DNA from: Candidatus Cloacimonadales bacterium
Lineage (GTDB): Bacteria > Cloacimonadota > Cloacimonadia > Cloacimonadales > JAIOQZ01
Direction: 5' to 3'
Assembly: GCA_963665815.1 (NCBI GenBank)
Contig: OY762463.1
Location: forward strand, 3,456,001 to 3,520,000
Length of the DNA: 64,000 bases
How positions within the stretch are numbered: the first letter of the stretch is position 1; each line of letters starts with the position of its first letter. Made by a program: the position numbers and the translations under genes. The notes beneath the pieces were generated by a model, which saw only the letters and a list, made by a program, of their open reading frames with translations, did no database searches and was not told where the DNA came from. This document shows positions 1 to 64,000 of this stretch, one piece after another.

Positions 1-10
1 ACCATTTACA

Positions 11-157
11 AGCTCGTAACGAAGTGAGAGTCTTGCCCAGAGCTCGTAACGAAGTGAGAGTCTTGCCCAGAGCTCGTAACGAAGTGAGAGTCTTGCCCAG
101 AGCTCGTAACGAAGTGAGAGTCTTGCCCAGAGCTCGTAACGAAGTGAGAGTCTTGCC
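11..157. repeat. Perfect 30-bp tandem repeat AGCTCGTAACGAAGTGAGAGTCTTGCCCAG, 4 full copies plus a 27-bp partial copy
   Basis: Identical units start at 11, 41, 71, 101 and 131, with no spacers. Confidence 0.97.
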
Positions 158-497
158 TCCGAAGTCCGCAGGATTTATCCGAGGACCATAGGAGGGGGGG
201 GCACACTAACATTTTAGAATCTCTGGACGAAGTACCTTATCCGCTCAAAGGCCGTGTGTTTCCCGATTCATCGGGATGACGTATAAAACTTGAAATCATT
301 GAATGAGGAATAATGAATTAAGACAATAGGATTTTAATAGTAATTATTTATATGTCTTAAGTAAAGGGATATCAAATTTGTAGAAAAAGGGAGTTCGGAA
401 TTTATATATCGTATTTCAGAGTAATTCTGGTTTGATTTCAATGTTGACCTATTTCAAGTATTAATATATTCTAGTAATAAAATATTAAGGAGTAATA

Positions 498-1616
498 ATG
501 AAAAATCTAAAAATTATCTCTGTGGTAGCAATTTGCATTTTATTACTGATGGGATGTTCTTCTAACAAGAAACTTGCACAATATATAAACTTTAATAAAT
601 CGTCATTTGAAAATCCTGATCATGGGAAATCATTGTTGTATGTTTTGAACAAGGAAATTAACAGAGTTAATATGTATATAACTATAGATGGTTTTCCAAA
701 GGCAATACTACCTTTCAAATCATACTCATACTTCAAGCTTGAACCGGGTTGGCATATTATAGGACTTTCAAATGAGTTTCTGAATAAAGTTGAATTTTTC
801 GAAATATTCTGTCGTGCAGACGAGACTCAAGTACTTAATCTGATGTCCTATTACAAACCAACAACTTATAATCCGGATTTACCGAGTAAACTGGAATGTC
901 ATGGATTCATATTCAGAAGATATTTCCCAAAATATATTAATGAACTGGTTAAGGAAGATAAACTGGAATACGTAGATTTAAAACCGGAAGGAGTTGATAA
1001 AATAGCCAGTCATTTTGCTGATGCAGCAAAAAATTTAACGTATGACAAAGATACAAATATGTTGATTTATGAAAATTACAGCTTACCAAACGAGATACCG
1101 GTCTATCCTCAAGCTGGATGGACATTCCAAACGAAGGTCGGAACTACTGAATCGGGACAGTTTAAACTCGGTATGAGTAAATCATCTGAAGTAGTGTTCT
1201 CCAAAAAAGGAATAAAAATTCAGCATCCAACAGACACAGACAGGAATAAGTTCATTCCTATAGAGAACATTCTTTCCTTTGATACTCATCCCGGAAAGAA
1301 GTTAAAACATCAATTATCATATCTTGTAGTATATTATAAAGAGGACAACATTGAAAAAAATATTTTGTTCGTTGACTTCGATGAAATTTACAGATGGGAT
1401 TCCATGGAGTGCAGGCTGACAAATCTAATATCAGAGAAAAGAAATATTGAAGAATTTAAAGATATATTCAAAAAGGATTCTGATGAAGTAAAAAAACTTT
1501 CAGACTTTCATTACGCACAAGTGCACACGATTGATTTTGTAAACTATAAACACCTTACATCTATTACAGATGTTGGTTTATGGTTCAGTCATTATATTTC
1601 CAGTTTGAAAAAATAA
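498..1616 (+). CDS. Hypothetical lipoprotein (N-terminal part resembles DUF2846-type lipoproteins)
   Basis: 372-aa ORF, AAGGAG RBS, lipobox LLMGC after a hydrophobic signal peptide. Confidence 0.7.
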   Translation: MKNLKIISVVAICILLLMGCSSNKKLAQYINFNKSSFENPDHGKSLLYVLNKEINRVNMYITIDGFPKAILPFKSYSYFKLEPGWHIIGLSNEFLNKVEFFEIFCRADETQVLNLMSYYKPTTYNPDLPSKLECHGFIFRRYFPKYINELVKEDKLEYVDLKPEGVDKIASHFADAAKNLTYDKDTNMLIYENYSLPNEIPVYPQAGWTFQTKVGTTESGQFKLGMSKSSEVVFSKKGIKIQHPTDTDRNKFIPIENILSFDTHPGKKLKHQLSYLVVYYKEDNIEKNILFVDFDEIYRWDSMECRLTNLISEKRNIEEFKDIFKKDSDEVKKLSDFHYAQVHTIDFVNYKHLTSITDVGLWFSHYISSLKK

Positions 1617-1814
1617 TCGCTCTACTTGAGCAATTGCACACCATATAGTTATGCCTGTCTGGGAATGTCTGAATTCTTCTGAAAACCTGTCATAACAGCG
1701 ATTTATATATAGCCAGACCATGAGTTTGGCTATCTTTAAGTAAAAATTCATGTTTATAATAATTATTAATTTGCAATGATTACAAAAATGTTTAATTTGT
1801 CATTGGAGGTTAAG

Positions 1815-3926
1815 ATGAAAAACTTAATGATATTTCTTATGCTTTTGATAGTTATGAATATAAATGCTGTCTGGGAAAAGACTAACGGCCCGGACGGTGG
1901 TGTTGTCAACAGGATTATCCGACATGGTAACTACCTGTTTGCTGCAACCGGGGGAGATCTCGGTGAAAATGGCAGTGTTTACCGTTCTGCGGATAATGGA
2001 GACACCTGGGAGCTAGTAAGTTACGACTTTAATATAAACTACGGTGTTATGGATGTTGCTTCAAACAGTAATTACCTGTTCGCCGGGACAAAAGGTTTTG
2101 GATTTTACCGTTCCATGGATATGGGGAACAGCTGGGAAAACTTTAATCAGGTAGCTGATCTCATTCAATTTGATGTTAAAACTCTGTACGCTGATGACAA
2201 TATTGTATTGGCAGGTACATGGATGGATGGAATTTACAGTTCAACCGATAACGGCAGCACCTGGTCACAGTTTGGTACAGGGTTGACTGTCTCCTCACTT
2301 AGAGTTCTGGAAATCGAACAGCTTAACGGTGAATACTATATTGTAACAGCAGGTGGCGCTTATAAGCTTGTAAATAACGTCTGGACAATGATTGCAGGGA
2401 TTAACGACAATATTCTGACAGGTATAGAAACCGATGGAACATACATCTACATTTCAGGTAATGCTGATACCTACAGGTTGGATCCGCAAACTATGTCAGT
2501 GACTCTTCTTGGAGTATTCAACACAAAATGGGTTTACTATGACAGTGGAAGACTGTTCACATCAACATATCAGACAATCTATTACTCAGATGATTCAGGT
2601 GATAACTGGACTACTGTAAGCTTTGGGGAGTTATTCCCGAACCTTATCATGAATACATTCTATGCGGAGTCAGGATTCTGGATTACAGCAAACAGTATGT
2701 TCAATCTATATAAAACTGAAGATGCTGGAATAAGCTGGTCTAAGAACTCCAACGGAATCTCCACGATTACTGTAAATGACTTTGCGACATTCAATAACAA
2801 GTTGTATTCAGTGACTGAATTTGCCGACTATGGCAGGATTTTCGTTTCTGATGATGATGGAATGAACTGGACAATCACTGACAGTGGAACAGCTGCAATT
2901 GGTTTCTTCTCTGTATTCGGAAATGACAGCTTTATGCTGGCTGCTTCATTTGGTGGAGGAATGTATCGTTCTGAAGATGGTATGAGCTGGGATCTGCTTT
3001 CTCTCAACGAGCACCCTGCGTCATATGGATCTCAGATTGTAGAGCACAATGGAGCAGTTTATACAGGTGCGTTTGGCTTTAACATAGATGTATACAAAAG
3101 CACAGATAGTGGTATGACATTCCAGCCATTGAATGTACCGGGACAGGGCGATATCTATGCACTTCAATCCTGGGGCAGTAAGATAATCTACGGCAGAACA
3201 GACGATGTGTATTACTCCGAGGACGACGGTATGACCTGGAATGTTCTTGGAAATGGCTTTGACGGTTTTCCGTTTATAAAGCACTTTGCAGTCTACAACA
3301 ACCATCTATATGCGTCAGGAACAAGTTTATATATGCTGGACGAAAACAATGACTGGCAGATGATTGCAGTACCGGGAAATCCGCTGATTCAGTCGATTGG
3401 TGAAGCAGGCTCAAAGCTATTGATAGGTACCAGAGATGCGGGAATCTATGAGCTGACCGCAAATGGCATGATCACCCACAGCAGTATGGGTTTACCTGTA
3501 GGCGGCAACAGCATGTACCCCAAGGTAATGAAGTTTTATCATGATGATACATATATGTACGTAAGTCTGGAGATGTTCGGTGTATTCCGGGCACCAATAC
3601 AGGTCACAGATGTGAAAGATGAAGACGTTGCGCTGAACAGCCTAAACATGCAGGTATACCCAAACCCTGCCAGAATTTCAGGAGGATCGAACAGGATATC
3701 TGTCAGTTTCAGCCTTAAGGAAAGCTCTGATGCTACAGTATCAATATACAACCTGAAGGGGCAGAAGGTTAAGACTCTGCATAGGGGTCAATTGGACAAA
3801 GGTAGTCATGTTCTTACCTGGGATGGAAATTCAAATGCAGGTGGTAGAGCCGCAACAGGTGTTTACCTTATAAAATCAAGTGGCGGCACAGCAAACGGGT
3901 CTTCCAAGCTGATTCTGCTTAAATAG
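1815..3926 (+). CDS. Secreted BNR/Asp-box beta-propeller protein with C-terminal FlgD-Ig/T9SS type A-like domain
   Basis: Many SxDxGxTW repeats; C-terminus YPNP...YNLKGQKVKTL...WDG...GVYLI; start moved to ATG 1815 behind GGAGGT. Confidence 0.85.
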   Translation: MKNLMIFLMLLIVMNINAVWEKTNGPDGGVVNRIIRHGNYLFAATGGDLGENGSVYRSADNGDTWELVSYDFNINYGVMDVASNSNYLFAGTKGFGFYRSMDMGNSWENFNQVADLIQFDVKTLYADDNIVLAGTWMDGIYSSTDNGSTWSQFGTGLTVSSLRVLEIEQLNGEYYIVTAGGAYKLVNNVWTMIAGINDNILTGIETDGTYIYISGNADTYRLDPQTMSVTLLGVFNTKWVYYDSGRLFTSTYQTIYYSDDSGDNWTTVSFGELFPNLIMNTFYAESGFWITANSMFNLYKTEDAGISWSKNSNGISTITVNDFATFNNKLYSVTEFADYGRIFVSDDDGMNWTITDSGTAAIGFFSVFGNDSFMLAASFGGGMYRSEDGMSWDLLSLNEHPASYGSQIVEHNGAVYTGAFGFNIDVYKSTDSGMTFQPLNVPGQGDIYALQSWGSKIIYGRTDDVYYSEDDGMTWNVLGNGFDGFPFIKHFAVYNNHLYASGTSLYMLDENNDWQMIAVPGNPLIQSIGEAGSKLLIGTRDAGIYELTANGMITHSSMGLPVGGNSMYPKVMKFYHDDTYMYVSLEMFGVFRAPIQVTDVKDEDVALNSLNMQVYPNPARISGGSNRISVSFSLKESSDATVSIYNLKGQKVKTLHRGQLDKGSHVLTWDGNSNAGGRAATGVYLIKSSGGTANGSSKLILLK

Positions 3927-3949
3927 ACTTTTCACATTTTAGCTGAGAT

Positions 3950-3977
3950 CCCCGATGAAAGTCGGGGGTTTTTGTTT
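3950..3977 (+). terminator. Probable intrinsic terminator
   Basis: CCCCGAT-GAAA-GTCGGGG stem-loop followed by a T-rich run just after the stop at 3926. Confidence 0.7.
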
Positions 3978-4125
3978 ATCTTCCATCCTATGGAGGGGAG
4001 CATCACAGTAATTATGATTTTAGAAGGCTATTAACAATTCCTGACAACTTTTTACCATTATACCAAAATACTTGACGGATAGCAACCCTTGCTTAACTAA
4101 TAGTTTCATTAATGGGGAGAATGGT

Positions 4126-7100
4126 ATGACGTTTAATGAAATACTTAGTAAATACAGAAAGATAGCGTTTTCAGAAAGAGATAAAGGCGAACGTTTTGAA
4201 AGATTGATGGCTGCGTATCTGCAGACTGATCCTAATTATGGGGATCAATTGAATACAGTTTGGATGTGGAATGACTTTCCTTTCAGGGATGATTTTGGTG
4301 GAACTGATACAGGGATTGATCTTGTAGCAAAGACTAATAATAATGAGTATTGGGCAATACAGTGTAAATTCTTCGATGAATCTGCTTACATTGATAAAGC
4401 GAGTGTGGATTCATTTTTAGCAACATCGGGACGATCATTCAGAAATGAGCAGCTTAAAACGGTTAGTTTTTCTCAAAGACTATGGATTTCAACAACGAAT
4501 AAATGGTCGGTAAATGCAGAGAATGCTCTGAAGAATCAGAATCCACCTGCATTTCGTTTAAATCTCTCCGCTCTGGAAGAAGCACCTGTAGACTGGGATA
4601 AAATCAACAAGGGATTGATAGGTAAAATAGCCAGAAAATCTAAGAAGCAATTGAGGAATCATCAGATAGAGGCATTAGTGAAGACCGAAGATTATTTTAA
4701 AAATAATGATCGAGGAAAACTGATAATGGCTTGTGGTACCGGAAAGACTTTTACAGCTTTGAAAATTTCTGAAAAAGTTACAGCAGGAAAAGGATTTGTT
4801 CTTGTTCTGGTTCCGTCTATTGCATTGATTGGGCAAATGTTACGAGAGTGGACCGGTGATGCTGAAAAGAGTATAAATGCTATTTGTATCTGTTCAGACC
4901 CCAAAGTCTCAAAACATAAAAAGAGTAACAAGGAAGGTAGTGCAGTAATTGATCTGGCTCAACCTGCATCCACAGATCCGGAATATGTGAAACACCAATT
5001 AATAGGCTTCAATAATTACGATAGCCCGAGAATGACAGTTGTTTTTTCAACATATCAGTCAATTGAAGTTATTTCAAAAGTGCAGAAAGCTATAATTAAT
5101 GCAAATATTGGTTATGATGCGTTTGATCTGATAATCTGTGATGAAGCTCATAGGACAACAGGTGTAACTTTATCCGGTGAAGATGAGTCTGCCTTTGTAA
5201 AAGTACATGACAATGATTTCATCCGAGCAAAAAAGCGATTATATATGACAGCTACTCCACGCCTTTATAGTGATGATTCCAAAAGCAAGGCAGCAATTAG
5301 TGATGCTGTTCTTTGCTCTATGGATGATGAAAAGCTATACGGGAAAGAAATTTATCGAATTGGTTTCGGTGAAGCAGTTGAAAGAGATTTGCTCACGGAT
5401 TACAAAGTATTGATATTGACATTAAATGATAATGATATCTCCCCTGTGGTACAGTCAGCATTATCCGCTGGTTCAGAACTTAGTACTGACGATGCAACAA
5501 AACTGGTGGGCGTGATAAATGCTCTCTCAAAGCAAGTGCTGGGTGATAATGGATTGTTAAAGAACAGCGACCCTGAGCCAATGAAAAGAGCTGTTGCATT
5601 TTGCCAGAATATCAAGATCTCAAAGAAAACTACATCTGTCTTCAATAATGCTTCAGAGTCATATCTTGAAACTATTGATGAGAGACGAAGAAAAAAAATG
5701 GTGCAGGCTTCCTCAAAACATATTGATGGAACTATGTCTGCAACTGAGAGAGATGATTTGCTTTCATGGTTGAAAAGTAATGATACTGAATCCGATGAGT
5801 GCCGTATTCTAACTAATGTCCGTTGTTTGAGTGAAGGAGTTGATGTACCGTCTCTTGATGCTGTAGCTTTTCTTTCAGCTAGAAATTCACAGGTTGATGT
5901 TGTTCAATCTGTGGGAAGGGTGATGAGGAAAGCACCCGGGAAAAAGTATGGTTATATTATTATTCCTGTAGTTATTCCTTCAAATATTCCTCCTTCTCAA
6001 GCACTGAATGACAATCAAAGATTCAAAGTTGTGTGGACTGTTCTTAATGCTTTGAGAGCACACGATGACAGATTTAACGCTACAGTGAACAAAATCGAGC
6101 TTAATAAGAAAAAACCTGATCAGATTCTTGTTGGCGGTATTACAAGTGATAATGAAAACGTTTCCGATAATGAGAATATCGAGATAAGCAGACAGTTAAT
6201 GCTGCAGTTTGAGGAGCTTCAGGGTGTTGTTTATGCTAAAATGGTTGAGAAAGTCGGAGATAGATTCTACTGGGAGCAATGGGCGAAAGATGTTGCGGTT
6301 ATTGCAGAGAATCAGATTGAACGAATCAACACATTGATTGATAATTGCCCTGAACATAAAGATACATTTTCAGATTTCCTCAATGGACTTCAGAAGAACA
6401 TTAATCCGGGAATTTCACATAAACAGACTGTAGAAATGCTTGCTCAGCATATTATAACCCGACCTATATTTGAATCTCTTTTCGAAAACTACTCCTTTGC
6501 AAAGAACAACGCTATTTCTCAGTCAATGCAGAATATGCTGGACATGCTTGAAGGAAACACTCTGGAGGGAGAATCCGAGACATTGCAGAAATTTTATAAT
6601 TCCGTCAGGAAAAGAGCGGAAGGGATAGATAATGCCGAAGGTAAACAGAGAATTATCATTGAACTTTACGATAAATTCTTTAAGACCGCTTTCCCTAAAA
6701 TGGTTGAGCAATTGGGAATTGTCTATACTCCGGTAGAAGTAGTTGATTTTATAATTCATTCTGTTGATAATATTCTGAGAAAAGAATTTGATAGAAGACT
6801 TACGGATGAGTATGTACATATTCTGGATCCATTTACGGGAACCGGAACATTTATAACACGTTTACTGCAAAGCGGTCTGATTGATTCCGGTGATTTAAAA
6901 CGGAAGTACAGCAAGGAACTGCATGCTAATGAGATTGTTCTACTTGCATATTATATTGCCGCCGTGAATATTGAGAATACTTTCCATGATTTGCTGGAAG
7001 AGAATGCAGCCTATAAACCTTTCGACGGAATTGTGCTGACAGATACTTTCCAGATGGGAGAGGATGAAGAAAAGGATGACTGCAGGACAACGATGTTCCC

Positions 7101-9000
7101 TAAGAACTCCGAGAGAGTGGAAGCCCAGAAGCAAACACCGATAAAAATAATAATCGGAAATCCACCTTATTCTGTTGGGCAGAAATCCGCTAATGATAAT
7201 GCCCAGAATTTGAGTTATAAGAAACTTGATAGAAGAGTTGCTGATACTTATGCAAAAGACAGTAAGGCAACATCAGTTAAAGCATTGTATGATGCATATA
7301 TTAAGGCTTTTCGCTGGGCTGCAGACAGACTTGATAAAGATGGGATTATATGTTTTGTCTCAAACGGGGCATGGATTACAACAAATGGTATGGATGGTTT
7401 CAGGAAAAGCCTGCAGAAAGAATTTTCTTCAATCTATGTTTTTGACCTAAGGGGTAATCAAAGAACAAGCGGAGAAATGTCCAGAAAAGAGGGTGGTAAA
7501 ATTTTTGGTTCCGGTTCAAGAACACAAGTCTCCGTTACACTATTGGTAAAGAATAGTAAATCAAATAAAAATGCTGAAATCTTCTACTGCGATATAGGTG
7601 ATTATTTGAACAGAAATGAAAAACTAAGTCTTCTTAGAAAATATAAATCTGTTACCAGTGAAGAAATGAAATGGAGAAAACTTAAACCCAATAAGCACGG
7701 AGACTGGCTTAATCAGAGAAATGATGTTTTTTCTAATTATCTGCCTATGGCTCCGGATAAGAAATTCAGTACTAATAGCAAATCTTTTTTTGTTGTTAAC
7801 TCCATGGGAGTAAATACAAGTAGAGATGTTTGGGTTTACAATTTTTCCAGTAAATCTGTAAGAAATAATATGGAGAAGATGGTTAGAAACTACAATGAAG
7901 AAGTAAAACGATTCAAAAAGGCTAAGGCTTATAATCCTGCTCTCGAAGCAAAGACCTTTGTTGATAACAATCCTGAATATATAAGCTGGTCCAGTAGTTT
8001 ATTGCCAAATGTTGATAGAGGTAATTTCGCAGAATATGAACCTGAGAGAGTAATTAAATCAATTTACAGACCTTTTGTTAAACAAAATCTTTATATGGGT
8101 GACAAAATGATTCACAGACGAGGGCAGATGGAACAGGTTTTCCAAGATTATAAAGAAAAAAATGTTGTTATTTCGATCCATAGTTCGAGCAGTGCGAAGG
8201 AATTTTCTTGTTTAGTATCTGACATTATGATGGATTTGCACTATGTAGGAGATACACAATGTTTCCCTCTCTACTATTTTGAAGAGAAGAACGAAATGCA
8301 AAATACTTTGTTTGATATTGGAGGAAACAGTAAGTATAAGAGGCTGGATGGTGTTTCTGATTTTATTCTCAAGCAGGCAGTAAAGTTATATGGTAAGAGA
8401 GTGACCAAGGAAAATATATTTTACTATGTTTACGGAATTCTGCACAGTAGGGACTACAGAGCTGCATTTGCCAATGATCTTAAGAAGATGCTGCCGAGAA
8501 TTCCTCTTGTTGAGCGGCCTAAAGATTTCTGGGCATTCTGCCGGGCTGGAGAAAAACTCGCAGATCTGCATCTTAATTATGAGTCTGTTCCTGCTGCTCC
8601 TGGTTTGCTTATCATTGTTGATGGACAGACAGAGCAAATGAATGAGGTACGTCTTAATACAGGTAAAGAGGATCATGTGAATTTCCATGTAACAAAAATG
8701 CGTTTTCCTAAAAAGGGTGAGAGGGATAAGATAATTTACAATAGTTTATTAACTGTGGAGAATATTCCCGAAAAAGCCTATGAGTATCAGGTTAACGGTA
8801 AATCTGCAATTGAATGGATAATGGAGCGTTACCAGATTAAAACGGATAAAAAATCAGGTATCACGAATGATCCTAATGATTGGGCGGAGGAAACAGGCAA
8901 TCCTCGCTATATACTGGATTTGCTTTTGAGTGTGATTAATGTAAGCATCCAGACTGTAGATATTGTTAATAATCTGCCAGCATTAGAGTTTGATGTATAA
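4126..9000 (+). CDS. Type ISP (LlaGI/LlaBIII-like) single-polypeptide restriction-modification enzyme
   Basis: Mrr-like nuclease (GIDLVA...AIQCK), SF2 helicase (MACGTGKT, DEAH, QSVGRVMR), N6-adenine MTase (DPFTGTGTF, GNPPY) and C-terminal TRD; start set at ATG 4126 behind GGGGAG. Confidence 0.93.
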   Translation: MTFNEILSKYRKIAFSERDKGERFERLMAAYLQTDPNYGDQLNTVWMWNDFPFRDDFGGTDTGIDLVAKTNNNEYWAIQCKFFDESAYIDKASVDSFLATSGRSFRNEQLKTVSFSQRLWISTTNKWSVNAENALKNQNPPAFRLNLSALEEAPVDWDKINKGLIGKIARKSKKQLRNHQIEALVKTEDYFKNNDRGKLIMACGTGKTFTALKISEKVTAGKGFVLVLVPSIALIGQMLREWTGDAEKSINAICICSDPKVSKHKKSNKEGSAVIDLAQPASTDPEYVKHQLIGFNNYDSPRMTVVFSTYQSIEVISKVQKAIINANIGYDAFDLIICDEAHRTTGVTLSGEDESAFVKVHDNDFIRAKKRLYMTATPRLYSDDSKSKAAISDAVLCSMDDEKLYGKEIYRIGFGEAVERDLLTDYKVLILTLNDNDISPVVQSALSAGSELSTDDATKLVGVINALSKQVLGDNGLLKNSDPEPMKRAVAFCQNIKISKKTTSVFNNASESYLETIDERRRKKMVQASSKHIDGTMSATERDDLLSWLKSNDTESDECRILTNVRCLSEGVDVPSLDAVAFLSARNSQVDVVQSVGRVMRKAPGKKYGYIIIPVVIPSNIPPSQALNDNQRFKVVWTVLNALRAHDDRFNATVNKIELNKKKPDQILVGGITSDNENVSDNENIEISRQLMLQFEELQGVVYAKMVEKVGDRFYWEQWAKDVAVIAENQIERINTLIDNCPEHKDTFSDFLNGLQKNINPGISHKQTVEMLAQHIITRPIFESLFENYSFAKNNAISQSMQNMLDMLEGNTLEGESETLQKFYNSVRKRAEGIDNAEGKQRIIIELYDKFFKTAFPKMVEQLGIVYTPVEVVDFIIHSVDNILRKEFDRRLTDEYVHILDPFTGTGTFITRLLQSGLIDSGDLKRKYSKELHANEIVLLAYYIAAVNIENTFHDLLEENAAYKPFDGIVLTDTFQMGEDEEKDDCRTTMFPKNSERVEAQKQTPIKIIIGNPPYSVGQKSANDNAQNLSYKKLDRRVADTYAKDSKATSVKALYDAYIKAFRWAADRLDKDGIICFVSNGAWITTNGMDGFRKSLQKEFSSIYVFDLRGNQRTSGEMSRKEGGKIFGSGSRTQVSVTLLVKNSKSNKNAEIFYCDIGDYLNRNEKLSLLRKYKSVTSEEMKWRKLKPNKHGDWLNQRNDVFSNYLPMAPDKKFSTNSKSFFVVNSMGVNTSRDVWVYNFSSKSVRNNMEKMVRNYNEEVKRFKKAKAYNPALEAKTFVDNNPEYISWSSSLLPNVDRGNFAEYEPERVIKSIYRPFVKQNLYMGDKMIHRRGQMEQVFQDYKEKNVVISIHSSSSAKEFSCLVSDIMMDLHYVGDTQCFPLYYFEEKNEMQNTLFDIGGNSKYKRLDGVSDFILKQAVKLYGKRVTKENIFYYVYGILHSRDYRAAFANDLKKMLPRIPLVERPKDFWAFCRAGEKLADLHLNYESVPAAPGLLIIVDGQTEQMNEVRLNTGKEDHVNFHVTKMRFPKKGERDKIIYNSLLTVENIPEKAYEYQVNGKSAIEWIMERYQIKTDKKSGITNDPNDWAEETGNPRYILDLLLSVINVSIQTVDIVNNLPALEFDV

Positions 9001-9030
9001 TCGTTTTTTTAGCAAGTGGGTGCATGCAAC

Positions 9031-11022
9031 GTAGAGACACAACATCTTGTGTCTCAGGAGAGAAACCTGTGGGTAAGAAACAAAAAACGGAATAAAATTA
9101 ACGTGGTTAACATGCGGAATCATATAGTATTGGTTTTGCAGGATTTTTGAGCCACAAGATATTGTGGCTCTACAAAGCGGTTAACTCTCTGTGGATATGC
9201 ATGCAACGTAGAGACACAACATCTTGTGTCTCTGAATAGAAACCTGTGGGTGAGAAACAATAACCGGAATAAAAGAAACACGGGTTAACAGCCGGAATCA
9301 TATAATGTTTGGTTCTGCATGACATTTGAGCCACAAGATATTGTGGCTCTACAAATTGGTTAAATCTCTGTGGATATGCATGCATCGTAGAGACACAACA
9401 TCTTGTGTCTCTGAATAGAAACCTGTGGGTGAGAAACAATAAGCGGAATAAAAGAAACGCGGTTTAACAACCGGAATCATATAATGTTTGGTTCTGCATG
9501 ACATTTGAGCCACAAGATATTGTGGCTCTACAAATTGGTTAAATCTCTGTGGATATGCATGCATCGTAGAGACACAACATCTTGTGTCTCTGAATAGAAA
9601 CCTGTGGGTGAGAAACAATAAGCGGAATAAAAGAAACGCGGTTTAACAACCGGAATCATATAGTGTTGGTTTTGCAGGATTTTTGAGCCACAAGATATTG
9701 TAGCTCTACAAAGCTGTTAACTCTCTGCGGCTATGCATACATCGTAGAGACACAATATCTTGTGTCTCTGAATAGAAACCTGTGGGTGAGAAACAATAAG
9801 CGGAATAAAAGAAACGCGGTTTAACAACCGGAATCATATAATGTTGGTTTTGCAGGATTTTTGAGCCACAAGATATTGTGGCTCTACAAAGCGGTTAACT
9901 CTCTGTGGATATGCATGCAACGTAGAGACACAACATCTTGTGTCTCTGAATAGAAACCTGTGGGTGAGAAACAATAACCGGAATAAAATAAACGTTGGTT
10001 TAACAACCGGAATCATATAGTGTTGGTTTTGCAGGATTTTTGAGCCACAAGATATTGTGGCTCTACAAAGCTGTTAACTCTCTGCGGCTATGCATACATC
10101 GTAGAGACACAATATCTTGTGTCTCTGAATAGAAACCTGTGGGTGAGAAACAATAAGCGGAATAAAAGAAACGCGGTTTAACAACCGGAATCATATAGTG
10201 TTGGTTTTGCAGGATTTTTGAGCCACAAGATATTGTAGCTCTACAAAGCTGTTAACTCTCTGCGGCTATGCATACATCGTAGAGACACAATATCTTGTGT
10301 CTCTGAATAGAAACCTGTGTGTGAGAAACAATAACCGGAATAAAATAAACGTTGGTTTAACAACCGGAATCATATAATGTTGGTTTTGCAGGATTTTTGA
10401 GCCACAAGATATTGTGGCTCTACAAAGCTGTTAACTCTCTGTGAATATGCATGCAACGTAGAGACACAACATCTTGTGTCTCTGAATAGAAAATTATTGA
10501 ATCAGGAAACAATAAGCGGAATAAAATAAACGTGGTTTAACAACCGGAATCATATAATGTTTGGTTCTGCATGACATTTGAGCCACAAGATATTGTGGAT
10601 CAACAAAACGGTTAATTTTCTGCGGATATGAAAGGTCGTATAGACACAACATCTTGTGTCTCAGAATAGAAAATTATTAAATCAGGAAACAATAACCGGA
10701 ATAAAATAAACGTGGATTAACAACCGGAATCATATAATGTTTGGTTCTGTGGGATATTCGAGCCACAAGATATTGTGGCTCTACAAAGCTGTTAACTCTC
10801 TGTGAATATGCATGTATCATAGAGACACAACATCTTGTGTCTCTGAATAGAAACCTGTGGGTGAGAAACAATAACCGGAATAAAATAAACGTTGGTTTAA
10901 CAACCGGAATCATATAGTGTTGGTTTTGCAGGATTTTTGAGCCACAAGATATTGTAGCTCTACAAAGCTGTTAACTCTATGCGGATATGCATACATCGTA
11001 GAGACACAATATCTTGTGTCTC
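9031..11022. repeat. Tandem array of 11 units (177-181 bp) of inverted GTAG-REP pairs (BIME/REPIN-like), ending in a 12th REP-A
   Basis: REP-A GTAGAGACACAA(C/T)ATCTTGTGTCTC at 9031, 9208, 9387, 9566, 9744, 9922, 10101, 10279, 10458, 10638, 10819 and 10998; inverted REP-B GAGCCACAAGATATTGTGGCTCTAC once per unit (e.g. 9149, 9328). Confidence 0.95.
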
Positions 11023-11062
11023 TGAATAGAAAATTATGAATTATAGTATTGGGAGTGAGTAA

Positions 11063-11701
11063 TTGGTAAAATTCAAAAACAAATATCGAATCTCAACCAC
11101 TAGATTGCATAGTTGGGATTATAGTTGGAATGCAGTATATTTCGTGACAATTTGTACTCATAATAAAGAGCATTTCTTTGGAAGAATTCTATCAGGTGAA
11201 ATGGTTTTATCAGAAATTGGACAAATCGCTGATGAATTCTGGAAAGATATTCCACAGCATTTTCCGTTTGTAAAATTAGGTGAATATATAATAATGCCAA
11301 ATCATATACACGGGTTAGTCAGAATAGATAAGGTCATAGAAGATAATTCTACTACTGTAGAAACACAATATTCTGTATCTCAAAAACAGAATATTGCACT
11401 TGAGAATAATAATGATGTAACTCCAGGACATATTTTTGGAATCAATGAGTCACAAGATATTGTGGCTCTACACCCATACTCATTAACAATGAATAAATTT
11501 GGTCCACAATCAGGGAATTTGGCATCTATTATAAGGGGTTTTAAATCTGGTGTAACAAAGAAAGCAAGAAAAATTGATCCTCTTTTCAGATGGCAGCCCA
11601 GGTATTTTGATCATATAGTCCGCAATAACAATGATTTTGACAACATAACGAGATATATTATAGACAATCCAGAAAATTGGAATGAAGATGAGCTGTTTTG
11701 A
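11063..11701 (+). mobile_element. REP-associated tyrosine transposase (RAYT; IS200-like HUH Y1 family)
   Basis: RLHSWDYS...YFVTICT, HUH motif MPNHIHG, WQPRYFDHIVRN, catalytic Tyr in RYIIDNP; TTG start behind GGGAG; flanked by REPs. Confidence 0.9.
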
Positions 11702-11702
11702 T

Positions 11703-11904
11703 GTAGAGACACAACATCTTGTGTCTCTGAATAGAAACCTGTGGGTGAGAAACAATAACCGGAATAAAATAAACGTGGTTAACAGCCGGAATCATATAAT
11801 GTTTGGTTCTGCAGGATTTTTGAGCCACAAGATATTGTGGCTCTACAAAGCTGTTAACTCTCTGTGGATATGAAAGGTCTTAGAGACACAACATCTTGTG
11901 TCTC
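11703..11904. repeat. One further REP-pair unit plus a terminal REP-A downstream of the RAYT
   Basis: REP-A at 11703, REP-B at 11822, REP-A variant at 11880; spacers match the upstream array. Confidence 0.93.
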
Positions 11905-11975
11905 AGAATAGAAAAACATTGTTCTCATTTCCCCCCCACCCGGAGCAAGATGACCCCGGGTGAAGGTATAGATAT

Positions 11976-12851
11976 TTACTTAACGGCTATGTACATGTCG
12001 AAGCCGGGTTTATCGTTGAGAACCTGGTCTACTCCGTTTTCCCAGATCGTAAATTCGTCCTTCGGAGCAAATTCGTAATTGACATTTTTTATCCATTCGC
12101 AACAAATAAAGACGTAAGCGTCACGTACGGTTTTCATGCTGCCTTTATGCGTGAAAATTGCATATTGATGTTCAGGAATAGTGTATCGGTTCAGTCCTGC
12201 CGGGGTTGGCTCAGACGGATCGATCTCTATTCCAGTTACATACTGCCATTTGTCTTCAGGTCCCGGTTCCTGATCCATAAATCTCGGATCATGGAAGCAC
12301 AGTCCCACCGCTTTTGCAATCTGAAGTTTTTGGTTTCCTGCAATTTTGTCATTCAGGTCTTTCCACATTTCATTAATCTGAGTTCCTTGAGTCTTGGTTA
12401 TAATTTCTCTTTGAAGTCCGACTAACGTAATCTCTTTTACTGTTTTGATTTTGTAATCCATTCTTTTTCCTCCTGTGTTATAGAGGCAGATCTGCACGTT
12501 CATTTTTTGTTTGTATTTTATCAGCTGATTTTTTTTTCTGAAAGCCTGAGGAGTCATACTGAAATATTTGCGGAATGCCCTGATAAAGGTTTCCGGGTTA
12601 CCGAATCCTGTTTTTTCCGACAGTGCTTTTACGGTGATATCAGAATTCAGCAGTTCTTTTGCAGCTTCGGAAAGGATGCGTTCCCGCATGTAAGTTTTGA
12701 TTCCTGTTCCGGTGAATATGGAGAACACTCTGCTGAAATGGTATTGTGAGAATCCGCAGTAATCAGCAACCTGTTCTACGGTTGGCTGAGTGAACAATCT
12801 GTTTTCGATGTAATTCACTGATCTCTGGAGTATATTCTGATAATCCGGCAT
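11976..12851 (-). CDS. AraC-family (Rob-like) regulator with C-terminal GyrI-like effector domain
   Basis: N-terminal AraC HTHs (FSQYHFSRVF, GFGNPETFIRAFRKYFSMTP); C-terminal YAIFTHKG. Confidence 0.9.
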   Translation of the reverse strand: MPDYQNILQRSVNYIENRLFTQPTVEQVADYCGFSQYHFSRVFSIFTGTGIKTYMRERILSEAAKELLNSDITVKALSEKTGFGNPETFIRAFRKYFSMTPQAFRKKNQLIKYKQKMNVQICLYNTGGKRMDYKIKTVKEITLVGLQREIITKTQGTQINEMWKDLNDKIAGNQKLQIAKAVGLCFHDPRFMDQEPGPEDKWQYVTGIEIDPSEPTPAGLNRYTIPEHQYAIFTHKGSMKTVRDAYVFICCEWIKNVNYEFAPKDEFTIWENGVDQVLNDKPGFDMYIAVK

Positions 12852-13016
12852 GTTTCCTCTTTTTTACATTGACTTTTCTTGCTCATACATCATAAACTTA
12901 CAGGAGTCAAGTTATTTAAGGGATCAAGTAAAATAATTGTGACATATTTCGTAAAACATAATATATTGTTGATGTCTACTTATTATGGAAAGTATGCACA
13001 AAAATCAGGAGAAAAA

Positions 13017-14777
13017 ATGCAGAAAACAAAGATTGTTTGCACACTCAGCAACAGACTTTCAAGACAAAATATAGAAGATATGATAAAAAAGGGAATGAAT
13101 GTCGCCCGACTCAATTTTTCACATTCAACTTACGAAGATGCAGAACAAATGATAGAACTGCTCAGAGATATCCAGAAAAAACTCGGTATCCCTCTGGCAA
13201 TAATGATGGATACAAAAGGTCCTGAAGTACGAATTTACGGACAGAAAGAAACGGTCTTCCTTAAGGCTGGTACAATCATTAATGTTGCTTCGTACACCGG
13301 TGAAGATATTGCAGTAAAGTTTTCAGATAAAGAGACATCTTTTTATACTAATTTACCCAATATAGGCAAGCTTGTAAATACAGGTGATACAGTTCTGCTG
13401 ATGGATGGTTTTATATCCGGGGAAATAACTGAGACAACCGACGATTCTATTCTGGTGAAAATTATGAATAAGGGAAATCTCAGACCTAAGGCTCATTTGA
13501 CAATTCCGTCTCTGGATTATCCGCTTCCATTCCTTTCAGAGAAAGACCGGGAAGACATACGCTTTGCTGTGAAACATGATCTGGATTACATTGCAATGTC
13601 GTTTGTCAGGGAGAAACAGGATATTCTGGATGTAAAGAATCTTATTATTGATGCAGATATCAATTCACGTATTAAGCTGATTTCCAAGATTGAGAATAAG
13701 CAGGCTATAAATAATTTCGAGAGTATTATGCAGCTATCTGATGGTATTATGGTTGCCAGGGGAGATCTGGGAGTAGAGCTGCCTTTGGAAGAGGTTCCGA
13801 TAAGACAGAAGGCTATAATCAAAAGATGTTATCAGTCCGGTAAACCTGTTATAACAGCCACTCAGATGCTGGAATCCATGATTGAGAATCCGGTTCCAAC
13901 CAGAGCCGAGGCATCAGATGTTGCTAATGCCTGTTATGATCTTACTTCAGGAGTAATGCTTTCAGGAGAGACAGCAATTGGGAACTATCCTGTTTTGACA
14001 GTAGAGACAATGCAGAATATAATCAAAAGAGTGGAGAACTCATTTGATTACAGGAAATTTTTCTATCAACGTGAAATTGATTTTCCTAAAACGAATTTAA
14101 CAACAATTATTTCCTATAATGCTATTTCTACAGCATATCAGTGTCAGGCAGCCGCTCTTGTAGTGCACACAATGTCCGGTTATACTGCCAGAATGCTTTC
14201 CAAGTTGAGGAGTGGGTTGCCAATTTATGCTTTTACAGCAGATAAGAAAGTGTTTAATCAATTGTCATTGAACTGGGGAGTTCATCCCTGTCTGATCTCT
14301 CAGGCAACAAATTTTGAGGACCTTGTAAAGTTATCCATGGATGTCTGTCTGAAAAAGAACTGGCTGAAAAAGGGAGATTTAGTTGTAGTTGTTGCAGGAC
14401 TTCCACTTGGTACTCGCGGAACAACCAATATGATCAGGATTGAAACTGTTGGTAAGGCAACTCTCAAGGGTAAAGTAGTTCACCCGGGGAAATCGGAAGC
14501 CCCCATTGTATTTGTAAAGAGCTATAAGGATATATCTACAAAGGATATCAATGATAAGATAGTTGTTCTGAACACGTTCAAGAAGGAGTATACACCATTT
14601 TTGAAGTATGCTTCAGGTATTATAATAGAAACAAGTGCTTATGAACATGAATTGTCATTATTGGGTCTTGCGTATGGTATTCCTGTATTGTCAAGAGTGC
14701 AGGATGCGTTTTCTCGATTGAACGATGATACTGTAATCTCAATGAATGCTGATAAGGGAATAATTATTGATATCTAA
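13017..14777 (+). CDS. pyk: Pyruvate kinase with C-terminal PEP-utiliser-like extension
   Basis: ARLNFSH, DTKGPEVR, KIEN, MVARGDLGVE, ATQMLESM, MLSGETA; start set at ATG 13017 behind AGGAG. Confidence 0.95.
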   Translation: MQKTKIVCTLSNRLSRQNIEDMIKKGMNVARLNFSHSTYEDAEQMIELLRDIQKKLGIPLAIMMDTKGPEVRIYGQKETVFLKAGTIINVASYTGEDIAVKFSDKETSFYTNLPNIGKLVNTGDTVLLMDGFISGEITETTDDSILVKIMNKGNLRPKAHLTIPSLDYPLPFLSEKDREDIRFAVKHDLDYIAMSFVREKQDILDVKNLIIDADINSRIKLISKIENKQAINNFESIMQLSDGIMVARGDLGVELPLEEVPIRQKAIIKRCYQSGKPVITATQMLESMIENPVPTRAEASDVANACYDLTSGVMLSGETAIGNYPVLTVETMQNIIKRVENSFDYRKFFYQREIDFPKTNLTTIISYNAISTAYQCQAAALVVHTMSGYTARMLSKLRSGLPIYAFTADKKVFNQLSLNWGVHPCLISQATNFEDLVKLSMDVCLKKNWLKKGDLVVVVAGLPLGTRGTTNMIRIETVGKATLKGKVVHPGKSEAPIVFVKSYKDISTKDINDKIVVLNTFKKEYTPFLKYASGIIIETSAYEHELSLLGLAYGIPVLSRVQDAFSRLNDDTVISMNADKGIIIDI

Positions 14778-14800
14778 TAAATAATCGAAGATATGGATAA

Positions 14801-17800
14801 ATGAGAAAGAACACCGGAAATTTCAGACTGTCAGAATACGTCTACTGGACTGCAATAATATCTGTAGTACTTGCTATAGCGGCTATCTATCTAAGTATAG
14901 CTCATATAAGTATGCAGAATGCTGTCAGTTTGAATGAACAATTAAAGTATGCTAAACATAATTCAGATCGTAATAATCTGAGACACCATGCTTTATCGAT
15001 TCTTAGTCTGATAAAAACCGGTCAAGAAAGAGAAGATATTGAGAGTAAGCACAGACTCCGACGTGAAGCCAGAAAACTTAATATTCTGGTTAATTCAATA
15101 TACAAGAAAAACAGGCATAAGTCTCATTCTGCATTGAAAAAGCATCTGGCATCAATAATCAATGATCTGAGTAATGAGATGTCTGATTACTATTTCATAT
15201 ATGATTTTCAGAAAAAGGATTTTATTGTACCTGAATCAAAAGTTCCCGAAATTCCAAATAAGCAGTATCAGGCAGAGATGAAAGCATTGCATGAAACATT
15301 TGTGCAGGCAATATACAGTCAGAATGAAACTCTACTTGAATACAACATGATTAGAACCAGTGGCGATGAACAGCATACTCGTAGCACAACAGCTTATGTG
15401 TTCTATTTTAAACCACTTGATATTCTGCTTGGCGCGAATCTATTTCCATATGAGATGATGAGAAAGCTGAAGAAAGAGTTTCTCGAAAACCTTGATGTTT
15501 TTGAAGACAACACTCATATGCAGATATTCACGGGTAATTATAATGGAGAGATATTTATTGAATCTGATGATAGAAAGAGAAATATCATCCTTAAGGATAA
15601 AGAAGGCAAAATTTATTCTCGTGAGCTCGTAAGAGCTGCATTGAAAGGTGGTGATTACATTGAATATGAAAGCTCTGAAACACAGACGGTTGTTAATTAT
15701 GTAATTGGGATTGATGAATGGGAAATGTATTTTTGCTGTCAGATTATAATGCTGAATGACAGCAATGAAAATGGTGTGTCATTTCTTGAGGTAATGAGCA
15801 GGCATACCGGAACCTTATTAGTTTTGTTTTCCGTTCTGATTGTAATCACGATAATTGTCGGCAGCTTCTTCAAAAGGAAGATATCAAGTGATATCAGGAA
15901 TATTGAAAAATGGGTAGATGGGATTGAAAATGATTCATCTGATGATGCACCTGAATTTCACTTTTATGATCTCGAAAGGCTATTAACAGGTTTTGATAAT
16001 AACTTTAAACAGGAAAGAGAGCGATTCAGAGATGTTCAAAGAGATAATGAGTTTTTAAAATCCGTTATTGATCAAGCTCATATCGGAATACAAATCTGGG
16101 TTAGAAACAAACGAAACTCAATAAGGATAAAGTACACGAATCGTTATTACTCAAATCTTATGGATCTACTGACAAAATCTAAATTCAGCAGCAGGAGAAC
16201 CGGGATATTGAGGAGTACTGTTCATAAGTGTCTGATATCGGTCAGGAATGTGTTTGATCCTCCTCATAATAGATTGGAGAATGAAGTAACAATTGAAGAT
16301 GTAGATGGAAAGAATCTCTATTTGAATATTACTGCAACACCTGTATTTAATAAGAAACTTGAATTTGTTGCTTGTACTGAGATTGTTACAGATGTATCTG
16401 AAAAAAGCAGAGATATTGACAGATTGAAGACTTCAGAACAGAATTATAAAGAAATATTTAACACTTCTACTGATGCTATAACAATTTTTGAGCCGGATGA
16501 GTTTAGAGTTGTAGATGTGAACAAGGCAATGCTGAAACTGTTTGGCTATACTTATGAAGAAGCTTTGAGATTGAGTTATCTTGACCTCAGCCATGAGCAC
16601 TCAAAGATAAAAATTATCCAGTACAAGAATTTGTTTGCCAGTATAAAAGAGAAGAGTCCATTGTACTTTATCTGGAAAGGCAAAAAGAATAATGGAAGAT
16701 CAATAAGTCTGGAGAATGTTCTTAAGCGTGTCAATATCGGAAAAAAAGAGCATGTTCTGTTGTTCTCAAAGGATATCACAATTCAGAAAGAAGCACAGGA
16801 TGAGCTGGAAAGAACAAAATCCTATCTCGATAATATTGTGAACAGCATGCCATCTGCTCTGATAGGTGCAGATATGGATGGGAAAATAATCGAAGCTAAT
16901 AATAAAGCTCTGGAACTGGGGATAGACCAGAATGTTATTGGCAGGCATATCCTGGTAACATTCCCGTGGCTTGAGGATTATCTTGATCTTGTATTCAGCT
17001 CTATAAAAGAGAAGACGCCTAAATCCAAATCCAAGCAGGTAATCCATATTCATAATAAAAAGATGTATTTCAATATAACCTGCTATCCATTACCGTCAGA
17101 ATTTGAGAATCAGGCGGTTATTCAACTGGATAATGTAACAGATCAGGTGAGAATAGAAGAGATGATTATTCAATCTGAAAAGATGATGACAGTTGGTGGG
17201 CTTGCTGCCGGAATGGCACACGAGATAAACAATCCTCTGGGGATAATTATGCAGGCTGCAGAAAACACCCTTAGAAGGCTTTCTCCTGATTTCGATAAGA
17301 ATCGAGATATAGCAGAAAGATATCATATTGATCTGCAATCACTCAGAGATTATATGAAGGAGAGACAGGTTCTTGATTTTATAAAGAGTATACAAGATGC
17401 TTCAGGAAGGGCATCAGAAATTGTTAAGAATATGCTTAACTTCAGTCGCATGAAGACGGAACGTAAGGAGAATCTTGACATTAACTCGATAGTTAATGAT
17501 ACTATCTACCTTGCAATGCATGATTATGATTTGAAAAAACAGTATGATTTCAAGAGTATTAATCTCGTTAAAGATCTGGGAGATGCTCTGCCAAATGTGA
17601 ATGTAAGTAAGACTGAGATTGAACAGGTAATACTGAATCTCCTGAAAAATGCTGCTCATGCAATGATTAACAAAAAATATGATGATAAACCTGAGATTAG
17701 AATAAGAACCATCAGGGAAGAAAACTACTTAAAGATCAGTATTATTGATAATGGAAAGGGGATGTCTGAAAATATGCAGAAACGTATTTTCGAACCATTC

Positions 17801-17944
17801 TACACGACAAAACCTGTTGGTTCAGGAACAGGGCTTGGATTGTCAGTGTCTTACTTTATTGTTACGAATAACCATAACGGAAAACTTGAAGTTGAATCGA
17901 AGCCGGGGAATGGTGCGAGATTTACTATTTCTTTACCGATATAA
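14801..17944 (+). CDS. Membrane-bound Cache/PAS sensor histidine kinase
   Basis: Two TM segments, PAS-like repeats, H-box AGMAHEINNPL, N-box NLLKNA, DNGKG, FEPFYTTK, GTGLGLS. Confidence 0.9.
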   Translation: MRKNTGNFRLSEYVYWTAIISVVLAIAAIYLSIAHISMQNAVSLNEQLKYAKHNSDRNNLRHHALSILSLIKTGQEREDIESKHRLRREARKLNILVNSIYKKNRHKSHSALKKHLASIINDLSNEMSDYYFIYDFQKKDFIVPESKVPEIPNKQYQAEMKALHETFVQAIYSQNETLLEYNMIRTSGDEQHTRSTTAYVFYFKPLDILLGANLFPYEMMRKLKKEFLENLDVFEDNTHMQIFTGNYNGEIFIESDDRKRNIILKDKEGKIYSRELVRAALKGGDYIEYESSETQTVVNYVIGIDEWEMYFCCQIIMLNDSNENGVSFLEVMSRHTGTLLVLFSVLIVITIIVGSFFKRKISSDIRNIEKWVDGIENDSSDDAPEFHFYDLERLLTGFDNNFKQERERFRDVQRDNEFLKSVIDQAHIGIQIWVRNKRNSIRIKYTNRYYSNLMDLLTKSKFSSRRTGILRSTVHKCLISVRNVFDPPHNRLENEVTIEDVDGKNLYLNITATPVFNKKLEFVACTEIVTDVSEKSRDIDRLKTSEQNYKEIFNTSTDAITIFEPDEFRVVDVNKAMLKLFGYTYEEALRLSYLDLSHEHSKIKIIQYKNLFASIKEKSPLYFIWKGKKNNGRSISLENVLKRVNIGKKEHVLLFSKDITIQKEAQDELERTKSYLDNIVNSMPSALIGADMDGKIIEANNKALELGIDQNVIGRHILVTFPWLEDYLDLVFSSIKEKTPKSKSKQVIHIHNKKMYFNITCYPLPSEFENQAVIQLDNVTDQVRIEEMIIQSEKMMTVGGLAAGMAHEINNPLGIIMQAAENTLRRLSPDFDKNRDIAERYHIDLQSLRDYMKERQVLDFIKSIQDASGRASEIVKNMLNFSRMKTERKENLDINSIVNDTIYLAMHDYDLKKQYDFKSINLVKDLGDALPNVNVSKTEIEQVILNLLKNAAHAMINKKYDDKPEIRIRTIREENYLKISIIDNGKGMSENMQKRIFEPFYTTKPVGSGTGLGLSVSYFIVTNNHNGKLEVESKPGNGARFTISLPI

Positions 17945-18127
17945 CTTACCTATAGTTTTGTATGATAGCAAAATTAAGCAGCTTGGGTTAGAAAGAATTG
18001 ATGAGATTTATGAATTTAACAGGAAATCTTTTAAGAGAAACTCATTTTGAGGTAGTAGCTGATGAATTCTAAAATCAAGTCAACTATCCCAATTATGCAG
18101 AGGTCTTTTACCTTAACCGAGGATACT

Positions 18128-18502
18128 ATGGAAGAAACAAGGATTTTACTTATTGATGATGAAGATCAGGTCAGGCTGAATCTGAAAGCCTTTCTTGAAG
18201 ATGAGAATTTTGTTGTTGAAGAGTCTGCAACGGCGGAAGAAGGTCTTCTATTGCTTAACGAGAACAAATTTGATGTTGCAATTGTGGATATGAGGTTACC
18301 TGGAATGAATGGAAATCAGTTTATTGAGACAGCGTGTGAAATTCAAAAAAACCTCAGATTCCTGATACATACCGGATCACTTCTGTATGATCTACCGAAA
18401 CGTTTTGAAAAGATTGGAATCACCAGCAAAGATCTGTTTTACAAACCGATTCGAGAGATGAAATGGATATCTGACAGAATACAGGAAGTCATTGGGAAAT
18501 AG
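18128..18502 (+). CDS. Single-domain response regulator (receiver)
   Basis: ILLIDDE, DMRLPGMNG, KP; likely ATG 18128 behind GAGG (the ORF is open from 18062). Confidence 0.85.
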   Translation: MEETRILLIDDEDQVRLNLKAFLEDENFVVEESATAEEGLLLLNENKFDVAIVDMRLPGMNGNQFIETACEIQKNLRFLIHTGSLLYDLPKRFEKIGITSKDLFYKPIREMKWISDRIQEVIGK

Positions 18503-18504
18503 TA

Positions 18505-18533
18505 AAGTGCCCAGACGATGTACCTGAGCACTT
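18505..18533. terminator. Possible bidirectional terminator between convergent genes
   Basis: AAGTGCCCAG...CTGAGCACTT inverted repeat with one mismatch. Confidence 0.45.
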
Positions 18534-18543
18534 GTAAAAGTAA

Positions 18544-21500
18544 TTATTCTGCTGTTTCCGGGACAGCCGGAGAGGATAATCTTCTCTTGAATTCCCCCCA
18601 GGTAATCATTTCTCTGCTTTCAGAATCTATATTGTTTAGATAATCGTATATTCCTTCATAATCTCTAATTGCAATCACCTGATAAAACATCTGAGGAGCA
18701 AAAGCAGCAACTCCATTATGTGTGAATGTTGTATCTCTGACAATTGTGAGATGATAATAGGAATCGGGATCAGCCTCAAGAGTTTCACTGTAGTTTATAA
18801 CATAAAAATCAATATCAACATCTAAATTGTGTGTAGTTTTGGTAACTTCATCCCAGTTAATTACTGCATTACCGGAGTTGAGAACAAAACTGATGTTCTG
18901 AGGAGCCGGTATTGTATCATATTCTCCAGATGCATTCAGACTTACTTCTGCAACAGGCTGATTTGTTGAATCGTTTGTTATCCTGAGAGTACCATGATAA
19001 TCATTTTCCCCGTCAGGAGTAACAACTACCAATACTGTTTCAGTCTGACCGGGAGTCAAGATTATTGGGGATGAATTCAATAACTCGAAAACACTGTCTG
19101 TCGAATCTGTGAGAGTGATCTCAGTTATGTTCAGATTTACAGAACCGGTATTCCGGAATCTGCACTCCAAAGTATCTGAACTTCCATAATAAACAATTCC
19201 GGCATCAAGGGAGTCTTCAGTCAGAAATGTGATTTCTACAATTTCTTCAAACCATGGATCGAATATGACTTCCCCGTAATTCTGATTCTCATCATTATCG
19301 AATATATGATCATCAATAAGTTGGGCTGTATTGTAGTCCCACTTATTGAAAACTGCATTGACTTGATTTGCTGAGTTGTTTCTCATCTGAAATCCGTCAG
19401 AATTGTTGTTAGTTAATGTATTGAGTCCCGGGTTAGATTGTGTTTGCCCCAGATCAGGGGTGACACCACCATTTATCTCAATACCATAGCTTGTATTGCT
19501 TTTAACAGCGCAGTTTCTTACTGTAATAGATGAATTGTTGAAATTAATACCTTTGCTGTTACTATAGGAAATTTCACTGTTGTCAATGCTTCCGGTAACG
19601 TCGGCTGTAATGTATAATTCGGCTGAACCTGCAGCAGTGTATGACCCTCCATATCTCAAGATCGTATGGCTCATATCTATAGCAGCAACATTATCACTTC
19701 CTGAGTAAAATGCTATTCCTTTCCATTCCCATTGGTCTTCTGAGACAGCATTGCCATCATGCTTTGTGTCTCCACCATAGTTATCATCATGAATTGAGGT
19801 GAAAACAACAGAATCTGTTTCTGTTCCTGCCATAATAAGTGAACCTGAAACTTCCAAAGCTCCATTTGCTGATGATTTAAAAATTGAACCATTTGGGATG
19901 GTCAGAGTGACATTATCATTTACATAAAGGGTTCCTGTCAGATTAGTGACAAGATCGGAAGTCCATGTAAGGTCATTACTGACTGTACCTTCGATTCCCA
20001 GAGCATCTATGCCATTATTAATTAATGTGTTACCTGTATATGTGTAAAAAACTCCATCATCTATGAGAATAGGATACAAATTGTTGTTTTCGAAAGTATT
20101 ATTGTTTATCTGCACATCTGAACCATAAGATCTGACTCCACTGTAGCTGCTGTACTCAATTCTGCTGTTCTCTACAGTACTTTGACTATCATTTGCAAAG
20201 TATACCATTGCATTGTAATTATAGTATCCACCATAGCGAATTACACAATTATTGAATTGTCCGACACCATCATTGTTTCCATCTCCGGTGAAATACAGAC
20301 ATTGCCAGTCTCCGGGAGCAGGAATTGATGAAGTACCGTCACTATTGGTGTCTCCTCCGTAATTGTCATCTTTAATACTGGTAAATACTACAGGATTCGA
20401 CTGAGTTCCATTGGCTGTTAATGTCCCATTTACTTCAAAATTGGCACTACTGTTGATTTTAAACACAGTTCCTTCAGTTAAAGTCAGAACAGCATCATCA
20501 TTTATATAAAAATTACCTGTGATATTTGTAACTACATCAGATGGCCAGGTCAAATCACTTGTAATATTACCCTCTACTCCAAGAGCATTTATCCCGTTAC
20601 CAGTGAATGTATTACCTGAATAAGCATAAAAAATTCCACCATCAATCCACATAGGATATATATCGTTATCGGTAAAAGTGCTATTATTTATCTGGACATC
20701 AGACTCATAAGATCTAATTCCACTGTAATTACTATATTCAATGCGGCTGTTTTCTATTATACTTTGGCTTCCGCTGGTAAAATATAACATTGAACTGACG
20801 TTATAACTTCCACCATAACGAATAACACAATTACTGAACTGGCCAGCTCCTTCATTATCTCCATTACCATTGAAAAAGATTGATTGCCAGTCCCCGGGTG
20901 CAGGAATTGATGAAGTACCGTCACTATTGGTGTCTCCTCCGTAAGTATCATCTTTAATACTGGTAAATACTACAGGATTCGACTGAGTTCCATTGGCTGT
21001 TAATGTCCCATTTACTTCAAAATTGGAGACATTGTTGATTTTGAATATTGTACCTTCTGTTAAAGTCAGAACGACATCATCATTTATATAAAAATTACCT
21101 GTGATATTTGTAACTACATCAGATGGCCATATTAAGTCATTTGTAATGGTTCCGTTCACTCCAAGAGCGTTAATACTATTATCATTGAATGTGTTTCCTG
21201 AATAGACATTTATCACGCCATCATCAATTAAAACTGGATGTCCATTATTATGGGAGAAAGCATTATTGTTTATCTGGATATCAGAATCATTAGATTTTAT
21301 TCCACTGTAACTACTGTGTTCAATCAGACAGTTTTCCACTGTACTTTGACTGCCTCCGCTAAAATAAATCATGGATTGATAGCTGTAACTTCCACCATAT
21401 CTGACTATACAATTTTCAAGTTGTCCTGCACCATCATTGTCTCCATAAGAGTTAAACCATATTGTTCCCAAGTCTCCCGGTGATGGTGAAGTTGCATTGC

Positions 21501-23535
21501 CATCACTGTTTGTATCTCCACCGTATGTATCATCATAAAGACTCGTGAAAACAATAGGATTACTCTGAGTCCCAACAGAAGTTAAAGTTCCATACACTTC
21601 CATGTTTGCCCCACTGAGAGCTTTAAATATTGTTCCTTCAGTAAGTGTAAGAGTTACATCATCATTAATCGTCAGCCTATTCGTTAAACAGGTGACAATA
21701 TCTGATGGCCATGTCAGACTGTTTGTAATTGTACCCTCAATGGAAAGAGCATTTATACCATTGTTATTGAAAACATTGCCGGTATACTCATATATTGTTC
21801 CTCTATTTACTTTAACAGGATAATTAATATTGTTGTTGAAAGTACAGTTATCTATCTGAACATCACTTCTATATGTATAAACACCACTATAACTGCTGTT
21901 TTCTATCGTGCAGTTGCTGATAGTACTGGCACCTGAGCTGTAATAATAAATCATTGCCTGTGATGAATAGTCTCCGCCATAACGGAATATACAATGATTA
22001 AGATTGCTGATACCATTCAGATCTCCATTGCCATTTACTGACAGACATCCCCAGTTTCCCGGAGCAGGTGAAGTTGCATCGCTGTCATTATTGGTGTCAC
22101 CACCGATAGTATCATCGTAGCGACTTGTAAACACTATTGGGTTTGATGCCGTACCATTGGCATTGAGTGTCCCGTCTACCCATAACTTACCACTACTAAG
22201 TGATTTGAATTTTGCACCTGCAGTCAGAGTAAGAGTGATATCATCAGCAACGGTAAGAGTCCCGGATAAATCTGTTATAATATCTGAAGGCCAGGTCATG
22301 TCGCTTTCAATTGTACCTTGAATCAATAATGCATCCGTACCGTTATTGCTGAAGCTGAGACCTGAGTACGGATAGATTGTTCCATTTTCTATTACAAGAG
22401 GATAATCTCCATTATTGTTAAACGAAGTATTGTTAACTTGCACATCACTTTGGTGAGAACTTATTCCGTGATAACTGCTTTTTTCAACAATACAATTATT
22501 TACACTGCTGCTTTCGGCGTTATTGAAGTACAGCATAGAATGAAGGCTATAATCTCCTCCGTAACGGAAAACACAATTGTTAAGTGTACCGGAACCAATA
22601 TCATCAGAATATCCATAAAAGTTTATGCATCCCCAGTTACCGGGGGCAGGTGATGTTGCACTTCCATCATTATTGGTGTCACTACCGTAAGTATCATCCT
22701 TAAGGCTGGTGAAAACAATTGGATTTGCCACTGTACCGTTAGCAATCAAAGTTCCTCTCACATTGAGGTTACCTCCGGAAGTAGACTTGAATATCGTTCC
22801 TGCCGGGATTGTAAGAGTAGCATCACTGTTGAGGTCTACATCGTCGTTGAAGGTAGTTATAAGGTTTGTAGTCCAGGTCATGTCACTGGATATTGTTCCA
22901 TTCATGGCTATTGCATTAAAGGAGTTGCCGGAAGCTGCATTTGAGTTGTATGGCTTAATAGTAACATCATCAAGATCCACAGCGTATCCGTTATTATTGT
23001 TGAATGAACTGAAATTTATGTCAATCTCGCAATCATCTGCTTTTAAGCCGGAACCTGAACTGAGTTCAGATATTGAATTGAGAAATTCCGCCTGCTGACA
23101 GTAAGAAAAACGTATATTTGTGTATTGTGACTGTCCACCATATCTGATTCTGGCATAGTTAAACTCGCCTATGCCCTCACTACTGCTATATCCATTGATC
23201 ATAATTCCTTTCCAGTCTCCCGGGTTGGCATTACTATCAGATTGCGTAATGGTTTCACCCACAGTGTTATCATCAACTGATGTGAAAATTGCATAGTTAT
23301 TAGATGATCCATTAACGTCAATATGACCATTAACAGTAAGCCCGGAACCATGGGCAAATTTAATTACGGCTCCCTGTTGAACAGTTAATTGATGTCCTTC
23401 ATTAACATATATGTCGTCTTCTGCATAATATGTCTGATTAGTCAGGTTCATACCGGAAACATTACCATTGATAATGGTGTATCCGTTGAGAAGCAGGGGC
23501 AGGAAAAGAATTAAAGCAAAACTTATTTTTCTCAT
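18544..23535 (-). CDS. Large secreted right-handed beta-helix repeat protein with C-terminal Ig-like domains
   Basis: Signal peptide; seven FTSxxDD-containing repeats of about 194 aa (PIVFTSxxDDxYGGDTNxDG...PGDW); Ig-like segment RNTGSVNLNITEI. Confidence 0.85.
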   Translation of the reverse strand: MRKISFALILFLPLLLNGYTIINGNVSGMNLTNQTYYAEDDIYVNEGHQLTVQQGAVIKFAHGSGLTVNGHIDVNGSSNNYAIFTSVDDNTVGETITQSDSNANPGDWKGIMINGYSSSEGIGEFNYARIRYGGQSQYTNIRFSYCQQAEFLNSISELSSGSGLKADDCEIDINFSSFNNNNGYAVDLDDVTIKPYNSNAASGNSFNAIAMNGTISSDMTWTTNLITTFNDDVDLNSDATLTIPAGTIFKSTSGGNLNVRGTLIANGTVANPIVFTSLKDDTYGSDTNNDGSATSPAPGNWGCINFYGYSDDIGSGTLNNCVFRYGGDYSLHSMLYFNNAESSSVNNCIVEKSSYHGISSHQSDVQVNNTSFNNNGDYPLVIENGTIYPYSGLSFSNNGTDALLIQGTIESDMTWPSDIITDLSGTLTVADDITLTLTAGAKFKSLSSGKLWVDGTLNANGTASNPIVFTSRYDDTIGGDTNNDSDATSPAPGNWGCLSVNGNGDLNGISNLNHCIFRYGGDYSSQAMIYYYSSGASTISNCTIENSSYSGVYTYRSDVQIDNCTFNNNINYPVKVNRGTIYEYTGNVFNNNGINALSIEGTITNSLTWPSDIVTCLTNRLTINDDVTLTLTEGTIFKALSGANMEVYGTLTSVGTQSNPIVFTSLYDDTYGGDTNSDGNATSPSPGDLGTIWFNSYGDNDGAGQLENCIVRYGGSYSYQSMIYFSGGSQSTVENCLIEHSSYSGIKSNDSDIQINNNAFSHNNGHPVLIDDGVINVYSGNTFNDNSINALGVNGTITNDLIWPSDVVTNITGNFYINDDVVLTLTEGTIFKINNVSNFEVNGTLTANGTQSNPVVFTSIKDDTYGGDTNSDGTSSIPAPGDWQSIFFNGNGDNEGAGQFSNCVIRYGGSYNVSSMLYFTSGSQSIIENSRIEYSNYSGIRSYESDVQINNSTFTDNDIYPMWIDGGIFYAYSGNTFTGNGINALGVEGNITSDLTWPSDVVTNITGNFYINDDAVLTLTEGTVFKINSSANFEVNGTLTANGTQSNPVVFTSIKDDNYGGDTNSDGTSSIPAPGDWQCLYFTGDGNNDGVGQFNNCVIRYGGYYNYNAMVYFANDSQSTVENSRIEYSSYSGVRSYGSDVQINNNTFENNNLYPILIDDGVFYTYTGNTLINNGIDALGIEGTVSNDLTWTSDLVTNLTGTLYVNDNVTLTIPNGSIFKSSANGALEVSGSLIMAGTETDSVVFTSIHDDNYGGDTKHDGNAVSEDQWEWKGIAFYSGSDNVAAIDMSHTILRYGGSYTAAGSAELYITADVTGSIDNSEISYSNSKGINFNNSSITVRNCAVKSNTSYGIEINGGVTPDLGQTQSNPGLNTLTNNNSDGFQMRNNSANQVNAVFNKWDYNTAQLIDDHIFDNDENQNYGEVIFDPWFEEIVEITFLTEDSLDAGIVYYGSSDTLECRFRNTGSVNLNITEITLTDSTDSVFELLNSSPIILTPGQTETVLVVVTPDGENDYHGTLRITNDSTNQPVAEVSLNASGEYDTIPAPQNISFVLNSGNAVINWDEVTKTTHNLDVDIDFYVINYSETLEADPDSYYHLTIVRDTTFTHNGVAAFAPQMFYQVIAIRDYEGIYDYLNNIDSESREMITWGEFKRRLSSPAVPETAE

Positions 23536-23734
23536 TAAAAATCTCCAGAATGTATTGATTACAAAAAAACATTAGTTACTTACCGATAGTCAGCACCAAT
23601 AATGAGTTATCATTTATTATAAACACGTTCATTAAAATGATTTTTGCATAAGCTGTCAACCATAATGTTATAAATTATTAAGCTTATGAGATAGTGATTA
23701 ATACATGAGATGTTAGATGAAAATAAGCGCATAA

Positions 23735-25585
23735 CTATTTTGGAATTTCCTCAATAATTGAGTCATAGAAATAATAATCTGCCATTTTTTGTGTGTATTC
23801 TTCCGGGGACATATCCAGAGGTTGAAGTTTATAGTAGTATCTCCAGTCAGTAAGGACAACATCATCATTGCCATCATTATCGATGTCCTTTACAAACTGA
23901 TATCTATATCCATTTGTCAGAGGTATGAATTCTTTAGCCGTTTTACCATCGAACTCATAACCAAACAAAGTTGTGTAAGGACCATCGTTTAACCAGAATA
24001 ACGGGTCATCGCAATAGTACTAAGGCACACCGTTCTCGTTCAGGTCTGCTTCGTTATAGGTAATATAATCAATAAACTGTGGATAATCTGCCTTAATAGT
24101 CCATTCGTTCTCCTGATTGATATAGAATCCCAGGGTTTCCCTATAGCCTTCATCAGCACTAAAACTGTAAAATACTGCAGCGAGTTCCTGTATCCCGTCT
24201 TTTTCTATGTCATCAAAGCTAATTTCTGCCAAGCTATAACCATTGGAATAGAATACAGATCGATTGTATTCATAGCCATGTGGCAACTCAATAAGTGTGA
24301 AAGTTTCCTGATTGCTAATGTTACAGATTTTTATTTCGGGTTTAAATATTGCTTTACTTTTTTCTACTTGGTAGCCAATTGCCAGTAAACTGTCATGAAA
24401 TGCAATGCATTCTATTGGATATTCTGAGTTCCAGGTTGAGATCAGGATATCTTCTGAAGAGTTGTATAAGAATATTTGTTTATTCTTAAAATATAAATGA
24501 CATTCCTCACCTTTATGATTAACAGGGGTATATCCATAAGTTAAGTCGTTTAGTGCTGTAATCGTATCACCGGGAACTGAACGTACAATCTCAGGGAAAT
24601 CCTCATACTTCCTGAGCAGCTCTCCTCGATACGATTTCTCTTTATATCTTATTTTAGTTTTTTTAAGCTCGAATGGTGCGAGAAGTGTTCCCTCATTTAT
24701 TGCTTTGGCAATTAAGAACCTGTTCGATACGTACTCATCATAGCAACTAAAACCAAGAAAATGTAACGCCATCTCGTATAGTTTTTTATACTGCCCTGTT
24801 TTGTATAAGCAGCTCATCATTTTAACATAGGATTCACAGTCTGATTCTTCCCTTGATGCTTTGTAAAGATCATAAGCTTCATCGTATTTTCCTGCAACCA
24901 ATAACGAATCAGCAGTAACAAAATCTAAAAGCATAAGTTGGTAGTTTTCAAGGGTGTATACGCTTTTTTTAGAATTCTTCTCTATCTCAATTAATGAGTT
25001 ACTGATATCTATCAGTATTCCATCATAATTCAGCTCTTCGGTTAAACGTCTTATACTATCAGCGTTATAAAGATGTATTTTTCCATAAGATGATGGTCTA
25101 TTTTCGTTTGTTACGATAACCGAAGCATTATTATATTTGAAGAGATTAATATCTGTGTAGAATTCGGGATAATCATATTTGCGTACATATTTCCTGTTCA
25201 TGAATAAGGTGTGAACAAAGTCATTACCTCGTAAGTAAGAATGCAATGCCCACACTTTCAAATCGTCTACAGTCATTATGGCAACAACCTTGATTGTGTG
25301 ATTTGCAGGTGAGATATTCTTATTCACGGTTAATCTTGCAAACTGAACAAAGAGTGTGTCTACAATAGTGTTTCTTGCTACTTTATCGGTTATGTCAGAG
25401 CAGTCTCTGTCAACAAATCCCTGGAACTTGTTTCTCAATAATGATAAATCAAATTCCTTTGACTTCAGGAACTTTTCTGCAATTTTAACAGAATTTATGT
25501 CATAAAATTTGTACTTATTGTTTCCACAAAATGCTGAAATTGAAAGGGATAAAAGTAAAATTACCAGTAAAATTATTTTTCTCAT
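23735..25585 (-). pseudogene. Secreted hypothetical protein interrupted by one in-frame TAG at 24020-24022
   Basis: The 24020-25591 and 23735-23968 ORFs share a frame; read-through gives ...DLNENGVP*YYCDDPLFWLNDGPYTTLFGYEF... Confidence 0.7.
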
Positions 25586-25607
25586 AAACACCTGTTTTTT
25601 TTAATTA

Positions 25608-25636
25608 AACCACGAAAGACACGAAACTACACGAAA
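25608..25636 (+). repeat. Short triple repeat AACCACGAAA-GACACGAAA-CTACACGAAA
   Basis: Three CACGAAA cores; a degenerate version (AACCATGAAAGGCATG) lies near 25734. Confidence 0.6.
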
Positions 25637-25974
25637 AATATTGTTACAATAAACGGATTACTATACTAAGTATCTTCACCCGAACCAATGTCATATTTCT
25701 ATGGGTACTAACAAAGTATGTCAAGTTTCTTTTAACCATGAAAGGCATGTAGGTCATAGTAACAACACTGTTTTTTCCTTAGAATCTGTTCTCAGGCTGG
25801 GTAAAAAGGTAATTTTTGTTGCTTGACTCACATAAACATAATCCCTTTCGACTCCTCTCAGGGAACAATCATTTTATTATATATCAATATTTTAAGCTGG
25901 TTGAGTCCCGAAGAATCGGGAAAACCTGCGACATAAATAACAATTAACTTTAGGTAGCTTGCATTTTTACACCC

Positions 25975-26003
25975 AAAAAAAGACTGCCCTTGCGAGCAGT
26001 CTT
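25975..26003 (-). terminator. Intrinsic terminator of the glmM-like operon
   Basis: AAGACTGC/GCAGTCTT stem followed on the minus strand by a T run. Confidence 0.75.
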
Positions 26004-26010
26004 AAATATA

Positions 26011-27354
26011 TTACTTAGTCAGTATTTCAATTGTCTTATCACACAGCTCTCTCGAGTATTCTGTGCTTACGCTTTCAACATACACCCGGATAATTGGTTC
26101 CGTACCGGATTTCCTGATGTGAATCCAGTAATCCTCGGCAATATACTTTATCCCGTCTGTTTTGTCTTTTCTCAGCTCAGGATATAATGTATCTGCCTTT
26201 TCCATAATACCGTCGAGTTTCTCGGGAGCGACCTTAACCTTGTCTTTTGCAAAGTAGAAGTGTGGAATCTCAGTAGCAATCTCGGAAAGAGGTCTGTTTT
26301 CTTCTGCAAGCAGCCCAAGGATTAACGCTATACCTGCCGGAGCATCTCTAGTGTAATGTACTTCCGGGCAGATTATACCACCGTTTCCTTCACCGCCAAC
26401 AGCAGCTTCTATCTCCATCATCTTTTTACCAACGTTGATTTCTCCAACCTTGGTTCTGTGTACTTCCGCACCGAACTTGGCAGCTATTCTTTCTGATGCC
26501 ATGGAAGATGACAGGTTTGTAACAATATCACCCTTTTTCTTAGCGAGAATGAATTTCTCAGCCAGAAGCAGTGAGAACTCTTCACCAACACAATTACCGT
26601 TTTCATCAACAAGCGAAAGACGGTCAACATCTGGATCTGTCGCGAAACCTATATCTGCTTTGTGTTCTTTAACAGCCTGTTCGAGCTGTCCAAGATTCTT
26701 ATTCAGAGGTTCCGGTGTGTGTGCAAAATGTCCGTTAGGTTCGGAGTTGATTTCTATAACTTCACAGCCAAGTCTTCTAAGAAGCTCAGGGGAAACAAGT
26801 CCACCGGCTCCGTTAACAGAGTCTATAACTGCTTTATATTTCTTTGCTTTGATTTTCTCAATATCAAGATAGGGGATAGCCAGTATCTTTTGCAGGTGAT
26901 TTTCTATAGCATCATCTCTGCTTGTGAGCTTACCCATCTTGTCCCATGCAGCGTATTCTACAGGTTCCGGAATACTGCTGATGAGCTTTGAAGCTTTTTC
27001 AGGGAACAGGAACATTCCGTTTGCATCAACAAACTTCATAGCATTCCATTCCTGAGAATTATGTGATGCTGTAATAGATATTCCACCGTCAGCATCAGAT
27101 TCTTCTACAGCAAGAAGAACTGTAGGAGTAGAAACGATTCCGATCAGTTCAACATCACAACCGACACTGAGTAGTCCGGAAACAACTGCAGCCTGCATAG
27201 CTTCACCTGTTGTACGGGAGTCTCTACCAACGATTATCTTACCGCGATTCTGCAGGATTCCGAAATGAGCAGCAAACTTCATTGCAATGTCGGGAGTAAG
27301 AGTATCACCGTATACGCCACGTACACCGGAGACACTTGCCATTAATTTACTCAT
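26011..27354 (-). CDS. glmM: Phosphoglucosamine mutase / phosphomannomutase family
   Basis: SVSGVRG, GRDSR, ITASHN, DPDVDR, GGEGNGG, RKSGTEP; substrate specificity uncertain. Confidence 0.8.
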   Translation of the reverse strand: MSKLMASVSGVRGVYGDTLTPDIAMKFAAHFGILQNRGKIIVGRDSRTTGEAMQAAVVSGLLSVGCDVELIGIVSTPTVLLAVEESDADGGISITASHNSQEWNAMKFVDANGMFLFPEKASKLISSIPEPVEYAAWDKMGKLTSRDDAIENHLQKILAIPYLDIEKIKAKKYKAVIDSVNGAGGLVSPELLRRLGCEVIEINSEPNGHFAHTPEPLNKNLGQLEQAVKEHKADIGFATDPDVDRLSLVDENGNCVGEEFSLLLAEKFILAKKKGDIVTNLSSSMASERIAAKFGAEVHRTKVGEINVGKKMMEIEAAVGGEGNGGIICPEVHYTRDAPAGIALILGLLAEENRPLSEIATEIPHFYFAKDKVKVAPEKLDGIMEKADTLYPELRKDKTDGIKYIAEDYWIHIRKSGTEPIIRVYVESVSTEYSRELCDKTIEILTK

Positions 27355-27361
27355 AACGCAA

Positions 27362-28531
27362 CTACCTTTTGTATTCTACTTTACCATTGATGTAGACGGT
27401 TTCTACAACAGATCTGAAATCGAACGGATCTCCGTTGAATATGTTCAGATCAGCACTTTTACCTGTTTCAATTGATCCGAGTTCATCCTGCATTCCGAGG
27501 ATTTCAGCGGGATTGAGCGTTACAGCTCTTAACCCGGATTCAGGATTCAGTCCGTATCTTATTGCAAGTCGGATATCATCGAACAGAGAGCCGATTCTCT
27601 CAACCGGAGCATCTGTCATCATGGAGAATTTAACACCTGCTTCATCAAGGATTCTAGCAGACTCAAGAGTCGCATCTTTAAGTTCAACTTTTGGTTTTGT
27701 TCCATTGATAGGTCCAATAATTACAGGAATGTTATTCTTTGCCAGGTAATCGGCAATCTTGAATCCTTCAGTACAGTGTTCAATAACAATACCGACATTG
27801 AATTCTTTTGCTAATCTGATAGCAGTCTGAATATCATCCATTCTATGTGCGTGAGCTCTCAATTTCTTTTTGTTTTCGAGAACTTCTACAATTATTTCTT
27901 TATCATATTCCGGGATGAACGGTTCTTTCGGCTCATCGTCTTTTTGTGGTTTGCTAAGCTGAAAATCTCTTTTGATTCTGTATGAATCTGCATCCTGAAG
28001 AGCTTTTCTGAGAACAGCAGCAACACCCATTCTTGTTTCCGGCATGGTACCCTTGCTTCCGTATACTCGTTTAGGGTTTTCACCGAAGGCACATTTAAGA
28101 CCAACATAGTCATTCACGAGCATTTCTTCCAGAATGTGGCTGATTGGTTTGACAACACACATTTGTCCACCGATAACGTTAGCACTTCCCGGGCCGATGC
28201 ACAAGGTTGTGACGCCATTACTTACAGCATCTTTAAAAGCTTCATCTTCAGGATATATTCCGTCGGCAGCTTTAACTTGCGGAGTGGTTGGGCTGGTAGC
28301 ATCGTTACCATCGTTACCCATGTCACCCATACCTTCATTGAAAACACCAACATGGCAGTGAGCATCAATGAAGCCGGGTGTTATCTGTTTATCTGTACAA
28401 TCTATGACTTCAGCATCTTTTGGGAGTTCAAAATCTCCTACCATCACAATTTTATTATCTTCTATAGCAACAGAACCGGTAATAGTTCCATTAGCAACTG
28501 TATGTATAACAGCATCTTTTAATACTATCAT
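27362..28531 (-). CDS. Amidohydrolase (imidazolonepropionase-like superfamily)
   Basis: PGFIDAHCH, KCAFGENPK, HAHR, EHCTE, GSIETGKSADL. Confidence 0.85.
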   Translation of the reverse strand: MIVLKDAVIHTVANGTITGSVAIEDNKIVMVGDFELPKDAEVIDCTDKQITPGFIDAHCHVGVFNEGMGDMGNDGNDATSPTTPQVKAADGIYPEDEAFKDAVSNGVTTLCIGPGSANVIGGQMCVVKPISHILEEMLVNDYVGLKCAFGENPKRVYGSKGTMPETRMGVAAVLRKALQDADSYRIKRDFQLSKPQKDDEPKEPFIPEYDKEIIVEVLENKKKLRAHAHRMDDIQTAIRLAKEFNVGIVIEHCTEGFKIADYLAKNNIPVIIGPINGTKPKVELKDATLESARILDEAGVKFSMMTDAPVERIGSLFDDIRLAIRYGLNPESGLRAVTLNPAEILGMQDELGSIETGKSADLNIFNGDPFDFRSVVETVYINGKVEYKR

Positions 28532-28541
28532 TATTACTCCG

Positions 28542-30539
28542 TTATTTTACAAGGTTATCAATTATTTCGTCTTTAACAAGGTTAGGTATGGTGATATATC
28601 CCTCTCCCTGGTGTTTCTCGTTCCAGTCTTTGGTTGTTTTTATGGCATTTTCGTTTCTTGCCCAGTTTCTTCTGGCAACTCCACCCATAACATCCCAGGA
28701 AAGAGCACTTTTGATTACATCATCCATTCTTTTGGTTCCATCAAGGACAATACCGTTTCCACCGTTGCTGGATCTTCCAATACCAACGCCACCACCATTG
28801 GAAAGCACTACAAGGGTCATTCCACGGGCAATGTTACCACCAAAGCATTGAACAGACATGTCAGCAGTGATATTTGAACCATCATATATATTAGCTGTTT
28901 CTCTGAATGGAGAGTCTGTACCGGATACATCATGGTGATCTCTACCAAGCATAACAGGTCCGATGATTCCTTTTCTTATCATTTCGTTGAATTTAAGAGC
29001 AATTCTTATACGACCTTCTTCGTCTGCATAAAGAATTCTTGCTTTTGTTCCAACAACAAGCTTGTTTTCTTCTGCAGTAGCAATCCAGTGATGATTATCA
29101 CGATCAAGAGATGATCTTTCGGGATCAATACAAGCCATAGCAGTTTTGTCAGTAGCCTGAAGGTCTTTTTCTTCTCCACTGAGGCATACCCATCTGAAAG
29201 GTCCGTAACCTCTGTCAAAGCAAATAGGTCCCATAATATCTTCTACATATGATGGCCAGATAAAGCCTTCTGTAGTGTCGTTTCCGTTTTTTGATATAGC
29301 TTTTTCGCCTGCATCGAATACAGAAGCCATGAAGCTGTTACCATAATCCCAGAAATAAGCACCTTTATCGGTAAGGTTTTTAATTACTTTATAGTGTCGG
29401 ATAAGTGATTCATCTACAAGTTTGTTAAATTTATCGGGATCATTTTCAATAAGTTCACGTCCTTTTTCAAAGCTGATACCTGCTGGTGTATAACCACCTT
29501 CGTATACGGCGTGACATGAAGTTTGATCGGAGATAAGGGGCACTTCAATATTGTTTTTATCAAAGTATTCAAGCAGATCAACAACATTACCGTGGTAAGC
29601 TATAGAAGTTGAGATTCCTTCATCTTTAGCTTCCTGCATCCATTTAGCAATCTCATCAAGATTATCGGATATTTTACTGACCCAGCCTTGCTCGTAGCGA
29701 GTCTGGATTCTGCTGTAATCAACTTCGGCAATTACACCAATACCGCCGGCAATCTCAACAGCTTTTGATTGAGCTCCGGACATTCCTCCGAGACCTGAAG
29801 AAATAAAGAAAACACCGTTAAGATCTTTATCAGCAGGAATTCCGAGATATTTTCTACCGGCATTAAGCAGGGTAATATATGTACCATGAACAATACCCTG
29901 TGGTCCAATATACATCCAACCGCCTGCAGTCATTTGACCGTAGTTGGTCACGCCAAGAGCAGTAAGTCTTTTAAAGTCTTCCGGGTTATCCCATTTACCA
30001 ACCATAAGACCGTTTGTAGATATTACTCTTGGTGCTTCCGGGCGTGATGGGAATAAACCGACAGGGTGACCTGAGCTGACAACGAGTGTCTGGTCATCAG
30101 TAATTACCTGAAGATATTTCATGATGAGCTGATACTGCATCCAGTTCTGGCATACTTGTCCCGTTTCTCCATAAGTAACCAGTTCGTAGGGATAAAGAGC
30201 GATGTCAAAATCCAGATTATTGTCGATCATGACTTGTAGGGCTCTACCTTGAGTTGTTCCCTTGTATTCATGTTCAGGTTTACCTTTCAGGTTTCCTTCC
30301 GGTCTGTATCTGTAACCATAGATTCTTCCCATGGTCTTGAGTTCTTCCAGAAATTCAGGCGCAAGTGTCTCATGCAATTCTTCGGGAATGTATCGCAAAG
30401 CATTTTTAAGTGCTGTTTTTATTTCATTTTTAGTAAGGTTAAGCCCCCTGTTCGGAGCTCTTCTGATACCTTCTTTAAACTCTTTTTTAGTTGGTAATTC
30501 ATTTGATAGTTTGATATTGATAATCTTATCCGTTTTCAT
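28542..30539 (-). CDS. hutU: Urocanate hydratase (long form)
   Basis: GQMTAGGWMYIGPQGIVHGT, GLGGMSGAQ, SDQTSCH, WDYGN, GPFRW, GRDHHD. Confidence 0.95.
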   Translation of the reverse strand: MKTDKIINIKLSNELPTKKEFKEGIRRAPNRGLNLTKNEIKTALKNALRYIPEELHETLAPEFLEELKTMGRIYGYRYRPEGNLKGKPEHEYKGTTQGRALQVMIDNNLDFDIALYPYELVTYGETGQVCQNWMQYQLIMKYLQVITDDQTLVVSSGHPVGLFPSRPEAPRVISTNGLMVGKWDNPEDFKRLTALGVTNYGQMTAGGWMYIGPQGIVHGTYITLLNAGRKYLGIPADKDLNGVFFISSGLGGMSGAQSKAVEIAGGIGVIAEVDYSRIQTRYEQGWVSKISDNLDEIAKWMQEAKDEGISTSIAYHGNVVDLLEYFDKNNIEVPLISDQTSCHAVYEGGYTPAGISFEKGRELIENDPDKFNKLVDESLIRHYKVIKNLTDKGAYFWDYGNSFMASVFDAGEKAISKNGNDTTEGFIWPSYVEDIMGPICFDRGYGPFRWVCLSGEEKDLQATDKTAMACIDPERSSLDRDNHHWIATAEENKLVVGTKARILYADEEGRIRIALKFNEMIRKGIIGPVMLGRDHHDVSGTDSPFRETANIYDGSNITADMSVQCFGGNIARGMTLVVLSNGGGVGIGRSSNGGNGIVLDGTKRMDDVIKSALSWDVMGGVARRNWARNENAIKTTKDWNEKHQGEGYITIPNLVKDEIIDNLVK

Positions 30540-30548
30540 TGTTTCTCC

Positions 30549-31382
30549 TTAGTCAATATATCCTGTTTTAATAATATCCTTAGGATCTGTTTTCCTGAAT
30601 TCTATAAATTCTTTGAATTTTGCTTCAATCATATTTATAACTTCAATACTTATGTTATGGTTATTTTTGCTTTTCTTCACATGTTTTCTGAGGACAAAAA
30701 TACCATCAATTGATGAGTTCTCGATATCAGGATAAAATCCCTGCTCAATAGTTTCTGTAACGATAAATACTTTTCCCTTTTCAAATGTTTTCTTCGCTTT
30801 GTTTGAGTAATGATCTACCCTGATAAAGTTTTCTTCATTGAAATTTCTAAAAGTATGTACTGTAATAAGCGGCAGTGTAATGCTATTCTTTGAGAAGTTT
30901 CTTTTACCTGCAAGTCTGTATTGAAGATCAAGCCTCTGGGCGAGCATGAGGAATTTTGGGGAATCCTTGGTCTTCATTGTAGGATTCTTTGTGCTTGTAA
31001 TCATATTCTGTTCATACAGTTTTAGGTCAGTTGTGAATTTTTGGTATCCCCATCTGATACCGGGATTGCATTTATTTCTGAATTTTTCCATGAGTATTGT
31101 AATCAAATCATCAATGTAGGCAACTGAGAACAATTCGGAATTACTTTTGAAACCGCCTTTAGCCAGCTTATCTGCTTTGTACTTGGGATTCTGTAGTTCT
31201 GTGGCGAAATCATTGAGTACATTTAAGAAAGTATCAATTTTTGCATCTTCAGCAGCGCAATAATCTTTAGCTTCCTTTTCAACCTTTCTCCATTTGATAG
31301 AAATCTCGTTCAAATACATTCTACTAATCGGGTTTTTTTCTGTTTTCTGTAAATTTTTTAAAACTTCTGTAAAGAACATCAC
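30549..31382 (-). CDS. Hypothetical protein, possibly a degenerate Bpu10I-family restriction endonuclease fold
   Basis: 277-aa ORF with GGAG RBS inside the operon; IDGIFVLRK and KTKD...RL segments recall that family (by eye only). Confidence 0.45.
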   Translation of the reverse strand: MMFFTEVLKNLQKTEKNPISRMYLNEISIKWRKVEKEAKDYCAAEDAKIDTFLNVLNDFATELQNPKYKADKLAKGGFKSNSELFSVAYIDDLITILMEKFRNKCNPGIRWGYQKFTTDLKLYEQNMITSTKNPTMKTKDSPKFLMLAQRLDLQYRLAGKRNFSKNSITLPLITVHTFRNFNEENFIRVDHYSNKAKKTFEKGKVFIVTETIEQGFYPDIENSSIDGIFVLRKHVKKSKNNHNISIEVINMIEAKFKEFIEFRKTDPKDIIKTGYID

Positions 31383-31390
31383 ATCTCCAA

Positions 31391-32371
31391 TTATTGATGA
31401 TTACTAAAATATTTAATGAATTGAACTCTTTCAAAGAACTGATTGTTTTCGGATTTTCCGGCAACCTTTCCTTTGAACTCAGCGATTGATTTATAATCTT
31501 TCTCTTTCATCCAGTTTTCAATGTCTGAGAGCATTTCTTTAACAATGGCAGGAGATTTAAGGTAAAGTACTGAAGCTATCTGAACGGCGTCTGCACCGGA
31601 AAGTATTTGTTTTATAACAGCTTCACCATTGTGGATACCTGTTGTGGCAGCAAGTGAACAGTTTACATGTTTGCTGCATAGTCCTGTCCATCTGAGTGAC
31701 ATTCCAAGTTGTTCTTTGGATGTGTAAGGAGATGCTGTTGTCATTTCAAGAGTACTCAGGTTGATGTCAGGATTATTAGATCTGTTAAAGAGAACAAGAG
31801 CATCGATATTGCTGTTAGAGAGCTTTCTGGCAAATCGTACGATGTTTGTGAAATAATAACCAATTTTAACAGCAACAGGGATTTTTACAACAGCTTTTAC
31901 TTTTTTGATTATATTGAAATAAGTTTGTTCTATTTCGGAGTCTTCAAGATTGGGGTCTCCCGGAATATTGAAGATATTCAGTTCAAGAGCATCTGCACCG
32001 GCATTTTCAATATCTTTGGCAAAATCAATCCATTCTGAATCTGAAATGCAGTTTACACTGGCAATTACAGGGATTGTAAGTTCAGCTTTTGCATCTTTGA
32101 TAAGTTTAAGATAATTTTCAACTATATGTTTTTTCTCAAAGTATGCAAGATAATCATCCATTTCGGCATGTGAATGGAAATGGTTTTCACTCATATTTTT
32201 GTCGATTTCCATTTTAATCTGTTCTTCAAAAAGCGATTTAAGAACCACTGCGCCAATACCATTTGCTTCGAGTTCTTTAAGTGATTCAGCAGAATTTGTA
32301 AGTCCGCTGGAGCCTGCAATAATTGGATTACGTAATGTAAGCCCCATATAATTAGTTGATAAATTGATCAT
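31391..32371 (-). CDS. Dihydroorotate dehydrogenase-like FMN protein
   Basis: YMGLTLRNPIIAGSS, VLKSLFEEQI, GADALELN, PVAVK, LFNR, GADAVQ. Confidence 0.85.
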   Translation of the reverse strand: MINLSTNYMGLTLRNPIIAGSSGLTNSAESLKELEANGIGAVVLKSLFEEQIKMEIDKNMSENHFHSHAEMDDYLAYFEKKHIVENYLKLIKDAKAELTIPVIASVNCISDSEWIDFAKDIENAGADALELNIFNIPGDPNLEDSEIEQTYFNIIKKVKAVVKIPVAVKIGYYFTNIVRFARKLSNSNIDALVLFNRSNNPDINLSTLEMTTASPYTSKEQLGMSLRWTGLCSKHVNCSLAATTGIHNGEAVIKQILSGADAVQIASVLYLKSPAIVKEMLSDIENWMKEKDYKSIAEFKGKVAGKSENNQFFERVQFIKYFSNHQ

Positions 32372-32780
32372 GTCAACCTCTCTTTATTTAATTTTAATTG
32401 TATTTTTTTTTATTTTAACTACTTGAGACAATGTTAACTCCAATTAAGAAATAGTCATAACTCAGTCAAGAAAAATCGGTTTTTTAAGTATTTGAGAGCT
32501 TTGCTCAATAATAAATCCATTCAGTTCTGACTTTATGATCTCGGTGAAACTCCTGATTTCATAAAGAATGTCTTTCAAATCCTGAATTGTTAAACTGAAT
32601 CGGGCTGAATTCAAGAATTTCATCAACTTTTACAATTTTGCAAAGATTTTTACAAGTAAAGACGGGATAATAAAATCAGGTGATTTTATATGTTTCATTG
32701 GCATTACTATCTCGTTTCCTTTACAGAAATAATTTGATAATTATAAAGGTTTACGGATATGGGAGATAGTCTGACAGACG

Positions 32781-32804
32781 TGGAATTATCATGTGATAAT
32801 TCCA
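32781..32804. other. Perfect 11-bp inverted repeat (terminator or operator)
   Basis: TGGAATTATCA-TG-TGATAATTCCA about 50 bp downstream of the flgM-like stop. Confidence 0.55.
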
Positions 32805-32855
32805 GTATAAGTATTAAACAAAATGTAACTATTTAAGGGAGTGAGAGTAGTTTTT

Positions 32856-33374
32856 TCAGGAAAAAAGACCAAGTAATTTATCTGCAGTCTTTTCTATTAT
32901 TTCTTTGTCATTATAAAATCCTGACTCAGCTCTGTCTTTGATTGCAGTTAGAAGGGCTGAATTGTCAGCTTCTTCAGCATCTGCTTCTTTAAGCTTATTA
33001 ACATATTCTTTTACTCGAATCTGTTTTTCAATGGATTCTCTTATTACTCGATCTGAAAAAATATTTTCTGATACTTTATCAGAAACCTGATCATTAAAAT
33101 AATAGTTTGAATCTACTTTATTTTTAACATCTTCAAGCTTTTCATTTCTTACTTCATCAAACTGTTCAAGTCTTTCGAGAGCAAACCTCAGAATCTGTTC
33201 TGTTTCCTGAAGTTTCTTTGCTTTAGATGAAAAATTAACTTCATCTGTAGACTCTGAACCTGATGATACTTTATCAGTATTCTTGTCTTCAGTCTTTTTG
33301 TCTTTTGTTTTCTGTACTTTACTCTGAGTAATGGAATTAGTTCCAATAGAATTTATGATCTTATCTATTGCCAT
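32856..33374 (-). CDS. flgM: FlgM-like anti-sigma28 factor with duplicated C-terminal motif
   Basis: DEVNFSSKAK, VRNEKLEDVKNKVDSNYY and a second LTAIKDRAESGFY...TADKLL; follows fliD-fliS. Confidence 0.7.
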   Translation of the reverse strand: MAIDKIINSIGTNSITQSKVQKTKDKKTEDKNTDKVSSGSESTDEVNFSSKAKKLQETEQILRFALERLEQFDEVRNEKLEDVKNKVDSNYYFNDQVSDKVSENIFSDRVIRESIEKQIRVKEYVNKLKEADAEEADNSALLTAIKDRAESGFYNDKEIIEKTADKLLGLFS

Positions 33375-33425
33375 TTCTCACCTCCAAGTTTATATGACGA
33401 TATATCCATATAAACGTCAAGAAAA

Positions 33426-33860
33426 TTAACCGAATTTCCTTATTGAATGCTGTGCCATTTCTCTTTTACTGACATTACGAGCATCCTGGTAATCCGGATT
33501 TTCAACTATTTCTGCAAAAGCATCCTTGAGGTTCTGGAGAATACCAATTGCTTTGTTTATCATTTCTACATCATTCTTTGAGTTTGCTTGATTAAGGTAT
33601 CTTGAAAGGAATATGTAAATTGATCTCAAGTTTTTTGCAATATCATTACCTTTATCCATATCCAAAGAATAATTAAGCTCGTCAATTATGTTCTGTGCTT
33701 TGTTCAGGAACTTACCTTTTTTGTAGAAATCTTTCTTTTCAGCATAAATTTTTGCTTTATTCAAGAAAGTGATAGCTCCGGAAAAAAGCATTACAACAAT
33801 CTTTCCACGATTCATCGTATTGACGTTTACTTGCTTATAGGTGTTAAACCTATTGTCCAT
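33426..33860 (-). CDS. fliS: Flagellin export chaperone FliS
   Basis: YKQ...T...IVVMLFSGAI, KAQNIIDELNYSLDMDKG.DIAKNLRSIY. Confidence 0.93.
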   Translation of the reverse strand: MDNRFNTYKQVNVNTMNRGKIVVMLFSGAITFLNKAKIYAEKKDFYKKGKFLNKAQNIIDELNYSLDMDKGNDIAKNLRSIYIFLSRYLNQANSKNDVEMINKAIGILQNLKDAFAEIVENPDYQDARNVSKREMAQHSIRKFG

Positions 33861-33876
33861 AGAACCTCCAAACCTT

Positions 33877-36204
33877 TTATGACAATTTAGCCAGCTCTGA
33901 CTGAAGCCTTTCCATCTGAGAGTTATAATTCTGTATGGTTACTTCAAGTCTGGCATATCTAGCTTTTTCTCTCTTTTCGACCATATCGACTCTTCTTAAT
34001 TCACGTTCTATCTTAACATCGATGTTGTCCATTATATTCTCGTAGTTTTTTGTCAAAACTTTAAGAGTTCCTGACTCTGAATTAGAAATTTTTTCTTTCA
34101 GCTCTTCAAATTCCTTTGCTTTACCCTGTCTGATTCTTACTGTTCCTTCCAGAGTTGTGCTTACTCCTCCGGTGATTTGCAGGGCCATACCTTTTGCACT
34201 GCCGGAAGTTGCAGTCGCAAATTTTCCTGAAGAATCAATTTTCATAGTCCAACCATCAGCTTCTGTATCACCATCTTCCCAGTAGGTCGCAGATGTGGCT
34301 TCTCCACTGGCATCAACATTGACCTTATAATGGTAATATCCAGGATTCGTTGAACTGGTTCCACCTGCATAAGCAACATTTGCACCGGATACAACACCTA
34401 CATTTTCGTCACTGAAAAGAGATACTACTGCTTCAGGACTGTTATTCAATGCATCCATTAAAGCTTCTTCATCAACTTCAAGCTGACTGTCGTCTCCGGT
34501 TGATATTCCTATCTGTGGAAGAAGAATAAATTCATCAAGACCATCCTGGAATCCTTCAGCTCTTGAAGCAATAAAAAGCTTCATGTCACTCTCAACGGAA
34601 TATACTCCATAGTTACCAACCAACTCGCCTGATTCGTCAGTTTCTGCTTCGCCATCATCGTTTGTTACAACTTCTGTCAGCTCTTTTATGTATGACATAG
34701 TATCGTTATAAGCATCAACAAAATCCATAATCTTTGATTTCATTGCTTCAACATCGTTTGATATTGTAATATCTGTTGTGCCTGCCGACTTAATCGTAAT
34801 TGATGCACCGTCAATTACTTCATCAATCAGGTTTGTAGAGTTCTGAAGCCATTCCTCATTGGATGGATATGAATCCAGTTTGATCATTGAATTTGTAGCT
34901 GATTGAGTTTCATCAAAACTTCCGTTTTTGAAGACTCCTGCACTGAAACTTGAGTAATCAATATCTTCAATCTTGTTTGCAGCTCCTGTATTTTCTCCGG
35001 TCAAAACCATGTGGTAGGAGTTTGCTGTACCTGTTCCATCATTAATAATTGTTGCTCGTACTCCGGGATTATCCGGATCATCATTTATCAGATCAACTAA
35101 ATCCTGCAGTGTTGAGCCTGCTTCGACACTGATTGCCGGGACGCTTACACCGCCATAAGAAAAGCTGAAAGTGGCATCTGTGGTTGTTATTGCAGTCGTA
35201 TCTGCATCAGAAAAGCCGCTGTGAACCTCTTTCTCGGCCTGTGCCAGTCCCGAATCCTGTGCATGTTGGATATCAGGGTTAAATGCGTCTATAGCATAAG
35301 TTGCTCTTTTAGTAAAGTTCTGACCATCTGCAAAAGTAACCTGAACTCCCTGAGCAACATCGAATGTACCTCCGGCATTGACAGTTATTGTGCCTGATTT
35401 GTTTTCAACGGAATCCGTCCATTTTAGTGCAACAGTATCAGATCCGACTGTACCACCGTTTGTTACTTCAAAAATGAATCTTTTATTAACATGTCCTGTG
35501 TAATTGCCGGCTCCGCTGTTAGATGTAAATGTGTCACCACCTTTTGCATCTATAGCTTCCACATCATCAATACCTTCATCGAACAAACTTGTATTAGTCT
35601 GGGTGATATTGATAGTATATTCTGTTCCTGCATTTTCAGAAACAATTTTGAGTCTGGCAGAGTTGCTTGTGGAGTTGTCGGAAATTACTTCCGCACTTGC
35701 TTCGCTCATACCGGCATTAATTTCTCCGGCAATATCATCAAGAGTCTTTCCTCCGGTACCGTCAATAGTAAGGGTTTCGTGTACTGTGCCTGATTCAGGA
35801 TCTGCAATGCTTATTGTAAAGAATTCAGTTACATCGTTCAATGCAATATCAGAACCGCTGTCTAAACCTCTGCTTTCAACGATGTGTTGAGTATTTTCAG
35901 CTACAGTGAACCGGTATGAACCGGGAGTTGCAGTACTGTCCACTGCTATATCGGCAATGGTTGAATTTCCGATAGAGGATTGTCTGGTAATAAATCCGGT
36001 TTCAGACGATAAAATGTCCATTGCATTATATGCTGAAAGAAACTTTGTATTAAGTTCATTCAGTTTGTCAGTCTTAGACTGCCATTCTGCTTTCCATGTT
36101 TCAAGTTTTTTTGCCTGATACATCTCGGCTTCAACTAACTGATCTACCAGTGAGTTAAAGTCTATACCAGTAGCCAAACCAGAAAAATTTATTTCTCCGG
36201 ACAT
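33877..36204 (-). CDS. fliD: Flagellar filament cap protein FliD
   Basis: FSGLATGIDFNSLVDQLVEAE N-terminus, FVDAYN, C-terminal coiled coil RYARLE. Confidence 0.93.
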   Translation of the reverse strand: MSGEINFSGLATGIDFNSLVDQLVEAEMYQAKKLETWKAEWQSKTDKLNELNTKFLSAYNAMDILSSETGFITRQSSIGNSTIADIAVDSTATPGSYRFTVAENTQHIVESRGLDSGSDIALNDVTEFFTISIADPESGTVHETLTIDGTGGKTLDDIAGEINAGMSEASAEVISDNSTSNSARLKIVSENAGTEYTINITQTNTSLFDEGIDDVEAIDAKGGDTFTSNSGAGNYTGHVNKRFIFEVTNGGTVGSDTVALKWTDSVENKSGTITVNAGGTFDVAQGVQVTFADGQNFTKRATYAIDAFNPDIQHAQDSGLAQAEKEVHSGFSDADTTAITTTDATFSFSYGGVSVPAISVEAGSTLQDLVDLINDDPDNPGVRATIINDGTGTANSYHMVLTGENTGAANKIEDIDYSSFSAGVFKNGSFDETQSATNSMIKLDSYPSNEEWLQNSTNLIDEVIDGASITIKSAGTTDITISNDVEAMKSKIMDFVDAYNDTMSYIKELTEVVTNDDGEAETDESGELVGNYGVYSVESDMKLFIASRAEGFQDGLDEFILLPQIGISTGDDSQLEVDEEALMDALNNSPEAVVSLFSDENVGVVSGANVAYAGGTSSTNPGYYHYKVNVDASGEATSATYWEDGDTEADGWTMKIDSSGKFATATSGSAKGMALQITGGVSTTLEGTVRIRQGKAKEFEELKEKISNSESGTLKVLTKNYENIMDNIDVKIERELRRVDMVEKREKARYARLEVTIQNYNSQMERLQSELAKLS

Positions 36205-36222
36205 GTATAACTCCTCATTTCA

Positions 36223-36249
36223 ATATCGTTAATTTTGTTGAAATCTTTA
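36223..36249 (-). promoter_or_regulatory. Candidate sigma28 (FliA) promoter of fliD
   Basis: Minus strand TAAA-N15-AACGATAT versus consensus TAAA-N15-GCCGATAA. Confidence 0.55.
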
Positions 36250-36292
36250 ATGTTTTCTCAACTTTTTTACAGAATATTATTCATTAAATTAC

Positions 36293-36309
36293 ATGCAATT
36301 GCAGTGCCA
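36293..36309 (-). promoter_or_regulatory. Sigma54 (-24/-12) promoter of fliD
   Basis: Minus strand TGGCAC-TGCAA-TTGCAT matches TGGCAC-N5-TTGCW. Confidence 0.8.
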
Positions 36310-36462
36310 CAGATTTTTCCGTAAATATGGGCTTTTCAACAACAAAAATTGTCATTAATGGAAAATACTTCCTTTATGGTGTGATTTTTTTCTGAATCGA
36401 AATGATTTGACTGTTTTTACTTATTGAATACAATTTAATCACTAAAGTACAATGAGGTTATA

Positions 36463-37017
36463 ATGATGAACTCTGATATAAAAAAAGATTTACTGAAACT
36501 TGCTCGATCAACAATTGAAAACTATCTGAGGACAGGTTCTAAATCTAATGCTGATTTTTCCGGAGATATTTTTAATGAACAACGTGCTGTTTTTGTGACT
36601 CTGACAAAGAATGATCAATTAAGAGGGTGTATTGGGCAGTTGGAAGCACGAACAACACTTAAGAGTGCAGTTATTGATATGGCAGTATCCGCAGCTTTTC
36701 ATGATACTAGATTTTCTCCGGTAACAATATCTGAACTTGCTGATATATCAATTGAAATTTCTGTTCTTACTCCAATGAAGAAGATCAAAGATTATAAAGA
36801 TGTCAGGTTGGGGATTGATGGTGTCGTAGTGCAGAACGGATATAGGGGAGGTGTATTTCTTCCTCAGGTTGCTACTGAGACTAACTGGGATCTTGATACT
36901 TTTTTGAAAGTGCTCTGTCAGCAGAAAGCAGGTTTGCATGCCGATGCTTATAAGGAAGATTCTACAGATATATTCGTTTTTCAAGTGGAGAAGTTTTCTG
37001 AGAAAGATTTTGCTTGA
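36463..37017 (+). CDS. amrA: AmmeMemoRadiSam system protein A (AMMECR1 family)
   Basis: AVFVTL...LRGCIG, AAFHDTRF, EISVLTP, GVFLPQVA. Confidence 0.9.
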   Translation: MMNSDIKKDLLKLARSTIENYLRTGSKSNADFSGDIFNEQRAVFVTLTKNDQLRGCIGQLEARTTLKSAVIDMAVSAAFHDTRFSPVTISELADISIEISVLTPMKKIKDYKDVRLGIDGVVVQNGYRGGVFLPQVATETNWDLDTFLKVLCQQKAGLHADAYKEDSTDIFVFQVEKFSEKDFA

Positions 37018-37232
37018 TTAGACTGATGGAGAATAACTAAGTTTCTATTTAACATTAATTTCTGGAAATTAGTTATCTGTTGATTGGTTATTGAGTACAT
37101 TTTAATTGCAAAAAAAATGATAAAATTGTTTGACATAAAAACGTAGTATCTTTTTTTTACACAACTGTAAGCGCAATCAAGTTATTTTATTACGCGGACC
37201 ATAGAGTGAAATTGTGATATTGTTTATAAATC

Positions 37233-37318
37233 GGAGGATTAGTTCTAATTGGTAAGACAGCGGTCTTGAAAACCGCCGGGCTTTGCCCTTGGGGGTTCGA
37301 GTCCCTCATCCTCCGCCA
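37233..37318 (+). tRNA. tRNA-Ser (anticodon TGA)
   Basis: GGAGGAT/ATCCTCC acceptor stem, GCGGT-CT-TGA-AA-ACCGC arm, long variable arm, GTTCGA, encoded CCA. Confidence 0.95.
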
Positions 37319-37326
37319 TTTTATAG

Positions 37327-37418
37327 GGAGAGGTGGCCGAGTCGGCTTAAGGCGTACGCCTGCTAAGCGTATGAGGGTCAAAAGCTCTCCGTGGGTTCGA
37401 ATCCCACCCTCTCCGCCA
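37327..37418 (+). tRNA. tRNA-Ser (anticodon GCT)
   Basis: GGAGAGG/CCTCTCC acceptor stem, TACGC-CT-GCT-AA-GCGTA arm, long variable arm, CCA. Confidence 0.95.
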
Positions 37419-37454
37419 TAAAATTTTGTAAATAATAAATTATATATTATATAT

Positions 37455-37529
37455 TAGCCCGTAGCCAAGCGGTAAGGCAGCAGGTTTTGGTCCTGCCATT
37501 CAGGGGTTCGAATCCTCTCGGGCTAACCA
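37455..37529 (+). tRNA. tRNA-Gln (anticodon TTG)
   Basis: TAGCCCG/CGGGCTA acceptor stem, GCAGG-TT-TTG-GT-CCTGC arm, GTTCGAATCC, CCA. Confidence 0.95.
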
Positions 37530-37536
37530 TACTTTT

Positions 37537-37562
37537 AACCAGCAGAAATGCTGGTTTTTTTT
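37537..37562 (+). terminator. Intrinsic terminator after the tRNA cluster
   Basis: AACCAGCA-GAAA-TGCTGGTT followed by a T run. Confidence 0.85.
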
Positions 37563-37682
37563 ATGCTGTATAATGAGAATATTTCAATAAAAAGGTTTAA
37601 ATTACATAGAGTAAAATACTTGGCTTGAATATTATTTTGAAAAATGAATTAGCGCTTAAAACAAATTCAAAATGGAGTAAAA

Positions 37683-40139
37683 ATGACATTGAGGTTTACA
37701 TTTGTTGTGTTGTTAGCTATTCTCTGGAGTGGGGTTTCAGCGAGGAGTACGGGAACATTAACAGGTAAGGTCAAGGATGCTAAAAGTAACAAACCATTAC
37801 CCGGAGTAATTGTTTTTCTTGATGATGAGAAAGTTGCAGTTACGGAAAAAGAAGGCACATACATTATAAGGGATATTCCAATAGGTTCCCACAAGATTAC
37901 TTTTAAAAGAATGGGTTATAAAACAAGGGTAAAACCAAATATAGTTGTTAAGTCTGATTATACATTTGTGATAAACATTGAGATGGAAATTCAACCTATA
38001 GCTTTTCAGACGATTAATGTCAGTTCCAAGGAAGAATATTTTCGCGAAGTAAAATCTGCACCTGTGAGTTCCAAGACAATTGAGATAGAAGAAATAAGAT
38101 CACAACCATCAGGATCTTATGATGCACAGAGAGTTGTTCAGGCTTTGCCATCTGTACTGACTGTTACAGATCAGAGCAATGAGATCATAACAAGAGGTGG
38201 GGCAGCCGGAGAAAATCTTTTTGTTCTGGATAATCTTGAGATTATGAATCCTAACCATTTTGGTGAGACAAACAAAGGTGGTGGTCCAATCAGCATGATC
38301 GTCCCGGAATATATTAAAGAAATTGATTTTTATGCAGGAGCCTTTCCAGCCAAATATGGAGACAAGGCTTCCTCTGTAATGTCTGTAAAGACAAGAAACG
38401 GAAACAGGCATGAATATCAGACAAAACTGGATATGGGAAATGCAGGATATGGGGTTATGTCTGAAGGGCCTGTTCCCGGAGATAAAGGTTCATTTTTCCT
38501 TTCGTATCACAGGAGTTTTCTCAGTCTGATTAGTAAGAGCGTAGGATTGACATCTGTCCCTGAATATCAGTCATTTTTTGGTAAACAGATTATTAATATT
38601 GCACCTCGATACACTCTTACACTGCATCAATTGTGGGCAGATGATGAACAGGATGATGTAGAAGACAGAGATGAACTGGAAGAAGGAGACCAACCTGATG
38701 ATGAGGACTATGTAAGATGCGGCAGATATATATTTGGTGCTACACTCAAGAAGTCCTCAGACTGGGGATTGCAGAATTTTATTATCTCTTACAGTGATCA
38801 GCACTGGAAGGAAACTACAATAGATGTGGACTGGAAAGATGAAATAAACAGCAGAGATAACGAGAACTTTGTTTTTGAAAAAGAATCTGCAATGCATAAC
38901 AAAGAGAAGTTTTATAAAGCCAGGTATTCACTATATGTCCCTGACACAAAGATTGGAGATTGGGAAATTGGCTCTACTTTGAGTTTTGAAGATGTAAGTT
39001 CTGAGAAGTTTATGCGTCCGGAAACAAGTTATGTATATCATATGGAGGATGATCAAGTTGTTATTGATGATACATTGTATAACAATTATGGTGATGATAA
39101 TATCATGAAAGCAGAAGTGACCTCAAAGAAGCTTTCAGGTTATCTGCAATGGGAGAAAGCTGTTAAGTCTTTTGAACTGAATTGTGGATTGAGGGCAGAT
39201 TATTTTGAATACACCGGAGAAACTGTGTTTGCTCCAAGAATTGGTATAAAATGGCTCTACAGTGATATGACACAATTTTCCTTGGGCTATGGGAGACATT
39301 ATCAATTTCCCGGATACTACTATTTCACTGCTACATCATCAGAAGAAGATCCCATTGGTTATGAAACCAATAAAGATTTGAAAGCCAAATATACTGATCA
39401 GATAATAGCCGGAGTAAGCAGAACATTGATGGAAGATCTTAAACTATCATGTGAAGCATACTATAAGAAGTACGATAATGTTCCAATCAGGCACTCAGAT
39501 ACTACTACCGAACTCAAGGATCATGATTATTTCTTTCTGAATGAGGGTGAAGGATATGCCAGAGGTGTAGAGCTGTTTGTTCATAAGAAAGTTAAGAAAA
39601 ATTATTGGGGAACACTGAGCTATTCCTTATCAGAAGCAAAAGCCGTGGATCAGAGATATCCTGATGAAGATATTGAATATGATTGGGATTTTGATATAAG
39701 ACATTCTCTAACGTGTATACTTGGATATAAAATTGTCTCTATGGAGCATGAATGGTTCAATAATAATAGAAAATGGATGAAATATCTTTGGTGGACAGGT
39801 ATTATTCCCGGAGATGAAACAGAAATCTCGGCAAAGTTCAAATATTCCAGTGGAAGACCTTACACTAAGAAAGTATATGATAGTGTAAACAAGGAATGGG
39901 ATGTACCGGAAAACTTTGATTTTAATACAGAGAGATATCCCGACTATCAAAGACTGGATATTCACATTAAGAATATGTGGTTTTCAGGCAGATTCAATTT
40001 CAGTACATACTTTGAAATGGATAATGTCTTTGATCGCAAAAACATTTATCTATATAAGTATAAAGGTGAAACAGGTATCATCAAGAAGAAATACATGTTT
40101 TCAAGGACTATATTTGGAGGATTCATTATTGAATTTTAA
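37683..40139 (+). CDS. TonB-dependent receptor with N-terminal carboxypeptidase-regulatory-like domain
   Basis: GTLTGKVKD..KPLPGV, plug RGG..GENLFVLD, GAFPAKYGD, GLRADY, APRIG, terminal Phe. Confidence 0.88.
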   Translation: MTLRFTFVVLLAILWSGVSARSTGTLTGKVKDAKSNKPLPGVIVFLDDEKVAVTEKEGTYIIRDIPIGSHKITFKRMGYKTRVKPNIVVKSDYTFVINIEMEIQPIAFQTINVSSKEEYFREVKSAPVSSKTIEIEEIRSQPSGSYDAQRVVQALPSVLTVTDQSNEIITRGGAAGENLFVLDNLEIMNPNHFGETNKGGGPISMIVPEYIKEIDFYAGAFPAKYGDKASSVMSVKTRNGNRHEYQTKLDMGNAGYGVMSEGPVPGDKGSFFLSYHRSFLSLISKSVGLTSVPEYQSFFGKQIINIAPRYTLTLHQLWADDEQDDVEDRDELEEGDQPDDEDYVRCGRYIFGATLKKSSDWGLQNFIISYSDQHWKETTIDVDWKDEINSRDNENFVFEKESAMHNKEKFYKARYSLYVPDTKIGDWEIGSTLSFEDVSSEKFMRPETSYVYHMEDDQVVIDDTLYNNYGDDNIMKAEVTSKKLSGYLQWEKAVKSFELNCGLRADYFEYTGETVFAPRIGIKWLYSDMTQFSLGYGRHYQFPGYYYFTATSSEEDPIGYETNKDLKAKYTDQIIAGVSRTLMEDLKLSCEAYYKKYDNVPIRHSDTTTELKDHDYFFLNEGEGYARGVELFVHKKVKKNYWGTLSYSLSEAKAVDQRYPDEDIEYDWDFDIRHSLTCILGYKIVSMEHEWFNNNRKWMKYLWWTGIIPGDETEISAKFKYSSGRPYTKKVYDSVNKEWDVPENFDFNTERYPDYQRLDIHIKNMWFSGRFNFSTYFEMDNVFDRKNIYLYKYKGETGIIKKKYMFSRTIFGGFIIEF

Positions 40140-40187
40140 GCAGAGTACTTTTATAAGTGATACTGCTAATATGCATAGAATAACTGA

Positions 40188-40577
40188 TTATTTCAGTTTC
40201 TCATTAAAATACACAAAATTTTGAATGATTTCTTTAATCATGATAGTATTACAATTTGATATGCAGTGGGAGAGAGTGTGGTGTTCATCGCAATAACCCG
40301 GACATTCAGTTGTTTCTTTATTCGTTTGATTATTTAAATATTCTCTGTAAATGTCCAGAAATTTTTCTACAGGTAAATTTATAAAGCCTTTGCAGTTATG
40401 AGCAAAGAGGAATGTTCCTTTACAATAGTCTGTAAAATTTGCAATATAGCCTGCAATAGTAATGTCAGTATCTTTTAAAAAATCTTTTTTGGATTTCCAG
40501 ATCTTTGAGCATTCGGAGCATTCTGCGAAAGCTGCATTGGCAGCATAATTTTTCTGAATGTTAAACTCTTCAAGCAT
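40188..40577 (-). CDS. Small Cys-rich hypothetical protein (paralog B)
   Basis: CSEC.KIW, GY, FLFAHNCKG, ECPGYC, HC..NC; aligns with the neighbouring gene. Confidence 0.75.
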   Translation of the reverse strand: MLEEFNIQKNYAANAAFAECSECSKIWKSKKDFLKDTDITIAGYIANFTDYCKGTFLFAHNCKGFINLPVEKFLDIYREYLNNQTNKETTECPGYCDEHHTLSHCISNCNTIMIKEIIQNFVYFNEKLK

Positions 40578-40581
40578 AAAC

Positions 40582-40944
40582 TCAACTCATTTCTTCTGGT
40601 TGCCAGTTTTTTATTACCTGAATAATTTCTCTTACCCATGAGCATTCACAGTCGTTTGGGCATCTGGACAGATCAGATTCATTCGAACATAACTGCTTGC
40701 ACTCACTTGTTCCAAAGAAGTTCCTTTTGTATTCTTTTTCAGGATATAAGTCCTGAAAAATTTCAGCTTTCATACCAAATGTACCTTTGCAGCTATGGTT
40801 AAAAAGCAGTATTCCTTTCTTCAAAGTTTTGAAATGCATTTGATAACCAACAATTAATACTTCCGGATCATTCAGTAAATCAGCTCTGCGTTCCCATATT
40901 TTACCACATAAAGGGCATGCTTTAAAATGTTTCTGTTTGTCCAT
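40582..40944 (-). CDS. Small Cys-rich hypothetical protein (paralog A)
   Basis: CPLCGKIW, GY, LLFNHSCKG, ECKQLC, RCPNDCEC; AGGAG RBS. Confidence 0.8.
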   Translation of the reverse strand: MDKQKHFKACPLCGKIWERRADLLNDPEVLIVGYQMHFKTLKKGILLFNHSCKGTFGMKAEIFQDLYPEKEYKRNFFGTSECKQLCSNESDLSRCPNDCECSWVREIIQVIKNWQPEEMS

Positions 40945-40956
40945 ATACTCTCCTGT

Positions 40957-43521
40957 TTATTCTTCGTCAAGAAGCTCTCGTACAATTTTCAGTAACTCAA
41001 TTACCTGATAAGGTTTTTGAATAAATCTGAAACCATGTTTATTTATTTCATCAATATTGATTTTACTGGCTGTATATCCGCTATTCAACAAAATTTTTAT
41101 TGCAGGATTTATTTTTCTTATGCGCTTCACAAGCTCTACACCACTGTCATCTGGTAAAACGACATCACTTATAATCAAATCCAGAGATTCCTTGTTATCC
41201 ATGAATAATTTTTCAGCTTCTGTCGAGTTTTCAGTCTGAATTACTGAATAACCGAAGTTAGTCAGGATGCTTACACCTACTTTCCTGACATTTTTTTCAT
41301 CTTCCACAAATAATATTTTTTCATTGTTACCCGAGTATGTACTGAAGTTCTCATGTGATATGGCGTCATCTATAACACTGTCAACAACGGCAGGCAGATA
41401 TATATGAAAAATTGTACCCTTATCCGGTTCACTGTAAACATTCAGCCAGCCTTCATGTTGTTTTACAATTCCAAAAACGACTGAAAGTCCCAGCCCTGTA
41501 CCGGAACCCGCTTTTTTGGTTGTAAAAAATGGTTCGAAAATTCTATCAATAGTCTCAGCAGTCATGCCTATTCCGGTATCTTCTACTGACAATACGACAT
41601 ACAATCCTGGCTCAGCTGTTTTACTGCCATGTAATTCCGGTTGAGTGAGAAAGATGCTTTTCCCGCGGATTTTTATTGTGCTTCCGGCAATTGTGGATGC
41701 ATCCCTTGCATTTATCACGAGATTCATTATTGCTTGCTCAATCTGCCCCGGATCTGCTTTTATCAGCCCGGTATCATCATTGATATCTATTTCCAGTTTA
41801 TAATCCTCTCCAATTAGTCTATTCAGCATTTTATGCAGATTCTCAACAAGCTTTTTCACATTGATAAGCTTGGGATCCATAACCTGTTTACGACTGAAGG
41901 CAAGTAACTGTCTGGTTAATGAAGAAGCTTTAGATCCTGCAACTGCAATCTCTGCCAGGTTTTCAAAAAGCTGATCATTTTCTGAAACCAATGACATAGA
42001 CATTTCACAATAACCGTTTATCACAGTAAGAATATTGTTAAAGTCATGTGCAATACCTCCGGCAAGAGCTCCGAAAGATTCCATTTTCTGGGATTGCAGT
42101 AGTTGCTTTTCAAGACTGTTTTTTCGAGCTTCATCCTTGACTTTGGATGATATATCCCTCAGTAAGATAAGGTATGCAGGCTTGTCCTCATATTCAATAC
42201 TCGATGCTCTGATTTCAACAATAGCTTCTTCATCATAGGAACGGATAATTGTCTTCTGCTGAACCTCGTTCACATTAACCTGAAAATCAAGAGTATCACC
42301 TATCATATCTATAGCCGGGCGTGAAAACAGTTTCTCAGCGGCATTGTTGGCAAAAGAAATAATCTTTGATTCGTTAAGTATCAGTATAGCATCCGGATTC
42401 TGAGATATAATCTGATAGAATCGTTTTTCATTATTCTTAATAATTTTCTCAAATTCTTTCTGCTGGGATACATCTTGAGCAAACTCCAATTTGACCAATT
42501 TTCCATTTGGCCACCTGATAAGTTTATCCGTGAGATGAAATGTTTTTCTTAAAACAGGATTGTAATGATCCCATTCTATAACTTGATTCTCTTCTTTCAG
42601 TTTAGGAATACTGCAAAAACCACATGGTGCAGGTAATCCTTGAAGGACATTATAACATTTTTTTCCTACTAAACTTGTGGCAAAGGTTTTATCAAGTGAG
42701 TAATTGGCAAATAGAATATCGTATGTGGCAGGATCGACAATATATATGTATTGAGGGAATGAATCCAGAATTGACAGAAAGCGATCATACTGTATCTTCA
42801 CTTGATCCAGCATTTTGTTTTTCTCCGATATCTGCATATCTATATGCTCAAACAGATTATTGAAGCTTGTGTACAGTGTCCCAATCTCATCATCCTGTGT
42901 TTTTTCCAGCCTGATTGAGTAGTCTTTATTTTCAGTAACTGTTACAACTGCATCTACAAGATTAAGGATAGGTTCAGAGATCACTTTCTGAGTGATTTGG
43001 GCTAAAAATAACACAAGAAGATACAATAGAAACAATATTACTATAAAAAATAAAAATCGTCGCAATACGTCTTGTTTAAGTCTATCAGTATTTACTTCAA
43101 GGTTAATATAGCCCAGTAGAGCTTCTTGATGATTTATATTTTCAACAATGTTCATATTTCTGTTTAAACTCAGAAAGTGCCAGAAACTCTTAGTTGAATC
43201 TTGCACATCTTTTTTGTTAGAATGATACAGTAATAGTTTACCCGATCTGTCATATATCGAAACTGTATTTATATAGTCCACTGTTTCTGATTTACTGACA
43301 ATTTCTTTCAATCCGTCAATGTCATCAAAAACTATTGGTGAAATGCAGTACTCTCCAATCAATTTAGCTTGTGCATGAGCTGTGTTCTCCAAATCTTGTT
43401 TCAACGAGTTTATTCTTTCTAATGAGTAAATAGTTAGTACTAACAGAAGAATAAATATATTTACACCTGAAATTATTACTGTGAGTTTCTTCTTTATTGG
43501 AAGTTGTTTAAAACTTTTCAT
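40957..43521 (-). CDS. Hybrid HAMP/PAS histidine kinase with C-terminal receiver
   Basis: Two TMs, HAMP (DDEIGTL..SFN), PAS, AHDFNN, NLVINARDA, GTGLGLS, receiver VEDE/DVVLP/KP. Confidence 0.92.
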   Translation of the reverse strand: MKSFKQLPIKKKLTVIISGVNIFILLLVLTIYSLERINSLKQDLENTAHAQAKLIGEYCISPIVFDDIDGLKEIVSKSETVDYINTVSIYDRSGKLLLYHSNKKDVQDSTKSFWHFLSLNRNMNIVENINHQEALLGYINLEVNTDRLKQDVLRRFLFFIVILFLLYLLVLFLAQITQKVISEPILNLVDAVVTVTENKDYSIRLEKTQDDEIGTLYTSFNNLFEHIDMQISEKNKMLDQVKIQYDRFLSILDSFPQYIYIVDPATYDILFANYSLDKTFATSLVGKKCYNVLQGLPAPCGFCSIPKLKEENQVIEWDHYNPVLRKTFHLTDKLIRWPNGKLVKLEFAQDVSQQKEFEKIIKNNEKRFYQIISQNPDAILILNESKIISFANNAAEKLFSRPAIDMIGDTLDFQVNVNEVQQKTIIRSYDEEAIVEIRASSIEYEDKPAYLILLRDISSKVKDEARKNSLEKQLLQSQKMESFGALAGGIAHDFNNILTVINGYCEMSMSLVSENDQLFENLAEIAVAGSKASSLTRQLLAFSRKQVMDPKLINVKKLVENLHKMLNRLIGEDYKLEIDINDDTGLIKADPGQIEQAIMNLVINARDASTIAGSTIKIRGKSIFLTQPELHGSKTAEPGLYVVLSVEDTGIGMTAETIDRIFEPFFTTKKAGSGTGLGLSVVFGIVKQHEGWLNVYSEPDKGTIFHIYLPAVVDSVIDDAISHENFSTYSGNNEKILFVEDEKNVRKVGVSILTNFGYSVIQTENSTEAEKLFMDNKESLDLIISDVVLPDDSGVELVKRIRKINPAIKILLNSGYTASKINIDEINKHGFRFIQKPYQVIELLKIVRELLDEE

Positions 43522-43522
43522 A

Positions 43523-44038
43523 TCAATTATTTCTTACAATTCGAGAAAGTCTCAGTAAATGGTAGCTTACTTTCAGTCCGGACTCTCTGAAGGCTTTGGG
43601 GTTAGACTCAAATTTAAGTCGGTTATTTTCTATAAAGAAATTTAAATGAACATCATGATTATAAAAATCTGAGTGTGATATCAGCAGAATCTGGTTACTT
43701 CTACACTTTCGTATTACATTGTCAGCAAGATTGCATTTGCATTCCGGAAGATATATGATGTCACATCCTATTGTATCGCCTAAAGATTTAATCTGCTTGA
43801 ATGCAACCTTCTTATTCTTGATCTGATTGCTTGAGAAAAAATCAATCAGATTATCGGCAAATTCATCATTCAGGATATATCCTATTGTAAATTCATCATC
43901 AAGTTGATTATCCGGCCATTCAATGAATCGTGTGAACTTCTCAATATATGCAGATTTAAGCTCGTTAATTTCTACAGAAACCAGATTAAGAATCATGAGT
44001 TGGATTGCCAGAAGCATTAAGATTTTAATTGGTTTCAT
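43523..44038 (-). CDS. YfiR-family periplasmic protein
   Basis: LKSAYIEKFTRFIEWP, CDIIYL, LNF..ENNRLKFE.N, SGLKVSYHLLRL. Confidence 0.88.
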   Translation of the reverse strand: MKPIKILMLLAIQLMILNLVSVEINELKSAYIEKFTRFIEWPDNQLDDEFTIGYILNDEFADNLIDFFSSNQIKNKKVAFKQIKSLGDTIGCDIIYLPECKCNLADNVIRKCRSNQILLISHSDFYNHDVHLNFFIENNRLKFESNPKAFRESGLKVSYHLLRLSRIVRNN

Positions 44039-46348
44039 TTAAAATTTATACTCCAGTTTAAGCCCAATAGTCATAGGTTCTTCGATAAATCCACATTGTC
44101 TTGGAAACTGTTTAACATCACCTGTTTCCCAGAATTGAATGACATATCTAATATGATTATAAGAAATAAGGTTTTGAGAAAAAAGTTTTATTTTCAGATC
44201 AGATTTGCTGTTTGGTAAAGACCAGATGAATGCAAAATTGCTTGTAAAAGAGGGTTTACCATATCCATGCTCTTCAAGATCCTCTTCAATTTCTTTCATT
44301 GTCTGTTTTAGCACAGGATCATTCAGTTTATTATGAGCTGAGTTAAATTTATCAAGCATCTCAGATTGCTGAAAATTCCACATCAACTGACCATTCATAT
44401 GAAAACGCAAATTGTCTGAAATGTCATAATTAACTGTAGTCTTCAGAGTCTGAGCAGGAAGATTGTTGATTCTGTTTTCTCCACTGCCATCTATCATATA
44501 AGTTGTGCCTGTAGAATCAACAATCCAGGCATCAGTATTCAATTTCTGATCCCAGTTTATTTGATTGATAAAGGAATAGTTAGCATTCATTGACAACTTG
44601 TCCTTGCTGTAATTAATGCTTGTCTCAAATCCAAGAAGATCAAATGTACCTATTACATCTGTATACACGGAATCATTTATCCAGCTGATCTGATCAATAC
44701 TGTAATAATACAGGGAAGATTTCATGTTCAGATTTTTACTCCAGTTAAGAATATGTACAATCTCTGAACCTGTTCTTATTTCTGGTTTTGCATCATCAGC
44801 ACCGAGATAGTTTTGGGCATACATCTCTGTAAGCAGTGGGAGTCTGACTGATCTGTCAAAAATCAGCTCCAGGGTGTTGTTTTCAGTTATGTCTCCAATA
44901 AAAGCAATCCTTGGTGAAATTGCAAAATCAGAATATTCATTTTTATCTGCTCTGAATGAGAAAAGAGATTGGAAATAATCTGTAAAAGTGATATTTGCTT
45001 CTCCAAAAAAAGAATATTGATTACAGTCAATATCATCACTAATTACTGTTGTGAAACTGTCTCCATAGAACTGACGGAATTTGGAGTTTTCATTCAGAAC
45101 AGCAAATCTTATAGGAGCTTGCAGACTTAGTATGAATGATTCATCATCTTCTCCCCATTCAGGTCTGTAAAACTGATACATAAACTCACTGCCTAAAGCG
45201 AATTTGGCATTTTCAGAATGATTATAGTTAAATTGCATTGAATATGTTAGAGCATTTTCAGAGAATGAATTACTTAATTGTGCAATATGATCTTCAGCCA
45301 GACCGTCACGTTGCCACATGTTGACACTTCTGTAACTAATTGACTTGAAATTCAAACTACTCTTGAATTTAAGGTCATTCCACATTTTCTTCTTCCATTG
45401 CAATGATCCGAGAAATAATTTGCCGTGTTGTCCGTTGAAAGCGGGACCATCTGAAGAATAAGTCTGCTGAGTCATTAAAGTATGGTTATAGGTGGAGTAA
45501 TGGGTGGATAGTGATATGTTATCACTGAACTCTGCGTTCAGGTGAAACTTAACTTCCGGTTTTCCTTGATAATCAGAAAGGAAGTTCGGTGCAGGAGTTC
45601 CTCTCTCGAAATTTCCCCAGTCTGAACCCATGAAGCCCCATCCCCAAGGTTTGTTCTCATTAAAATTGTATGCTCTGTCAACATAGTAATACTTAGTATC
45701 ATCAAGTCCTTTGGATTCATTCATGCTTCCAAAAATGTAGTACTTTATTGTAGTGGAATTATCTTCAACAGAAAATGATTTACCTTCTGAATGATATCTC
45801 GGTATATTTAAGTAACCCAGATTCCTGGATTTATTATCGGGAGATTTAGTAATTATATTAATCATTCCGGCTGTAGCCCCAGGACCATACGTAGCAGATC
45901 CGCTACCGCTGATTATCTCAATTCTGTCTATGAATCCAAGTTCTTTATCGTGCAATTCGAACATAGCACCGTAAAATGAATTCATGTTTATATCTTTACC
46001 ATTAAGCAGAAGTTGGTATGAGTAATTTTGATCACTAAGACTACCTCTGATTCCAAGACGAAGTCCCTGGTAATGTGAAACATAAGTTGCCCCTGGAACA
46101 TAAGTTTCAATCAGATCATATATGTTTCTGGCTGGAGTATTGTATATTTGTTCTGATGTAATTACAGTTATAGTACCAGGATATCTGTTCTGCTCAATAC
46201 CTGTTAATGTACCGGAATCGATTTCAACATTCATCAGTTCTTCCAGAGTCATATTCATCAATAATTCCGAATTGGATTCAGTATAGCTGGAGGAAGTTAA
46301 TTTAAGCTGAATAATCAAAAAAATGATAAAAATTCTACCTATATTCAA
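44039..46348 (-). CDS. TonB-dependent receptor (YfiR-linked type)
   Basis: MTLEELMNVEI..., ITVITSEQI, RIEIISGSGSATYG.GA..G.INIITK plug motifs, terminal Phe; TTG start behind GGAGG. Confidence 0.88.
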   Translation of the reverse strand: MNIGRIFIIFLIIQLKLTSSSYTESNSELLMNMTLEELMNVEIDSGTLTGIEQNRYPGTITVITSEQIYNTPARNIYDLIETYVPGATYVSHYQGLRLGIRGSLSDQNYSYQLLLNGKDINMNSFYGAMFELHDKELGFIDRIEIISGSGSATYGPGATAGMINIITKSPDNKSRNLGYLNIPRYHSEGKSFSVEDNSTTIKYYIFGSMNESKGLDDTKYYYVDRAYNFNENKPWGWGFMGSDWGNFERGTPAPNFLSDYQGKPEVKFHLNAEFSDNISLSTHYSTYNHTLMTQQTYSSDGPAFNGQHGKLFLGSLQWKKKMWNDLKFKSSLNFKSISYRSVNMWQRDGLAEDHIAQLSNSFSENALTYSMQFNYNHSENAKFALGSEFMYQFYRPEWGEDDESFILSLQAPIRFAVLNENSKFRQFYGDSFTTVISDDIDCNQYSFFGEANITFTDYFQSLFSFRADKNEYSDFAISPRIAFIGDITENNTLELIFDRSVRLPLLTEMYAQNYLGADDAKPEIRTGSEIVHILNWSKNLNMKSSLYYYSIDQISWINDSVYTDVIGTFDLLGFETSINYSKDKLSMNANYSFINQINWDQKLNTDAWIVDSTGTTYMIDGSGENRINNLPAQTLKTTVNYDISDNLRFHMNGQLMWNFQQSEMLDKFNSAHNKLNDPVLKQTMKEIEEDLEEHGYGKPSFTSNFAFIWSLPNSKSDLKIKLFSQNLISYNHIRYVIQFWETGDVKQFPRQCGFIEEPMTIGLKLEYKF

Positions 46349-46454
46349 TTTTGCCTACCTCCTTTAAGATTATTAAATTACAATTAGTTATAATTTAGAT
46401 AAAATATTGATTGAGGCAAAATAATTTTACACTGAGAACAAGCATTTTGTATAG

Positions 46455-46486
46455 AAAAAAAGATTCAGGCTTATCACCTGAATCTT
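46455..46486 (-). terminator. Intrinsic terminator of the lipoprotein operon
   Basis: AAGATTCAGG/CCTGAATCTT stem followed by a minus-strand T run. Confidence 0.75.
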
Positions 46487-46516
46487 GTAATCTAAAAATA
46501 CGACTGAGGATAGTTT

Positions 46517-47536
46517 TTAGAATAGATAGCTGTTCAGAAAATCATCAAATTCTTTCATGAATCCTTTTTTGATCTTCTTTGCCATTTCTCTATAAGCTCT
46601 TTCTACTGCTTCGTTCTTAGTAATATGAGCTTCTCTACCTTTTTCATCCATTGTAACAACAGATTTTCCCTGTTCATTAAGCATTCTTATTAAAAGGTTA
46701 TAACGCACAAAATACTTATCACCTTTACCGAGATCACTGTTTTCAACATTAACATCAGCTTCAACTTTAAGTTTACCATTGTTTTTTACCTGAAAACCAT
46801 ATTTGCCAAGAGCATTAGTAATCATGTTTTTAATCTGATTGCTGTTATCATTTTTAACATTTACTGCAAAAACAAGAGATCTTGCCGTGCTGTTTTTTTT
46901 ATCAAGAATATCTGCAAGATTGTACTCAGGATCAACAAAATCTTTCATTGTTGAAGAGATAACACCAAGTTGTTCAATCAAAGTCTGATTGTTAACACCA
47001 AAAATATGAGCAGCATTATACAGGGCATACTTCTTAAACAAATCCGGTGTTGAATTAGCCGTGCCAGAATACTCAATAATCTTTTCGGAGTTTTCGGAAA
47101 TTCTGCCTTCATAAATGTTTGCAGTCTTCATTCTGTCAATGTAAGCAATAATGTTGACTCTACCGCTGTTATCAGTATATGACTCACCAAATTGAACATT
47201 GATAAGTGATTGCTGAGACTGAATCTTCACATTTGTTGTAATGTCTGTTTGAGTTACTGAGATGCCTTCAGTCTGGCTGACAATTTCATTATATTTTTCA
47301 ATATAAGTTTCATCACTGGATACTTTTGCTTCAAAAATACGAGACATTTTGGACATTGCCGCATCTTCTGCCTGGCTGCGAGTATCACCGGTTCCAATGG
47401 CTGTCATATATAGTGCATTGGGGTAATCTGCTTCCGGATTGGTCATCCAGCGTGGTTTTGACGGAGTCTGTGTTTTTGGGTTTGATGCACAGACCGTTAG
47501 CATAATTGACATTAAAATTATTATTATTTTTTTCAT
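46517..47536 (-). CDS. LPP20-family lipoprotein
   Basis: Signal peptide with Cys, KPRWM, Y.TAIGTG..R..AE..A. Confidence 0.7.
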   Translation of the reverse strand: MKKIIIILMSIMLTVCASNPKTQTPSKPRWMTNPEADYPNALYMTAIGTGDTRSQAEDAAMSKMSRIFEAKVSSDETYIEKYNEIVSQTEGISVTQTDITTNVKIQSQQSLINVQFGESYTDNSGRVNIIAYIDRMKTANIYEGRISENSEKIIEYSGTANSTPDLFKKYALYNAAHIFGVNNQTLIEQLGVISSTMKDFVDPEYNLADILDKKNSTARSLVFAVNVKNDNSNQIKNMITNALGKYGFQVKNNGKLKVEADVNVENSDLGKGDKYFVRYNLLIRMLNEQGKSVVTMDEKGREAHITKNEAVERAYREMAKKIKKGFMKEFDDFLNSYLF

Positions 47537-47544
47537 AATATCCT

Positions 47545-48978
47545 CTAATGAATGTAAAAAGTTTCTATCAGGTTAAGACCTTTTCTCGAAACTTCGAATT
47601 GTTTATATTCCTCGGTAATAAGTAAAGCTCCATTCTTATGATAATACTTAACAGCAATATCATGTTTCCCCGGATCTACCATAATTTCCGTAGTATAAGC
47701 AAACGCAGGGAAAAACCTGGAGATTCTAAGATCAGCGTTTTCTGTTGCATCGACCATTACATCTGTTGCCAGACGAAGCAGAGCGCCTCCAAGATCATTT
47801 GATTTGGCGTTATTCTGTTTGAATTTATGGGATGCAATACCTTTTGTAATTGATCTTATCAGGGTTTTGAAGAAAATAATAGGTTCTTTCACAGCAAAAG
47901 TTTTCTGTGCAATGTTCTCCATATCTTCAACCATCATCAGATTATGTTTATTACCATCAACAATCACTTCAATTCTGCCAACGTTCGATCCGAGTTTTTT
48001 GAATTCTATCACGGGCAGTTTGAAATGCATTCCCGGTTCAACACCTTCCCAGTATATGTCATCCATACCATTCAGTTTTATGTTGCCACCTTCCTGATAT
48101 TCAGATGTTGAAGCAAAGATGAATCTGTTTTTCTCTGAATGAACATAGAAAGTATGTTGTCTTTTATCAGGAGAGCGTCCGGTAAATGCCAGAATGTTGA
48201 GCTTTGCTTTACTCTTAACTTTAAGGGCTTTACTGAAATCAGGTTTAGGAAAATTGTACAGGTGAGCCTGCAGCTGCCATGCCTGATCAATCTTTTTGAG
48301 ATCAATTTCAGCTTCGTCCAGCCTGTCGGTTGCTCTGTACATGAGCATACTCAGGTAACGCCCTAGAATATCATTATGGAACTTGTTCTTTCCAGCCTGC
48401 ACCTGAGTTTTGGTTTTCCCCATAAGGTTGATTACTTTTGCTTGTTTCTTGTACTTATCTTCCAGTACATTCAGTTTATTGTTTATTCTACGGATTTCCA
48501 CAAAGGCATCATCGAAGAGACGAACTTTTTCTTTTCTGGTTTCGGCAGAATCAGATAATGCCAGATAGTTCAGGGCTTTGAAAATATTCAGATAGATATC
48601 TTCGTAATCCTCGCCTGAATACTCTTTAGCATTATCATTAAGCAGGTATGAGGCTGCTTCTCGGCTGATACTCCTTGTGAAAAGTTCTTCAATAGCGTCT
48701 TCTGCCTTCTGAAGATACTCATTACTGAGTCTGTAATTTCTATTAAAATGGTACAGCATGCCAATATCAAGATAATACAATACTTTCTCTTTCTGTGTAT
48801 AACCTGTTTCCTTAGCTGCTTCAATCTGGCGTATTGCAGTAGCATAATCTTTTCGCTGCAGCATGAGGTCTGTGCCTGCATACTGAAGTTTGGATGTAGC
48901 CATATTGGCACAACTGAACAAAAATACAGAAAAGACAATCAGTAGTATTAGTTTGATACTGTTACAGGCTTTTACCAT
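47545..48978 (-). CDS. COG3014-type TPR-like lipoprotein
   Basis: Lipobox LFSC, LYYLDIGML, ND...Y.GEDYE, ENADLR; adjacent to lpoB. Confidence 0.7.
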   Translation of the reverse strand: MVKACNSIKLILLIVFSVFLFSCANMATSKLQYAGTDLMLQRKDYATAIRQIEAAKETGYTQKEKVLYYLDIGMLYHFNRNYRLSNEYLQKAEDAIEELFTRSISREAASYLLNDNAKEYSGEDYEDIYLNIFKALNYLALSDSAETRKEKVRLFDDAFVEIRRINNKLNVLEDKYKKQAKVINLMGKTKTQVQAGKNKFHNDILGRYLSMLMYRATDRLDEAEIDLKKIDQAWQLQAHLYNFPKPDFSKALKVKSKAKLNILAFTGRSPDKRQHTFYVHSEKNRFIFASTSEYQEGGNIKLNGMDDIYWEGVEPGMHFKLPVIEFKKLGSNVGRIEVIVDGNKHNLMMVEDMENIAQKTFAVKEPIIFFKTLIRSITKGIASHKFKQNNAKSNDLGGALLRLATDVMVDATENADLRISRFFPAFAYTTEIMVDPGKHDIAVKYYHKNGALLITEEYKQFEVSRKGLNLIETFYIH

Positions 48979-49574
48979 TTATTTTTATCCCTTTGAACTA
49001 CTTTCTTAATCTCTTTTTTGTTCTGCCATACTATTGTATTTGATTCGAGGTTAATTAACTGTAGTGTAACATTGTAATATCTAAGCGTTTGAGCTCCACC
49101 TCTATCTTCTACAGTTGTAACATCACCTTTAAGCATGAAATCTGCAGCGTTTTCGGCAGCAAGTCTTTTAGCTGTTTCTTCGGATGAGTTTGACTGTTGA
49201 TCCATTCTTTCTGATCTTATTTCATCTCTCTGCTCACTACTGGCAACAAATTCAATCATACCACTGTTAATAAGCTCAGTCTGAAGATTGTTCACTAATG
49301 GTTTCAGTTCAATGTGTTCATCACTTTTGTTTCTGACAGTACCGATAATTACTCTTGGAGTTCTGCCTTCTGAAGTTTTGAAATTAGTTAACCATGGTCG
49401 ATTCATTACGTCCCGGATAAGTGTTTGAGCAACAAGCTGGATATCTGTGTCATTCCATCTTCCGCTATAATCGATTTGCTCATCAACAGCTACTCTCTGT
49501 ACTTTTGGTGCAGGAGTGCTTGCACATCCTATGATGCTTACAATAATTAATGCTATAAATAATATGTTTTTCAT
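48972..49574 (-). CDS. lpoB: Penicillin-binding protein activator LpoB family lipoprotein
   Basis: Lipobox IIGC, SGRWNDTD, VRNKSDEHI, ADFMLKG, LINLESNTIVW. Confidence 0.8.
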   Translation of the reverse strand: MKNILFIALIIVSIIGCASTPAPKVQRVAVDEQIDYSGRWNDTDIQLVAQTLIRDVMNRPWLTNFKTSEGRTPRVIIGTVRNKSDEHIELKPLVNNLQTELINSGMIEFVASSEQRDEIRSERMDQQSNSSEETAKRLAAENAADFMLKGDVTTVEDRGGAQTLRYYNVTLQLINLESNTIVWQNKKEIKKVVQRDKNKW

Positions 49575-49587
49575 AGCTCCTCCAATA

Positions 49588-50406
49588 TTATATATTTTCT
49601 ATTGATTTTTCTGCGGTAATAGTATACCAATCTATGTTTTCTATGTCGGTTTCGTCGATATTTCCAAGTTTACAGATACGAATATGCTGATAGTTCATAC
49701 TTTCCAGTTTTTCGATTATCTTTGTATATGAGAACGGATAGTACTGAACATAAAATTGTCTTTTACTGACGATTCTGTTTTCGATTTCTTCAAAGATCAG
49801 AAAATTAAAGATCATTGATCCGTCTTTATCATAGTCCCAGACCTGAACATGATTAACTCTGCCTTTATCTCTTATAATAGGATTGAACAGGTAGAATCTT
49901 TGTTTCCTTTTCTGAATAATGTCCCAGTTGCGGGAATCAATGTAGATTGTACCTCCGGGTTTAAGAACAGAGTCCATTTGTTCGATCACCGTTTCAATTT
50001 CTTCGTTTTTTACATGACCCAGAGAATTCCCGGTTGACATTACAAGGTCGAACTCATTCTTAATCGACTTCTTCAGATTCCTGAAATCACAATTTACAAA
50101 ATCAGCAATCAAATTTCTTTCCAGAAAGTTCTGTTTGGCTTTCTTCAGCATGTGACGGTTAACATCGCAGGCTGTTACTGAGTATCCCAGCTCAGACAAC
50201 TGCATGGTCATTTGCCCTGATCCCGCTGAACAGTCCAGTGCTTCTCGAATTCTTTTATGTCCAAATAATTTATGATAAAACAATCTTGTTTCATCCCTGA
50301 AACCCTTGGTATAGAACATATCATAAGCATCAGGTACGTCGTAATAAAGCATATTTATCCTTTCAAAATGAGAATTCGGTACATTAGTCAAATCTAATGC
50401 ATACAA
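49588..50406 (-). CDS. Class I SAM-dependent methyltransferase
   Basis: LDCSAGSG motif I, FDLVMSTGNSLGH, LKPGG; start codon uncertain. Confidence 0.85.
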   Translation of the reverse strand: MYALDLTNVPNSHFERINMLYYDVPDAYDMFYTKGFRDETRLFYHKLFGHKRIREALDCSAGSGQMTMQLSELGYSVTACDVNRHMLKKAKQNFLERNLIADFVNCDFRNLKKSIKNEFDLVMSTGNSLGHVKNEEIETVIEQMDSVLKPGGTIYIDSRNWDIIQKRKQRFYLFNPIIRDKGRVNHVQVWDYDKDGSMIFNFLIFEEIENRIVSKRQFYVQYYPFSYTKIIEKLESMNYQHIRICKLGNIDETDIENIDWYTITAEKSIENI

Positions 50407-50734
50407 TATGTAATAGATTATTGATTCTTAACCTCTGTACAAAATGTACGGAATCTCAGAATATCATTTCAAGCTTCCACATATATAATATTGGTTTCAA
50501 CAATGTCAAGAAATCTTGTCTTGAACTGGTATTCTTTTTATTTTCCGAGAGCTTTGCATATTAGTAAATTTAAGAAGTTAATGCAAAAAAGTATCGAATC
50601 AAATCGAATATCCTGTGAAACATGAGAAAAGGACTTCTCCAATTATGTAAATGTCTCGGGAAATAAGTTAGAATTATCATAAAAACATTGTTGACAATTA
50701 TTATCTCACTCAATGAGTTTATGCAGAGGTAAGA

Positions 50735-52459
50735 ATGAACAGATTCAGTATTAATCATAAATGGATTGTTGAGCATCCAGATGAGTTCGATATAAAACAA
50801 GGTTTTTGTCGATTCTCAGGTGAATACATTTTAAAACCAAGTAAAGAAGAAAATCCGGGTCTGGTGAAGATATCTGATGGAACTGAAACAACCATCCACA
50901 GCTCGTATTATCCGGATAAAGAAGCAAAAAGATTTGCAGATAAAATAAGATCAGATAGAGATTGCATAATTCTTGGTGGTATGGGGCTGGGATATCACCT
51001 GAAACACGTTGTCGGCAGATTCCCTGAGAAGAAAATTATCCTTATTGAACCGGATAAGCATGTGTTTAATCTTGCACTACATTATATTGATTTAAGCGAA
51101 TTATCGGATGTCTGGTTTGTGATTGGTTTTGAAGATTTTGAACTACCGGAGTGGATTAATTTTAATTATGAGTACGATTATGTTAGTTTCACTCCTGCAA
51201 CAAGAGGAAATCCAGAGTATTTCGGTAACTTGGAAAAACTTGTAAAAAAGCAGAAAAGGTATTCACTCAGTGATGACTGGAAATACAGGAAGTTTACAAG
51301 TGAACAGTTAAGAATCGTTTATATAGACAGTGCTTATGTTTTGACAAAAGAATGTGTTACAGCTCTTCAACAACTAGGTCACAGAGTTCAGTATATCCAT
51401 ATTGACAGAGATAATTATGATTACAGAGAATTCATACGCAACTTCCTGAAGATGATCGCAGATTTCAGACCTGATTTTGTTCTTACTGTTAATCACCTGG
51501 GATTCGATAAAGAAGGGAGACTGACTGAGATGCTCTCCGAAATGGAGATACCTTATGCCTCCTGGTATGTAGACAGTCCTACTGTGGTTCTTTCTAACTA
51601 TACGGGTAACATCTCGGAATACTGCAATATATTCGTCTGGGACAGAGATTACATTGAAGACGTGAAAGACTACGGATATGAGAATGTGGATTATCTTCCG
51701 CTGGCAACATCTCCGGATATATTCTATCCGATGAACAAACCATTCAGTTATGATGTTTCTTTTGTTGGCAGCAGCATGGTGTACAGTACTCATAAAAACA
51801 CAAGGAGTTTCATTTTCAGACAGGACTTGCTGAATGCAATTGACATTGTAGCCATTGAATTTCTGAGTATGGATACAAGGTATGTAGATCATGCTATTGA
51901 CAGCGTCAGGAAGAAAGGCATTGTAATTAATTTTGAGTATGATGATCAGCAGGCAGATTTTGAAGCTGCGGTTCTATGGCGAGCGACTCAAATGTACAGG
52001 CTTTCCGGTATTATGAAACTGGCAGAGTTCTATCCGGCGGTGAATGGAGATCCTAACTGGGATCACATTCTTGATAACCGTTTCAGGATTGGTCGCGAAA
52101 TAATGTACTATGATAATTTGTGTGAACACTATAATGTAACGAAGATTAATTTTAATATGACTTCGCGACAGATGAAGAATGCTGTGAACCAGAGAGTGTT
52201 TGATGTTCCTGCCTGTGGAAAGTTCATAATTTCTGATTATAAATCTCAGCTGGATGAGATCTTTGATAAAGGTGAAGTTGTATTTTACAATGATATTGAA
52301 GAAATACCGGAGCTTGTCAGATTTTATCTGAATAATGATGAATCCAGAGAAGCTGTAACCGAAGCGTCCAGAAAGAAAATACTGGAAGCACATACTTACA
52401 AACACAGACTGGCTAAGATGATCAGCATATTGAGAAAAAGATATGAAGGAAATGTTTGA
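50735..52459 (+). CDS. CgeB/DUF3880-type glycosyltransferase with MAF-like N-terminal domain
   Basis: N-terminal IHSSYYP.KEA, GMGLGYHL, LIEPD; C-terminal WYVDSP, YLPLA, DVSFVG, NQRVFDVPACG, HTYKHR. Confidence 0.8.
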   Translation: MNRFSINHKWIVEHPDEFDIKQGFCRFSGEYILKPSKEENPGLVKISDGTETTIHSSYYPDKEAKRFADKIRSDRDCIILGGMGLGYHLKHVVGRFPEKKIILIEPDKHVFNLALHYIDLSELSDVWFVIGFEDFELPEWINFNYEYDYVSFTPATRGNPEYFGNLEKLVKKQKRYSLSDDWKYRKFTSEQLRIVYIDSAYVLTKECVTALQQLGHRVQYIHIDRDNYDYREFIRNFLKMIADFRPDFVLTVNHLGFDKEGRLTEMLSEMEIPYASWYVDSPTVVLSNYTGNISEYCNIFVWDRDYIEDVKDYGYENVDYLPLATSPDIFYPMNKPFSYDVSFVGSSMVYSTHKNTRSFIFRQDLLNAIDIVAIEFLSMDTRYVDHAIDSVRKKGIVINFEYDDQQADFEAAVLWRATQMYRLSGIMKLAEFYPAVNGDPNWDHILDNRFRIGREIMYYDNLCEHYNVTKINFNMTSRQMKNAVNQRVFDVPACGKFIISDYKSQLDEIFDKGEVVFYNDIEEIPELVRFYLNNDESREAVTEASRKKILEAHTYKHRLAKMISILRKRYEGNV

Positions 52460-53280
52460 TGAATTTAATAGATAAAATGAATGAACTTAGCAGACAAAAC
52501 ATATCGTTTGTGCTGGCAACTGTTGTTGAAGCAGTTAAAAGCACTCCCGGAAGAACCGGATTCAAAATGATCATCACAAGAGACGGAGAAAGCTGGGGAA
52601 CAGTTGGGGGGGGCAATGTTGAGCGTCAAGTGCAGAATAAAGCTGCAGAGATGTTCGATACAAGAGAAAACCAGTTGCTCAATTACAAGCTTACTGAGGA
52701 AGAAACCAGTCCTGGAATGATATGCGGGGGAGAGATCAGGATTTTTCTTGAGTACATTAAAGCTGAGACACGGATTATTCTGTTTGGAGCGGGGCACTTA
52801 TGCAGGAGCTTGGTTCCTGTGCTTAACCTGATGAACTACCAGACAGTTATTGTTGATGACAGAGACGGCTTTGCCAATAAGGAGCAAATTCCCCGGGGAG
52901 ATGAGTTTTATACTGTAGATTATACAGAGTTTATCAAAACATTCAAGTTTGCTGAAGAGGATTCAGTTGTAATTTTTACTCATGCCCATAAGAGTGACAG
53001 TGTGATTCTGGAAGCTCTGCTCGAAAAAGGAGTAGAACTGAAGTATTGCGGTATGATTGGATCAAAACATAAGGTTGCTGCTACTCTAAAACCATTGAAA
53101 GAAAGGTTTCCGAACAGTGAGCTGCTGAAAAATCTGTTTGCCCCTATAGGTCTTAACATAGCCAATAGAACAACAACAGAGATTGCTGTTTCCATAGCTG
53201 CTGAGATTCTTGGTGTCTTGAATGGTGTAGAAAAAGTTGATAATATGAGGAATAAGGAAACTAACTGCGAAAACAACTAA
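52456..53280 (+). CDS. XdhC/CoxI-family molybdoenzyme accessory protein
   Basis: STPGRTGFKM, GTVGGG..E, GMICGG, FGAGH, GMIGS, APIGL, EIAVSIAAE. Confidence 0.9.
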   Translation: MMNLIDKMNELSRQNISFVLATVVEAVKSTPGRTGFKMIITRDGESWGTVGGGNVERQVQNKAAEMFDTRENQLLNYKLTEEETSPGMICGGEIRIFLEYIKAETRIILFGAGHLCRSLVPVLNLMNYQTVIVDDRDGFANKEQIPRGDEFYTVDYTEFIKTFKFAEEDSVVIFTHAHKSDSVILEALLEKGVELKYCGMIGSKHKVAATLKPLKERFPNSELLKNLFAPIGLNIANRTTTEIAVSIAAEILGVLNGVEKVDNMRNKETNCENN

Positions 53281-53320
53281 AAATACGAGATATAAAGAGA
53301 GATTTGTATGAATTTGGACT

Positions 53321-53368
53321 GCTTTGACTGAGTCAAAGCTCTTTACATCGACATAGTCGATGAACTCC
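53321..53368. repeat. REP-like double hairpin downstream of RAYT-2
   Basis: GCTTTGAC-TGA-GTCAAAGC then CATCGAC-ATA-GTCGATG-AACTCC (minus strand: GGAG-TT-hairpin). Confidence 0.8.
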
Positions 53369-53382
53369 TATAATTGATTTAA

Positions 53383-53925
53383 TCAGAAGCTATCATTGAT
53401 TTCGAGTTTATCTATTGGGTACAATTCTTTTACTTCTTCTATATCATTACCTTGATCTTCTAATCTATAAAAGTAACTGCCAAACTTCCAATTATCAGGT
53501 GTTGTAACATAACCGTGCTTTACCGGATTGTGCCAAATGTAATTTACTCTTGCATAATAAGATTTTTGATAAGATATACATTTATCCCAGTAATTATGAA
53601 AATATTTTTCTCTTTGTTTAACAATACAATTTCGAGAAAGCCAGTTTGCTGTAAACTTATGGAAATTATTCAATACATTTCTGAGAGTTTTAGCATTCTT
53701 TGGAGCATCAGCCATTAGATGAATATGATTATCAAGGATTACCCAATCCTCTAGTTCCCAACCAAAGTGCTCAAATGATTCTATAAGATATTTCAAAGCA
53801 GCTTCTTTTGCTGCATCTGTTTTCAAGTACTTGAATTTTCCTAAGGTTGAGGCAGTGATAAAATACTTTGAATCAGGAACAAACAAATGGGGAGGATTGT
53901 GCTTATATCTTCTAATTTTATTCAT
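53383..53925 (-). mobile_element. Second REP-associated tyrosine transposase (HUH Y1)
   Basis: YFITAST, WVILDNHIHL (HUH), YWD..I, NYIWHNPVKHG (catalytic Tyr), W.FGS; start set at ATG 53925. Confidence 0.87.
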
Positions 53926-53964
53926 GATTGAATTCCTTAACAAATATGTTGTGTAAAACCCAGA

Positions 53965-54152
53965 CATCGACACAGTCGATGAACTCCTATAACTGATTTT
54001 ATCAGAAGCTATCATTGATTTCGAGTTTATAGTATTAGTACAGAATTGGAAGATTTCCTTTTCTATATAAAACTTTAAAGGTTTGATTTACAGTACTTCG
54101 GATTGCTTTAACTGTGTCAAAGCTCTTTACATCGACACAGTCGATGAACTCC
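53965..54152. repeat. Two more copies of the GGAG-type REP hairpin upstream of RAYT-2
   Basis: CATCGACACAGTCGATGAACTCC at 53965 and 54130; the GCTTT.ACTG.GTCAAAGC hairpin recurs at 54105. Confidence 0.8.
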
Positions 54153-54162
54153 CAACAAACTT

Positions 54163-54648
54163 CTACACTATTTTCTTATGAACTGCTTGGCGTTTAGCAA
54201 AGAAATTCCAGAAGAAGACTGTGCTTCCTGCAATAACCTTTGCCCAGATGTATTTCCTGATATTCAGTCCAATAGCTGAACTTAAGGTTATCAGAACGTT
54301 AAGATTAACAAACTCTGTCAGAGTGTACATGAGAACTTGATTGAGCCCCAGACCTATCATGCCGATAACCACGAAAATCTGAAACATGGTTGCTTCCCTC
54401 GTATGATTCTGCTTTGCAAAAACAAGTCGGGTTGTGACAAAATAGTTCATTAATGTACTTGCTATATATGATAATCCTGCTGAGAACCAGTAGTGCATAT
54501 GCAGGAACTCAGTTAATACAAAAAGAAGAATGAAATCAATAACAACTGCCAGAAATCCAGCACAGGCATATCGCAAAACCTGATAAGCAGTGTTATCATT
54601 TTCATTTTCCAGAACTTTTTCCTGATACTTAGAGACTATCTTTTTCAT
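54163..54648 (-). CDS. GtrA-family membrane protein
   Basis: Q.LRY...G..A..ID, four hydrophobic helices, AK......FFWNF. Confidence 0.88.
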   Translation of the reverse strand: MKKIVSKYQEKVLENENDNTAYQVLRYACAGFLAVVIDFILLFVLTEFLHMHYWFSAGLSYIASTLMNYFVTTRLVFAKQNHTREATMFQIFVVIGMIGLGLNQVLMYTLTEFVNLNVLITLSSAIGLNIRKYIWAKVIAGSTVFFWNFFAKRQAVHKKIV

Positions 54649-55914
54649 TTACTCAAAATAGAATATTGCCTTAATCGGATCAATTTTTGCGGCTTTCCAG
54701 GCAGGGTATAGTCCGAAGAGAATACCAACAGCCAAAGAAAATCCCAGTCCTAACATGACTCCATCGGATGGTATTGAAAAATCGATACTTGCTTTCTTTG
54801 AAAACTTATGAAGTATAATAAGTGCCAGGAGTATACCTGTTATTGCTCCCAGAATTGATAAGGTTACCGATTCAGCAATGAAGTACCCGAAAATATCTTT
54901 CTCATTTGCTCCACAACTTTTTCTTATTCCGATTTCAAGCATTTTTTCATTTATTGAAATCAGAAGAGTACTGAATAGTCCTATACCTCCGACAAATAAT
55001 GAAATTGAAGCAATCGAAATTAAAGTGATCTGCCACTTCATTATCATGTCTTTGAGTTCTTGAGTGTTTTTAAGCTCATCCTCTCCAATATCCTGAAACG
55101 CAAAGTCGTGAGTCATGTTATGTTTAGCAAGCATTAATTGGTATAGTTTTGTTTTCAGGTTCATGTATTGTTTTTCATCATGAGCCTGAACATGAATGCT
55201 TTGAACCTCTCTATTATTAGATATGTACTTAGCACCTGTTTCAACTGGTATATAGACTCCTTCCAGATCATACTGTCTCTCCCACTGATTACCTCCGAAC
55301 ATTCCCATTTCAATGTTCTCGGAAGCCAGAATTCCAATTACCCTAAGTCTAAATCTACCGATACTAACCATTTTGCCTAGAAAATCATCTGCTTTTGTTG
55401 TTGCTGTTGAAAAGGATGGACCTAATATGCAAACATTTTCACCATTTTTCTCTTCGAAACTGTTGAAAAGTCTTCCTTTTCCAATATTGTAAGATTTATT
55501 GCTGAAAAAATCATTACTCGTAGCACGAATCCTATGCCATTTCTGCATGTTTTGCGATACACTCACTTCCCATGTTTCGATGATTGCAAAAATATTCTTT
55601 GCATCAACTTTGCTTCTTATATAATTGTAATCATCTATAGTTATAGGCTTGTTTTCTCGATTTATTGTCATAAATCGTTGTCTTCCTCTACGATGGAAAT
55701 TCTGGTTCTGCTCGTTTCTAGTGATTACAATAGTATTGTTCAATCCCATTTTTTCCATATTTGCAGCAATTTTATTCTGTATACCGCTAACGGTCGCAAA
55801 CATACTTACGACAGCTGCAACACCAATAAGTATACCAAGAACTGTGAGAAATGATCGCATTTTATGTGACCAGATACTCTGAAGCGCATTCGCAAACGAG
55901 TTAGCTATATGCAT
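54649..55914 (-). CDS. MacB/FtsX-type ABC transporter permease
   Basis: RSFLTVLGILIGVAAVV, ISLFVGGIG, EIGIRK..GA, GLYPAWKAAK.DP. Confidence 0.9.
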   Translation of the reverse strand: MHIANSFANALQSIWSHKMRSFLTVLGILIGVAAVVSMFATVSGIQNKIAANMEKMGLNNTIVITRNEQNQNFHRRGRQRFMTINRENKPITIDDYNYIRSKVDAKNIFAIIETWEVSVSQNMQKWHRIRATSNDFFSNKSYNIGKGRLFNSFEEKNGENVCILGPSFSTATTKADDFLGKMVSIGRFRLRVIGILASENIEMGMFGGNQWERQYDLEGVYIPVETGAKYISNNREVQSIHVQAHDEKQYMNLKTKLYQLMLAKHNMTHDFAFQDIGEDELKNTQELKDMIMKWQITLISIASISLFVGGIGLFSTLLISINEKMLEIGIRKSCGANEKDIFGYFIAESVTLSILGAITGILLALIILHKFSKKASIDFSIPSDGVMLGLGFSLAVGILFGLYPAWKAAKIDPIKAIFYFE

Positions 55915-58133
55915 TAATGAATTTCCTGTTTACAGCTTGGGCAAACTTTTAATGTTTTACCGTTTTTGGTTACTTCTTCAACGTAAGGATGATTACATTC
56001 CGGACAAGACATGTTTACAGGTTTATTCCAGGTTGAAAATTTACATTCAGGATATCTGGAGCATGAGAAAAATGTTTTTTGTTTCTTGCTTTTCTTTTCC
56101 AGAATATCACCCTCTTTACATTCAGGGCATTTTATACCTGTTGTAAATGGTTTGGTAAACTTGCATTTAGGATAGTTTGAACAGGCAATGAACTTACCGA
56201 ATCTACCGTTTTTAATCAGTAGTGGATTACCGCATTCTGGGCAGTTTTCATCAAGTTTCGGTTCTTCCTTAATCTTGATTGTTCCGTCTTCGTCTCTAAT
56301 GAAATTCTTGATGTTGGAACACTCAGGGTAGTTGGGACATGCCAGAAACTCACCCTTACGTCCCCATTTAATCACCATTTTAGAGTGACATTTATCACAC
56401 TCAATATCAGTTTCCTGAATAAGTTTTTCTTTTGCTTTCTTGATATCAACTTTATCAATAAGATCTTTGATTGCTGAGTAGTATTTTCCGATCAACTCCT
56501 GCCAGTTGAATTTACCATATTCAATTTCATCAAGCCCGGATTCCATTTCTGCTGTAAATTCGCTATTGAAGAAGGAATCAAAATTGTTTACAAGGAATTT
56601 ATTTACGGTATCACCAAGGTTAGTGGGAGCAAGTCGTTTTGAGATAAGCTCTACGTAAGTTCTCTGGATAATCGTATTGAGTATTGCAGCGTAAGTTGAT
56701 GGTCTTCCAATACCTTTTGATTCCAGCTCTTTAATCAGAGAAGCCTCTGTAAAACGTGCAGGTGGTTTTGTGAAGTGCTGTTGAGGTTCCATTTTATCTG
56801 TATTGAGAGGATTACCTTCTTCATAGCCTGCATCAATTTCTTCGCCCATGGAAACGTTGTAGTGAGGATACACTTTAAGGAATCCCGGTGAAGCTATTGT
56901 TGATCCGCTGGTTTTGAACACTGCTTCTCCACCGTTAATGGAAAGCTGAAGGGAATCAACAATAATTGGAGCCATCTGAGTTGCAACAAATTTTTGCCAG
57001 ATCAGATTATAGAGTCTGTACTGATCGTTATCGAGAAAGTCTTTTACGTCTGCGGGAAGTCTTTTGCAGTCAGTAGGTCGGATAGCTTCGTGAGCATCCT
57101 GTGCTTTGCTTTTATTACTGAAGACACGTGGTTTACTGCTTAGATTAGCATTTCCAAGAGTTTTAGAAATCAGTTCCCGACAGCTTGATATTGCCTCATT
57201 GGAGATTCTTACTGAGTCTGTTCTCATATAGGAAATAAGACCGACATGTTCATTATTCACCTGAATACCTTCGTAAAGCTGCTGAGCAAGCATCATGGTT
57301 TTCTTTGGTGGAAAATTCAATACTCTTGAAGCATCCTGCTGCAATGTACTTGTAATATAGGCAGGACCGGGATGGATTTTTCTCTGTTTTTTCTCGATAT
57401 TGCTGAGATCGAACTGTTGCTTGTTTATTGTATTAAAAATCTCAAGAGCATCTTTTTCAGAACCAATATTTTTACTTACTGCTTTACCTTTCCAGGTTGC
57501 CAGACTTGCTTTGAATGGTTTCAGTTTATCTTTGGAAAAAAGAGCTTCTACTGACCAGAATTCTACAGGAACAAAGGCCTTTATTGAATCTTCTCTTTCA
57601 CATATAAGTCTGAGTGCTACAGATTGAACTCTACCTGCACTGAGGCTGGAAGTAATAACTTTCCAGAGAACAGGACTTATTGAATATCCCACAAGCCTGT
57701 CAAGAATTCTTCTTGCCTGCTGGGCATCGACTTTATCCATATCTATGTCGCCGGGGACATCCATTGCTTTCTGGATAGCTTTTTTCGTAATCTCGTTGAA
57801 TACGATTCTATATACTTCCTTACCCTTAGCTTCTGCCTTAAGAACCTGAAGTATATGCCAGGCAATGGCCTCTCCTTCACGATCATGGTCAGACGCAAGG
57901 TAGATTGCATCTGCTTCTTTAGCTTTTGCCTTGAGTTCTTTGATTATCTTGGATTTTGATCGATCTGTTACGTATTTTACTTTGAAACCATTTTCAATAT
58001 CAACACCGATTGTTTTCTTAGGCAGATCTCTGATATGACCTGCTGACGCTTTGACAACAAATTTATTGTTTAAAAATTTACTGATTGTTTTTGCTTTTGC
58101 CGGAGACTCGACGATTATTAAACTTTTTCCCAT
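55914..58133 (-). CDS. topA: DNA topoisomerase I
   Basis: IVESPAKA, D.DREGE, SAGRVQS, SYMRTDS, GIGRPSTYA, C-terminal Zn ribbons. Confidence 0.97.
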   Translation of the reverse strand: MGKSLIIVESPAKAKTISKFLNNKFVVKASAGHIRDLPKKTIGVDIENGFKVKYVTDRSKSKIIKELKAKAKEADAIYLASDHDREGEAIAWHILQVLKAEAKGKEVYRIVFNEITKKAIQKAMDVPGDIDMDKVDAQQARRILDRLVGYSISPVLWKVITSSLSAGRVQSVALRLICEREDSIKAFVPVEFWSVEALFSKDKLKPFKASLATWKGKAVSKNIGSEKDALEIFNTINKQQFDLSNIEKKQRKIHPGPAYITSTLQQDASRVLNFPPKKTMMLAQQLYEGIQVNNEHVGLISYMRTDSVRISNEAISSCRELISKTLGNANLSSKPRVFSNKSKAQDAHEAIRPTDCKRLPADVKDFLDNDQYRLYNLIWQKFVATQMAPIIVDSLQLSINGGEAVFKTSGSTIASPGFLKVYPHYNVSMGEEIDAGYEEGNPLNTDKMEPQQHFTKPPARFTEASLIKELESKGIGRPSTYAAILNTIIQRTYVELISKRLAPTNLGDTVNKFLVNNFDSFFNSEFTAEMESGLDEIEYGKFNWQELIGKYYSAIKDLIDKVDIKKAKEKLIQETDIECDKCHSKMVIKWGRKGEFLACPNYPECSNIKNFIRDEDGTIKIKEEPKLDENCPECGNPLLIKNGRFGKFIACSNYPKCKFTKPFTTGIKCPECKEGDILEKKSKKQKTFFSCSRYPECKFSTWNKPVNMSCPECNHPYVEEVTKNGKTLKVCPSCKQEIH

Positions 58134-58146
58134 AATGTACCTGTTT

Positions 58147-58587
58147 TTAATTTATTATTGGTTTTTCACTTGCAGTATCAGAATCCATTACCCAGTCGAT
58201 TATTTCTTTAACCGTTACTGCATCAGGGTTAGTGAAAAACATAACGTTAGTAATTTTCTGAACTACATTTTTTGTTACTTCTTTATTCATTATCTGATAT
58301 ATACTCATAGATAGACTCACAATTTTCTCAAAAAGATATTCATCTATTGATTGCTTGTGAACAAGTTCAAGCAGATATCCGAATGCTTCACGACTCAAAA
58401 AAACTTTTTCATCTGTTGCTGCAATACGGTGATAACTGTTTTTGCTTTCTTCTTTGAAAATTTCTTTTAACAATCTGCTGATCGCAGGTTCGGTTTCCTC
58501 TCCGAAATTTTCAACCAGAGTTTCATCACTGCCGGTTTTCGATCCATCTATTTTCGAATCATATTTTGTCTTTTTTACTTGATTCAT
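58147..58587 (-). CDS. Smg/DUF494-like protein
   Basis: RIAATDEKVFLSREAFGYLLEL...ID...FEKIV resembles the DUF494 core; position just upstream of topA is typical. Confidence 0.6.
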   Translation of the reverse strand: MNQVKKTKYDSKIDGSKTGSDETLVENFGEETEPAISRLLKEIFKEESKNSYHRIAATDEKVFLSREAFGYLLELVHKQSIDEYLFEKIVSLSMSIYQIMNKEVTKNVVQKITNVMFFTNPDAVTVKEIIDWVMDSDTASEKPIIN

Positions 58588-58595
58588 AAATCCTC

Positions 58596-61500
58596 TTAAT
58601 CCTGACTACTCACTGCTCCACAGCATTTCTTGAATTTTTTGCCTGAACCGCATGGACAAGGATCGTTCCGACCCACTTTCTGATCGACTCTTCTTGGAGC
58701 AACCTTTGGTGGTGGATCAGACTGCTGATTAGTATGAGTTTCCTGAGCAGGTTGATCCAACGGTCTTGTTGAATATGCTGTTATGTTCGCATGAGATGTT
58801 GAAACACCTTTAAGAAGAGATTCAAGCTGTTCTCGAGATGATACAATATAAGTAGTATATACTTTTTTAGTAACATTTTCATATATTCTTGCAATCAATG
58901 TCTCGAACAGTTTAAAACTTTCTTTTTTGAACTCAATTAGCGGATCTTTGTTGGCGTAAGCTCTCATGCCTATGCCATCTTTAAGAAGATCCATTTCATG
59001 CAGGTGGTCTCTCCATTCGCTGTCAACTACATCAAGAAGGGATCTATGCTCTATTTTACGCATGATTTCGCTTGTCAGTTGTTCTTCCCGTTTATCATAT
59101 TCTGTAATCAGGAACTCCTGCATTTTATCCGATAGCCCTTCATGAGAAAGACCATCAGTAGATAGAGGGTCCATTGTCAGATTAAGGTTGTGATTAATCC
59201 ACTGGTAAAGCTTGGTAATATCCCATTCTTCTTCATAGGTGGTTTTTGCAGTGAGAGACATTGCGATATTATCAATTGTGTCTCGTATCATTTCCAAAAT
59301 GATATTCTTCAGGTCGTAACCTTTAAGAACATTTCTACGGAAATTATAAATAACTTCGCGTTGCTGGTTCATTACTTCATCGTATTTTATCAGTTGCTTA
59401 CGTATATTGAAGTTGTGACCTTCAACTCTTTTCTGAGCTTTTTCAACAGTGCTTGTCATCCAGGTGTGGGTTATTTTCTCACCTTCCTGAAAACCAAACT
59501 TTTTCAGCATAGGAGCAATCTTTTCTGAACCGAAAAGTCTCATAAGATCGTCTTCAAGTGACAGATAAAATCTGGATGTACCCGGGTCTCCCTGTCTACC
59601 TGCACGACCTCTTAACTGTCTGTCAATACGACGGGATTCGTGTCTTTCCGTACCAATAACATGCAGACCGTCAATAGGTTGTCCAAATGGAAATTCCTCA
59701 CTGATCTTGTCGGTTGCTTTCAGATAATCTTTCTTGTTCTGAGTTATCACGGTTTCACCAAGTTTAATATCTGTACCACGACCTGCCATATTAGTGGCAA
59801 TAGTTACAGCTCCCGGCTGTCCGGCATTCTTAACAACATCTGCTTCTTTTTCATGCTGCTTTGCATTAAGTACGTTATGTTTTATATTTTTTCTGGATAA
59901 AAGCCTGCTTAATGTTTCAGAAACATCAACAGATACTGTTCCGACCAGAACAGGTTTCTTTCTTTCGTGCCAGTATTCTATTTCTTCAATAATTGCTTTG
60001 TATTTTTCCAGCTTAGTCATTAGAATAACATCATTGTAATCTATTCTGGTAATTGGCAGATTTGTAGGTATAAGCATACATGGAAGATTATATATCTCAA
60101 CAAACTCAGCTTCTTCGGTAATAGCTGTACCGGTCATTCCTGCAAGTTTATCATACATTCTGAACAGATTCTGATATGTGATGGTAGCCAGAGTTTGAGT
60201 CGCACCTTCAATTTTAACTCCCTCTTTCGCTTCCAGAGCTTGATGGAGTCCTTCACTGAAACGTCTACCTGGCATAAGTCTTCCGGTAAACTCATCAACA
60301 ATCATTACCTTGTTGTCCTGAACAACATAATCAACGTCTTTTTCGAAGAGCGAATAACTTCTCAATAACTGAGATATATTATGCAGTTTTTCGCTTTTAT
60401 CGAGGAATCTCTGAGTAGCTTCTTCTTTCAACTCAGCTTTATCCTGATCAGGGAGATTTTCCTGTCTGTCAACTTCTTCAAGCATATCATCAAGTTGCTC
60501 AACAACAAAAAGATTCTGGTCATATCTGTGCAGTTCATTCTGACCTTTTTCACATAAATCTGCAGAATGAGCATGTTCATCTATTACATAAAACAGTTCT
60601 TCATCCAGGACGTGCATCTTTTTATCTCTGAGATAGTAGCCTTCAACATCCTGAATTGATTTTTTAACATCACTGTCTTTAGTCAGTTTCATCAGCTGTT
60701 TATTTTTGGGTGCAGCACGTTTTACTTTCAGGAGGATTTCTCCAACTTCCATCGGATCCCAGTCACCGGAGTCAATCAGCTTCTTTGCATCTGAGACAAA
60801 TCTGTTTGCCATCATATTCTGAGCGTTGACGAGTTTTGATATATATGGTTTGAGTTCAGGATAGAAGTTTTTACTTTCAGCCACAGGTCCACTGATAATA
60901 AGTGGAGTTCTGGCTTCATCAATAAGCACACTGTCAACCTCATCAATTATACAGAAAAAAAGGTCTCTTTGAACAAGCTCTTCTTTTGACCGAGCCATAT
61001 TGTCTCTGAGGTAGTCAAAACCGAATTCACTGTTTGTGCCATAAGTGATGTCACAATTATATGCTTCCTGTTTTACATCAACGCGCATTCCGTTAACAAT
61101 GCAGCCTACATTGATTCCATGAAACTCAAATATCGGTTTCATCCATTCCGAGTCACGCTGAGCAAGGTAATCATTCACCGTAATAAGGTGAACACCTCTG
61201 CCTGTAAGGGCATTCAGAAAAAGGGGAAATGTTGCCACCAGAGTTTTACCTTCACCTGTTGCCATTTCTGCTATGAAACCCTGATGAAGAGCAATTCCAC
61301 CAATTATTTGTACGTCAAATGGAACCATGTGCCAGGTTTCTTCGGAATCCCTGACTCTGTATTTATGTCCCACAAGTCTTCTACATGTATCTTTTACAAT
61401 TGCGTATACTTCAGGTAGGTAGTTATCCAGAGTATTCTGGATATGATCTTTCAGTTTCTTTTTCTGGTCATCCAGTTTATCTCCGATTGTTTCTTTTTTA

Positions 61501-61736
61501 TCTTCATCGGGTTCCTGAATATAATTTTTGTGAGTCTCTTCAATCTCTTCCTGATAAGGTTTTATACTGGACTGTATTTCTTCTTTTATATCAATTACTC
61601 TATTTCGGATTTCATCGTCTGATTTCGATGAAAGTGTTTTATAGACTGATAGAACCTGACTCAAGATTGGCTGAACCTTCTTTAATGCTCTATCATGCTG
61701 GTCTCCAAACACCTTGGTTAATATTTTCTTCAGCAT
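58596..61736 (-). CDS. secA: Preprotein translocase ATPase SecA
   Basis: MATGEGKT, DEVDS.LIDEARTPL, TNMAGRGTDI, QLRGRAGRQGDPG, C-terminal GRNDPCPCGSGKKFKKCC. Confidence 0.98.
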   Translation of the reverse strand: MLKKILTKVFGDQHDRALKKVQPILSQVLSVYKTLSSKSDDEIRNRVIDIKEEIQSSIKPYQEEIEETHKNYIQEPDEDKKETIGDKLDDQKKKLKDHIQNTLDNYLPEVYAIVKDTCRRLVGHKYRVRDSEETWHMVPFDVQIIGGIALHQGFIAEMATGEGKTLVATFPLFLNALTGRGVHLITVNDYLAQRDSEWMKPIFEFHGINVGCIVNGMRVDVKQEAYNCDITYGTNSEFGFDYLRDNMARSKEELVQRDLFFCIIDEVDSVLIDEARTPLIISGPVAESKNFYPELKPYISKLVNAQNMMANRFVSDAKKLIDSGDWDPMEVGEILLKVKRAAPKNKQLMKLTKDSDVKKSIQDVEGYYLRDKKMHVLDEELFYVIDEHAHSADLCEKGQNELHRYDQNLFVVEQLDDMLEEVDRQENLPDQDKAELKEEATQRFLDKSEKLHNISQLLRSYSLFEKDVDYVVQDNKVMIVDEFTGRLMPGRRFSEGLHQALEAKEGVKIEGATQTLATITYQNLFRMYDKLAGMTGTAITEEAEFVEIYNLPCMLIPTNLPITRIDYNDVILMTKLEKYKAIIEEIEYWHERKKPVLVGTVSVDVSETLSRLLSRKNIKHNVLNAKQHEKEADVVKNAGQPGAVTIATNMAGRGTDIKLGETVITQNKKDYLKATDKISEEFPFGQPIDGLHVIGTERHESRRIDRQLRGRAGRQGDPGTSRFYLSLEDDLMRLFGSEKIAPMLKKFGFQEGEKITHTWMTSTVEKAQKRVEGHNFNIRKQLIKYDEVMNQQREVIYNFRRNVLKGYDLKNIILEMIRDTIDNIAMSLTAKTTYEEEWDITKLYQWINHNLNLTMDPLSTDGLSHEGLSDKMQEFLITEYDKREEQLTSEIMRKIEHRSLLDVVDSEWRDHLHEMDLLKDGIGMRAYANKDPLIEFKKESFKLFETLIARIYENVTKKVYTTYIVSSREQLESLLKGVSTSHANITAYSTRPLDQPAQETHTNQQSDPPPKVAPRRVDQKVGRNDPCPCGSGKKFKKCCGAVSSQD

Positions 61737-62158
61737 ATAATTTTTTCCTCTATTTCAAATACAAACCCAAATGAAGGTTGTATATCTTGTTGTCAATGAT
61801 TACCTGTTTTTTTTGTACTATATAATGTATAGATACAAAAAATAATCTGACCATATATTCATAGTGATCTATAAGTCATAATGCAGCATTTGTAAACAAA
61901 TTTGGATACCGTTATTTTCAGATATCTTTGCATATCCGTGACTTTTGATGAATTGCTGATTTATCATATCAACTTAGAACAACTAAGTTTGATGTCTTTG
62001 CATGATGATATCGGTAAATCCATCAGTGTTTCATTCAGCATTGCATGATTTTTGTGCTCTGCAAAATCTCTCTTTAAATAACGCTTTAAGATTGAATTGT
62101 TACATTTTCATAAGCTTATTAGGAGATTGCGGTGGCATGTATTTAACTTGTGAATTTA

Positions 62159-62509
62159 TCAGGAAATGCTGTTTATGAATTCCAGATACGCATCAAGGAG
62201 TTCGCGTCTATCAACAATAGAATAGCGCTTTCTTATACAGGATGAAATAAAATCATCTATTGCGTCATATGATAACCCTTTAACGAATTTTGTTTCATTT
62301 TCAAGTCCAATTACTCCGATAACTGTTTCCGGGAAAGTAAGTTTGATAGTATTGAAAAGGATATTGTCCGTATTATAGGAATCAGCAGATATCAGAATAA
62401 TACTATCCTGTTTAAGATAGTTCTTCAATTTTTCATTTGTATCGCAAAATACAGCACTCCAACTGAAATCAGCCGGAGTGTTAACATCTTTTATTAATAT
62501 TTGTGACAT
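62159..62509 (-). CDS. Hypothetical protein
   Basis: 116-aa ORF starting 6 bp after the upstream stop; no recognised motif. Confidence 0.6.
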   Translation of the reverse strand: MSQILIKDVNTPADFSWSAVFCDTNEKLKNYLKQDSIILISADSYNTDNILFNTIKLTFPETVIGVIGLENETKFVKGLSYDAIDDFISSCIRKRYSIVDRRELLDAYLEFINSIS

Positions 62510-62515
62510 ATTTTT

Positions 62516-64000
62516 TTAATATTTGAATATTGATCCAAAAGCAAATTCTCTGACAATTGAGTTTGTTGGCACATAGAAATGGTCGGTAATCGGCTCGAAG
62601 TATCTTAACAAACGGAGGAGTCTTTGCGCTTCTGGATAAACCGGAGAATTTTTCCTTACTGCCTGAAGAAGTGGAGCAGCCTGATTTTTAAGGAACGCCA
62701 ATTCATAGGTAAGACTGCTGTTGAACATAATGTCAGCATTTTCCTGGAATGGGAATATGTTCTTCTCTTCACCTTTTCTGATTGAATCCCAGCGTAAAAG
62801 TGTATCTTCTGCATCATATCCTCTGTAACGAGCATCTCTGACTATTCTCCTGATTTTCCTGCTGTCAGTTGTCGGAATTCTGTTGTGGTAATCAATATTA
62901 AGCTGGTTAAGAGCACTGATATATACTCTGAACTTTGATGAGTCCGGGATTTTTGATGTCAGTATGTCATTCAATCCATGGATACCTTCCATAATAAGAA
63001 CATCATTCTTCTCCAGTTTCATGAATTCATTGCAGTATTCCGGTACACCAGATTTAAAATTGTACTTTGGTACATCAACCTCTTCGCCCTGCAGTAACGC
63101 ATTAAGATGTGAATTCAGAAGCTCAATATCAATTGCATAGATTGATTCAAAATCATATTCGCCTTCAGCTGTTCGAGGTGTTTTTGTTCTGGCAAGGAAA
63201 TAGTCATCCATTCCTATTATTTTAGGTACTAAACCGTTGACTCTTAACTGGATAGCCAGTCTTTTGGCGAACGTTGTCTTTCCAGATGAAGATGGCCCTG
63301 CAATAAGTATTATTTTTACGGATTCCTTTTCTTTAATCATATCAGCAATTCGTGCAATTTTCTTTTCCTGAAGAGCTTCTTCAACATGGATAATCTGTGG
63401 AATCTTGTAATCAGTGATATACTCGTTAAGTTCGAAAACGTTGTGCATTTTTAAAATTCTGAGCCATTTATCGTATTCCTGGTGAATTTCAAACAATTTT
63501 TGAGGGATAGAAAAATCAGAAAGCTCAGTTGATCCGTATTTCGGAATTCTTAAGATAAGCCCGGTCTTGTACGTTTCAACGCCAAATGCATTGATGAACG
63601 ATGTATTCTCTGCAAGTTGTCTTATGTAATAATCATAGTATTGACCGCATTTGTAAACAGTCATTTTGTTTTTGCGTCTGTATTTGAGGTTTCTCAGGAT
63701 ATCAATCCTTCCATGTTCTTTAAAGATATCTTCTGCATCTCTTAGGTTTATCTCGTGTTTTTCGATAGGCAGTTTGTTATTTATAACTTTATTCATCTCA
63801 TTTTGAATATCTTCAGCATCCTTATCGGTAATTTTGTGTTCACCGAATATTTCGCAGAAAACACCGTCAGATATTGAGTGCTCTACAACAAGTTTGGATT
63901 TTATACCATAGAGATTGTAGAAAGCTTTCATCATGATGAAGATTGCGGTATCCTGATATATTCGATATCCATCAAGAGAATTGAGTGTAAGACAGTCAAT
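62516..64000 (-). CDS. Uridine/nucleoside kinase with ThrRS-N-like domain (5' end outside window)
   Basis: IAGPSSSGKTT, MDDYF, MEGIHGLN, R..RRIVRD, IFPFQE.AD.MFNS; the frame stays open to 64000. Confidence 0.88.
   Translation of the reverse strand: MDCLTLNSLDGYRIYQDTAIFIMMKAFYNLYGIKSKLVVEHSISDGVFCEIFGEHKITDKDAEDIQNEMNKVINNKLPIEKHEINLRDAEDIFKEHGRIDILRNLKYRRKNKMTVYKCGQYYDYYIRQLAENTSFINAFGVETYKTGLILRIPKYGSTELSDFSIPQKLFEIHQEYDKWLRILKMHNVFELNEYITDYKIPQIIHVEEALQEKKIARIADMIKEKESVKIILIAGPSSSGKTTFAKRLAIQLRVNGLVPKIIGMDDYFLARTKTPRTAEGEYDFESIYAIDIELLNSHLNALLQGEEVDVPKYNFKSGVPEYCNEFMKLEKNDVLIMEGIHGLNDILTSKIPDSSKFRVYISALNQLNIDYHNRIPTTDSRKIRRIVRDARYRGYDAEDTLLRWDSIRKGEEKNIFPFQENADIMFNSSLTYELAFLKNQAAPLLQAVRKNSPVYPEAQRLLRLLRYFEPITDHFYVPTNSIVREFAFGSIFKY

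Follow-up and report, generated by a model that had tools for sequence, protein, structure and literature searches.

How does a RAYT transposase gene come to lie inside a dozen tandem copies of a REP doublet, and does such an arrangement differ in kind from the RAYT-associated arrays that have already been published? The question is raised by a window of 64,000 nucleotides (the whole stretch of DNA that was analysed) from a Candidatus Cloacimonadales bacterium, whose genome (G000) is assembled as one contig of 3.96 Mb with 36% GC. A preliminary description of the window attributed the array to local amplification driven by the transposase, for example of the rolling-circle type, or else to a functional array of structured RNA or single-stranded DNA sites, and considered the locus a candidate for an undescribed RAYT-array system.

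Organization of the array

The array was described as consisting of 11 units before the transposase gene and one after it, and this count is borne out. Unit mapping places the units as listed in Table 1. TRF reported a tandem repeat with a period of 179 bp, 11.3 copies, 91% matches, and a score of 3113. Furthermore, a degenerate REP pattern had 27 matches in the window versus none in each of 100 shuffles. Each unit consists of REP-A (25 nt), a spacer of 93–97 bp, an inverted REP-B (25 nt), and a linker of 33–34 bp. The layout is the one originally proposed; the dimensions needed a small adjustment, as the spacer (given as ~93–96 bp) reaches 97 bp in units 9 and 10 and the linker (given as ~34 bp) can be 33 bp. 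REP-A and REP-B both fold into a 9-bp stem with a 4-base loop and a GTAG foot. They differ at one stem pair, where the change is compensatory, and at a single base of the loop. GTAG and CTAC tetranucleotides were thought to bound every cassette. They mostly do, but the foot is damaged in 4 of the 26 REPs that flank the gene (at 10580, 10638, 10819, and 11880).

Because lone copies of REP-A stand at 10998–11022 and 11880–11904, the whole array opens and closes on REP-A. The ~15 bp after the first of these copies resemble the start of the unit-9 spacer. The two REP types alternate in orientation, and two alternating linkers are conserved within the locus, an architecture like that of BIME-2. The units are BIME/REPIN-like, as had been supposed.

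Table 1. Features of the array locus and its neighbours (coordinates in the window)
Feature	Coordinates	Strand	Basis
Neighbouring gene for a type ISP restriction-modification enzyme of 1642 aa; its membership of the element is not shown	4072..9000	+	
Upstream tandem array, 11 complete units of 177–181 bp	9031..10997	+	
Lone REP-A closing the upstream array	10998..11022	+	
Likely ribosome-binding site, GGGAG-rich, ahead of a TTG start	11052..11060	+	sequence
RAYT / TnpA-REP gene, 212 aa, subclass 2.4 type	11063..11701	+	motifs, profile matches
In-frame intragenic REP pair: worn REP-A (11357–11381) and REP-B (11447–11471)	11357..11471	+	
Downstream unit 12; begins 2 bp past the RAYT stop codon	11703..11879	+	
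Last lone REP-A, foot damaged (TTAG)	11880..11904	+	
AraC/GyrI-like regulator; neighbour, convergent on the locus	11976..12851	-	

Could the assembly have inflated the number of units? Among the contig pieces listed from three read runs no piece crosses the whole array, and the runs come from one sample that is possibly the source of the assembly, so they are not independent of it. However, the genome was assembled as a single contig, and contigs of all three runs reproduce variants that are private to individual units. Word depth also fits the assembled multiplicity in the three runs (r = 0.994, 0.969, and 0.996 over the listed pieces, 8 per run, with 65 further contig pieces outside the comparison). 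An inflated copy number appears highly improbable.

The RAYT and its subclass

The reading frame of the RAYT gene is open, without stops, and its start position is shared with homologues. The protein has an HUH motif (N80-H81-I82-H83), a W177-Q178 pair, and a predicted catalytic tyrosine, Y198, in the motif YIIDNP. H81, H83, Y198, N202, and P203 are invariant in 36 aligned homologues (36 of the 120 listed proteins). Profile matches are limited to RAYT/Y1 models, and an insert splits the match in two: NCBIfam REP_Tyr_transpos was matched at E 1.6e-14 (54 bits, under the 80-bit cut-off) and Pfam Y1_Tnp at 21.1 bits (under the cut-off of 23). The sole PDB match is TnpA-REP (4ER8), with an E value of 0.024 for the single sequence and 1.6e-5 with the alignment. 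Relatives number 3967 at E ≤0.001, the best of them being ~50–56% identical. The motifs and the 26 flanking REPs uphold the original identification of the protein as a RAYT/TnpA-REP enzyme with GTAG-type REPs. An IS200/IS605 insertion sequence was rejected because the tyrosine motif is Y-x-x-x-N-P, not Y-x-x-x-Q, and because the gene is present in one genomic copy with no near-identical others. A plasmid search returned three records with distant matches, all of them large and predicted to be non-mobilizable.

Absent from the preliminary description was the REP pair inside the gene, whose REP-A has five mismatches and whose REP-B has one, the two lying 65 bp apart. The pair encodes residues 99–137, between the HUH and Tyr motifs. 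A variable in-frame REP insert is a mark of TnpA-REP subclass 2.4, which corresponds to Group 4 of Bertels (PMC5581495) and has the motifs NH[IFV]H, WQ, and YIxNNP (Quentin 2018, PMC6006769); some members of subclasses 2.7 and 2.8 likewise carry such an insert (PMC6006769). The in-frame REP pair, together with NHIH and WQ, therefore places the RAYT in subclass 2.4. There is good support from motif and insert for this assignment, with one residue of the Tyr motif deviating from the published YIxNNP; when the 36 homologues are aligned, their consensus reads YIINNP. The locus further resembles published subclass 2.4/Group 4 systems (PMC6006769, PMC5581495) in the long GTAG REPs beside the gene, in a low genome-wide number of REPs, and in that a genome has several divergent paralogues, every one of which is paired with a REP of its own. 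It differs from most close homologues in having a pair of single-foot REPs, REP-A and REP-B, where they have one double-foot REP.

Variation among the units

The units are all different. None of the 66 pairs among the 12 units is identical, and the differences range from 1 to 37 with a median of 17.5 of 182 columns. Variation is unevenly distributed: 6 of 50 REP columns are variable versus 49 of 132 spacer and linker columns (Fisher p 0.001, columns not being independent). The conservation of the REPs and the compensatory difference between REP-A and REP-B are what continued recognition of the hairpins would predict.

Of 703 site pairs, 307 failed the four-gamete test; the share was 25 of 131 among close pairs and 227 of 437 among distant ones. 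The longest exact repeats, of 136–206 bp, are offset by 3, 1, 4, 2, and 5 units. The intervals in which exchange must have occurred are scattered over the spacer and the linker, with no concentration beside the REPs. The units are mosaics of one another, although recurrent mutation and alignment gaps can mimic recombination. Since all units are distinct and mosaic, gradual growth by recombination fits better than one rolling-circle burst, and a single recent rolling-circle event is unlikely on the pattern of variation.

Distribution within the genome and its relatives

Within G000, the A-spacer-B unit, the spacer, and the linker occur at the array locus alone, and all 12 matches to REP-B within one mismatch sit there as well. 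REP-A has eight further copies at ≤1 mismatch, alone or near other REP types. A REPIN dispersed over the genome was rejected because the doublet occupies one locus rather than many unlinked sites. Outside the array, the spacer found just short matches in G000 (E 0.07 or worse), and in 200 genomes of the phylum it found REP-length matches or matches of ≤32 bp at E 0.001 or worse. A search for exact REP-B in metagenome contigs gave no matches.

A genome of the same genus (G001, in 20 contigs) has 10 copies of REP-A, and one REP-A site among nine examined is shared with G000. The array cassette is absent from the corresponding places in G001, where no match to the type ISP gene and no close match to the RAYT were found (the single match is another gene with an internal stop). 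A clean empty site was not obtained because both genes flanking the array lie on different G001 contigs. One worn piece consisting of REP-B, a 34-bp linker, and REP-A is present at a rearrangement breakpoint (L176; G001:C20, ~157860–157942) and is 78% identical to the array junction over 101 bp, which hints that the tail-to-tail REP pair may be the older unit. Given the REP-A copies, the worn piece, and the shared site, the REP family likely predates the split between the two genomes.

How common are such arrays beside homologous RAYT genes? Of 112 homologous loci, 12 duplicates or partial matches were removed and 100 were scored, the array locus included. An intragenic REP is present in 75 of them. 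Flanking REP copies number 0–2 in 87 loci, 3–6 in 11, 13 in L107, and 26 at the present locus, the largest. The scorer tracks one REP family per locus, and at L030 it overlooked a tandem of doublets (137 bp x 2.4). In L107, which is the same as L160:2556-3076 (G008), the RAYT is of the subclass 2.4 type and has a 55-bp x 9.5 single-REP tandem upstream. Another set of 29 loci, which shares members with the first, contributed L217, where 12 REPs flank the gene and 67-bp tandems are present. In wider regions taken from near-complete relatives, a mosaic of 110/144-bp modules (~1.7 kb) lies directly behind a different RAYT-like gene of 229 aa at L164:3627-5276 (G008); the REP scan found no GTAG hairpins in these modules. 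Arrays beside RAYT genes therefore recur. Only one of the 99 other scored loci has at least 10 flanking REPs, and an array of the present length beside a RAYT is uncommon. Many of the scored loci come from fragmented assemblies, which may break at arrays and so under-count them: the single-contig genome G008 has two long ones beside RAYT genes.

Several other tandem repeats near homologues were set aside as unrelated. Those at L019, L060, and L205 are coding repeats, the one at L070 lies beside a tRNA-like sequence, and the one at L067, with a 69-bp period, is inside an LRR gene. The repeat at L168:588-2311 (G022) consists of 206 bp x 8.4, is 98% identical, and has no REP that could be seen; its surroundings include a type I restriction gene and a fragment of a RAYT. 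At another locus (L088 / L199, G015), the RAYT gene itself is tandemly duplicated in a 591-bp unit that is 99% identical.

Content of the spacer and of the array

The idea of a functional array of structured RNA found no support. Folding of the spacer compared with shuffles gave z values of -0.26 and 0.11, and just the REP hairpins folded better than shuffles. Rfam gave no match up to E 1. The spacer is also more variable than the REPs and is without a homologue in the genomes searched. Since it is unstructured, variable, and confined to the locus, a functional RNA array is unsupported. A coding array was rejected because every frame has 17–48 stops and the longest open stretch is 97 codons. 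A CRISPR array was rejected because the spacers are homologous (93% mean column identity), not unique, and have no Rfam match. The array spacer visibly resembles the intragenic spacer; descent of the array spacer from the intragenic one is not supported, as 34–380 of 1000 shuffles score as well in six comparisons. Scans for promoters and terminators gave matches that recur once per unit and are uninformative.

Formation of the array

How, then, did the array arise? The locus is best read as a REPtron in which the RAYT likely seeded the doublets and ordinary recombination likely lengthened the array and shuffled its units. If it acts like the enzymes of E. coli and of group 3, the RAYT would bind a single-stranded GTAG hairpin and cut nearby through Y198. 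A nick or a strand transfer would then add a unit, seeding the doublet and its first duplication. With at least two units in place, exchange over one to five units, as judged from the sequence, would have done most of the visible shaping. The spacer would most likely be passenger DNA rather than functional RNA. Two observations count against a part for the enzyme: long arrays are rare among the other 99 loci, so a RAYT alone does not usually make them, and as no exchange hot spot is present at the REPs, the sequence gives no proof that the RAYT shared in the expansion. The earlier proposal of RAYT-driven amplification is plausible as far as initiation is concerned, whereas a single recent rolling-circle event fits poorly with the lack of any identical pair of units and with their mosaic structure.

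One rival explanation assigns everything to the enzyme: the RAYT alone would have built the array in cis, by nick-primed or rolling-circle addition of units, with little host recombination. The array lies directly against both ends of the gene and begins and ends with REP-A, its unit occurs nowhere else in G000, and relatives also have arrays that abut RAYT genes (L107/L160, L164, and L217). The mosaic pattern itself could look similar if the RAYT made strand transfers at many sites, since E. coli TnpA-REP is reported to recombine iREP and linker sites at many positions in vitro (PMC3333891). However, no two of the twelve units are identical, their median difference is 17.5 columns, and tracts of identity lie several units apart and have scattered ends, unlike the outcome of serial copying of one circle. 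We consider the enzyme acting by itself unlikely. A second rival holds that the host selected the array for a function, as an RNA/ssDNA platform or as a bait or regulatory element for the adjacent type ISP restriction enzyme. The type ISP gene looks intact and is on the same strand as the RAYT gene, and the array begins 30 bp past its stop codon. That REPINs might act as bait has been suggested before (PMC5581495), and REPs are better preserved than spacers. A restriction-modification gene is the nearest neighbour in 11 of 80 homologous loci (10 clear and 1 ambiguous, a raw count), as found in a scan of L005–L084 that used the first 330 residues of each of 141 neighbours. Yet the loci with restriction-gene neighbours are mostly without arrays, the RAYT had no PADLOC match, and the cassette is missing at the corresponding places in the same-genus genome. 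The spacer, moreover, is unstructured, has no Rfam match, and is not conserved in 200 genomes of the phylum. Host selection seems less probable than construction by the RAYT alone.

A broader version of the link to restriction, which we hold as a long shot, would make subclass 2.4 REPtrons active passengers or accessories of restriction-modification systems, with the RAYT here maintaining the 26-hairpin array right after a type ISP enzyme as a variable-length platform for ssDNA processing or as bait. If true, Group 4 enzymes and RAYT-driven expansion in cis would have in this locus their first tractable model. As it is, one enzyme with two REP forms, set apart by a compensatory stem pair, and twelve distinguishable units would provide a convenient test of RAYT versus host recombination as determinants of array length. 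The locus is likewise suited to learning how subclass 2.4 enzymes read hairpins.

Relation to known RAYT-associated arrays

The proposal that the locus represents an undescribed RAYT-array system is not supported, because tandem doublet arrays beside RAYTs and rolling-circle models for them have already been published. Nunvar 2010 (PMC2817692) described BIMEs beside one third of rayt genes, with REPs concentrated near the rayt gene in some species, and put forward a rolling-circle model. In Bertels 2011 (PMC3116915), REPINs form tandem clusters beside RAYTs, and REP pairs occur in arrays of 12. Ton-Hoang 2012 (PMC3333891) described tandem BIME-2 copies that are conserved within a locus and variable numbers of BIMEs beside tnpA-REP, together with in vitro cleavage, strand transfer or recombination, and models of rolling-circle-like amplification. 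Dimer clusters reiterated in tandem with flanking DNA were described by Di Nocera 2013. Groups 2 and 3 enzymes are covered in PMC8266576, and the comparison also took in two preprints (bioRxiv 10.1101/2022.05.22.493013 and 10.1101/2021.07.10.451892). As for subclass 2.4, neither "tandem" nor "array" occurs in the main text of PMC6006769, and a literature search that covered few subscription journals found no paper that deals specifically with the long arrays of this subclass, with its biochemistry, or with its linkage to restriction genes.

A close architectural parallel is the E. coli REPtron with its BIME-2 elements (TnpA-REP/YafM, 4ER8; PMC3333891). There, too, the gene is flanked by inverted pairs of two REP types, and tandem copies with two alternating linkers are well conserved within a locus. 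The likeness is architectural, as the REP sequences here belong to a family other than the enterobacterial y/z2. The E. coli enzyme belongs to subclass 2.2, unlike the array RAYT, and the ~600 REPs of the E. coli genome have a stem with a bulge, whereas here the 9-bp stem is perfect and the unit is present at one locus. The period of 179 bp is also longer than that of E. coli BIME-2. In Pseudomonas fluorescens SBW25 (PMC3116915), ordered tandem REP doublets with flanks likewise form clusters beside RAYT genes. The GI–GIII arrays of this strain comprise 12 REP pairs at 112- and 72-bp spacing, with a period of ~184 bp. Unlike the present case, SBW25 has group 3 enzymes and hundreds of dispersed REPINs, and the largest tandem REPIN cluster reported there is four. 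What sets the present locus apart is size, with 26 flanking REPs versus 0–2 in 87 of 100 loci; it is an unusually long but otherwise ordinary case of the published RAYT-array arrangement, and so a large addition to a class that is already known.

Other RAYT-like genes and repeats

Some homologous RAYT loci have neighbours of other kinds. Two lie beside or between CRISPR genes (L041 and L069), L022 is beside an Argonaute-domain gene, and L011 is beside an Abi-like gene. In G008, a related type ISP gene is directly followed by a RAYT with its own REPs (L185).

G000 has five RAYT-like genes, and the nearest paralogues of the array RAYT are 36–51% identical to it. Each of two more genes of the subclass 2.4 type (G000:C1:430003-430614 and 1237027-1237539) has a REP family of its own, with copies both next to the gene and within it. 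At the first of these, the upstream and intragenic doublets look like mutual copies, spacer included. At least four further GTAG REP types are present in G000, with ~5–20 copies each, and they are often paired with a REP of another type. A copy of one of the common types lies shortly downstream of a RAYT-like gene of 162 aa (2133689-2134177). The window itself contains a second RAYT-like gene of another kind (53383-54015, minus strand), which matches NCBIfam NF047646 above the cut-off. Three copies of a short hairpin that is not of the GTAG kind flank this gene, and a stretch downstream of the gene recurs at its 5' end. At the other end of the window, positions 11–157 form a perfect 30-bp tandem repeat with 4.9 copies.
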